DNA of 63,812 nt, counting the filler, from Stramenopiles sp. TOSAG23-2 (Eukaryota): assembly GCA_900128395.1 (NCBI GenBank). It is 3 parts of 3 records of this genome, joined end to end, with 100 filler letters (N's around TTAATTAATTAA, not from the genome) between each part and the next. Parts side by side here need not be neighbours in the genome. Positions count along the whole stretch, not along the records: positions 45,446 to 63,812 come from LT649606.1; 2 more parts are not named here. One strand, 5' to 3'. The notes below the pieces were generated by a model. It saw nothing but the letters and a program-made list of their open reading frames with translations. It was not told the origin of the DNA and ran no database searches. Below, piece by piece: positions 1 through 63,812 of this stretch. Position 1 is the first letter of the stretch; each line of letters begins with the position of its first letter. The position numbers were made by a program, and so were the translations under genes.

Positions 1-4
1 TGAC

Positions 5-1915
5 TTGGAACAAGCGATTCGTATTGCATATCAAGGAAATAAATGTGCTTGGCGTGTGGTAACGTTGAATGGGGAATTAATCGAACAAAGTGGCGCTATG
101 TCTGGTGGTGGGAAAAAAGTTCGACGAGGTCGTATGGGAAGCAGTGTACAACAATCCACAACCAATGAACCACGTATTACGGAAAAAGATATTGAAGCAG
201 TTGCAATGGCACTTGATCGAGCAGAGAAAATTCGCAATGAGGCTCGGGATACAAGGCGAGGTTTGGAAAGGGAAATTAGGGAACTTACTGGAATTTTAAA
301 GAAGTTAAATGTCCGTATACCAAAGATGGAAGTCGAATTGCAATCTGCTGACACACAAATTCCAGAATTGAAAGCAACGATTGAAGAGCTATCGAAGCAA
401 TTGGAGTTAAGTGAGGAAGAATCTGCGCATTTGACCGGTCTTGAAAAGACAAACAAAGAGCAAGATCGTAAATACAAATTAGCCAAAGCAAAAGCGGATG
501 TATTTATCGCTGCCGTTGGTGCCTTGGAAAAGCAAATTATGAATGCTGGTGGCGCTCGTTTGCAAAAAGCTAAAAGTGCTGTTGTAAAAGCACAAAATAC
601 TGCAACTGAAATACAAGCACAATATTCAAAATTATCGCAACAAATCAAACAAGCGAAAAAGGTTGCATTAGCTGCTTCACAAAAGCAAGAAACGCAGCAA
701 GTCGAAGCTGAAAAGTTAGAGCAAAAATACGAGAAAACAAAAGCGAAATTTAAACAAATCGAGGAAGATGCATTGGAAGTGTTGGAAAAATTTGAGCAAG
801 TTGGGCAAGCAAAGGAAGAGAAAGAGAAGGAATTGAAAGCATTGAATAAAAGTTATTCAAAATCTTCGGCTGAATTGAAAAAAATACGGGATGGCTTACA
901 ATCATTTTTAAATGAAATGGAAGATTTAGATCGCCAATTTAATGAAGCTGATACCACTGCTAAGGCATGGGAAACGAAATTGAATGAATTAAAAGCTGAA
1001 GGGGTAAATGGTGAACAAACAATGGAGGAAGGTGTAGAAGAAGACGGTAACAATGAGAACAAGGAAATGTCTGACAATAGCGCTGATGATAATAGTAACA
1101 ACAATGAAAATAATGAAAACAATAGTATTTATAAAAAACCAACATTAATAACCCCTACGAATGAATTTTTAGAAGGTATTGTCGAAAAAAATTTAGAAAA
1201 TGAAATTAAAAGTTTGCAATCATCTGTTGAGAAATTGCGTGACAATGTTGATATGAATGCAATTGAAGAATATCGCAAGCTTGAACAAGAGTGTAGTGAA
1301 CGCATCAACGAATTTCAAGCTGCTACCCAAACACGGGATGAAATACGTGATGTATATGAAAATTTGCGCAAACAACGCTTAAGCACTTTCATGTCTGGCT
1401 TTCAGATTATCACGATGAAATTGAAGGAAATGTACCAAATGATTACCCTTGGTGGGGATGCAGAATTGGAACTTGTTGATACCTTGGATCCATTTAGTGA
1501 AGGTATTGTATTTAGTGTGCGTCCAAAGGGTAAAAGTTGGAAAAATATTGCAAATTTATCTGGCGGGGAGAAAACGCTGAGCTCATTGGCATTGGTGTTT
1601 GCTCTACATCATTTTAAACCAACGCCATTGTATGTGATGGACGAAATTGATGCTGCATTAGATTTTAGAAACGTATCTATTGTTGCAAATTATATTAAAG
1701 AGAGAACTAAGAATGCTCAATTTATCATCATCAGTTTACGCAATAACATGTTTGATTTAGCTAATCGTTTAGTTGGTATATATAAGACGCATGATGTAAC
1801 TAAAAGCGTTGCCGTCAATCCAAAAAAGATTATGAAAGATGCTATGGCATTTAAATTAAAGCAAATGCAACGTCAGCGACAAGGTGGGGCATTGGGTGAC
1901 GTTACAAATGCCTAA
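5..1915 (+). CDS. SMC4: Condensin subunit SMC4, C-terminal part (5'-truncated by window edge)
   Basis: Hinge end (VTLNGELIEQSGAMSGGG), long coiled coil, ABC signature LSGGEKTLSSLAL, Walker B YVMDEIDAALD, and the SMC4-typical GGDAELELVDTLDPFSEGIVFSVRP..KSWKNI. Confidence 0.95.
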   Translation: MEQAIRIAYQGNKCAWRVVTLNGELIEQSGAMSGGGKKVRRGRMGSSVQQSTTNEPRITEKDIEAVAMALDRAEKIRNEARDTRRGLEREIRELTGILKKLNVRIPKMEVELQSADTQIPELKATIEELSKQLELSEEESAHLTGLEKTNKEQDRKYKLAKAKADVFIAAVGALEKQIMNAGGARLQKAKSAVVKAQNTATEIQAQYSKLSQQIKQAKKVALAASQKQETQQVEAEKLEQKYEKTKAKFKQIEEDALEVLEKFEQVGQAKEEKEKELKALNKSYSKSSAELKKIRDGLQSFLNEMEDLDRQFNEADTTAKAWETKLNELKAEGVNGEQTMEEGVEEDGNNENKEMSDNSADDNSNNNENNENNSIYKKPTLITPTNEFLEGIVEKNLENEIKSLQSSVEKLRDNVDMNAIEEYRKLEQECSERINEFQAATQTRDEIRDVYENLRKQRLSTFMSGFQIITMKLKEMYQMITLGGDAELELVDTLDPFSEGIVFSVRPKGKSWKNIANLSGGEKTLSSLALVFALHHFKPTPLYVMDEIDAALDFRNVSIVANYIKERTKNAQFIIISLRNNMFDLANRLVGIYKTHDVTKSVAVNPKKIMKDAMAFKLKQMQRQRQGGALGDVTNA

Positions 1916-2023
1916 AATTTCTACGAAATTCGTAAAAAATATGTACGAAGTTCGTCTCTTTTTACAGTACGAAGTGAAAGTATATCTTGCCAGATTGATG
2001 CATCATACGTAAATAAAAAAAAA

Positions 2024-2060
<37 letters not shown>

Positions 2061-2285
2061 AGATATTATATTATTTTATTTAAAAATTAACAATAATAGC
2101 GTGTGTGCGTCTTTTTTTTTCTTTTTGACAAAATAGAAATATATTTTAAATTTTGGTGTGCATAAATTGTTTTCGTGAAAAAAATTTATGCTCCTCTCCT
2201 GGGCTATGCATATATATGTTTACATATATGCATAGGTAGATACACACACGCTATCATACAAAATACACATGTACATAAATTTAAT

Positions 2286-2933
2286 TTAACAGCATGATTT
2301 TTTCTGTCTACCATTATCAACTCCACTAGCACCTCGCAACTGCTGTCCGCGTTGTCCATTTTGCAAGGTATCAACCATACCACTATCCACAATTTTTTTT
2401 AATAATAACATAAACGCTTCTTCCACATTTTTGTTTGTTTTTGCACTTGTTTCGATAAATTCAATACCGTGTTTCTTCGCTGCTGCTAATCCTTGTTCAT
2501 ACGATATGACGCGTTGGTTGCCTGTTAAACTATTCTCTAGATCTGATTTATTGCCTACTAAAATAACTTGTGGCGGTGCGCCACTTGGAGTATTCTCCGT
2601 TTTCTCTTTAATTTTTTTCATCCAATATTCAATTTTTTCAAAAGATTTTTCGTTAGTTACATCATAGACTAATAGCATGCCATGACAACCACGAAAATAT
2701 GCAAATGTTATTGTGTGAAACCTTTCTTGACCTGCTGTGTCCCACAATGTAATAGAATATGGTTTTCCATTTAACTCTACCTCTTTCTTCTTATAATCAA
2801 AACCGAAAGTAATTAAATGCGAGTCATTAAAACCACCGTCGGCAAACATATATAATAAACAAGTTTTACCAACTGCTGAGTTTCCTATCGTGAGTATTTT
2901 TAATTTTGGTGATGTATTTGCATTTGGGTTCAT
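2286..2933 (-). CDS. Rab GTPase, Rab8/Rab10/Sec4-like
   Basis: GNSAVGKT P-loop, WDTAGQERFHTIT, GNKSD, ETSAK, C-terminal CC prenylation motif. Confidence 0.9.
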   Translation of the reverse strand: MNPNANTSPKLKILTIGNSAVGKTCLLYMFADGGFNDSHLITFGFDYKKKEVELNGKPYSITLWDTAGQERFHTITFAYFRGCHGMLLVYDVTNEKSFEKIEYWMKKIKEKTENTPSGAPPQVILVGNKSDLENSLTGNQRVISYEQGLAAAKKHGIEFIETSAKTNKNVEEAFMLLLKKIVDSGMVDTLQNGQRGQQLRGASGVDNGRQKKSCC

Positions 2934-3882
2934 TTCAAATTCAATAAATATCTATATCTATTTGTATATATATGTGTGTATGTATGTATGTATGTATGTA
3001 TTTTTTAATGGAATCTGTTGTATATTGATATTTTCACCGTAATTATATATCATATATAATATATGATATATGTATGTGGTATATGATACTGTATGATATA
3101 TAAATAATATATCTTTTATTCGGATACTAATACATTTTTGAAATTATTATTCATCATCATCAAGAGTACCTGTGGTAGTGGCACAAGAAGTATATTAATA
3201 TTACAGTTCATTATACCTGGATTACCAGATTACCACAGGTATATTATTTTACTACATTTTCAATTACAACATTACTACATATGTGCATATAGGAGATTTA
3301 CTCCATTTAGACTATGTAAACTGATGACAAAAAAAGACGTGTGACGACTTTGTATTTTAAATATGACAAGAAGAAATGCAATAATAAGGGGAGGTTCGAA
3401 TTGTATTTATTACCTGTTATAATACTATACCTGTGCTATTTTAGAAGAAAGAACAACAATCATCTTCTACATTTTTAAAAATCATCAGGCCTTAGCAGGC
3501 AGCAGGCTGGGCAGGTCAACTGCCAGGTGCTCAGCACCAAAATCATATTATATTATTTTCCACAACATGCACAACACATCATATTGAAAAATAATTGTAT
3601 ATATTATAATATGTTTATAATTGAAATAATATATACATTGTCACACATATAGTAAGCTTGTAGAAGTTGTATCAGACAGTTTGTAAAACAGAACTTTTAC
3701 ATTTTATAAGTAGAGCAAACAAACAAACGAAACGGGTATACACATATATACATATATATATACACACATACATACGTACATACGTAAATAGTTACAACAA
3801 GATTCATAAATAGTACAATTTATTGCTACATTTTTTGAAATAATATCGTTGGTTTTTACTGGTTTTTAATATTATTATAACC

Positions 3883-6540
3883 ATGGATCAAAATTCCTCT
3901 TCAACGACGTCTGGTGTAGTGCCAAGTGCACCAACAACAGCAACAACTACAAATAATTCCATGACTCCTACAACGAATGGTAATAATAATGTAGATGCAA
4001 AAGCGCGTTTTACAGATTTATTTAATGAATATGTACAGCAAGGTATGGCCCCAAATGTCGCAGCAGCAACTGCATTGAAAACTATTTCAACGCAAATGTC
4101 TGAAAAGAAAGATAACGATAATAATAAGCAAACAGAACATAGTGGTGAAGGCAATGATGCAACAGCTACAAATGTAACTAGCTCTTCTGCCGTCAAGAAA
4201 ATGGAAGGTGGGTCGATTACATCATCGATGTCTTCTTCTTCTTCTTCTTCTTCCTCCTCCTCCTCCTCCACAAAACGACCGTCGCCAACAATATCATCCC
4301 CTGGTCGTGGTAAAAAGATGAAAGACGCTATTGATGACAAAGTGATAATAATAAACCAACAAGATTCACTGATCAAAACAGCTGCAAAAATGACATTGGA
4401 AGATCAAATATCGAAAAGTAAGGATGCAAATGGTATTCTTGATTTTAAATCGTTTTTAAACATAGTTGATGGAACATCTGTAGCGAAAGATCTAAATGAA
4501 TTATTTGGTCGTAAGGATACTTTTAACAATAGCTTCATTGATGTATCGACCTTATGCAATGAAAATGATCATGCTGTCGATTTAGTTACAGTGAAACAAG
4601 TGTATGATTTACTTTTAAACAATCAGAAATATAGTAGTGCAAAAAATGCTATGATGACTGGATCATTTTTATTGGTCAACGAATTGGAAATGTGGGTCAA
4701 ACGTTTGCCAAAATCAATGACGGAATGGAAGGATCCGTATGAATTACGAGGATTTTTTATTTTGCTATTAAACCCATTGATTAAAGATCCGGATTATACC
4801 GCATTTGCATCACATTTATTTATTGCAACATCTAACTTGCCTGATTGTGCTAAATTTATATTACGAAAATGGTTGCATAAATTACCATGTGATGTATTTG
4901 ATTCGTTGGTACATAGTATACAACAATATATTACATGTTCTGTGTATAAAGAAAGTAGCATTGAGCCATTTATTAGTAGCGCTACAATTATATTGAACGA
5001 TTTATTTATCGTTTTTCAAGATCGTTTCAACGTTGTTGTTGATAGCAGTAACGATGGAAATAACAATGCTTTAACTATGATGGAGGTCGATAAAAAAGAA
5101 TCTAGTAATAGTGGTAACGGCAACAGCAATAATAGTGATAACTCATCACATTCAAAATCAGAAGTAAGATTACCAACGAAATTGACTTTTAATGACTTTG
5201 AAAACGATGCTATTAATGAAGAAATTGATTTGAAAGAAGATTTTAGAACCTGGTATCTTTCGAGGCGTGAAAATATGCAACGTAATCGTGCGCCATCTGA
5301 TTTTGGGGATCATAAAATGAGATTTTCATTTTGTTTGTATCCATTTATATTAGATGCAGCAGCGAAGGCAAATATATTGCGGTACGAAGCATCTGTCGAG
5401 CAGCAAAAAAATCAAAGGCAATCCTTTATGGAACATATGATGCCAAATGGTTTAGGACAATTCACTGTACGAGCGGACGTTATGTATTTAGTGTTAAAGG
5501 TTCGCCGTGACCATATTGTTGAAGACACATTAACAAAAGTTGATTCAAAGCCAAACAGTGATTTGAAAAAACCATTGAAAATTATATTTGAAGGCGAGGA
5601 AGGTGTAGACGAAGGGGGCGTTAAAAAAGAATTTTTCCAAGTGATGTTACGAAATTTATTGGATCCGAATTATGGAATGTTTCTATACAACGAAAAATCC
5701 AGGCAATTGTGGTTTAATTGCGATACGTTCGAAAATCCGGTGAAATATCATTTATTTGGCACATTATTAGGCTTGGCGATTTACAATCAAGTTATTTTAG
5801 ATATTCATTTTCCCCTTGTATTATTTAAACGTTTAGTAGAAGGCAATAAATATACACCAACGTTGGAAGATTTAAAGGAAATTGATGTTGATATTTACAA
5901 AAGTTTGGAGATGATATTAACGTGCGATGATGCCAGTTTAGTTGGTAGCACTTTTGAAATTAGTCGTAAATCAATGTTCGGTGAAATTATCAATACGGAG
6001 TTAAAACCAGGCGGTGCAGATATAGATGTAAGCAACGAAAATAGGGAAGAATTTGTACAATTATATGTGAAACATTTGTTAGTTGATAGTGTGTTGAAAC
6101 AATATGATGCATTTAGGCGTGGTTTTCAACGAGTTTGTGATTCAAAACCTTTTACATTTTTCCGCGCAGATGAACTTGAATTATTAATTTGTGGGAGTCC
6201 TAATTTGGATTTTTATGATTTAGAAGAAGGTACATTGTATGAAGGATTTGAAACCTCAAGCCAAGTTGTACTTGATTTTTGGGATATTGTACATAATGAA
6301 ATGACCGAAAAAGAACGCCGGCTGTTACTTACATTTGCTACCGGTAGCGATCGTGCACCAATTAAAGGTTTGGGTGAGTTGAAATTTGTTATAGCACGTG
6401 CCGGGCCAAATAGTGATCAATTACCAACATCACACACTTGTTTTAATCATTTATTACTGCCAGAATATGACAGTAGAACAAAATTAAAGAAAAATTTGAT
6501 GTTAGCCATTACACAAAGTGAAGGTTTTGGATTGATGTAA
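3883..6540 (+). CDS. HECT E3 ubiquitin ligase, UBE3A/HERC-like
   Basis: FSFCLYPFILD, LKVRRDHIVED, FEGEEGVDEGGVKKEFFQ, catalytic LPTSHTCFN, terminal EGFGLM. Confidence 0.93.
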   Translation: MDQNSSSTTSGVVPSAPTTATTTNNSMTPTTNGNNNVDAKARFTDLFNEYVQQGMAPNVAAATALKTISTQMSEKKDNDNNKQTEHSGEGNDATATNVTSSSAVKKMEGGSITSSMSSSSSSSSSSSSSTKRPSPTISSPGRGKKMKDAIDDKVIIINQQDSLIKTAAKMTLEDQISKSKDANGILDFKSFLNIVDGTSVAKDLNELFGRKDTFNNSFIDVSTLCNENDHAVDLVTVKQVYDLLLNNQKYSSAKNAMMTGSFLLVNELEMWVKRLPKSMTEWKDPYELRGFFILLLNPLIKDPDYTAFASHLFIATSNLPDCAKFILRKWLHKLPCDVFDSLVHSIQQYITCSVYKESSIEPFISSATIILNDLFIVFQDRFNVVVDSSNDGNNNALTMMEVDKKESSNSGNGNSNNSDNSSHSKSEVRLPTKLTFNDFENDAINEEIDLKEDFRTWYLSRRENMQRNRAPSDFGDHKMRFSFCLYPFILDAAAKANILRYEASVEQQKNQRQSFMEHMMPNGLGQFTVRADVMYLVLKVRRDHIVEDTLTKVDSKPNSDLKKPLKIIFEGEEGVDEGGVKKEFFQVMLRNLLDPNYGMFLYNEKSRQLWFNCDTFENPVKYHLFGTLLGLAIYNQVILDIHFPLVLFKRLVEGNKYTPTLEDLKEIDVDIYKSLEMILTCDDASLVGSTFEISRKSMFGEIINTELKPGGADIDVSNENREEFVQLYVKHLLVDSVLKQYDAFRRGFQRVCDSKPFTFFRADELELLICGSPNLDFYDLEEGTLYEGFETSSQVVLDFWDIVHNEMTEKERRLLLTFATGSDRAPIKGLGELKFVIARAGPNSDQLPTSHTCFNHLLLPEYDSRTKLKKNLMLAITQSEGFGLM

Positions 6541-6741
6541 AAAGCAAAAGATTATGCCATTACAAGGATGATAGCATTGTGGAGATAGTGTAATAAAACC
6601 ATATACTTTAAGTACATTTTAAGCTATATAAAATCAGCTGTTTTACTTATACACGGCCATTGTCTGATTTTCATTATCATATTATTTTATATTAATGGGT
6701 ACATTGAAAGTGTTGATATATTTATATATATGCATATATTA

Positions 6742-6838
6742 ATATATAAAATGTTCTCTTACTCATATAATATATATATGTGTTTTTCTCTTACTCATAT
6801 GTTATATATATATATGAGTAAGAGAACATTTTATATAT
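6742..6838. repeat. 97-bp foldback/MITE-like element with perfect 28-bp inverted arms
   Basis: atatataaaatgttctcttactcatata (6742-6769) and its exact reverse complement (6811-6838); arm copies at 37372-37398, 39341-39366, 43968-43995. Confidence 0.75.
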
Positions 6839-6921
6839 ATTTGTAAATGGAGATTATAAGTGTATGCAACAACCAAAACTACGAACCACAGTCCCATTTT
6901 GTACTTTACTTTTTTTAACTT

Positions 6922-9900
6922 TTAACTTCTCCCAATCTTCAAATTTCTATATGCTTCCAATCTGTATTGCACATTATCATCATTTCTGCTCCCATCTTTA
7001 CTCATAGAATATATATGATGGCATTTTAAACGTTTAGGTAGCATACGTTTTGATTCAATCGGTTGATCGTTTATGTACAAATTCATGCTGGAAATACTTT
7101 GCTGCTGCGAATTATTAGAATGATTTCCTCTTCTTTCTTTACAAAGTAATATTTTGTGACACGGTTTGAATGATGTTATTATTAATTCGTTAAAATTGGT
7201 TGAAAGTTCTGCAAATTTATTCCCCTTTAACAACACATTGCTATCAGTCGCTATTGAGTTAGTGGTCGTCGTCGTGGCAGCATTTATTATTGTTGATGAT
7301 GCTACTTTCGAGTATTGTGAATCACCTTCATTAAGAGTATCTCGTGCAATGCTATATTCAAAACATCTTTTGCTTTGAATAGCAATTTTTTCAATTTCCA
7401 GCTGTTTCTTTTTATCGATATTCAATATTTTTAAAACATTTGCACCATCAAAAAATATTTTTGCTTCTCCTGTCCCATCATCGCCTAAAACGCTGCATTC
7501 CCAACTTTGATAATTATTGATATTGCTAATACGAGGTCTTAAAGATACGTAAAGCACTTGTCGAATGAATATATGGAATTTCATCATAATAAAACTATTT
7601 AATTTTGATAATTTTGAAATCGAACCGAATTGTGTATATGTCAAAACATTTTCACTACTTGTAACTTTCTTATATACAATTTTGCTTTCACTATGAGAAA
7701 GACTTGATTTTAAAAGAGATACATGCGTGCTTTTCGTCCCTTTCTTCGCATTGAATGATTGTTCTGCTAGATATGTCTTACCACTTAGATTATTAATTCG
7801 TAGAAACAAGTGTTTAATTTCTATCAATGAACCAATATGTAAACCATCTGGTAATATAAACCGATGGCAATCGAAATAAAAATCAATCTGATCCATTGTA
7901 TGTACATCTTGTACTGTCAATTTTAACTTATTTTCGAAATCACCTGTACCGAGTAAATTACGAATGTCCTGTTTCGAATTTTGTGGCAACATGCGATTTT
8001 GAATTCCATTCCTATTATTGCTTTGAGAGAGTTCTGTCTTCTTATCACTAACACGGCCGATAATATTGATATTCAGTTTATTTGAATTACCTGCTGCGGC
8101 GCATAAAGACAGACACTCCGTAACGCTCATTGTTTTCGAATTATCCATGCTACTTGTATCTTCCAAATTTCCTTTGGTAGAAACAATAATTGGGGAAATA
8201 ATTGGTGCAATAATTGGGGAAATAATTGAATCGGAATGTAAATAGACGCGCGATATGCTTGCTTTAATGTTAGTATTAGTAAGGTTATTCGCCACAATTT
8301 GTTTTACATCATGGATTTTGATGTAGTATTGATCATATTTCGGATACATTGCGAGTATCAATGCTAATGATGGTGGAAAACCATTCTCGTAAAACGATAT
8401 CCAGACGGGGCGTTTCGTATCTACACTTCCAGTCTTTTTGGAATTGTATATTAATTTACCACTTTCAACCACAATTTTTGAATTTTTGTTCCAAATACAA
8501 TTTTGATTATTATCGCATACTCTTGTTAGCACATATCCTTCCATTCTAAAATTTAGATAATAGCCATTTTTAATGTCTGGAATAAGTGTGACATGACTTA
8601 TATTTGTAATCTTTACAGGCACAGTAATACCTGAAACATTATTGCATTCCATTGTAGGTAACGAAGGTGACGATACCAATTGATAAGAGGACATAAATGA
8701 CAAATCAAAGTCATTTTTACATATTTGGATGTAACGTCTGTGGCATCTTCTTCTTCTGTGGCGATCATGTGACCGATTCTTACTAACGTTGTAATATTCA
8801 TCCACGATACAAAATGAATTCAACTTAAATATTGTTTTCGTAGTGGTCTCGGGCTCTTCGTTAGAAAAAGCTGGTGTAGTTGTATTATAACCTTTATTAA
8901 ATGCCTTTAATAAAACATTGAAAAAAGTTAGATCTGTTGAAGTATTGTCATTGGTAAATACGACAGGTAACTCTCCCGTTTCATCTTGGATTATCAATTT
9001 TCCACTACAATTACAACCATTAAACCAAACTAACAAAGCAATCGAGTCATTTTTGTAAATTTTTGATGAATGCGCTATGAAAGTCTTTGGGAATGAATTA
9101 TTATCATTACTATCTGCATTGATGTTCCTTCCAATATTAATATTTATGACTTCCCTTATTGTTAACGTTATTGGTAAGGTATTAAAATTTCTTGCATTAA
9201 ATAATACATCATCACATGTATCATCATATAATTCGCTAAATGGTATCATGAAGTCTAAATTTCGATTGCAGCATTTATCATGGAACAAAAATTCCAAATA
9301 TAAATTTCTTGAGGTTGTCGCTCGAACCATTTCAGATCCATCACACATATGCTTGGCGATGTTTGCATTATTATTAATTTTTGATAGATCGGATTTTGGA
9401 AATATATTTATAGAGCCAAGCAATTCATCGCATAACTTAACAATATAATCCATACCCTTACAACTTCTGGGCAACATGAATTTTTGTTGAAATTTGTGCA
9501 AAGTTCGATTTACCCACAACAGCTCCTTGGTATTAAAATTGTACCTTCGACAAAAATGTACAAAATGAAATTTATTTCTATTATTTTTTAAACAATGTCC
9601 TTGTACTTCGTTCCTTGGTGGATATAAATTTCTGGAGCTAAATTTAAGAATCTGTATTTGTGATACAGCACATGTCGCAAAACCAATTTTGACCATGTTA
9701 GTCTTTCCATATATATAATGGACATTTTTCAAATAGAGTTCAGCGTTTGGAACAATGGCCTTCGTATATATATTACGTGTGGTTGAAATTTCATGTTAGG
9801 AAAGGGAGTTTTTTTTTATTTGTATCAACTAATGAAAGTACTACTTACAACGCCGCCATTTGTACACGACTCGCCAGAAAATGATAATAGTAATAAAAAT

Positions 9901-11279
9901 TTATGATCTAATTCGTACACATCGTGATGCAAACGTTTTGTTACTATGCCATGATAGTTGACAACATTTCGTAAATGTTGTATTATATTTTCTGCTTCAT
10001 TATGGTTTTCTTCTTCCGTACATAGTTCTGTTGACTTAACATTATCATGATTCAATTGAGAAAAAGGTATATTTATATTCACATGAATTGTCTTCATTGT
10101 TGAAACAGGCAAATTTGGAGTAGAATTTTGATTTGATAATTTTTCACTTTTAAGCATTTTACTTTTTAAATATGAATATGGAACGTAAATTTCTTGCTCG
10201 ATGCTATTGATCGATAAACTTGCTTTTGATAAATTTGTTATCTCATATACATTATCTATATGTAAAAATGGATACCAATCTACAGCATATTTGCCTTTTA
10301 ATTCAATGAATTTTTCGTCTTCAATAATAACAGAATCATACATGTCATAATCTTCATCATTTATTACTTGTACAATTAAAAATATATGCTTTGGTATAGC
10401 TGTATTCATCTCTTTGTTTAAATTAACATTTGTGTTTTTGCGTCTTTTTTTCTTAATTTTTTTTTGACGTGATTTTGTTGTTATTAATGGTGTAACAGCT
10501 TTTAATATAAATTTTAATTTTTTACAATTTTTTGGAACTTCCATCTTTTTGCTTTTTTTTATTATTTGTTTGTTGTCGTATTCATTTGGATTAGCCTTAA
10601 AGCCATTTTCAAGTGTGATACGTTGGCGCTTCGATAGTTGAGCTGGCGAATTATTTTTTTGATGATTCTCCACAAAGTTTGTATTTCCATCATTAATATC
10701 TACACCAATGCTATTATCCATATTTTGACTGTTACTATTATTACCATCGTTTTCATACTCTTTATTTAATTTATTTATCATTAGCTGAATACCAGAATCA
10801 TGAAATTGTAAGTATGGAATTTGTTTTACTTTACAATTTGGATTTTTGCAATATGGCTGTTGGGCACATGGAGAATAGTAACGAAGTGAATATTCTTTAA
10901 ATAACCACATACCATTTAAATATTCAACTTTTGGTAATATACATATGCATGAAATTGTTTTGTTTGATATATCAAAACATTGTAAACATATAAAGCCATT
11001 GTCAACGGATGGTCGACTTACTGTTTTAAACTTCACAATAATAGGAGTCTGTAATATATCTATTTCTTTGGCAATTACAGATTTTGTTGTTGCTGTTGCT
11101 GATGATGATGATGACGACGACGATGTGGTGGGGGAGATAATGAAATTAGCATTATTTATTATAGTTTCTATATCAATATATTTTTCAACATTTTTTTGTA
11201 CAAATTCACACTCTTTCTGATCAAAAAGCCACTTGGAAGAATTGGGGATTTTTCTTTCTTTACTATTTTTATCATCCAT
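6922..11279 (-). CDS. CTC1: CST complex subunit CTC1-like (2 exons: 11279-9849, 9759-6922; ~1422 aa)
   Basis: Phase-0 intron 9848-9760 (GTAAGT...CTAAC...AAG) joins the two ORFs in frame; motifs VVNYHGIVTK..VYELD, LIIQDETGELPV, LPDGLHIGSLIEI, LGDDGTGEAKI resemble CTC1 OB-fold segments in the same order. Confidence 0.7.
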
Positions 11280-12000
11280 TCCTTGTAATTTTGAAGGTGA
11301 AAACGCATGTGCTCTATACAGTAATGGTAATGGTGTGTTGTTTTCTGTTGTTTACTTTTTATTTTCAAAACAGTTCCTATTTTGTCTTGTGCATGCTTGT
11401 TTTTGATATAAATGTATAGTTTTCTATTACTGTGTGCCTGTAATAATTTTAATAATAACGACGATGATGTTGTGTGTGGGATTATATTATTATTATTAGC
11501 TAGCAGGGCACCAGGAGGAATGATTATTCCCTCGTAAGTTTTTTTTGTATTATTGTGCTATTATTGAAATTATTCCTATTCACTATAGTATCAGTATTAT
11601 AGCACATCATTATTCATTTTACTATTATTGTACTGGCCAGCTGGGGTTGTTGTTTACAATATGTTGTTGTGTTGTTTAATTTTTTATATCCAGATAGACT
11701 ACTATTTTTTAGTATTAATATTATAGTGTTGCTAGTAGCTACTGTACTACTAGAACTACTAAAAAAAAATAAAAAAAAAAAATAATACCTGGTATAACAG
11801 ACGTGTAGCACTGTACAGTAATGCACTAATGCATCACTAATATAATACATAATTCTAGAATAATAATTCAAAAAAAAAAAAATAATAAAAAAATAACAAA
11901 TTTAAAAATATATATTGCTGGATTGAACCTAATACAAAACAATTGACACATTTATAAATAGACAATTATATATATGTAATATAACATAGTCCATCTTATT

Positions 12001-13815
12001 ATGGCATCCCTTGTAAGCGCTGTTAGTGGTAGCAGTAACAGTAATAGTTATACCACCACCACTACTGCTGCTGCTGCTGCTACTACTACTGCTAGGAATA
12101 GAAACAACGATATGATGGAAAATGTTGTAAAAGAGCGTTGTGCTAATTTAATTTTAACAGGTAAAAGGGCTAATCAAGGAAATCATAAAATATGGCGTGG
12201 CTACGCAGAAGGGGCTGCTAGAGAGTTAAAGCTAAGCCACATTGTAAATCAAATTGACCGTGTGAAAAACAGTGCAGCTGATCAAAATGCGCCAATTGAT
12301 TTATTTAGCAGCGATGAGGAGGAGGAAGGGGGAAATAATAATAATCTTGGTGGGCTATTTTTTATGGACGGCGGAAGTAATAATAATATTGAAACAACTT
12401 CTTCGACGACAACTTTATCCCTATTGACGCTGGCTAAAGATATTGATGAATTACACAATATTGTGCGGCACGTGCTATGCGTCTATGCTCGTGATGTTGC
12501 GCAAGGATATAGCGTTGATGAAAATGGTTATAAAATGTTTGAAAAGACCGAGCATGCACCAGAATTAAGTGAACATGAAATAATTGTACAAAAAAGTGCC
12601 GTACGTGTTGTAGCCATATCGTTACTAGGTATAAATAAAGTAGGAAATTGGCCGATGAAATCAGCCCCAATAAATAATGATAATAATGCAGTTGACGATC
12701 AAGAAAATGGACATAGAAGACGTAGTAATAGTAGCACTACTCGTGCAATTTTACCTGAATTTACATGTAATGTTTGCAAAGAATTGATGTATGAACCAGT
12801 AACAACAAATTGCGGGCATAACTTTTGCCGCGATTGTTTAGTAATGTGGATGGAAAAGAGAAAAAAATATTCCTGTCCAACCTGTCGAAATAAAGTTGGG
12901 CACAACTGGAGAATGCCAATCAATACGGTCGTATGGAATGCAATGTTAACGATGTACCCTGAGCGTTTGAAGAAACGAAAACGAGATGTTGAACTTGAAA
13001 TAAGTGAAAGACCAGGGAAAAAAAAATACCGTAAAATTGATCCAGATGAAACAACGGAATGTCCAAATTGTGATAAGCAAATTAAAACTAAAAAATTAGG
13101 CTTACATCTAAAATTATGTACAGGTGCTGGTGGTGCAAATAGTCTAAGTCATGAAATTAACACAAATTCACCATCACGGGGTAGCAGAAGTGCAACGATG
13201 AAAAATAAGCGTAGCACGCGCTCTGGTAGAGTAATAAATAGTGGTAGTAGTTCCAATCGAAATGCAAAAAATCGTAAAAACAATAATAAAAGAAAAAAAG
13301 TAAAGAGAAAGAATAATAATAATAATAGTAACAATAACAATGGTTACCAACAACATAGAAATGATGCAGATGATAATAATAATACTAACGATCAAACCAG
13401 TAATACGCAATATATCATGGAAAGAAATTCATCTAACAAGGAACAAAATGATGTTAATAATAACAATAACAATAATAGTAATGGAAATTCATCGATCATG
13501 AATTATATAGTGGATTCTAATAATAAACAAATAGGTGTTATGGATTCATCCGCTACTTTCCACATGAAAGCTGGACTTGATCATCTTGCAATAATGGAAA
13601 TTAGACGTTTAAACTTATTGAAGAAATCCTTATCACATTTTCATCCTGGGGTTTTATCACATATGACAAGGCTTCACCAAGCAAAAATAGCACGGGGGGA
13701 AGTGGATGCCAATGATCCTTCACTGTTGCCCAGGTTAGAATTGCATGAGAATACAATAGAAGATGACAATGTTGAGACAACATCTTGGTCCATGAGTAAC
13801 TGTATATTGCAATGA
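12001..13815 (+). CDS. C3HC4 RING-finger protein with an additional C2HC zinc finger
   Basis: CNVC..EPVTTNCGHNFCRDC..CPTCR; CPNCDKQIKTKKLGLHLKLC; Asn-rich low-complexity regions. Confidence 0.85.
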   Translation: MASLVSAVSGSSNSNSYTTTTTAAAAATTTARNRNNDMMENVVKERCANLILTGKRANQGNHKIWRGYAEGAARELKLSHIVNQIDRVKNSAADQNAPIDLFSSDEEEEGGNNNNLGGLFFMDGGSNNNIETTSSTTTLSLLTLAKDIDELHNIVRHVLCVYARDVAQGYSVDENGYKMFEKTEHAPELSEHEIIVQKSAVRVVAISLLGINKVGNWPMKSAPINNDNNAVDDQENGHRRRSNSSTTRAILPEFTCNVCKELMYEPVTTNCGHNFCRDCLVMWMEKRKKYSCPTCRNKVGHNWRMPINTVVWNAMLTMYPERLKKRKRDVELEISERPGKKKYRKIDPDETTECPNCDKQIKTKKLGLHLKLCTGAGGANSLSHEINTNSPSRGSRSATMKNKRSTRSGRVINSGSSSNRNAKNRKNNNKRKKVKRKNNNNNSNNNNGYQQHRNDADDNNNTNDQTSNTQYIMERNSSNKEQNDVNNNNNNNSNGNSSIMNYIVDSNNKQIGVMDSSATFHMKAGLDHLAIMEIRRLNLLKKSLSHFHPGVLSHMTRLHQAKIARGEVDANDPSLLPRLELHENTIEDDNVETTSWSMSNCILQ

Positions 13816-14146
13816 AATATATGATATTCTTGTGTTACCCTGTGTATGATATTCCCGTGTGATTGTTTATACGTAAAAATTAAAATTTGCGTTAAATGAT
13901 ACGAACTCGTGTTCGTATGATACTTCGTACGTACGAAGAGAGGACCTCGTATTAAATTATACTGAAGTACGAGTACTAATATATATATATGTGTTTTTCT
14001 CTTATGATACTCATATGTTAATATAAAATTCTTTTACTCCCGTTTATTTTGAGTACTTATTTTGAGTACTAATATATATATATATATACGTGTGTGTATG
14101 ATATGTGTATAATATATTCGTATATATATTATATACATGTATGTAA

Positions 14147-14797
14147 CTACACTTTTAAAGACAACGTATGCATTACATCGACACACTCTTTTAATTCTGT
14201 AATTTGTTTATGTAATTTTTTTGCAGTAATTAATTTTTGACGAAATGCAATATGTTTTTCAATCAATTTTTTATTACCTTTGATACCTGCTTGAACAATT
14301 GATTCCAATCCTTCTAAATCTGTTGTGACTAAATTGAAATTTAATGCGCTTTTCTTTGTTGTATCGTTTAAATATTCTTTCAATTCCCACGCCATATGCT
14401 CTAAATTCTTACCAACCATATGAGCATGTTTTGTTAACTTCTTTATATGCGCTTCATTATTATTAGTAGTAGTTGTGATGGGTGAATTTATTGAATTCCT
14501 ATCTTTTATTATGGAATTTGTATTATTCGTACTATTGTTTTTCATGCCACTGTGAAAAGACAGGTCCATATTGTTGTTGAAATGTATTTCAAAACTATCT
14601 TTTCTTCGACTGTTTTCATTGCCTGAATATCCTATATTAAATTCAAACATATCATCATAAGTATTATTATTGTTATCTTTGTTATTTATATCGACGTTAT
14701 TATAATTATTATTATTATTATTATCATTACCACCAAACAATGGCACATCGTTTGAACTATCACCGCCGAACAGTGGCGTATCGTTTGCCGTGTCCAT
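14147..14797 (-). CDS. BORC subunit 6 (lyspersin)-like coiled-coil protein, 216 aa
   Basis: Low-complexity N-terminus plus ~100-aa C-terminal helical region (LESIVQAGIKGNKKLIEK..LHKQITELKECVDVM) resembling the BORCS6 C-terminus; first ATG at 14797. Confidence 0.55.
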   Translation of the reverse strand: MDTANDTPLFGGDSSNDVPLFGGNDNNNNNNYNNVDINNKDNNNNTYDDMFEFNIGYSGNENSRRKDSFEIHFNNNMDLSFHSGMKNNSTNNTNSIIKDRNSINSPITTTTNNNEAHIKKLTKHAHMVGKNLEHMAWELKEYLNDTTKKSALNFNLVTTDLEGLESIVQAGIKGNKKLIEKHIAFRQKLITAKKLHKQITELKECVDVMHTLSLKV

Positions 14798-15271
14798 GGT
14801 TTCTGTTTGCACTTATTATGATAATATTTGAATTATATATATATACCTTCGGCTCTATTTTAGTTTCTATTTCCTTGTTGTTGTTATCATCTATAAGTAT
14901 AGCCTGCTTATGTATGTATGGTGCTATGTTCAAAAATATATAATAATAAATTTAGATAAATAAATAATAATTTAATTAATAATTAATAATAATAAGTGGT
15001 GCTACTATTATTATTAATAGAAGAATTATGATGTATTAATATAAATAGCGTCGTGTGTTCCGACTAATTATGATGGTTCGTTGATGGCCTATAAAAATTT
15101 TATCACTTATTGAATAATAAATACTGGAATACGAAGCGTAGTATTTTTTAATACTTGTAGTATTTACGAATAATATTATACAATGTTTTCTACTGTATGA
15201 GTATTAGGTCAAGTATATTATTTTAAAAATATTTTGATTAAAACAAATTTACACACACTCCTACACTTTTC

Positions 15272-18200
15272 TTATAGAACAAACGAAATTTTATGAGCGC
15301 AATGAAAACATCTGGTACCACCATCATTTCTAGTTCCACAGTTACTGCATAGTATCCAATTATGTGGACCAATCATTTGCAATAAATCTAATGCAATGTT
15401 GCTATTTCCAGTGCTCAACATGTGCCATGGCTTCACTTCTTCACCTTCATCTAATACTTTCATCCCAGGTTGTTTAGGCAAAGTTACCTCTGCTAAATGA
15501 ATTAATGTATCTAAACCAGTTCTTAATACGCGTCTACAATTTTTCTCATGTTCAATGATAGTTATAGCTAGGATTCCAAGCGCTGCTTCTTGTATTTCTT
15601 GTGCTTTTGGAGATTGCTTTTGATTTGGTTTCGAAGTTGTTTTCACCGTAGTTAACAATGTTTCTATTAGACCGTCAGAGGATGCAAGATTCTTAGCCAT
15701 ATTGTTGTTGACTATTATAGTACGCAAAGCCCACATAGATTTTAAACGCGTTACATCCGATGTAGAATCACGATTTATCAATTTATGCAAGGCTTGAAGG
15801 CCACCAGCATGCAAAACGTCATCTTGTTCTTTTTTGCCACCCTTCCATACCATTTCATTTAAGGTATCCGCTGCCATTCCATTGACAAGATCATTGTCTC
15901 CCTTTAATAAGTCTATAGTACCACCTACTCCAAACTTATCTTTCGCCATTTGCATTTGCTCTTGGTCAGCCAAATCAGCTAACGTTTCTAAGCAATCGCT
16001 CGCTAGATCTCGTGCTTGATGGCTTTCGCTGCCCATCATGCCAGTCAACGCTTCCACACCGCCATCATCTAATATTTTGCGCTTGTTTGGATCAAATAAA
16101 GCAAGGTTTCCTAATGCAAATGCGGCGTAACGTTGACATTGAGGTTCCGAAGAACCACATAATTGCACCAAGGATAATATGGCACCTCGTTCACCAGCCA
16201 GTTTTGCAACATTATCATTGTATGCAGCAGAACCCAATGCTCGTGCAGCATGTTGTTGAACAGTAGTAGATGCATCATGTAACAATTCAATTAGGAGATC
16301 TAAACCATCCTCATTTTCAAATGCCACTCTCCTGCGGTTACTCTCATTGTAGAATAAGGCATTCGCTACACATATCATAGCATTACTCCGCACGTCGACA
16401 CTTTTCGAGGTCAATAATTGCAACAATTTCGGCATATGAAAACCGATACGTTCTTGATTAGAAGCAGCCCATGCAAGATTGCCCAGTGCCCATGCGGCAT
16501 TAGTTTTAGTGACATCGTCATCCCTAGATGCCAAAATAAACAAAGCATCAATGCCACCTTTAGAGCCGATTTCAATTCTGTTACGATCGTTCTGTGCAAT
16601 ATTGCCTAGAATCAAAGCCGCGCTTCTTTGAACTGATAAATTACGAGATGTACAAAGTAAAACAAGAGGCTTAATGCCAGCTTGTCTAATTCGCTCAGCA
16701 TTTTCATGCGAGTCATTACGCGTACAATTAACCAATGCCTCAGCTGCGTTCGCTTGTACCCGAATTCCATCATGATCGGAACCAACGGATGTTTTTGGTG
16801 AGTTCATCACGCGTACCATAGTTTCAATACCACCACAAATGCCGATACGCAAAGCATTGCTCTCATGACTACGCGCAAGATTTCCCAACGCAGCAGCTGC
16901 ATTTTCAAGAACATCAATATCAGTTGAATCTTCTACACATAAACTTACAAGTGCTTCCACCGCACCGACATCTCCGAATTGATTTTGATGACTTCTATTT
17001 TCAAATGCTAAATTGCCAATTGCAGCAGCGGCATTTCGTTGTACTTCAGCAGTCCTTTCGAAATCAAGACATTCAATTAATGATGGCCAGACTTGTTGGA
17101 CTTGCTCAAATTTTGCTCTATTTTTTACCTCCAATGCTAAAACCGCTATAGCATCAGTTGCATATCGTTGCAACACTGGGTCCTCCTCATTACATAACAC
17201 CACCAACGATTCTAGAGCACCATATGTTTGTCCAATTGCATGTTGATTTTCATTGTGCGGTCCAGTGTTTATTATGATTTCTTTCTCTGTTTTGACGATT
17301 GTGCCACTACCATCTGGTGCTTCATGGCGATAGCTAGGGGTAGCATTTCCCTGTATAGTCATACCGCTACGTAACACCTCCGCATCACGTGCTGCCCGCG
17401 TTTTTGCGGACATGCTGGCAACGTAAGCGGCTTTTAATAGCCGAACCGTACGATTTGCTATAGAATAAGCCTCTGATTTATTTGCTCTAAAAGCTTGAAC
17501 GGCTAGCTTTTCTTGTTTAATAATATTGACACGATTTTCGTATCCAAGATCAAATCTCCATTTCTCTTCACTTGATACTTTTCCCATCCACTTTTCCCAA
17601 CCGTCCCTCGATCTTCGACTAATTACGCGATGATCAACATGTCCATTCCAAGCTATTTGTGCAATCGCACGGGCAGCAAGAGGTTTTAAATCATTACGAC
17701 GACAATCACGATGTATCATGGCTGCTAAAACACCGATTCCACCGTTTTTAGCAATAGCGTCATTGTGTTTCTGTGAAATACCGGCAAGGCCACTTATAGT
17801 TTCAACGAAAAATGAAAAGGCAAAATCAACATTCATTCTAATTTGTCTACCAGTTTCATCACGTTGCCAAATTTGCCAACGTAATTTGCGCTCAATCGCA
17901 GCATGTTCAATTTTTGCTACCTCCATCTGTTTTAGAACTCTTAACTTTTCCGTTTCCTTCAATGCAATTTCTCGTTTCAAGGATTCTATCCATTGTAATC
18001 GTCTTTCCGATTGTGCAATATGAAATTCCAATTGTTTTGTTAATCCATCACGCTCTCTCTCCCATGCTTCATGCTGCTTTCGCCTTAATTCCGCAAGTCT
18101 TGCAGCTTCAGCACGCATTCTACCTATCTGAACTTGCAATGCCTCTACCCATTTCCTTCGTCTATCGGCAATTTTTTCTAAATGATCCATTCGCGCTTTC

Positions 18201-21200
18201 ATTTCACTTATTTGCTTCGCGTGCGCTTCTGCCATTCTCATAATTTCCGCATCTTTTTCTTTTCTTAATGTCTCCATTGCATCTTTTGTAGCCATCACAG
18301 CATCTTTTAAGAATCTAATAGATAACCCACTTGATTTATGCAAAGCAGCAATTTCTTTCTCAAACATGGCTTTCGTTGCTTCAATTTGTAATTTGGCATG
18401 GTACAATCGGTTTTCTATGTCTTTAATTTTGCTGTCAGCTTCTTTCTTTTCCTTTGTTGCAGTTTTTTGAACTTCATCCAGTGTTGTTTTTGTCAATGCC
18501 AATTGACCTTCAATTTGCTGTACTTCGTTATCTGCTAACCATTGTCCCGCATAACCATCTAACGTATCAAGTGCTTCTTGAAGCAATCCAATTTCACGCT
18601 TCCGTTTTCCTGTTCTCATGGCTGCTATTTTTTCGTTTTGTCCCTTCGTTTTGTAAAATCTATTATGCTTATCACCTTTCTTTTGCTTTATTTTTTTCGC
18701 TGTTATACTAGTGTTATCTAATAAAGGTACATTAATCGAACTGATGAAAATTTCATTCAATAATTCAGCTGCAACACTTACGGATGCAGGTAAATCACCA
18801 CAGGCATCTTCATACCTTTTGAAAACATTAACTTTTTTCTTTTTCAATGCTGCATTCTTCGGACCTGTTGAAGGTTTTGTTTCTGTTGCCATGCTAGATT
18901 TAATAGCAGCGCTATGCATCTTATGCAATAAGCTTAATTCAACAATATGATCTTTCATTATGGAAAGAACTTCGGGCATACGTTCGTCACCAATTGCTAA
19001 AACGACCTGATAACGCGAACATTGTTGGCGTATTACTTCTCGCCGTTCCTCAGCAAGCCTTCTTCTTGTATCCATTTCACTAACAAATCGACGACGGACG
19101 TACCGTAAAACGCGATCAGATTCTTTACACGTTTTTTCTAAATTTTGCTCCATGGCAGCTTCTTCCAGTGGATTTCCCGCCATATCTAATTTTTTCCGAG
19201 CTTTTAAAACTTTATTCTCTGCATTTTTGGCAAGCAACACAAGCTCTTCTTTCGTTTGCTTACTTCGCCCAACAGCTTTTGCTATCCATTCAATCAAATT
19301 CTTCTCAATTTGTTGCATACGAGTAAACTGAGTTCTACGATTTTTCAATGCATCAATTTCATTTGAATAAAATTTTAATTTGTCAACTATGACACCTTTA
19401 GCCTCAATAGCATTCAATTTCATTTCTTTCAATATTTCCAACTTATGCTGTTCTAAATCCACAATACTTCGACGATATTGTAATTCTGCTCTACGATGAT
19501 CTTGTTGTCGGGTAAAACGTTCCTTAGCAGTCAATGTTTGAAATCCAGGTCCAAGTTTTTCGCGATTAATTTTGTATTCTCCATCAAACTTTTCTGTTAA
19601 TTTTTTTAATACTTCATTAGTTTCTGTATCGGTGACCATTTCAAAATGTATAGCCTCTCTTGGTATTTGATCATATACTGGATCACATTCATGCACTTCC
19701 CAATGTTTTATTGCCACTTTTAATGGTTTTGTGAAATCCGATGCTTCATATTCTTCTTGTTTTTCTCTCTGAATTTCTTCTCCTTCATCATTTGTTTCCT
19801 TGTATTTCACCGTGCGATATTTTTTTGTCGTAAAAGAAGCAATTCTATCGTAAATTAAAAAATTAGCTTCGCGTTTAATAGAATCTTCTCGTGATAACTC
19901 TTCTGTGTAATGCTCCTCATATTCTTCATCCTTTTCTACTTCTACTTCTACTTGCGTGGCATTACCTTCGTCATCTACACGATCTTGCATTTCTTTAACC
20001 ATCACTTTTCTAGTTTTTATTCTAATTTTATGAACAATGTTATTTGGGGTAAAGTCAAGCGGTAATGGAATAATACCTGTACAACAAGGAACCCAAGAAT
20101 CTTCTCTTTTTGCTTTATTTGTCTCAAGTTTTAATAGATCTTTTTCGTTCATTATTGATTGTTCTTCATGTATTATTTCCATCAAATTCGAGCAATTGTT
20201 TTCTTTACTTTTTTTAACCAAGTTTCGGTCATGCATGTCTGCATCTACCATACCTATCCTATTGTCTTCTATTGCTATATGGTCATCTAGCATAAATCGC
20301 CGTTTTAGTAAAATGTGCCTTTCCTGTTCATGCATCATATCAATAGCTTCTACCAGCTCCGATTCTTGACGGAGTAAACGGATGCTCTCATTCCGCCCTC
20401 TGGTGTCAGCTTGTCCTTGCTCAGTTTCATCGCCTAGAAAATCTGCATCTGGTTCATCTTCTTCTGCAAGTTTTATAGCTTCCCCAACTAGAGAATAAAT
20501 TGATCTTTCAGTAACATTGCCATCACCAGCCGCTTCATCTTCTTCCTCTAATGTTGGCGCCTTTGAATATAGTAATGCCAACTGCCGTGCACGTGGTTTC
20601 GTGATAGTTCCATTTCGAAGCATACTACGCAATGCACGGGAGAAAATTTTTGGAACTCCTACAAGTGCCCGTGATTTTTCTGATTTCCATGGATTGCGTA
20701 TTTTATCAAGTTTCAATTGTCGTGCTTTTTCTCTTTCTTTATTAAATGCGATTGTAGATGGTGCAACATCACATGCCAGGTCACCAATTTCTTTCACAAG
20801 GTCTCTAATTAATCCTTGAAATTCTACTCGTTCTATTATGACATTCATTAAATTACTCATTTCCACTTTTTGAACTGTAATGCTTTGTTTACAGACTTTG
20901 GATTCAAAATGATCTAAAAACTCCCCAAACCATTGTTGGACTTCTGGATTGACTGGATTTATTAATTTTTGTATTTTTGGATCAGCATGAGACTCAGTTT
21001 CTTTCAAATTATTTTCACTTGCACTATTACTTTCCTTTTTGTTAGGTTTTTCACCACCAACGGCAACTATTTTGGACTTCGGCTTTTTGGAAGATTTTTG
21101 TATTTTTGCAGTTTTGGAATCGGAGGAAGCATTTTGTTTTTTAATGACGTGTTTATCAATATATGCCTGCCTACGTTTCTTTCTTTCAGCAGCATCAAAT

Positions 21201-22627
21201 TCATCATTTCTTGCCGTATCATCATCACTATCCCATGGCTCAGCACCATAATCACGCGTTGCAATCGCGGCTAGCATTGTCGCCGGTCGATGTTGCGCAA
21301 GTGCAGGGGGTAATTGTAATCGAAGCCGTACAGCAGCTGCGATCGCTTGGGAACTTGTTTCTGATTTGATACTGGAAGCGTCACTTCTTGCCGATAATTT
21401 AAATTCAGGTAAATCGTAATTATTTACGGTTTCTTCTTCTTTTTCCTCAGCAATTTCCTCCTCTTCATCCATAAGATTATCCTCAGAATCTCCATCGTCA
21501 GAATCGTATACCTCTTTTACTCTCTTTGTCTTCTTATTATTATGTTTTTGCTCTTCTTGTTCCTCTTCCTCATCTCTTGGTGGCTGATATAAACGTGGTG
21601 TATCGTACAATACATACCTCCTTCTACGTGGAGTCATTGATACAGCTTTGAATCTAGGCCTTTCTTCAGGGTCTAATACCCGTAATGATGGCATCAAAGC
21701 TTCTTCCCTATACATGGTGAGTTCTTTTTGCATTTCACGCCTGGCAACGTGCGCTTCTTCATCGTCACTATCAGTATCACTTTCTTCACCCTCTGGCACT
21801 AATAAGCCTTTCTTTTTCGTTCTTTCTAATAATCGTTTTCGGTCTTGTTCAACACGTATGACGTCCGTAAATGGTTTTAAAATTGTTGGTAATAAGTATC
21901 CATCTTCTGCCGGTGGCCATAATATAGATAACGATTCGAGATCATCCTGATGAGTCTCTCTAGCTTTTCGAAGCTTTGTTCGCAAGACGTCAAACTCTTT
22001 TTGTTTTACCTCATCAAATAAAAATAATTTCATTTCTAACTCCGCTTGGTACAAACCACTTGTATTTCTTTGACGAACTTGACGACGTAATTCTCGTTCT
22101 AATGCCATTTGGCGTATTTGTGAAAATTGTGTTTGACGTTGATGCTCTTTTCTAGCTTCCTCCGCTTCTATTGTGACACGTTTTACTCGAATATCTGCGG
22201 CCTGAATAGCTGATATGCGACGAGTTTCTTCCTCTTGAAAAGCCATTTTAAAATTTTCTGCTTTTTCATTTAATCGAGTTAAAACCCCTTCTAATCTATC
22301 TACTTCATATGCCCATTGGATATCTACCAATGTTTTTGCTTCTTGAATAGCTAGATGAGCCGCACGTTCGTCCTTTAATTCTACTTTCAACCTATTTATC
22401 AATTCCTGTTTTTCTTGCGTCTGTACACCACCTTTTCTACTCTTTGCTGTCATCCTATCCATCTTATCTTGCATAACAGCCATTTTTTCATCCAAAGCAA
22501 TTTCCCGTGGATTTTTCCATGTCTTATCTTCATTTGCCGTCTCACCTGTTATCGGATTTTCCCATATCCAACCATTGCTACCACGTTTTTTTTCCCATGT
22601 TGCCAGTTTAGACTCATAATCTGTATA
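15272..22627 (-). CDS. Giant coiled-coil + armadillo-repeat protein with C-terminal zinc ribbon (5'-truncated at linker)
   Basis: Many ARM repeats (e.g. VQRNAAAAIGNLA, VLENAAAALGNLA, CQRYAAFALGNLA); terminal WILCSNCGTRNDGGTRCFHC; frame stays open up to the gap. Confidence 0.9.
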   Translation of the reverse strand, partial: YTDYESKLATWEKKRGSNGWIWENPITGETANEDKTWKNPREIALDEKMAVMQDKMDRMTAKSRKGGVQTQEKQELINRLKVELKDERAAHLAIQEAKTLVDIQWAYEVDRLEGVLTRLNEKAENFKMAFQEEETRRISAIQAADIRVKRVTIEAEEARKEHQRQTQFSQIRQMALERELRRQVRQRNTSGLYQAELEMKLFLFDEVKQKEFDVLRTKLRKARETHQDDLESLSILWPPAEDGYLLPTILKPFTDVIRVEQDRKRLLERTKKKGLLVPEGEESDTDSDDEEAHVARREMQKELTMYREEALMPSLRVLDPEERPRFKAVSMTPRRRRYVLYDTPRLYQPPRDEEEEQEEQKHNNKKTKRVKEVYDSDDGDSEDNLMDEEEEIAEEKEEETVNNYDLPEFKLSARSDASSIKSETSSQAIAAAVRLRLQLPPALAQHRPATMLAAIATRDYGAEPWDSDDDTARNDEFDAAERKKRRQAYIDKHVIKKQNASSDSKTAKIQKSSKKPKSKIVAVGGEKPNKKESNSASENNLKETESHADPKIQKLINPVNPEVQQWFGEFLDHFESKVCKQSITVQKVEMSNLMNVIIERVEFQGLIRDLVKEIGDLACDVAPSTIAFNKEREKARQLKLDKIRNPWKSEKSRALVGVPKIFSRALRSMLRNGTITKPRARQLALLYSKAPTLEEEDEAAGDGNVTERSIYSLVGEAIKLAEEDEPDADFLGDETEQGQADTRGRNESIRLLRQESELVEAIDMMHEQERHILLKRRFMLDDHIAIEDNRIGMVDADMHDRNLVKKSKENNCSNLMEIIHEEQSIMNEKDLLKLETNKAKREDSWVPCCTGIIPLPLDFTPNNIVHKIRIKTRKVMVKEMQDRVDDEGNATQVEVEVEKDEEYEEHYTEELSREDSIKREANFLIYDRIASFTTKKYRTVKYKETNDEGEEIQREKQEEYEASDFTKPLKVAIKHWEVHECDPVYDQIPREAIHFEMVTDTETNEVLKKLTEKFDGEYKINREKLGPGFQTLTAKERFTRQQDHRRAELQYRRSIVDLEQHKLEILKEMKLNAIEAKGVIVDKLKFYSNEIDALKNRRTQFTRMQQIEKNLIEWIAKAVGRSKQTKEELVLLAKNAENKVLKARKKLDMAGNPLEEAAMEQNLEKTCKESDRVLRYVRRRFVSEMDTRRRLAEERREVIRQQCSRYQVVLAIGDERMPEVLSIMKDHIVELSLLHKMHSAAIKSSMATETKPSTGPKNAALKKKKVNVFKRYEDACGDLPASVSVAAELLNEIFISSINVPLLDNTSITAKKIKQKKGDKHNRFYKTKGQNEKIAAMRTGKRKREIGLLQEALDTLDGYAGQWLADNEVQQIEGQLALTKTTLDEVQKTATKEKKEADSKIKDIENRLYHAKLQIEATKAMFEKEIAALHKSSGLSIRFLKDAVMATKDAMETLRKEKDAEIMRMAEAHAKQISEMKARMDHLEKIADRRRKWVEALQVQIGRMRAEAARLAELRRKQHEAWERERDGLTKQLEFHIAQSERRLQWIESLKREIALKETEKLRVLKQMEVAKIEHAAIERKLRWQIWQRDETGRQIRMNVDFAFSFFVETISGLAGISQKHNDAIAKNGGIGVLAAMIHRDCRRNDLKPLAARAIAQIAWNGHVDHRVISRRSRDGWEKWMGKVSSEEKWRFDLGYENRVNIIKQEKLAVQAFRANKSEAYSIANRTVRLLKAAYVASMSAKTRAARDAEVLRSGMTIQGNATPSYRHEAPDGSGTIVKTEKEIIINTGPHNENQHAIGQTYGALESLVVLCNEEDPVLQRYATDAIAVLALEVKNRAKFEQVQQVWPSLIECLDFERTAEVQRNAAAAIGNLAFENRSHQNQFGDVGAVEALVSLCVEDSTDIDVLENAAAALGNLARSHESNALRIGICGGIETMVRVMNSPKTSVGSDHDGIRVQANAAEALVNCTRNDSHENAERIRQAGIKPLVLLCTSRNLSVQRSAALILGNIAQNDRNRIEIGSKGGIDALFILASRDDDVTKTNAAWALGNLAWAASNQERIGFHMPKLLQLLTSKSVDVRSNAMICVANALFYNESNRRRVAFENEDGLDLLIELLHDASTTVQQHAARALGSAAYNDNVAKLAGERGAILSLVQLCGSSEPQCQRYAAFALGNLALFDPNKRKILDDGGVEALTGMMGSESHQARDLASDCLETLADLADQEQMQMAKDKFGVGGTIDLLKGDNDLVNGMAADTLNEMVWKGGKKEQDDVLHAGGLQALHKLINRDSTSDVTRLKSMWALRTIIVNNNMAKNLASSDGLIETLLTTVKTTSKPNQKQSPKAQEIQEAALGILAITIIEHEKNCRRVLRTGLDTLIHLAEVTLPKQPGMKVLDEGEEVKPWHMLSTGNSNIALDLLQMIGPHNWILCSNCGTRNDGGTRCFHCAHKISFVL

Positions 22628-22628
22628 C

Positions 22629-22728
22629 NNNNNNNNNNNNNNNNNNNNNNNNNNNNNNNNNNNNNNNNNNNNTTAATTAATTAANNNNNNNNNNNNNNNN
22701 NNNNNNNNNNNNNNNNNNNNNNNNNNNN
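22629..22728. other. Artificial contig-joining linker
   Basis: 44 N + TTAATTAATTAA (stops in all six frames) + 44 N; identical to the linker at 45346-45445. Confidence 0.97.
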
Positions 22729-23594
22729 TACTAGTATTATTATTTGATCCAACCGATACGAAATTTGCTGTGACATTAAGACCAATGGAAGTTCGTACAT
22801 TTTATTGCACTTTTGAATAAATAAAAATAGTAGGAAGGGGAGGGGTACTGATGTGAAGAAATTGAAGAATATCAATGTTATATTAAATTACATGCAAAAA
22901 AAAGTGTTTTATTTACATGCGTGTTAAATTTTACTTTTGTGTGAGTGACTGTTTTTACGTGTGTTGTTTATAATACCAGGTTTAGGTTGCTGGAAATCTC
23001 AGCTGGGAAGACTCTGTGCTTGCTGGGCTTTTGCCAGAGTAGAGCTGTAAGGTTTAGGTATGTCACGTAAAGACGAGTTTCGGGAATCTCAAATAGTAAC
23101 TATTATTAAAACTTTTATAAGTATATATTTTCGTATTTTCATCAAATTTTGTATGTTTTATTTGACCTTAACCTTTCTGTGTTGTTGTGTATAGTTGGGT
23201 GGCAATTATTTTGAGGGAAATATTGAACGTTTGCACAAAATCAATCACTGGGAAATTAACGACGGCATATCAATGCTATTTATATGCTAATTGATTTTGA
23301 CATTTTCCACAGTTATTATTATTAAAAAAAATAACCACACATAGCACCATATATATTATGTACACCAGTACATACGAAATATAATAATTTATATCTATCT
23401 CTATACTATCCAAATATAAATATATAGTATCTATATAGATATCCACAGAGATATAAAGAACAATTTAAAATATCAATTTAGATCTATTGTTATTAAATAA
23501 AGATATATATCATTTATTATTGATAAAGATAATCTGTTACTACTTATTTTTTTACAGGTAAAGAAACAGAAATACGTAATATAATAAAAGAAAA

Positions 23595-25798
23595 ATGGAT
23601 AACGATTTAAATTTTTCATCGACTTCTTCCAACAACATATTATATACAAAGACGCCACCAATTAAAAGTTTAAATACGAAAATAAAAAGATCCTTATCAA
23701 GCAGCAGACGAAACAGTTTTAAATTGAATGATGATGATAATGATATTCTTTCTCCTGCTTTAAAGTATGATATGGATTCAACGCCATCGAAAAAAATTAA
23801 ATTAAGACCATTATTATCATCCAATAAAAAAAAGAACATCGATGTTGTGGTGATGGAAGCTACAACCAAATCGTTCAGTGCATTAAGTACACCAAATAAC
23901 TTAAAATTTTCTACTGGCAGAAACAATGTAAAAATATCTTCAAAAAAGAAAAGTCATAGAAAACCATTTGGAACACTGCGTGGGGCAAATAACTCATCGA
24001 TGAAGAAAAAAAGTCATCGAAAAAAAGCGAGAAATGTTAAACCGTTAACTGCAACAAAAAAATCATCGTTATCTTCTTCGAAAAAAACATTGAAACAACC
24101 ATTTTATAAGCAACAACAAATATTTGTTAACGTGCCGTGTGGGCATTTGCAAAATTCAAGATTTAAAAAATGTGCTGAAAACAAATGTTCTCATGAATGT
24201 TGTAAACGATATTTTCAATTAGAAAATATATCCGTAACAAAAGCAGCAGATACTGAAAATATAGAAAGTGTAGATCATTCTGTGAAACAAAATATTGCCA
24301 AATCAACGAAGAAAAAACCATTGCCGTTAGTATCCAAAATTGTGACGCCTTTATCAAAGTCTAATAGACATGGAGATGAAGAAGAGGAGGAGGATGAAAG
24401 CGAATTTGACAATACTGAATTTCAACAGGCAATCAGAAAAAGTAATACATTATATTCTCAACAAAAAGCAAAGTTTGATAAATTAATGAAAGAACATTCA
24501 GAACAAACAAAAGGTTTCCATAAATTATTATCAACACCAGAGCATAGTGTTGATCGTGCATGTAAGCCAGGTCAAAATGATAATAATGAATTATTATATG
24601 GAAATGATAATGATGATGATTACAATGAGATAAATGAAAGTGTAGAAAGCATTGATGATGATAGTGGTTGGGAATCAGATGATGTACCCCCACCACCACC
24701 TCCACCTGACAATAATGATGGTGATATATCCATAGATTTGTCCAGTAGAACAACAGCAACAAATATTGTTCCACCAAAATTGGATTTAAATCCTGTATTT
24801 GATCGTATTATATCAAATAATAATACTAGTAAGAATGTCAACAATAATGAGAGTATTAAACAAAGTTATTTCAATGCGAAAAAGGGCACAAATAAGAATA
24901 ACAATAATACAACTCTTAAAATAGATATACTAACAAAAAATTATGCAAAACATTTTGTTGCAAAATTAGAAGCTGCAGTTTTGGAAGAAGGAAAAGAAAA
25001 AAATAATATGTATGGACAGAAGCAACAACAATCAGTATCAAATAATAAAGATTATGAAGGAAAAAAGCAAAGTGAAAGCAATCATGTTTCAAACAAAACA
25101 CCTACTAGACCAATGATTCCACAGCCGAGTATTAATTACAACAATAATGCAACTATAGATTCACACAGTGATAATAATAATAACAATGTCGCCATACAAG
25201 CACCAAGATCAGCACCACGATCTGCTAAAAAGCGAGCACGTATAGATTCGTCATATACAATCAATTTTAATAACAAGAACACGAATAGAAATGTCCTAGA
25301 TTCTCGGGATTATTTTGAAATATCCTCTAAATTACAACGTATTTTAAACAAAATCGAACATAAGTGTAATTATCAAAAGTTACGTAAAGGATTTTCATTC
25401 TTAATGCGAAACGCTTTGACAGCTGCAAAATCACAAGAAACTGCAGCAAAATCACAGCAAGATGCGATTAAAAATGAATTAAGACGATCGACAAAAGTTG
25501 CAGATATGGTTCGAAGAGGAAATTATAATATATTACAGAAAAAAATTGATGAATTAGCAAACAGGTTGGAAGAGGAACAAGCTTTGGTTGAAATGGCTAA
25601 TAATAGTAGACGTAGACGATCCATGATGCTAATGTCTGAACAACAGGAAAATAATTATTATCACTATCAGCAGCAACAGCAACAACATCCACAACAGCAA
25701 CAACCACAACAATTCCATGCACCACCTCCAGCACCACAACATCAGTCTCAAAATGTTAATATGCCACCACCGCCACCTCAAACTTCAAATACAGCATC

Positions 25799-25853
<55 letters not shown>

Positions 25854-26465
25854 CCGCCACAAAGTACTTCTTATACCGATAATATGAATGTTAATGTTAA
25901 TCCAGATCCAAAACATTACCAACAATATATGAATAAGACTACATTTTATGGTGACAAAGAAAATTCGAAAACAAATGTTGAAGTCCTTCAAGTAAAATCA
26001 GAAGTAGATGATGTAGGGTATAAAACAGCAATTGAAACATTTGAGACTATCTTAAATGAAAATGTTAGAGATCCAAATCATCATGCAGCATTGAATAATT
26101 TGAAGACATTACTACATATTGATGCAAATAATAACAAAGACACAAGGCCAAAAACGAAAATTAATCATTTGAAAAATGTTACTAATAAATATAACAATAG
26201 AAAATATCAAACACCGAAAGAACAATTTGAAATACCTCAAGATTTTGATGCATTGTTAGAAGCTATGCATATAACTTCGGTTCGACGACGTGTTATAAAA
26301 GAAACTACTGATCCTGATATGATTAAATGGAATGTGCGATATATTAAAAAAAAAGGAAAGAGTGAGGAGGAAGATGGAGAAGATAACAATGCTAAAAATG
26401 AAAATGCTATAGTTGTACGTGAGGTAAACGAAGTAGTGACCGGTAGAGACGAGGTGGAAAATTAA
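23595..26465 (+). CDS. Low-complexity protein of unknown function (basic N-terminus, poly-Pro, poly-Gln, short coiled coil)
   Basis: 956-aa uninterrupted ORF in AT-rich DNA; no recognisable catalytic motif. Confidence 0.75.
25800..25853 (+). repeat. (CAA)18 microsatellite encoding poly-Gln
   Basis: Directly visible. Confidence 0.9.
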
Positions 26466-26680
26466 TAATTTTATTACGAGTCGTAGTATGCATATGCATA
26501 TAGTTATTATGATGTACTATGAAATACGTTTCGTGTGTGTCTATTTAAATGATGATTAAAATCTACGAAGTAAGTTTTATACGGGGGTAATAATTTTACA
26601 CTCGAGAGAAGAAAATAATATTACTTTTCTTCTTGTACGAATTCGTACACTTTTTTACCCTGCCGCCTTCTCGATCCCTC

Positions 26681-28006
26681 TTATTTAAAACATATAAATT
26701 CAAATCCATCATCTATCATCTTGTTAGTTTTAGCAACATCACCGCCGCCTTCCGATGGCATTTTCAAACTTTGAAATTGTTGTTCAAAATTATTTTCATC
26801 ACTTGAGCTACTACTATTTTTTTGTGGTATAATCGGAAAGACTGGATCAATTGCTTTTTCAACTAATGATTTTGTAAATTTTGGTAATAAATCTGCTGCG
26901 ACAGCTGGTGAACTATTAATTTCAATTAAATGTACTTTCATATTTGTATCAATCATGAAATCATATCCAAATACGTTAAATGATTTATACGGAGAGCCAT
27001 CTAATGTTTGCAATTGATCTTTAGCTGCTATTAGCGTTGTTTGAACAATATCTTTGATTTGTGGTATAATTTTATCGTCTAATGAAACATTAAATTTTGT
27101 ATGTAGATATTCTTTAAATTCTTTAAAGAACATTTCATTGGTTGGTTCAAATTTACCATAATCTTCATGTTCCGTTTGAATACAATGATTTGATAAATGA
27201 ACAAATCTATTTGATAAACTTTCCTTATCTAGTGAAAATGCAACTGATGTAGTACGTAAAACACCTTCTTTGTACATCCATGCATTGTAATTTGAATCCA
27301 ATAATATCCAACAACGAATATCAAATTTACGATCTCCGGTTAATAATAATGGATTAATGATATATTCCTGTACAACCCAAGCAATAGAACCTGCCTTTTG
27401 ATCATCAACATGATTGATAATATCATCCACATTGTCCAAAACAATAATATTTCTACCTTTTGAACCATCACTCGGTTTTAATATCCATAGATTATTTTTT
27501 GGTCCTAAGTTCTTTTCTCGATCTTCAAAAGCCATTTTAAATTGAGCACGTTCACTTCTTTCAGGTTTTGCAGGATAAAATAGAAATGATCGAGGTAAAA
27601 AATCTGGCATTGGTTTTTGTATCGTCTCAAAATATGCTCTCATAGTATCTACTAAAAAGGATTTACGGCAAATTATTTGAAATCCACGATAAAAATTCAA
27701 CAAACGTTGATGGGTTGGATGTGTGCTTGTTGGTGCACCACTAGCAGAGAGGCGTTTAAAAGGTATACCATCTCCACATGCTCCACCTAGAAATAAATTG
27801 AAGACATTAGCTGTATTCTTTCTTCTACCCCATCTGTTATCGTTTTCATCGTTTTGTTTAGTCCTTGATATTAAAAAACGTGTTACTGAAATGTACAAAG
27901 TACCTAATTTACAGTTTTGTTCTGCATGTTCTTCTGGAGTTACCTTTCCACCTAAATATCCATAGGCGACAAATGAATACGTACGTTTTTTTCTCCTTGT
28001 TGACAT
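26681..28006 (-). CDS. TTL: Tubulin-tyrosine ligase
   Basis: FNLFLG..IPFKRL, LLNFYRGFQIICRK, WILKPSDGSKG, RKFDIRCW, HLSNHCIQ, FGYDFMID, LIEINSSPA; the N-terminal motifs match TTL proper rather than TTLL paralogues; first ATG at 28006. Confidence 0.88.
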   Translation of the reverse strand: MSTRRKKRTYSFVAYGYLGGKVTPEEHAEQNCKLGTLYISVTRFLISRTKQNDENDNRWGRRKNTANVFNLFLGGACGDGIPFKRLSASGAPTSTHPTHQRLLNFYRGFQIICRKSFLVDTMRAYFETIQKPMPDFLPRSFLFYPAKPERSERAQFKMAFEDREKNLGPKNNLWILKPSDGSKGRNIIVLDNVDDIINHVDDQKAGSIAWVVQEYIINPLLLTGDRKFDIRCWILLDSNYNAWMYKEGVLRTTSVAFSLDKESLSNRFVHLSNHCIQTEHEDYGKFEPTNEMFFKEFKEYLHTKFNVSLDDKIIPQIKDIVQTTLIAAKDQLQTLDGSPYKSFNVFGYDFMIDTNMKVHLIEINSSPAVAADLLPKFTKSLVEKAIDPVFPIIPQKNSSSSSDENNFEQQFQSLKMPSEGGGDVAKTNKMIDDGFEFICFK

Positions 28007-28511
28007 TGTTGTTATACGTGTGTAAGGTAGGTAGATATGCAAGATTACTTTAGAGATGTGGAATGCTTTTCTACACTTTCTCTAGATAGATGATTAGCAG
28101 TTGCATTCTTTTATTTTTATTATCATACTAAATAATAATACTATATTATTATCATATTACCTCTGGTACTTGGTATTGTTGCTATTATTGAAATTATTAT
28201 TATTTATTTCCATCAAAACCAGGCAAAAAATATACCTACAGTACCTATGATACGTGCATAGTAATTATTAACATTCAAAAGTACTATTAATATACCAATA
28301 GGTAAATTCACTTGTTGTTGTTTTTTTATTAGCGTTGCATTAGTGAGTTAGAATTTAAATTATAGTTCTCAGTTCTTAGTTCTCAGTTCTCAGTTCTCAG
28401 TTATTACATATATTACGTAAATATTAAATATACTCTCGTATATATTATTTCTAATTATTATAAAAAGTAAATGTACGCAAAAAAATAAATAAAATTACAA
28501 ATTCAACATGT

Positions 28512-31500
28512 TCACACACTTTCATCATGATGCCCTTCCTCTTCCTCATCATGCTTTTCCTCCTCGAATGCTTGTTTTTCTGATTTTTTTGCAATTTCTA
28601 AAAACACGCTTTCCAAGGTTGTCTGTTGCAAACTCCACTCTTCAATAAGCGTTTTTCGTTGATTTTGTAAAGCTTCAAAAATCATACTGATTTTAATATT
28701 ATCATTTGCTATACTATAAATAATGGAATCACCATGTTCTAAAATTCAAAGGAAATTATTGGTGTTGTGCAAAGCAATATGATATTATAATATATATTAG
28801 ATATATTGTGAGATATGATATGTTAATTTAAATGTAATTATTTATCAATTTAAAGAATAAAAAAAAACTTACCTTCTGTTGGCATGCGCCTTGCTTCATT
28901 TGAAATTGTTGTTTTAACAAAGGTATCAACATCATTTATATTTGCATTGTTTTTCAATACAATTGTTAATTTATAACCACTACCAAATTTATTCTTTAAA
29001 TGCAACTGCGAGCCTATACATCGCAATGTCCCAGAAGCCATGATGCCTACCCTGGTACTTAATGCATCAGCTTCTTCCATGCTGTGTGTTGTCAAGATAA
29101 TAGCCTTTCCTTTCGATTGTTTTTCTATAATTCTCCAAACTACAACCACGGTTGTAGTTTGTATTAATTTCATATGAGAGTGATATTATTATAAAATAAT
29201 AATTATTATTATGGTCAAGGCATATTACTGTTAATAAATATAAATACATACGTGTACAAGGTAAGAGATAACTTAATACATACCTCCTAATTTTGTTTCT
29301 GGGTCTAAACCAGTAGTGGGTTCATCGAAATATAAAATACTTGGGTCTCCAATGATTGCAATTGCTATTGATAATCTACGTTTCATTCCGCCACTTAACT
29401 TTGATGCTTGCCTATGAAAATCATCTCCACCAAGTTCTACTTGCCCTGCTATATCTTGAACTATAGCCATTTCATATTTCTTTTTGACCCCTCTTAATCT
29501 TGCATAAAATAAAAGATGTTCCTTCACGGTCAGTTTTGGCCAAACAACATCAAATTGCGGACATAATCCAGTGATTCTTCTTACATTTCTAATATTCTCA
29601 TTTCCGTGGTCTGTGACATCAAAACCTCCAATAAAAGCATTTCCACTGGTCGCTTTTATAAGTCCACTTAAAATTTGTATCGATGTAGTTTTACCAGCAC
29701 CATTTGGTCCAAGAAGGGAAAATACTTCGTCGTAATCTATTGCAAAAGTAATTCCATCCACAGCAACTTTCGGTGGAGATGCTTGTTGGAAAATTTTTCT
29801 CAAACCAACTATTTTCACTGGCATATCATTTTTATTTAATGCATTCACACGCGTTTCTTCTTCCAATACATCGGAGTCTACAATTCTTTTTTTCCTTGCG
29901 TATGTCGTATATTTTGACGATCCAATTTGTTTATTTTTCTTTCTACATTTACACAAAACCTTGTTTAAAAGATATTTAGAAATAAAAGTCCCTGTTTCCT
30001 CATATAAACTTTGATAATGTATGTATATCCCAATCAAGCCTAGCAATGAGCTTGTCCAGAACATATTTAAGCATGCCATCACAATTGTATGCGGTTGTGC
30101 AGCATTCCTTAGTATTAAAATCAAGGAATATGCAAAAGCAGTGGGAGGGAAAAGCCATAAAATATATGGAAGCCCTTCGCTGCTGTCGATCCATCGAATA
30201 GCCTGCGTTATCCCCATTAATAATAACATGACGAGATACGCAGATAGCGTCTGCAAACGAGTTCTTTTTAAAATCATTGACAAAAAGATACCAAAACCAA
30301 TTTGAGCATATCCCCATACAATTAACATTGCAAAAAGCTGGCCAAAGTTGCAATTTGTAATAACGATCGATCCAAATATATATTGGAAAAGAACAAATGC
30401 AGTGGTAAACGCACTATATACAGCATAGTGAAAAAGATATACGGCACTCCAATATGCAAGTAAACTCCCATTTTGTCCAATAATAGCATGGATTAATTTT
30501 TCCCTCAATTCCATCCCAACAATATAAACAATTCCAGGCAAAGCAAGCATTGTCATTACAGGAAAATAATTCAACAACCAAGTTAATTGTTCCTCAAAAC
30601 GCCAATCCCTTTCAAATCGTAAGTATGGCATGGCGGTTATTTGGGAATTAATTTGAAAATCGTGGTGTTCATTTTCTATAAGGTTGTTATGTTTATAATT
30701 ATCATACAATGCACTGTTTAAAATATGTGTTGTTAAAAAAATTGGTTGAATTAAGAAAGGGCGTTTATCTCGCCTTTGACTCCTTCCATGGTCATGATAA
30801 TGATAATACCTTTTTAATTTTTAGTATATAAAAGTATTGTTAGTTACACCTGAACAAGAAAACAAAAAGCAATGGATACATATATAACTTACGATAATGG
30901 AACAAATGCCTGGGGCCTGATACCTTGACAAATATGGTCATCACGTTGTTTTACTTCTTTCTTGTCGTGTGAATCCCCCTGTGAATAGAAAATTGATGCC
31001 CACCTGTATGTGGCATCTTCTTCACCGTCAGGTATCGCATAAATATGAATGGTATACTTCAGCTGCATGTCTAAGTTTTTTTGCTTCACACTACCACTTG
31101 TTTTTACCTGCTCAAATGTAATTGCATAATCAGGAAACAGTTTTTTTTGTGTATTGATAGCCAATTCCACGGTTGGCACCTCCTGAGACATTTCGCCAAT
31201 CCTGTTCAATTCGCGTTCCCTATGCCAATGATCATGATGCTCATTGCTCATAAAATTTTCCATGCAATCCATATCACTCCGAGGAATGCTTTGGGATTCA
31301 ACTTTTTTCTGGTTTTCTATTAAGATGGCCGCGATGTTTTTATGATGTGAAATATTTATCCCGAGACATCCGAGCATATATTTTGTCGAATTAAAATATA
31401 TTGGCTCAGAAGAAGAAATATTCTTACCATTATGAATATTTCCTAGAGCATTCATCGAAATTGGATGGACAACAGAATCTTTATTCTCAATCCATAGCCT

Positions 31501-34500
31501 AACCAAGTAAGGTTCCAAAGGACTCTCACCTCTCATTGTATTGGCCAAAACACAAAAATCTGGGTACATCGAATCGTTTTGTAATGTCTTTGTTTCCCTA
31601 AATCCATAAACACGCATCCTTTCTTCCATCATTTGTTCATATTCAAATTTCTTCTTTTCCTCGTAACTCATTTCATCTAATTCGTGTAAAAATCTACGAC
31701 CGCTACTATTATTATTGTTAACATCTGGCAAATCGTCTTTGATATGAACAGACGTGTTGTTGATAAAAACGGAAGTGTTTCTATATAAACTACAATCTTC
31801 TCTATAGTTACATTTTCCACCCAAAATGTAATCATGCCAATGAGTTTCATTGCATAAATCAAACCCCCCACCACCAGCATCTTCGACCTCAAAAGTTAAG
31901 CCGCCTGAACAGATTCCTGGTGTTTTCTGTCTTCTCTTGTATTCTTCCTCACCGCCCAACATTGCCCAATGCACAATTAACAATACCAATGATGCTCCGA
32001 AAAGGAAAAACAATTTACAAAAATTGCCAATTTTTTGTTTTTTTAACATTGCATAATCTTTACCCATAAATGCTTTTATTTGTAGCCTTATTGTGCCTTG
32101 CTTTTCGGATGCAAATTTACTAGCTGTGGTATCTAGATTCTGTTCTTTATTGTCATCTATTGCTTTCGTTTTGCTTTCTTCTTCCTCGACTTCCTTTTCC
32201 GTTTCTTCATTTTCATTTTTTAAATTCCTACCAGCAATACGATATAATTGATCAGAAATAACTAAAGGTGCACCTGTGGTGCTATATAACTTAATTGGTT
32301 GGAGTTCCTCATCATTTGCTTCAATAATAGCTTTAAGGGTTGGTAACTTAGAATCATTTTGTAATACAACTGCGTCTTCTCCACCCAAACCGTCCGTATT
32401 GCCTCCCGTATTTGCATTGACCTGTTTTGTTTGTGCTACTAAACGTAGGAATACTTCCTCCAAGGTAGTGTTTGATATGCTCCATTCCTTTACCAACGCA
32501 TCTTTTCCGTGCTTCTCAGCTTCTGCTTCTATGTATTTAAAAAAACCAGGTATTAAAGGCGTCACTCGTTTAGGCAAACCAAACGTCAACGCACCAGCAG
32601 CATTGGCCAATGTTTCCGCGCCAGGCAAATGATGGTTCACTAATTGAATGACTTTATCGGTATCTTTTTCCATGCACATCATTGAGATCGAATACCCGCT
32701 TCCAAATTTATTTTTCAAGAAAAAACTTGTTCCAATTGCCCGTAAACGACCAGCGCTTAAAATGGCTATTTCATCGGACAACGCATCTGCCTCTTCCATG
32801 CTATGCGTCGTTAACACTATAATTCGTCCTTTTTTTAAGCGTTCAATCATTTTCCATATTCGACTACGCGACAATGGGTCTAAACCAGTTGTTGGCTCGT
32901 CTAAGAAAATCACTTTTGGATGCCCCATAGCGCTCATTCCTACAGACAAACGACGTCTCATTCCCCCACTAAATGTGGAGGCTAAAACGTCCCCTTTCCC
33001 TTCCAAAGAAATGTCTGCCAATGTTTGACGGACATGCGCATCTAATTGATTGCGTGGAACGCCTTTAAATCTAGCCCAAAATCGTAGATGCTCCTCAGCA
33101 CTCATTTCTTTAAACAAGATGTCCTCTTGAGGACACACTCCCATCATCTTTTGTACTTGCGTCATGTCCTTTTTAATGCTTTTTCCAAGAACAAATACTT
33201 CACCATGTGTAACATTATATAAGCCTGTTAAACAATTGATTGCAGTCGTTTTTCCAGCACCATTGTGTCCTAATAAACAAAAAACTTGATTACTTTTCAT
33301 GATCAACGAAACTTCTTTTAATGCTGTGACAGTTTTAAATGATTTCGACATATTGTACACTCGTAAACTACGTTCACGTTTACTCTTTACCCTTTCCTCG
33401 TTAAGACGATCCCCATCAACGACAGTTTCTTCCTTTCCATTTTCTTCATGTTTTCTGCTTATACATGCCCAATATTTACGAGATAAGCAAAATAATTTCT
33501 TTTTCGCTCCTTTGCTAAAAATTTGTGCAAAATACCAAGTCAAGGCAATATATATAATTGTAAGTGCAAACATGTACATCATTTCATCATGGATGGATGG
33601 TGCCCACCATATAGGGCCAATTTCGTCACCATGATGGTCGTACTATGTTAAAATAAATAAGCAGATTATATGGAAATATTTTTTTCTGTTAGCATAATTA
33701 TTGTAAACATAATTTTTTTATAGTATAATTAAAATATGAAATACAGAGAATAAATGAATGTGTATATACATGTACATGTGTACTTACAATTGCATCGAAT
33801 GGTTCACCTGTATCTTTGCCAATTTTATCGTATATCATATCCCATTTATAATATGTACTATTGGCTGTGACATTTTTTTGGACCGTACTGTTATCACGTT
33901 TAACGTTTGTAGTTGAAGAGGACGGACCAGCTGTTGTTACACTTTGCGTCTCTTCTATTCCCATACCTTCTACCTTTGTTACAGTCAATATGTTGAAAAA
34001 TATTCTTATATAATGAAACCAAGGCATCATAAAAAAACAAAATTGTACAATCGGTGAATATTCGATTGAATAACTCTCGTTCCATATAGTACCATCTTCA
34101 TGCCCATTGACGAAAGTGCAAAAAAGTATCACAAATACAAGTAAAAGGAATGAAACTAAATTTACGCTATTCATACCCGTCAAAAACGAACTTAGAAACA
34201 ATCCCATACTATACATAGATGTAAGAAAGAAAAACCATGCTACAAAATGAACACCAAAGTCACAATTTTTGAAGAGATAAATATTAGTAAAAAATTTACC
34301 AACAATCGCCGCTACTAAACCTGAGCACAAAGATATTACAACTAATACAATCATCCAACTTATCCAATATGTGCCTTCATGTAGACCCATCATACGCATG
34401 TATCCAAGTAACCGTGCACGTTTCTCGCCTGTAACCGCGTTTATGATTAACAACGCTGAAACCAGTGGTCCTATTGGCAAAATCATTGGCCCCCCGAAAG

Positions 34501-35458
34501 GAATAAAACTTTGCGCATTGGAATACACATCCAGATTATCACGGTTTTTAATTGCTTCCTCAAGTTCGTAATCTGGTATTGGTTTCAGTGTTATTTGCAA
34601 GTCTATCTTTGACGGATCGCCACCGTTATTACGTACAATTATAGCTTGGTTGATATTATTTTGCAACGCAATGTTTTGCAAAGGAAAAAAACTTTCTGCA
34701 TCTGAGTTAGTGTTAGATAAACTTACTGCATATCGCTCAAAGTTCGATGCGTTTACCATCAATGTATACGTAGCACCCGTTGGGTCATTTTCGATATCAA
34801 AAAATAATGCTGCATCCAATGCTCCTAAATGGCTGAACATGAATTTTGAAATTTCTAACTTATCTTTCATACCGACAATATCAGCGCCACCTGCAAGGTC
34901 CCGGTACTTTTGTCCATCCGAAGGAAAAATAATATCACTTGACTTTTCAACACCAACTTTAATTTTCCAACCGTCATTATTGACTACTTTTTCGTTTTCT
35001 TCTTCTTTATTTTCGTTGTCTACGAATATATTCATAATATCGTCTGTTACTTCAGTAGAAGGCCCATACATTATGGTAATGCACGATGGGCTTTGGTCAT
35101 CAAACCCAATACACTGAATAGGTTTTAGTTGAATACCAATAGGTTCGACATATTCACTTCTATGAGAATTCAACGCTCCAGTGTTTATGATAGCTAATTC
35201 CATAATAAATAAACTAGGTAAAAAGACTAACAATAATACAGTGCATATTCTCCTTGATAATATTATTATATTTTTCATTACCAAGGCATCCATTTGCGAT
35301 GTCCACTCGTACAACCAAGTATTTGATACTGACGTTTGACCGTTAAGTGTTGGTGAATAAAAAAATTTAAAGTTTGAAGGTGGGTTTAAATTTGTATCAT
35401 TATTATTATTATTATCGACTACTGATGAAACATCTACGTTATATTTGCTAGTAGACAT
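28512..35458 (-). CDS. ABCA full transporter, 5 exons (35458-33788, 33642-30893, 30809-29284, 29139-28873, 28738-28512), ~2146 aa
   Basis: Two TMD-NBD halves (GHNGAGKTT/FSGGMRRRL/LDEPTTGLDP; GPNGAGKTT/LSGGMKRRL), ABCA tails TTLEEVFL and TTLESVFL; four GT-AG introns restore the frame. Confidence 0.93.
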
Positions 35459-36036
35459 CGTATTTTTTTGTGCCGTATCTTATAATATATAGCTAAGATG
35501 GAAATTGTGCAAAATTACTATTACAATTAATTGAATATACCACGCGTTCTGTATTTCAAAATGCTAGCAAACAATACGCAATACAGTATCCTAATGAAAA
35601 GGTGTGTTTTGTATTTTAGAAATATATATATGATGCTCTTTCATGTGTGTAAAAAAAAGTAATAAAAAAAAGCGACTGCATGCTGTGCAGTGCTATACAG
35701 GCTACCCTCTAAACCCTGTCAAAACTGTACAAACGTAACATCATATAAGTCTCTGGATTGGCTGGTGCGCTGTGCTATATTTATAATTTCATCAATAATA
35801 ATATTAATACCTGTAATACCAGGTAGAGGGTATAGAGGGTAGAGGTAGCACTTTATTTAATGTGCTATTATTATATAATAATAATACGCATATTATTATT
35901 GTTGAATTTCTTCGGGTTGGTTGCTCGGATCAAAAAACAAACACATCAATGCAAATCTAAAATAGAAAACCGGAAGCTATAGCTATAGTTTTTTTTCTAT
36001 ACAATAAGATATAGTATAACATATATGTAAATATGT

Positions 36037-37173
36037 ATGCCAAGTATAATGAAGAAGAAAAAATATCCAACGGCAACATCCCCATCCTCACAACGAAAGT
36101 TAGGTTTCAGTTATGATAAATATAAACGAAATAAAAAAAAAGAAGAAAAAAAACAAACAAAGATTATTAATAATCAAAAAAAGCTTGTATATAAAGTACT
36201 TCCTCCAGGTGTTCGTAAACCACCATCTGCAAGCAGTAAATATATTATCCATAATAATAATAATAATGTAAACAATCAATATAAAAGAACTGTCTCGGTT
36301 GAAGATAGAATTGGTAATTATCACAAAGGTAAACAAATTGGAGCTGGATCATTTGGCAGTGTATATTTAGCATTAAGTGCAACAACTGGAAGAATTATGG
36401 CCTTAAAAGAAGTTGAATTTCATGATAAAGAAGATGCTCCAAAATTAGTTCAAGAAATATCTTTATTGGCATCTTTAAAACATCCAAATATTGTATCCTA
36501 TTTAGGTTCAAGAATAGAAGGACAACGTATGGAAAAAATATGTATTTTCACGGAATGGTTACCTGGCGGAAGTTTAAAATCGGTGATAAAATCATTTAAT
36601 AATCTTCCAATAAGTGTTGTGCGTTTATACACAACACATATTTTATGTGGTTTAAAATATTTACATGAATGTGGTGTTGCACATCGTGATTTAAAATGCG
36701 AAAATGTATTAATATCTGATAATGGTATGGCAAAATTAGCTGATTTTGGTCAAGCACGTCGAAAACAAGTGATGAAATCATCTAATTTTAACGGCGATAT
36801 CATAGGAGGAGGAGATCATTTAGATACACCAGCAATAATTGGAACGCCATATTTCATGGCACCAGAAGTAATTAAACAAGAAAAAGGTCATGATGAACTT
36901 TTAGCTGATATTTGGTCTTTAGGAGGTACAATACTTGAAATGGCAACATCTAATCCTCCATGGAGCGATAAAAATTTTAGAACAATACCACAGCTTTTTT
37001 TATATGTTAGCAAACATGAAGATGAAATCCCATATATAGATGAAAAATTGCCAGCAACATTAATTGATCTGATAAAAAAATGTTTATGTCGAAAACCTAA
37101 GCGTCGTGTCCATGCTGGTATTTTAATAGGTCATCGTTTTGTAATGTCAAGTCCTCAGAAAAAAAAAAGGTGA
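36037..37173 (+). CDS. STE11/NPK1-like MAP kinase kinase kinase
   Basis: IGAGSFGSVY, MALKEV, HPNIVSYLG, HRDLKCEN, DFG, GTPYFMAPE, ADIWSLGGTILEMAT..PPW. Confidence 0.9.
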   Translation: MPSIMKKKKYPTATSPSSQRKLGFSYDKYKRNKKKEEKKQTKIINNQKKLVYKVLPPGVRKPPSASSKYIIHNNNNNVNNQYKRTVSVEDRIGNYHKGKQIGAGSFGSVYLALSATTGRIMALKEVEFHDKEDAPKLVQEISLLASLKHPNIVSYLGSRIEGQRMEKICIFTEWLPGGSLKSVIKSFNNLPISVVRLYTTHILCGLKYLHECGVAHRDLKCENVLISDNGMAKLADFGQARRKQVMKSSNFNGDIIGGGDHLDTPAIIGTPYFMAPEVIKQEKGHDELLADIWSLGGTILEMATSNPPWSDKNFRTIPQLFLYVSKHEDEIPYIDEKLPATLIDLIKKCLCRKPKRRVHAGILIGHRFVMSSPQKKKR

Positions 37174-37591
37174 CAAAGTGTTATATTCGTAGTAAGAGAG
37201 GTAATATGAGAAGGTTTTTTGGTGTTTTTCAATATGCATCATATATAATATACGAACGCTTCGTATTTCATACTCGTATTATATTTTATTATATAAAATA
37301 TTATACTAAAAATATACGACGTTAACATGAGTGTATTTTTGATATGGTCATAAAATCATTTTTAAATAAAATATATGAGTAAGAGAACATTTTATATAAT
37401 ATTGTTTTTTTAAAATGTTTACCGATCGTATAATACATAATAATTATACCAAATATTATTTTTTTGTAGAACGACACATCATTTTTCCAGTTTTCTTTTT
37501 TCTTTGTTAGACTATAGACTACAGGTAGACTATATATTTTTTTTACGAACCGTAATAAAATATTTAAATTTCCACACCCCAACATCTTTTT

Positions 37592-49219: not shown

Positions 49220-51661
49220 AATAGCATTAGCCCCTCCATTATAATTCGTAATTTGCAACTTTCCAGTTTCGCTAATTGATAATGTTGTTTTAGACGTACC
49301 CGTGCCCGCTTCTAATGCCGATCCAGATGGAGTGTTGCCAATAATACCACACTTGCCGCCAAATTTTGTGGAATCATCCCCCCTGGGTTTGCTACATTTA
49401 CGATAACCTGGAAGCATAATATCTTTAACGTTTTCATTGTACACTTGAATAAATCCCGATGTTATCATGTTAGAGTACTCACGAAGCATGTAATGATACG
49501 TATCGGATTTAGGCTTCATGACATCTAGTGTGTCTAAAGGTGTACTTTTATATTTTACCGGCATCGGGTTAGCTGGTACAGTCGTTGCCCACTGGGAAAA
49601 CGTAGATTCGCCGTTGTCGTTCTCTTTCATGTCTTTCGGAGGTGTCCCTCCAACATACGCAGATCTTATACATTTGTTTGCAAGGGAACTTTGTTTCTTT
49701 TTCTTCGAATTTTTGCTCATCTTCGCTTCCAAATTTAGTTTAAATGCTCCTCCGTATGATTCCGACGTCTCTAAAAACGTAGATGGGCCCTTCTGTGTCT
49801 TTTCTGGCGGACAGCATAAATCACAAGCCCCATTTCCAGCTCTAGTTTCTACTTTATAACCCTCTTTATACTTATCTTCGTGTTCTTGAATATTTCTGTT
49901 CGCACAGCATCCCTCAGACGTTGCCTGTGCATCTTGTATTATCCATTGTTCCCACCTCGGTAATGGATTAGTAAACGTTCCTTTGCATTTGTCTTTCCAG
50001 CATACGTAGTGACAACTTTCATGATTATCGCCATCTGATGCCTTCTTGGCACCATCGATGTGTTCTACCTCATCTATTTGTTTGTCCTCCGTAGGCAAAT
50101 CTACCATTTCTAAACATTTTCCATTGATTGATTTAAAGTCGTCATTAGATGAAAAGCTGCACGTAATTCCTTGGAACTGACGCGGATAATTTAAGCGGTT
50201 AAAACGGCATCGAGAGGGTTTATTATTAAACTCTTCACAAGGCATATCTTCATCAGGCGTCATCCACGCGTAAAGACTACTCTGATATGATTCAGATGTA
50301 CTGGAAGCGTATTCTGATTTATAGCATTGCCCACCTTCACCAAAACCACCATTTCGTCGCATTGCGCATAATTTTCCTTGAAACATACGAGGTTTGCCCC
50401 CTAAATTTAAAAAACATTGACTTGGATTGTCGTTAAATTTCGTACATGGTTCGGTATCATACATATCAGCCCCATCAATAGGCCTTTCACCGCCAGCTGT
50501 TGCTTTTTGAGTATCACAAGCTTGTTTGCATATTGAGCCGGAGCATTCTTTCACTGTTTTATCTCCCTTATATTTCTTTTGAGTCTTTGCCTGTGCAACG
50601 CACAACATTATACATTGCCCGCACAAATTTTTTTCTGGGAGAACGGTAACCCCATTCATTATAGGCGCTGGCATTGGATCTCGTTTTACAGGTTCGTAGT
50701 TTCCATCATTTCCCGCAGAAAGTGAAACCGATAACATGAAAGAAGCAGATACTTGCATGCCTTTTTCTTTCATAGAACGGTCTGTGCTTCGTTTAATTAT
50801 CATTTCCGAAACAAATTTCCCTCCAACATGAATTTCGCTTAAATAATGTGTCCCGTAAGTTTTGAAGAACATAATCCACGTTTTTTTTTGATGCAAGGCT
50901 AATTTGTCGCCTTTAGAATTTAAAACAGGAAGCAAGTTTACTTGAGTCTTGAAGTCGGAAGTTACATTATCATGGATATGATTTTCATATGTATACAATC
51001 CCATACGATATAACAAACAAAATGACCGTGTCATGTATCGGTTGAATTCTTTTTTCTCAACTATTTTCTCTGCTTCTTTATATTTTGCAGACGCTTTAAA
51101 TGCACCTGAAATTTCTGCAACTCCAGACACACCACCTTTACCCCTTACCTCAACTGTCATTTCCGCATTTAATTCTTTGGAATAGTCGTGTGAGGAGGTC
51201 ATTTTGCTGACTTGACTGGAGAACGAACACGCCTTTTCGGGATATCTGTATCCAAATCTAGGCGCGGCGGCATAACCAAATTTCTGAAGCCTCGAGATGT
51301 TATTTATACCTCCAGCGTAAACTACATCAACAATTTTTTTTCGATATCCGGGATCAACACTTGACATTATATCCCCTTCAGGATTCCCTTCAAAAATATC
51401 ATAACCTATTCCAAGGTATTCACTGCTTTTTGGAGGAAGTCTAGGTATGGCTTTATAATCTTGATGATTCACAATATCTATTCTATTGGGTTGCTGAAAT
51501 TGGAAAGCTGCACCACCTTGATTGTTAATCACAGGCGCAGCTTCTTGACGTGGCAAACCTCTCGCCTTTCGTGCGCGGACCTTGTTCTCATTTATTGTAA
51601 TTGTTACTACCAAAAAGAGCACAAAGTTACGCCAAAAGTTGAAGTGGACAAAATGAAACAT
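47585..51661 (-). CDS. Secreted MACPF/perforin-like protein A with Cys-rich insert, bulb-type lectin, PAN/Apple module and cationic repeat tail
   Basis: Hydrophobic N-terminus; YLGIGYDIFEGNPEGD..VDPGYR; MACPF signature FFKTYGTHYLSEIHVGGK; WATTVPANPMPVKY; THDNNFVIY..IWQTRT; CLEAC..CTGATW..HCTL. Confidence 0.9.
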   Translation of the reverse strand: MFHFVHFNFWRNFVLFLVVTITINENKVRARKARGLPRQEAAPVINNQGGAAFQFQQPNRIDIVNHQDYKAIPRLPPKSSEYLGIGYDIFEGNPEGDIMSSVDPGYRKKIVDVVYAGGINNISRLQKFGYAAAPRFGYRYPEKACSFSSQVSKMTSSHDYSKELNAEMTVEVRGKGGVSGVAEISGAFKASAKYKEAEKIVEKKEFNRYMTRSFCLLYRMGLYTYENHIHDNVTSDFKTQVNLLPVLNSKGDKLALHQKKTWIMFFKTYGTHYLSEIHVGGKFVSEMIIKRSTDRSMKEKGMQVSASFMLSVSLSAGNDGNYEPVKRDPMPAPIMNGVTVLPEKNLCGQCIMLCVAQAKTQKKYKGDKTVKECSGSICKQACDTQKATAGGERPIDGADMYDTEPCTKFNDNPSQCFLNLGGKPRMFQGKLCAMRRNGGFGEGGQCYKSEYASSTSESYQSSLYAWMTPDEDMPCEEFNNKPSRCRFNRLNYPRQFQGITCSFSSNDDFKSINGKCLEMVDLPTEDKQIDEVEHIDGAKKASDGDNHESCHYVCWKDKCKGTFTNPLPRWEQWIIQDAQATSEGCCANRNIQEHEDKYKEGYKVETRAGNGACDLCCPPEKTQKGPSTFLETSESYGGAFKLNLEAKMSKNSKKKKQSSLANKCIRSAYVGGTPPKDMKENDNGESTFSQWATTVPANPMPVKYKSTPLDTLDVMKPKSDTYHYMLREYSNMITSGFIQVYNENVKDIMLPGYRKCSKPRGDDSTKFGGKCGIIGNTPSGSALEAGTGTSKTTLSISETGKLQITNYNGGANAIWNNGLAAPEAKYCMEYTHDNNFVIYHADTSANDPIWQTRTNANGCTAKAGMVLLTKEGFLEVWGIDKNGKPDLTWYAGKDAHANGFSKCVVAEAEECVEDSENKDKIFELENWNSRHGGKSNKNRRKVRRNEINELKAKINLCDEAKASAQAQKDIIARREKKTKDFATAIFNRDSNKEGQRQAKLHHEKNKFMSPAQQQRFNKVKLKYSVRKNQKLLAETLKKMDASTLLDCLEACDKLRECTGATWHSKKGVGHCTLAKGLADETIDAENCFEKASKQYGTLTETGALGRKMELSITEGDWGKAKYPPFGCSVENDGDNLKVHWNSNTETESTQGQLEGDRYLKVVDTIGTTAGDDGENAYIRNDNVLRAKGGDGDGYAIGCKTYKNDVGYIQFLQDEIKTGKKSKTRYARISFLETSKSTRKLFVRRKAAVKQQFFKKARKAFGKAAKKAKKALGKAAKKAKKALGKAAKGAKKFLGKAAKAIGLTKAVNYLRNPSGNKLSKNMRRSREREIKALSILSKQCEAFRDNCNNDKDCSLAISG

Positions 51662-53042
51662 CTATGGCGTCCTACTATACTGTAACAATATTGCTTCGAT
51701 GCATATAAAACAACGCGATGTTGGGGAAGAAACGTATATTCATATGATATAACTAACATGTAATAATAGTAAATTGCAATTTGCAATAATAATTAAATAA
51801 TAATAAAAATGTTGTTAATTATTATTATTATTTATTATTATTATTAGAAGAAGAAGTGCAAAGAAGAAAAGTGCCGTGAAAAAGGCAAGGACCCCTGCCC
51901 TGAATGATGGTGAAACGATGGTAATGTCGTTAAACAAGGGGAAAATTAAGGAGGGGATTAAGCGTGTAATAAAAAGGCGTGCTTAATGGACACAGCATAG
52001 GTATGTGAAATAAGGAGTTTCAAATGTGGTAATTGTTTAAGTTATTTTTGTGTAGTATTTACTGGTCTAGCATTTAGAATGCGATGAATCATGAATCCTT
52101 AATTGAAGGAGGTGGAAGTAAAAACAACTACGTAGCATCGATAAGGTGCGCCGAATAGCATGTCAGAACGTCAGAAGTCGTCAGAAGTCGTCAGAACAGC
52201 CATAGCAACGTGCCATGTGCCATACAAAAGCATGAAGATCCAGTTCTACTTTAGTAGTACGCAGTTTTGGAGATTCGTACTATACGAACATAGCAGGCTG
52301 GCAGGCCCGGACCAAAATTGTCCCACTTTACCTGCTATTTATATGTTATTCGAAGTGGAATTCTCTACACACAGTATATGTATGGTTTACTATAATATTT
52401 TATACTACACGTATTTTATTACCTTTTTCCTTAAATACTTCTTTCTTCCAATTCTCTTCTTTGTTATCTTGCTTTGTTAACACCCCTATACACACATGCA
52501 CCTATCAGCTACTATACGGGTACTCGGGTATACGTACTAGTATTAGTCTATTATCGTAGATTAGTATTTAATTATAGTATGCCAGGTATTATAGTTTATA
52601 CTAGTATGCTAATGCTAAGGCACACTGGCACACATATCTTATAATAATAGTAAATAATAATAATAAATAATAATACTGAGTAATAAAAATAAATATATAG
52701 GCTTAATGGTTTAGTAGTCTAGGAATAGCTAGGGCTGGTATAAACACAGAGGAAAGTCCAAAAAAGGACATTCGTTAGTTAGTAGCGACATAGTATTAGT
52801 GCAAATAGTAGCATGTCGATACCGTATCTCCTTTTTTTTATCGGTGTGCCAACTCGCCAACTCTCCTCGTTATATGTACCGGTTTATAAAATAAGATATC
52901 GGAATTCAATATGAAAACACTACAAGGACTAAAGCACTAAAGCACTAAAACCAGTAAAAAATGATATGTTAAAATCTAAGTTAATTTAAATTGTGTATTA
53001 TATTTTAATTACGATCTGATGATCGCTCTTATAGAAATTACA

Positions 53043-54721
53043 ACTGAGAGTATTATTTCAAAAACAATTCCCATATACTATAGATTTTATCCAGAAATTG
53101 CTAAAGAACAATCTTTGTCATTATTACAATTATCGCGAAATGCTTCACATTGCTTACTGAGAATAGATAAAGCTTTAATTTCTCTTTCTCTAGAACGTCT
53201 CATATTTTTTGACAGTTTGTTTCCAGATGGATTTCTTAAATAATTGACTGCTTTTGTTAAACCAATTGCTTTCGCAGCCTTTCCTAAAAATTTCTTAGCG
53301 CCTTTCGCAGCCTTTCCTAAAGCTTTCTTAGCCTTTTTTGCAGCCTTTCCTAAAGCTTTCTTAGCCTTTTTTGCAGCCTTTCCAAAAGCTTTCCTAGCCT
53401 TTTTAAAAAACTGTTGTTTTACTGCTGCTTTACGCCTAACAAATAATTTCCGAGTAGACTTACTTGTCTCTAAAAAACTTATTCTTGCATATCGTGTTTT
53501 TGATTTTTTACCTGTTTTAATTTCATCTTGTAAAAACTGAATGTAACCAACGTCATTTTTATAAGTTTTACAACCTATCGCATATCCATCACCATCACCA
53601 CCTTTAGCTCGAAGCACATTGTCATTTCTAATATACGCATTTTCACCGTCATCGCCAGCAGTCGTGCCAATCGTATCAACAACTTTCAAATACCGATCAC
53701 CTTCAAGTTGCCCTTGAGTCGATTCTGTTTCTGTGTTGCTATTCCAATGGACTTTTAAATTATCTCCATCATTTTCAACACTGCATCCAAATGGAGGATA
53801 CTTCGCTTTACCCCAGTCGCCTTCCGTTATACTCAATTCCATTTTTCTACCCAAAGCCCCTGTTTCAGTCAGAGTACCATACTGTTTTGAGGCTTTCTCG
53901 AAACAATTTTCTGCATCTATAGTTTCATCTGCTAATCCTTTTGCCAATGTGCAATGTCCCACCCCTTTTTTACTGTGCCATGTAGCACCGGTACATTCGC
54001 GAAGCTTATCGCATGCTTCTAAACAATCCAAAAGTGTTGATGCATCCATTTTTTTTAATGTCTCCGCCAATAATTTTTGGTTTTTCCGTACAGAATACTT
54101 TAATTTCACTTTATTAAATCGTTGCTGTTGTGCCGGCGACATAAATTTGTTCTTCTCATGATGCAATTTTGCTTGGCGCTGTCCCTCCTTGTTGCTATCT
54201 CTGTTAAAAATTGCCGTCGCAAAATCTTTTGTTTTCTTCTCTCTTCGTGCAATAATGTCTTTTTGAGCTTGTGCACTTGCTTTCGCTTCGTCGCAAAGAT
54301 TTATTTTCGCTTTCAATTCGTTGATTTCATTTCGGCGTACCTTCCTTCTGTTTTTATTGCTTTTACCACCATGTCTAGAGTTCCAATTTTCCAATTCAAA
54401 TATTTTGTCTTTATTTTCACTATCTTCTACGCATTCTTCCGCTTCTGCTACAACGCATTTACTAAAACCATTTGCATGTGCATCTTTCCCAGCATACCAT
54501 GTCAGATCTGGTTTACCATTTTTGTCAATACCCCACACTTCTAAAAAGCCTTCCTTTGTAAGCAATACCATCCCTGCCTTTGCCGTGCACCCGTTTGCAT
54601 TGGTCCTTGTTTGCCAAATTGGGTCATTTGCCGAAGTATCGGCATGGTAAATGACAAAATTGTTGTCGTGGGTGTATTCCATGCAATATTTTGCTTCTGG
54701 TGCAGCTAGGCCATTATTCCA
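53043..54721. repeat. 1679-bp direct repeat, copy 2 (3' part of MACPF-B)
   Basis: Matches 47541-49219. Confidence 0.95.
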
Positions 54722-56095
54722 GATCGTATCCTCTTCGCCATATTCTGCAGTAATCCTAAGATTTGCGTCGGCATTAATTGAAAGCTGTTTCTTAAACGAA
54801 CCGTCCCCGGCAATTAGCGCTGCTGTATCTGGCGCATGACTGTTAAGCATTCCACAAGAACCGCCATTTTTAACAGCATCAGTGCCTGGCACACTACATC
54901 TTCTTTCTCCTGGTTTCATCATGTCCTTGTATGTGTTTCCAATATCTTTACTAAGTAAACCACCCATAGCTACATCTTTGACATATGTAGCTCTTTGTGA
55001 TAGCATATAAGCATATGTTTCTGCTAGATTGTTTTCTTGAAATATATTTAACTCATCAAATTGTGATAATTTGTATTTTACTGGCATGGGGCTATTTGGA
55101 ACTGTTCTGGCCCAGTCAGCAAATTCGTTATGAGGATCACCTCCCAGCGTATACTGTTGAAAACATTTTTCTTCCGAGTCTGACGTTGCTTCAGCAGAAC
55201 TACCTTCCTCCTTGCTCAAGGACAATGATGCGGACCCTTCGGCGCTCTTACCGGTAACAGATCCCTCTAGTGACATACCCGCATGAAAACCTTTCTTTGC
55301 AAGTTTGCGAACACTTGACGACTTCATATACATGATGTTGTTCATTTTTCCACCGAAGTGTACATCAGATAAAAAGTGGGTCCCGTAATCTCTAAACAAC
55401 TCATGCCAAGCTACCTCATCAAAGTCAGGATCAGGTTTACTTTTCAAAGCTTTTACTCTTTCTGCAAATGGAGGTTTGACTTTTAAAGGCTTATTGGTAT
55501 CCACCCCGGAGCGATATACTAAACAATACGATTTCATAAGAAAACGTTCAACCTTGTGCGTTGCAACTGTTTGTGCAAAATTACTGAATCCTGCAGATGC
55601 CCCGAACGAGGCAGATGCTTTCGACCCAGTTAAAACATTCTTCTTCGTAGCCGAGAGTGCTATACTGGCATCCGCCTTAAGGTTCTTGCTGTAATCTGAT
55701 GTCTCAGTCTCTTTTGTTGATTGTTTTGCCATTTGACACGATTTTTCGGTAATTGCAAAGCCGTACTTGGGTCGTAATTTGGACAGTCCGGTGTTTCTGT
55801 ACTCTTGACTAAATTCAAGATCAACAACGCCCTTTCGGAATCCGGGGTCGACCATGGTGCGAGAGGCAGGATCGCCTTCGGGATTACCCTTAAATATATC
55901 GTACCCAATTCCTACATATCCAGAAGCTAGTCCAGGATATTTCTCTCCTATCATTTCTTTAGATGCTACAACGTGTTCAAATGCTTGTGGTGCTGATTGC
56001 GTACGCAGTAGCTCTTGACTTTCCGTGGTTGGTAAAACTGTCGCCGTAATTACCAACACGATAGTAAACAAAAGCATATTTTTAATGTGAAACAT
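53087..56095 (-). CDS. Secreted MACPF/perforin-like protein B with the same C-terminal modules as A
   Basis: Probable start MFHIKNMLLFTIVLVITA (signal peptide); YVGIGYDIFKGNPEGD..VDPGFR; LFRDYGTHFLSDVHFGGK; WARTVPNSPMPVKY. Confidence 0.9.
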   Translation of the reverse strand: MFHIKNMLLFTIVLVITATVLPTTESQELLRTQSAPQAFEHVVASKEMIGEKYPGLASGYVGIGYDIFKGNPEGDPASRTMVDPGFRKGVVDLEFSQEYRNTGLSKLRPKYGFAITEKSCQMAKQSTKETETSDYSKNLKADASIALSATKKNVLTGSKASASFGASAGFSNFAQTVATHKVERFLMKSYCLVYRSGVDTNKPLKVKPPFAERVKALKSKPDPDFDEVAWHELFRDYGTHFLSDVHFGGKMNNIMYMKSSSVRKLAKKGFHAGMSLEGSVTGKSAEGSASLSLSKEEGSSAEATSDSEEKCFQQYTLGGDPHNEFADWARTVPNSPMPVKYKLSQFDELNIFQENNLAETYAYMLSQRATYVKDVAMGGLLSKDIGNTYKDMMKPGERRCSVPGTDAVKNGGSCGMLNSHAPDTAALIAGDGSFKKQLSINADANLRITAEYGEEDTIWNNGLAAPEAKYCMEYTHDNNFVIYHADTSANDPIWQTRTNANGCTAKAGMVLLTKEGFLEVWGIDKNGKPDLTWYAGKDAHANGFSKCVVAEAEECVEDSENKDKIFELENWNSRHGGKSNKNRRKVRRNEINELKAKINLCDEAKASAQAQKDIIARREKKTKDFATAIFNRDSNKEGQRQAKLHHEKNKFMSPAQQQRFNKVKLKYSVRKNQKLLAETLKKMDASTLLDCLEACDKLRECTGATWHSKKGVGHCTLAKGLADETIDAENCFEKASKQYGTLTETGALGRKMELSITEGDWGKAKYPPFGCSVENDGDNLKVHWNSNTETESTQGQLEGDRYLKVVDTIGTTAGDDGENAYIRNDNVLRAKGGDGDGYAIGCKTYKNDVGYIQFLQDEIKTGKKSKTRYARISFLETSKSTRKLFVRRKAAVKQQFFKKARKAFGKAAKKAKKALGKAAKKAKKALGKAAKGAKKFLGKAAKAIGLTKAVNYLRNPSGNKLSKNMRRSREREIKALSILSKQCEAFRDNCNNDKDCSLAISG

Positions 56096-56306
56096 TTCTT
56101 GCAAATTAAATTCTTTCATATAAAGCTCTGTCAAAAAGTTAATCGCTTCTATAACACATTTTTAACATCAAATATCTATTACCGAAATATTTATTTATTA
56201 TTTATTTCTAGACTATTAGCAATTAGTGCATTACCGAAATATTTTTATATTTTATTATTATTATTAGTCTAGCTGGCTAGCTCTACTATTATTATTTTTT
56301 AATAAT

Positions 56307-56706
56307 ATTTTTTGCTGGTTAGCACAGTATACCATACCCTTTTTTTCTAATACATCATTTTCTCTTCTTACTCCGTCTCCTCGTTTTACTTGTCGTCGAC
56401 ATAGATGTGTTGTGCAGTGTAGGAGCGGAATAGTGATTTTTTGCTGGTTAGCACAGTATACCATACCCTTTTTTTCTAATACATCATTTTCTCTTCTTAC
56501 TCCGTCTCCTCGTTTTACTTGTCGTCGACATAGATGTGTTGTGCAGTGTAGGAGCGGAATAGTGATTTTTTGCTGGTTAGCACAGTATACCATACCCTTT
56601 TTTTCTAATACATCATTTTCTCTACTCACTCCGACTCCTCGTTTTTACTTGACGTTTTATCCTCCGGATAGATGTGAGTGCAGTGTGCAGTACGAGCGGA
56701 ATAGTG
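56307..56706. repeat. 129-bp tandem repeat x3 (third copy diverged) in divergent intergenic region
   Basis: gctggttagcacagtataccatacc at 56314, 56443 and 56572. Confidence 0.95.
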
Positions 56707-57261
56707 TCAAATTGACAAATTAAAAAATAAAAAAAAGAAGGAGCTGTACCAGAAAACGACCGTATTAGAAAAAAGAGGTACAGTATCAACACGGTAGCTA
56801 GATCTAGTACAGCACTGCTACAGTACAGTATATACTAAAAAATATAATGTATTATTATTAGTAGTATGCTAGGTACTATGCTAGTATTTTAATAGTATTA
56901 TAATTAGTATCGGTATAGCTATCCAGGCTATTCGAATAATAGTACCATAGTACCTCGCTCCTGGCAATAATAATAATAATAATAATAGTGCAATATTATT
57001 ATTATTATTAGACCCTGGCTGGCTGGCAAAGAAGAAGAAGACTTTTCATTTTTTTATCTATATCATTTATCATTATTAAATATTATTATTATGATTTACA
57101 GATTTACAAATACATTTAAAGCTGCACATTTATATACGTATGACACATTTATTGCCATATGCTTCTTCGTTTCTCGCCCATCTGACGAAGCAATAGATAT
57201 TTTAGCAAGCGAAAACAATAGGTATAGTTCGTCCTCCTAAATAAAATTAGTTCCAGCTATA

Positions 57262-60200
57262 ATGGCATTTTTACTACGCTTAGAATTTGTTACCGTCCTC
57301 GTTGCAAGTCTTCTTATAATCTCTTGTCGTGCAACAACATCGAAGCACGTGAGAAATATTAGGTCTAATTTACGAGTAAGGGATGGTACCAATCCGTGGA
57401 GGATGAAACTCGGCATGCAGCATGCAAATGAATCAAATACAAAGAGCAATTATACAGGACAATTAAACAGCCTCGAAAATAAAAATGTTTCTTACAAAGT
57501 GGATCATGTAAAATCGTGCTCGTCACTAAATGAAATATTGGATATTGACAAAAGAAACTACTGTAGGCGTTACGCCAACGTTTTTTCCGAAATGAAAAAA
57601 ATAGGATTATCTATTATTAGTGAAGTAGCATCTTTTTTTTTATGCGAGTGCTTTGATTTTCACGTGGCTAAAACAACGATGGCTACTCTCCAGGTAAAAT
57701 GTAGTAAAGCAGTTGATGGAGTCGAAATGGTCAAAGATATTCGGCGACGAAGAAGCCTTCTTCGAGATATTAAAAATAAATACATTCTCAAACCGCAAGA
57801 TGCCGGTTCTGGGGCTGTTGCGACAAAATATGGTATCTCAAGCAGCACGATTAGGAGTGCCATGGCAATGGAAGCAACACGCGCCGGCCTACCTATACCT
57901 GGTCGTTTTTTTGAAGATGAGGGTTTCATTTTCCTCCCTGAAAAATTAAAATTGTGTTCACAGACAGAATATGTTCGTGTTGCGCCTAAAATAACGAACG
58001 GCTTCGTAGAGTCCGACCGTGTATGTGCACCTATTACAATTTGCAATATTACGCAATACGAATTTCTTAAACCAAAAATGGGCAACGATGGAATGTATAT
58101 GTCGAATACCGTTTGTAAACCTCTTACTCTATGCACACACCAACAAATTGAGCTTCGCCCGCCCAATAAAAAAATAGTAAAAAACAAATTTGTTTATACG
58201 TCAGATCGTACGTGTAAAATTGTATGTAAGTCTACAGAGTTCGTTTTATATAATCGATGCACTTCGTATACGTATGATGAAAATAATTGCAAAAGCTCAG
58301 ATCGCAAAATATTACAGAAAGGCAATGCGCAAGTTGATAGTACTTGTACGTTATGTAAACAAACTATGTATGTTTCGAATAACATGTGCAAAACATATAC
58401 GTACGAGAGCAATGCATGTAGCATCGATGATGGTAAAATTTTTATTGCTGGATCAACAACTACTGATAGCTCATGTATTGTCTGCGAATCTTCTCAGTAC
58501 ATATCAACAAATCGTAAGTGTGTAGACAAAACTCAAAAATGTACCAAAGGTTATGGATTATACAAAGGAAATAGTAAAAACAAAAATGATTGGGAATGTT
58601 TGAAATGTAATTCAAAAACAGCAATAACAAGCGCAGGTAGTCGGTCAAAGTATTATGCTACGACTAATACAATTGGAAAATTTAATGATTTAGATGATTC
58701 GTCAAGTCCATGTGAAAGCCATAAAACTTTTAAAGATTTAAAATGTGCTGCAGGCTATCAAATGGTTGTTGGGGATGATGATTCTGATTCTAAATGTTCT
58801 GCTTGTCGTGGAAATACGTATTCTAAAACCGATGATACAATATGTAAGAATATACGCAAGTGCATAAATGGCAAAGAGTATGAGAGCAAGCCTCCTCGTA
58901 AAGTTAATGGTTTGTTTGTGTCTGATAGAACATGTAACTTATATACATACAATGAAAATAATTGTAAAACGACTGATAGAAAAATATTGTTGGAAGGTAG
59001 TAAATATGGGGATAGTAGTTGTATACAATGTAAATTTTCAGAGTATATTTACAATGGCGCGTGTCGACAATATACGTATGACAACGACAATTGCAAGCGT
59101 AGTGATCGAAAAATATTGGTGGAAGGTACAAAATATGAGGATAGTAGATGTAGATCATGTAGACCCTCAGAGTATATTAATAACGGAGGTTGTCGAGGGT
59201 ATACATATGATAACGATAACTGTAAAAGTATTGATGATAAGTGTTTTTTGCCAGGTACATATAATGAAGATAGCACCTGTATATTGAAGCTTCACGATTC
59301 AGTTTGTGGAAAAAATATGAATGAAAATGCTGGTATTGGCAGCAAAGGTTCTGATGTGAATGTGTATGTGCAACTGATTAATCAAATGTTGGTGAAGTAC
59401 CCTAGCACAACAACAGATGAAATAGTGCAACGTTTGGAAGAAGAAGGATTGTCTGATTACGAAATTAATCTGATAATCAAAAAAATGGAAGGTACCAATC
59501 ATAAGGTAGATGAAGGTAATGGCAATAACAATGACAAAGACCAGCTAGTTCCTTCTGCTGAGCATGCACCGATATACGCGAATCGTGATGAAGCTGGCGG
59601 TAGTGATTATGGCAAAGGTAAACCCGCTTCATCTGCTCAATCCTCAGAACATGTTGAACCAGAGCAAATGCATATTAAACCCATCATTCCAGAGGAACAA
59701 GAGCATTCTGATAATACAGAAAATATGGAAGATAAGGATGGAAATGCCATACCTGCTCAACCCGCTACTGGACCTACTAAATCGACTGATTTGGCTTATA
59801 TGACTCAAGCTGAAATACCTGAAACAGTTGCTAAACCAGAGCCAATGGATGTAGAACCTAACAGCCCAGAGGAACAAGAGCATCCCGATAATAGAGAGGA
59901 TATGGAAGGTGCTGATAATACGTCCGTAGATGGAAGTTTCGTATTAGAGATGAAAAATCGCCAAAATCAAAAAAGAAATAGCGATGCTATACTTTCTAAA
60001 TCTATGGCACGTAAGGCACATAATAAAGTGGCTGAAACGATGAAAAGGAAGAAAGGAAATGTAAACACGGAGAACATGGTGCAAACCAAGCAACATGATC
60101 ATGACAAAGACAGATCTGCCAAACCCGAAAATCCTGCTGAACCCAACCAATTTGGGGATAATTCTGGCAGTAAGAAGAATCGTGGACATAATTACGGACA

Positions 60201-63812: not shown

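Follow-up and report, generated by a model that had tools for sequence, protein, structure and literature searches.

On current understanding, each subunit of a MACPF or CDC pore requires a pair of short-turned hairpins. The closest described relatives of the locus reported here are the apicomplexan perforin-like proteins (PLPs), of which TgPLP1 (5oup), PvPLP2 (9xda) and Plasmodium PLP1 gave the best sequence matches to the MACPF domain. In the available text on TgPLP1, the second hairpin (TMH2) lies open to solvent and is disordered in part; trypsin cuts it, and only after this cut was the oligomeric crystal form obtained (PMC5943054). The accessible part of the PvPLP2 study describes pre-pore arcs that bind the membrane and leave it intact when TMH2 is disulfide-locked, and pores that grow by subunit addition to inserted arcs, with a 76-angstrom lumen (PMC13529673). 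Protease activation recurs as a means of control in the superfamily (BSAP-1, CDCLs and, as cited in that literature, Mpf2Ba1). Heteromeric pores with a single initiator subunit, EaCDCL (1:29) and MAC, are described in the available sections of PMC11952106. Non-lytic MACPF proteins are known as well, astrotactins and BRINPs having been proposed as such, and non-pore members are marked by mismatched or shortened TMHs, according to the excerpts available of PMC5483515.

We analyzed a window of 63,812 nucleotides (the whole stretch of DNA considered here) from Stramenopiles sp. TOSAG23-2, in which two tandem genes, A and B, encode MACPF proteins. Protein A matched 5oup with E 1.1e-26 when used alone and 6.6e-84 with a profile; the E-value for 9xda was 3.3e-58. 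In common with the apicomplexan PLPs, A has the YGTH...GG signature, the PMPVK motif and, approximately, the lengths of the TMHs. The PLPs have an unbroken TMH2, whereas in A it is split by an insert. The PLPs carry an APC-beta C-terminal domain, whereas A and B have monocot-lectin-like and PAN-like domains and cationic repeats; no APC-beta was found after the MACPF domain of A or B, and the Plasmodium rows do not align with either protein past that domain. The organism, a marine planktonic eukaryote, differs too, in that nothing found here places it among the apicomplexans. The neighboring ACOX gene has its best named matches in labyrinthulomycetes and one dinoflagellate (39–45% identity). 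The main features of the locus are as follows.

47585-51661, minus strand: gene A, a single 1358-aa ORF, with RNA-library contigs colinear over 49230-51706
50711-51418, minus strand: N-terminal part of the MACPF domain (A residues 82-317), with beta1-beta3, TMH1 and the signature, from Pfam and the TgPLP1 alignment
50711-50785, minus strand: N-arm of TMH2 (A residues 293-317), TDRSMKEKGMQVSASFMLSVSLSAG, of alternating polarity
49766-50710, minus strand: insert (A residues 318-632), 315 aa with 22 Cys
49676-49765, minus strand: C-arm of TMH2 (residues 633-662), which contains AFKLNLEAKM, a strongly amphipathic stretch
49547-49675, minus strand: remainder of the MACPF domain past TMH2 (residues 663-705), from beta4 KCIRSAYVGG to PMPVKYK
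47960-47977, minus strand: second [ST]FLETS (A residues 1229-1234), just upstream of K/A-rich 11-residue repeats
53087-56134, minus strand: gene B, the paralogue without insert, with its likely start ATG at 56095, aligned with the A start
47541-49219 of A and 53043-54721 of B, minus strand: tract of 1679 nt, 100% identical between the two genes

Protein A thus runs from a signal-peptide-like N-terminus through the MACPF domain, split by the insert, to lectin-like and PAN-like domains and the K/A-rich repeats. The MACPF signature, in the wording of PMC5483515 (Y/F-G-T/S-H-x7-G-G), is present in the central strand of A as YGTHYLSEIHVGG (residues 269-281). PF01823 bit scores were 104.2 for A and 101.4 for B (cutoff, 21.5). 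Past the MACPF domain, Pfam gave sub-threshold matches only (PAN in A and B, B_lectin in A), and a model of A with a mean pLDDT of 40 matched monocot lectin folds. Protein searches found P0004-P0007 and P0025 as the only MACPF relatives. Over MACPF columns, A and B are 37% identical, and B is 52–60% identical to P0004 and P0025; judged from sequence, the MACPF domains of A and B are old paralogues. The identical tract comprises the C-terminal 544 codons plus 44 nt past the stop, and could reflect gene conversion or an assembly collapse.

Position of the insert within TMH2

A preliminary description of this DNA had called a Cys-rich insert of ~315 aa at 49766-50710, and these coordinates proved exact. 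Translation of the minus strand gives 315 residues without a stop (NDGNYE...STFLET), and the flanking strings quoted with the call for A and for B occur there as written. The insert holds 22 Cys, whereas A residues 1-317 and 633-760 hold 2 each. At the insert's base composition, 315 open codons would arise by chance with P about 1.4e-10; the other five frames contain 14–33 stops. GC3 of the insert (0.327) is like that of the rest of gene A, and the codon-usage cosine against the rest of the gene is 0.90 in frame versus 0.75 and 0.67 out of frame.

The insert had also been assigned to TMH2/CH2, and alignments to solved chains bear this out, with the break falling mid-TMH2, near the hairpin turn, rather than outside TMH2. 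In a seven-sequence alignment (A3), the insert is a single clean gap in all six relatives, and the distance from GG(beta3) to GG(beta4) is 395 aa in A versus 70–74 aa in the others. The Pfam MACPF match of A comes in two stretches, the best being 187-313 (profile positions 2-123 of 214); that of B is unbroken (176-362, profile positions 2-196). By phmmer, A 81-317 aligns with 9-251 of TgPLP1, and A 651-714 with 258-319. Against PvPLP2, A reaches 738 at residue 310 and resumes at 742 from residue 641, so the break lies within a 3-residue gap of the PvPLP2 chain. The A3 profile aligned with 5oup in one piece across the TMH2 segment.

The arms on either side of the break (25 residues for N, 30 for C) are conserved in character. 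The beta-amphipathic moment over the best 9 residues is 0.57 for the N-arm and 1.01 for the C-arm, compared with 0.36–0.99 for the 12 arms of the six relatives, and the C-arm value is the highest among the 14 arms compared. Of 46 columns showing no variation among the other six proteins, A keeps 43; the count for B is identical. Because the arms keep the hairpin signature, it can be argued that TMH2 of A is still selected for membrane entry. Their alternating polarity and the invariant positions make A look like a working MACPF protein. Pore-forming MACPF proteins have two TMHs of alternating polarity and nearly equal length. In A, TMH1 measures ~49 aa and TMH2 ~55–58 aa without the insert or ~370 aa with it, the boundaries being taken from a poor model and alignments; TMH1 and insert-free TMH2 are therefore roughly, and only approximately, matched.

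These properties bear on the idea that A is a repurposed, non-pore MACPF protein, used in adhesion, signaling or recognition, in which the insert adds binding modules at a tolerant loop. No part of the TgPLP1 MACPF domain is more exposed or mobile than TMH2, as judged from the available text of PMC5943054, which makes it a permissive site, and in the relative P0005 a different insertion (roughly 220 residues) sits in another loop of the MACPF domain. Non-lytic precedents exist (PMC5483515, in the excerpts available). Astrotactin-2 and the BRINPs, as far as their published accounts were accessible, resemble A in having a TMH region off the pore-forming norm, but there one TMH is ~30 residues shorter, whereas A has arms of normal length and amphipathy with a domain added at the turn. 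The rough match of TMH1 and TMH2, the amphipathic arms and the 43/46 invariant positions all weigh against this idea, and we consider it unlikely.

Transcripts and composition of the insert

The insert is retained in RNA-library contigs of three studies, which answers the concern that it might be spliced out. One such contig (X5 rec 4, 49230-50778) crosses both junctions. The 5′ junction is also bridged by RNA-library contigs X2 rec 3 (50145-51706) and X8 rec 15 (50329-50789), and the 3′ junction by RNA-library contig X2 rec 1 (49230-49801) and DNA contig X6 rec 8 (49416-49906). The bridging contigs derive from four runs of four studies, three of them RNA libraries from three studies. Joints of a spliced form lacking the insert numbered zero in the contigs of the four runs, in which rare forms are dropped. 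RNA-library contigs extend over gene A to ~40 nt upstream of the ATG. An intron as the main form is ruled out by the unspliced RNA-library contigs and the open, host-like frame. Together with the conserved core, the RNA-library contigs appear best explained by expression of gene A as an otherwise intact MACPF pore-forming protein.

Within-exon splicing (an exitron) could in principle remove the insert from some transcripts, such that A is made both with and without it. One GT..AG pair, from GTAAAA at 50689 to TTTTTAGAG ending 49769, spans 921 nt, and its excision would delete residues 325-631 and keep the frame open. However, of the 84 GT/AG pairs near the insert edges, 32 are in frame, which means that chance alone would be expected to supply one of this kind. 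The apparent intron of a neighboring gene, read by eye, is about 50 nt (GTAAGT...CAG), and, besides the lack of joints in the four runs, three RNA-library contigs are unspliced across junctions. An exitron is thus very improbable. We give still less credence to a chimeric assembly or a decaying paralogue broken by insertion. Perfect A/B identity over 1679 nt could signal assembly problems, and the database fragment P0008 departs from A after KGPS. But an assembly artefact is rejected by the reproduction of both junctions in independent contigs (four runs, four studies), and a dead gene is countered by the open frame (P about 1e-10), host-like codon usage, conserved MACPF core and contigs past the ATG. 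Artefact and dead gene are, as explanations, already largely refuted.

The insert consists of four disulfide-type modules, and Cys-free linkers tie this array to the hairpin arms.

50624-50710, minus strand: N-linker (residues 318-346), Cys-free and Pro-rich with one KR pair, read from sequence
50516-50623, minus strand: module N (residues 347-382), 6 Cys, CxxCxxxC...CxxxxCxxxC
50321-50449, minus strand: module R1 (residues 405-447), 4 Cys, PCxxFxxNPxxC...C...C
50111-50242, minus strand: module R2 (residues 474-517), the 4-Cys module in a second copy
49811-50014, minus strand: C-module (residues 550-617), 8 Cys
49751-49810, minus strand: C-linker (residues 618-637), PPEKTQKGPSTFLETSESYG, Cys-free, with TFLETS at 49763-49780

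Both linkers are rich in Pro, Gly and charged residues. Module N has two helices, predicted with low confidence. R1 and R2 match the same stretch of P0024 (E 1.2e-10, pairwise, and 0.011, respectively). The C-module follows the motif C-x3-C-x-D-x-C-x-GT-x-TNP-x-P...W...GCC...G-x-C-x-x-CC, plus a 27-residue extra loop, and defines a family (alignment A4). In 14 of 17 insert matches (P0009, P0010, P0012-P0023) the best stretch covers insert residues ~191-282, and copies of the motif occur in 9 of the 15 matching proteins other than A that were scanned. C-terminal membrane anchors in the C-module proteins P0013, P0017 and P0022 suggest that this is an extracellular module. Two module types of the insert thus recur in secreted or membrane-anchored proteins without a Pfam family match.

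Pfam returned zero families for the insert at E up to 1, with no match to an intein Hint domain, and nothing in the insert resembles the splice-junction residues conserved in inteins. A PDB sequence search gave zero matches at E up to 10, the ESM Atlas no usable match to the whole insert or to residues 225-305, and a JGI metagenome scan 198 pattern matches, of which zero were confirmed. Within the window, tblastn turned up neither a further copy of the modules nor a donor for them. Among the database matches to the insert, the sole candidate orthologue of A was P0008, a 132-aa fragment diverging after KGPS. The insert had been described as a folded domain, a claim that holds in part: one of the four modules, the C-module, gave a middling model (pLDDT 63, core about 80), and the others were unfolded in silico. 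That model had zero Foldseek matches in PDB at E up to 0.001 and no usable fold match in a wide VIA-align search (best Z 3.1). When A residues 60-900 were modeled by AF2 with the seven rows of A3 (mean pLDDT 40), the insert was unstructured except for two short helices. The MACPF fold consists of a bent four-stranded sheet with two flanking helical clusters; with this model, Foldseek ranked the TgPLP1 MACPF domain first (E 3.5e-7), at an rmsd of 25–26 angstroms.

Possible roles of the interrupted hairpin

This arrangement should block or gate pore formation. The preliminary description had offered three candidate mechanisms: a safety catch that is cut out, cargo taken across the target membrane, and a non-inserting partner of B. 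Our best reading, held tentatively, is that the array is a built-in latch, freed by cutting of the linkers. Its four modules would be grafted by the two flexible, Cys-free linkers onto the TMH2 turn. Uncut A would fold, bind through the C-terminal domains it has in common with B, and probably oligomerize. TMH2 presumably could not carry a 315-residue cross-linked array through the bilayer, so perforation would wait for a protease to cut the linkers. One cut may fall at TFLE/TS, the candidate site on the insert's 3′ edge; release of the other arm would take a second cut, within the Pro-rich N-linker. Uncut A is predicted to behave like disulfide-locked PvPLP2, forming membrane-bound pre-pore arcs without perforation. 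We infer the block of insertion by the array, the cutting of the array and the location of the cut from a combination of features: the insert lies at the center of TMH2, between amphipathic arms, in a domain that keeps 43/46 invariant columns, and its linkers lack Cys and are rich in Pro, Gly and charge.

Known systems offer partial parallels, within the portions of the literature available. The cut TMH2 of TgPLP1, the PvPLP2 lock and protease activation elsewhere in the superfamily all favor a latch. The K735C/E771C lock restrains TMH2 of PvPLP2 and yields pre-pore arcs without perforation, as predicted for uncut A, but it is an artificial single cross-link to a helix-turn-helix motif, whereas A has a natural inserted domain. 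In BSAP-1, EaCDCL long/short and Mpf2Ba1, a regulatory piece is likewise cut off before the hairpins deploy. There, however, it lies outside the hairpins, in the form of an N-terminal domain or of an activation loop close to the N-terminus, and in CDCLs it measures 20–50 residues; in A it would be a 315-residue array, with a candidate cleavage site, inside the TMH2 turn. No MACPF protein with a domain inserted in a TMH was found in the full-text literature as available.

The TFLET site flanking the insert, first noted in the preliminary description, is present at the 3′ edge, but at that edge only, and as a weak motif. [ST]FLE[TS] has three matches in the six-frame window, two of which are the identical A/B copy. 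[ST]FLETS recurs just before the C-terminal cationic repeats, which also favors a latch, and is similar to NFLD, SSIE and IALE, sites at which plasmepsin X cleaves itself according to the available text of PMC9352755. Several points tell against a latch. The motif is short, could arise by chance and is absent from P0004 and P0025. The best named matches of the ACOX neighbor lie outside the apicomplexans, so the plasmepsin analogy may not apply. For a mere plug, an array of four modules with 22 Cys is elaborate, and the kinds of module in it, found in surface proteins, point to a binding role. The whole-domain model (mean pLDDT 40) is too poor to place the array against the MACPF core, and no orthologue of A was found beyond the P0008 fragment.

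Nearly as likely as a latch is that A is a permanent, non-penetrating partner of B, with a TMH2 that never fully inserts. The membrane-facing array would bind a target surface molecule, and A would seed or cap B oligomers, much as C5b-8 acts with C9 or long CDCL with short CDCL. The tandem arrangement of A and B, with MACPF domains that are old paralogues, fits such a division, as does the identity of the last 1679 nt, as if a common C-terminal binding or trafficking part must be kept. The extracellular C-module, with membrane-anchored family members (P0013, P0017, P0022), is also consistent with it. One-initiator heteromeric pores provide precedent (PMC11952106, in its available sections): CDCLs and MAC combine one special subunit with many copies of a second. 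On the other side, the arms of A match or exceed the amphipathic pattern of relatives, which would be needless in a never-inserting hairpin, and the identical tract could be an assembly collapse.

A further idea, which we regard as improbable, is tethered cargo or trans-side display. Here A would join an already inserted B arc at its open end, and the turn with its array would cross the water-filled lumen, to end on the far side of a prey or host target membrane. In a milder form, the array would be a ligand sensor, and binding of a target surface molecule would release TMH2. Inserted PvPLP2 arcs do add subunits, with a 76-angstrom lumen (PMC13529673, accessible part), the array consists of small modules strung on flexible linkers, and of the whole hairpin only the turn gets to the far side. 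Yet the proposal is pure inference, no precedent was found, and a disulfide-rich array would face a reducing cytosol. Nor is enzymatic or toxic activity suggested by zero Pfam families, zero PDB sequence matches and no fold match.

These data show that perforin-like proteins of apicomplexan type occur in free-living marine plankton, with different targeting domains, and they define two Cys-rich module families, neither matching any Pfam family. In the available MACPF/CDC literature, the regulatory pieces found described all lie outside the hairpins. Nature here supplies a ready-made experiment: a transcribed MACPF protein whose TMH2 turn bears a cross-linked array of 35 kDa, beside an uninterrupted paralogue with an identical C-terminal half. 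It raises three questions: can a subunit with a blocked hairpin seed a pore, or cap or poison one; does a hairpin still insert once nicked; and what size of load can its turn carry? Trans-side display or a ligand sensor, if true, would be a new way of linking a giant beta-barrel pore to cargo or to the recognition of a target.

Genes A and B

Genes A and B are tandem long ORFs on the minus strand, and the N-termini of both products carry a hydrophobic signal-like segment.

47585–51661, minus strand: gene A, ORF, 1358 aa
53087–56134, minus strand: gene B, ORF, 1015 aa counted from a TTG; its ATG at 56095 aligns with the start of A

Both match the Pfam MACPF family (PF01823) at 104 (A) and 101 (B) bits, against a cutoff of 21.5. 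The match in B is a single stretch (residues 176–362, profile positions 2–196); that in A is split, its best stretch finishing at residue 313 (profile position 123). C-terminal to the MACPF domain, both proteins have a monocot-lectin-like domain, a PAN-like domain and cationic 11-residue repeats. The closest MACPF domains are those of apicomplexan PLPs. However, the APC-beta domain of these proteins is missing from A and B, which have the lectin-like and PAN-like domains and cationic repeats in its stead, and hence we do not place them in the apicomplexan PLP family.

The last 1679 nt of the two genes are identical (100%; 47541–49219 versus 53043–54721). Identity begins abruptly inside the lectin-like domain and extends 44 nt beyond the stop codons, yet the MACPF parts are only ∼37% identical. 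Either recent gene conversion or assembly collapse is responsible. A 33-nt tandem DNA repeat (47734–47935 and 53236–53437; A residues ∼1250–1300) encodes the 11-residue units, which are K/A-rich and GKAAKKAKKAL-like, with SFLETS before them and a small Cys-rich tail after. Judged from their sequence, the repeats probably form a strongly cationic, amphipathic helix of the kind seen in lipid-binding or antimicrobial peptides, and may be a membrane-binding or released part of both proteins. Just upstream of B (56307–56693), a 129-nt unit occurs three times in tandem (two copies identical, one 67% identical). N's occur in six runs (242 bases in total) within 22629–22728, 45346–45445, 46783–46810 and 60940–60977, all intergenic or unassigned and none in A or B.

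Coding and transcription of the insert

The insert in A, at the coordinates given in the preliminary description (49766–50710), comprises exactly 315 residues with no stop codon (A residues 318–632), and the flanking strings quoted there were correct. At the local base composition, a 315-codon open frame would arise by chance with P ∼1.4e-10; the other five frames contain 14–33 stops. GC3 is 0.327 in the insert versus 0.325 in the N-terminal MACPF part, and codon usage resembles that of the gene more closely in frame (cosine 0.90) than out of frame (0.75 and 0.67). Because both measures agree with the gene, the insert has the appearance of native coding sequence.

Nearly identical sequence was present in 20 of 24 listed public runs (sea water, 12 studies; 11 recorded as RNA). 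Junctions were checked in contigs from four runs of four studies; contigs drop rare forms, and the RNA libraries may contain DNA. Those spanning a junction were as follows (X, run; rec, one contig of that run).

49230–50778: X5 rec 4, RNA-library contig, both junctions
50145–51706: X2 rec 3, RNA-library contig, 5′ junction
50329–50789: X8 rec 15, RNA-library contig, 5′ junction
49230–49801: X2 rec 1, RNA-library contig, 3′ junction
49416–49906: X6 rec 8, DNA contig, 3′ junction

RNA-library contigs run through both junctions, and no joint was reported in contigs of the four runs. Splicing of the insert out of the exon, as an exitron, is very improbable. One in-frame GT..AG pair (50689 to 49769, 921 nt) would excise residues 325–631, but the reading frame is kept by 32 of the 84 GT..AG pairs near the insert edges, and, by eye, a neighboring gene has an apparent intron of only ∼50 nt (GTAAGT...CAG). 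That gene encodes an ABC transporter (ABC-2 type; 29273–35458, minus strand) and is spread over three ORFs, apparently because of short introns; the genome therefore has introns, while A and B have none.

RNA contigs from two studies end at 51698 and 51706, 37–45 nt upstream of A's ATG, a place covered by RNA contigs alone; this fits a transcript end. DNA contig X6 rec 9 stops exactly where the insert has its 5′ edge (50710), and the following contig begins at 50747. Since three RNA-library contigs bridge this gap, a polymorphism bubble in the sequence encoding the N-arm is its probable cause. Ocean contigs carry variants at 49390 (K758E), 49854 (K603T, within the insert) and 50564 (synonymous at G366), too few (n = 3) for selection on the insert to be judged. 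Insert-bearing A is real, expressed and structurally odd; that it is an artefact or a dead gene is scarcely credible.

Position and make-up of the insert

We aligned A with the only usable relatives found: B, database proteins P0004, P0025 and P0005, and two Plasmodium PLP1 proteins. In each of the six, a single clean gap stands opposite the insert. The segment that separates the GG of the signature strand from that of the core strand following it has 70–74 residues in the relatives versus 395 in A. In phmmer searches of PDB sequences, A 81–317 matched TgPLP1 (5oup) 9–251 and A 651–714 matched 258–319; on PvPLP2 (9xda), A up to 310 reached residue 738 and A from 641 resumed at 742. The alignment profile matched 5oup in one piece across the insert segment (E 6.6e-84). 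These data bear out the proposal that the insert lies inside TMH2, the second hairpin-forming region, described in TgPLP1 as a solvent-exposed, partly disordered helical pair (PMC5943054) and in PvPLP2 as refolding into one of two membrane-spanning hairpins (PMC13529673). Of TMH2, arms of 25 and 30 residues remain in A, which places the insert at the turn or within a few residues of it. An AF2 model of A residues 60–900 (mean pLDDT 40) recovered the flanking strands (A 272–290 and 664–670) and nothing reliable between.

Cysteines number 22 in the insert versus 4 in ∼445 flanking residues (A 1–317 and 633–760). In order, its parts are:

A 318–346: N-linker, Cys-free, Pro-rich
A 347–382: 6-Cys module
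A 405–447 and 474–517: 4-Cys module, two copies
between the second 4-Cys copy and the 8-Cys module: acidic spacer
A 550–617: 8-Cys module
A 618–637: C-linker, Cys-free

An exhaustive HMMER search with the insert (1.84 billion representatives) returned 17 proteins at E ≤0.001. P0008, a 132-aa A-like fragment, is 98% identical over insert residues 202–311 and has K603T, the variant also seen in a DNA contig. After KGPS it departs from A into a TA-rich-looking tail absent from the window, which could mean that the contig is chimeric, that it comes from another allele or that a relative has an intron here. Fourteen matches (P0009, P0010, P0012–P0023) have their best stretch at ∼191–282 of the insert, where the 8-Cys module begins. 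The unnamed protein P0024 matches the 4-Cys module, both copies aligning to one stretch of it (pairwise E 1.2e-10 and 0.011), and P0011, a DUF5648 repeat protein (best stretch, insert residues 109–156), was assigned to neither module family. In a pattern scan of the 15 non-A proteins P0009–P0023, 9 had the 8-Cys motif in tandem copies, and three proteins of the 8-Cys alignment have C-terminal hydrophobic anchors.

Pfam gave no family for the insert at E ≤1 and none covering the modules in the 17 matches, five of which have unrelated families only. Nothing was found for the insert among PDB sequences or in the ESM Atlas, nor by two fold searches with a middling model (pLDDT 63) of the 8-Cys module. 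From these results and its sequence, we infer an array of modules of extracellular type that probably serve in binding and that drew no fold match; nothing in it suggests an enzyme.

Possible roles of the array in the second hairpin

The rest of A's MACPF domain is well kept. Of 46 columns invariant in the other six proteins, 43 are retained in A, the same count as in B. Its TMH2 arms keep alternating polarity, with best 9-residue beta moments of 0.57 and 1.01 (relatives' arms, 0.36–0.99). With boundaries taken from alignments and the low-confidence AF2 model, TMH1 (∼49 aa) and TMH2 minus the insert (∼55–58 aa) are roughly matched, unlike the non-lytic astrotactins, in which one TMH is described as ∼30 residues short (PMC5483515). 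MACPF identity of A to all others is 31–37%, versus 52–60% among B, P0004 and P0025; by sequence, the domain of A is an old paralogue. That A is a MACPF repurposed for a non-pore function is unlikely.

A hairpin turn would be unable to pull an array of 315 residues, cross-linked by up to 11 disulfides, across a bilayer, and for this reason uncut A should not perforate. Display of the array on the trans side, through a growing arc, is improbable. We tentatively favor a built-in latch. As made, A would bind and perhaps oligomerize without perforation, and cuts in both exposed linkers would release the latch. Uncut A would then resemble the TMH2 disulfide-lock mutant of PvPLP2, reported to form pre-pore arcs on intact membrane (PMC13529673). 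The conserved arms favor a latch, as do the trypsin-sensitive TMH2 of TgPLP1, with oligomerization reported to follow the cut (PMC5943054), and the many relatives described as protease-activated. So does an [ST]FLETS motif at the insert's 3′ edge that recurs ahead of the C-terminal cationic repeats and resembles described plasmepsin X sites (PMC9352755). The flanking TFLET site of the preliminary description is present, but it is short, at one edge only and missing in P0004 and P0025; moreover, the host may not be apicomplexan, and the array is more elaborate than a plug would require. Only slightly less likely than a latch is that A never penetrates and instead binds a target so as to seed or cap oligomers of B, a reading favored by the tandem arrangement and the C-terminal half common to both.

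Full-text literature searches found no MACPF protein with a domain inside a TMH; in BSAP-1 and CDCLs, the regulatory piece is described as lying outside the hairpins. In the marine relative P0005, the MACPF domain carries another insertion, of roughly 220 residues and at a different site: it follows the second core strand and comes ahead of the helix that precedes the YGTH signature. Proteins of this group may therefore be prone to large insertions in loops.
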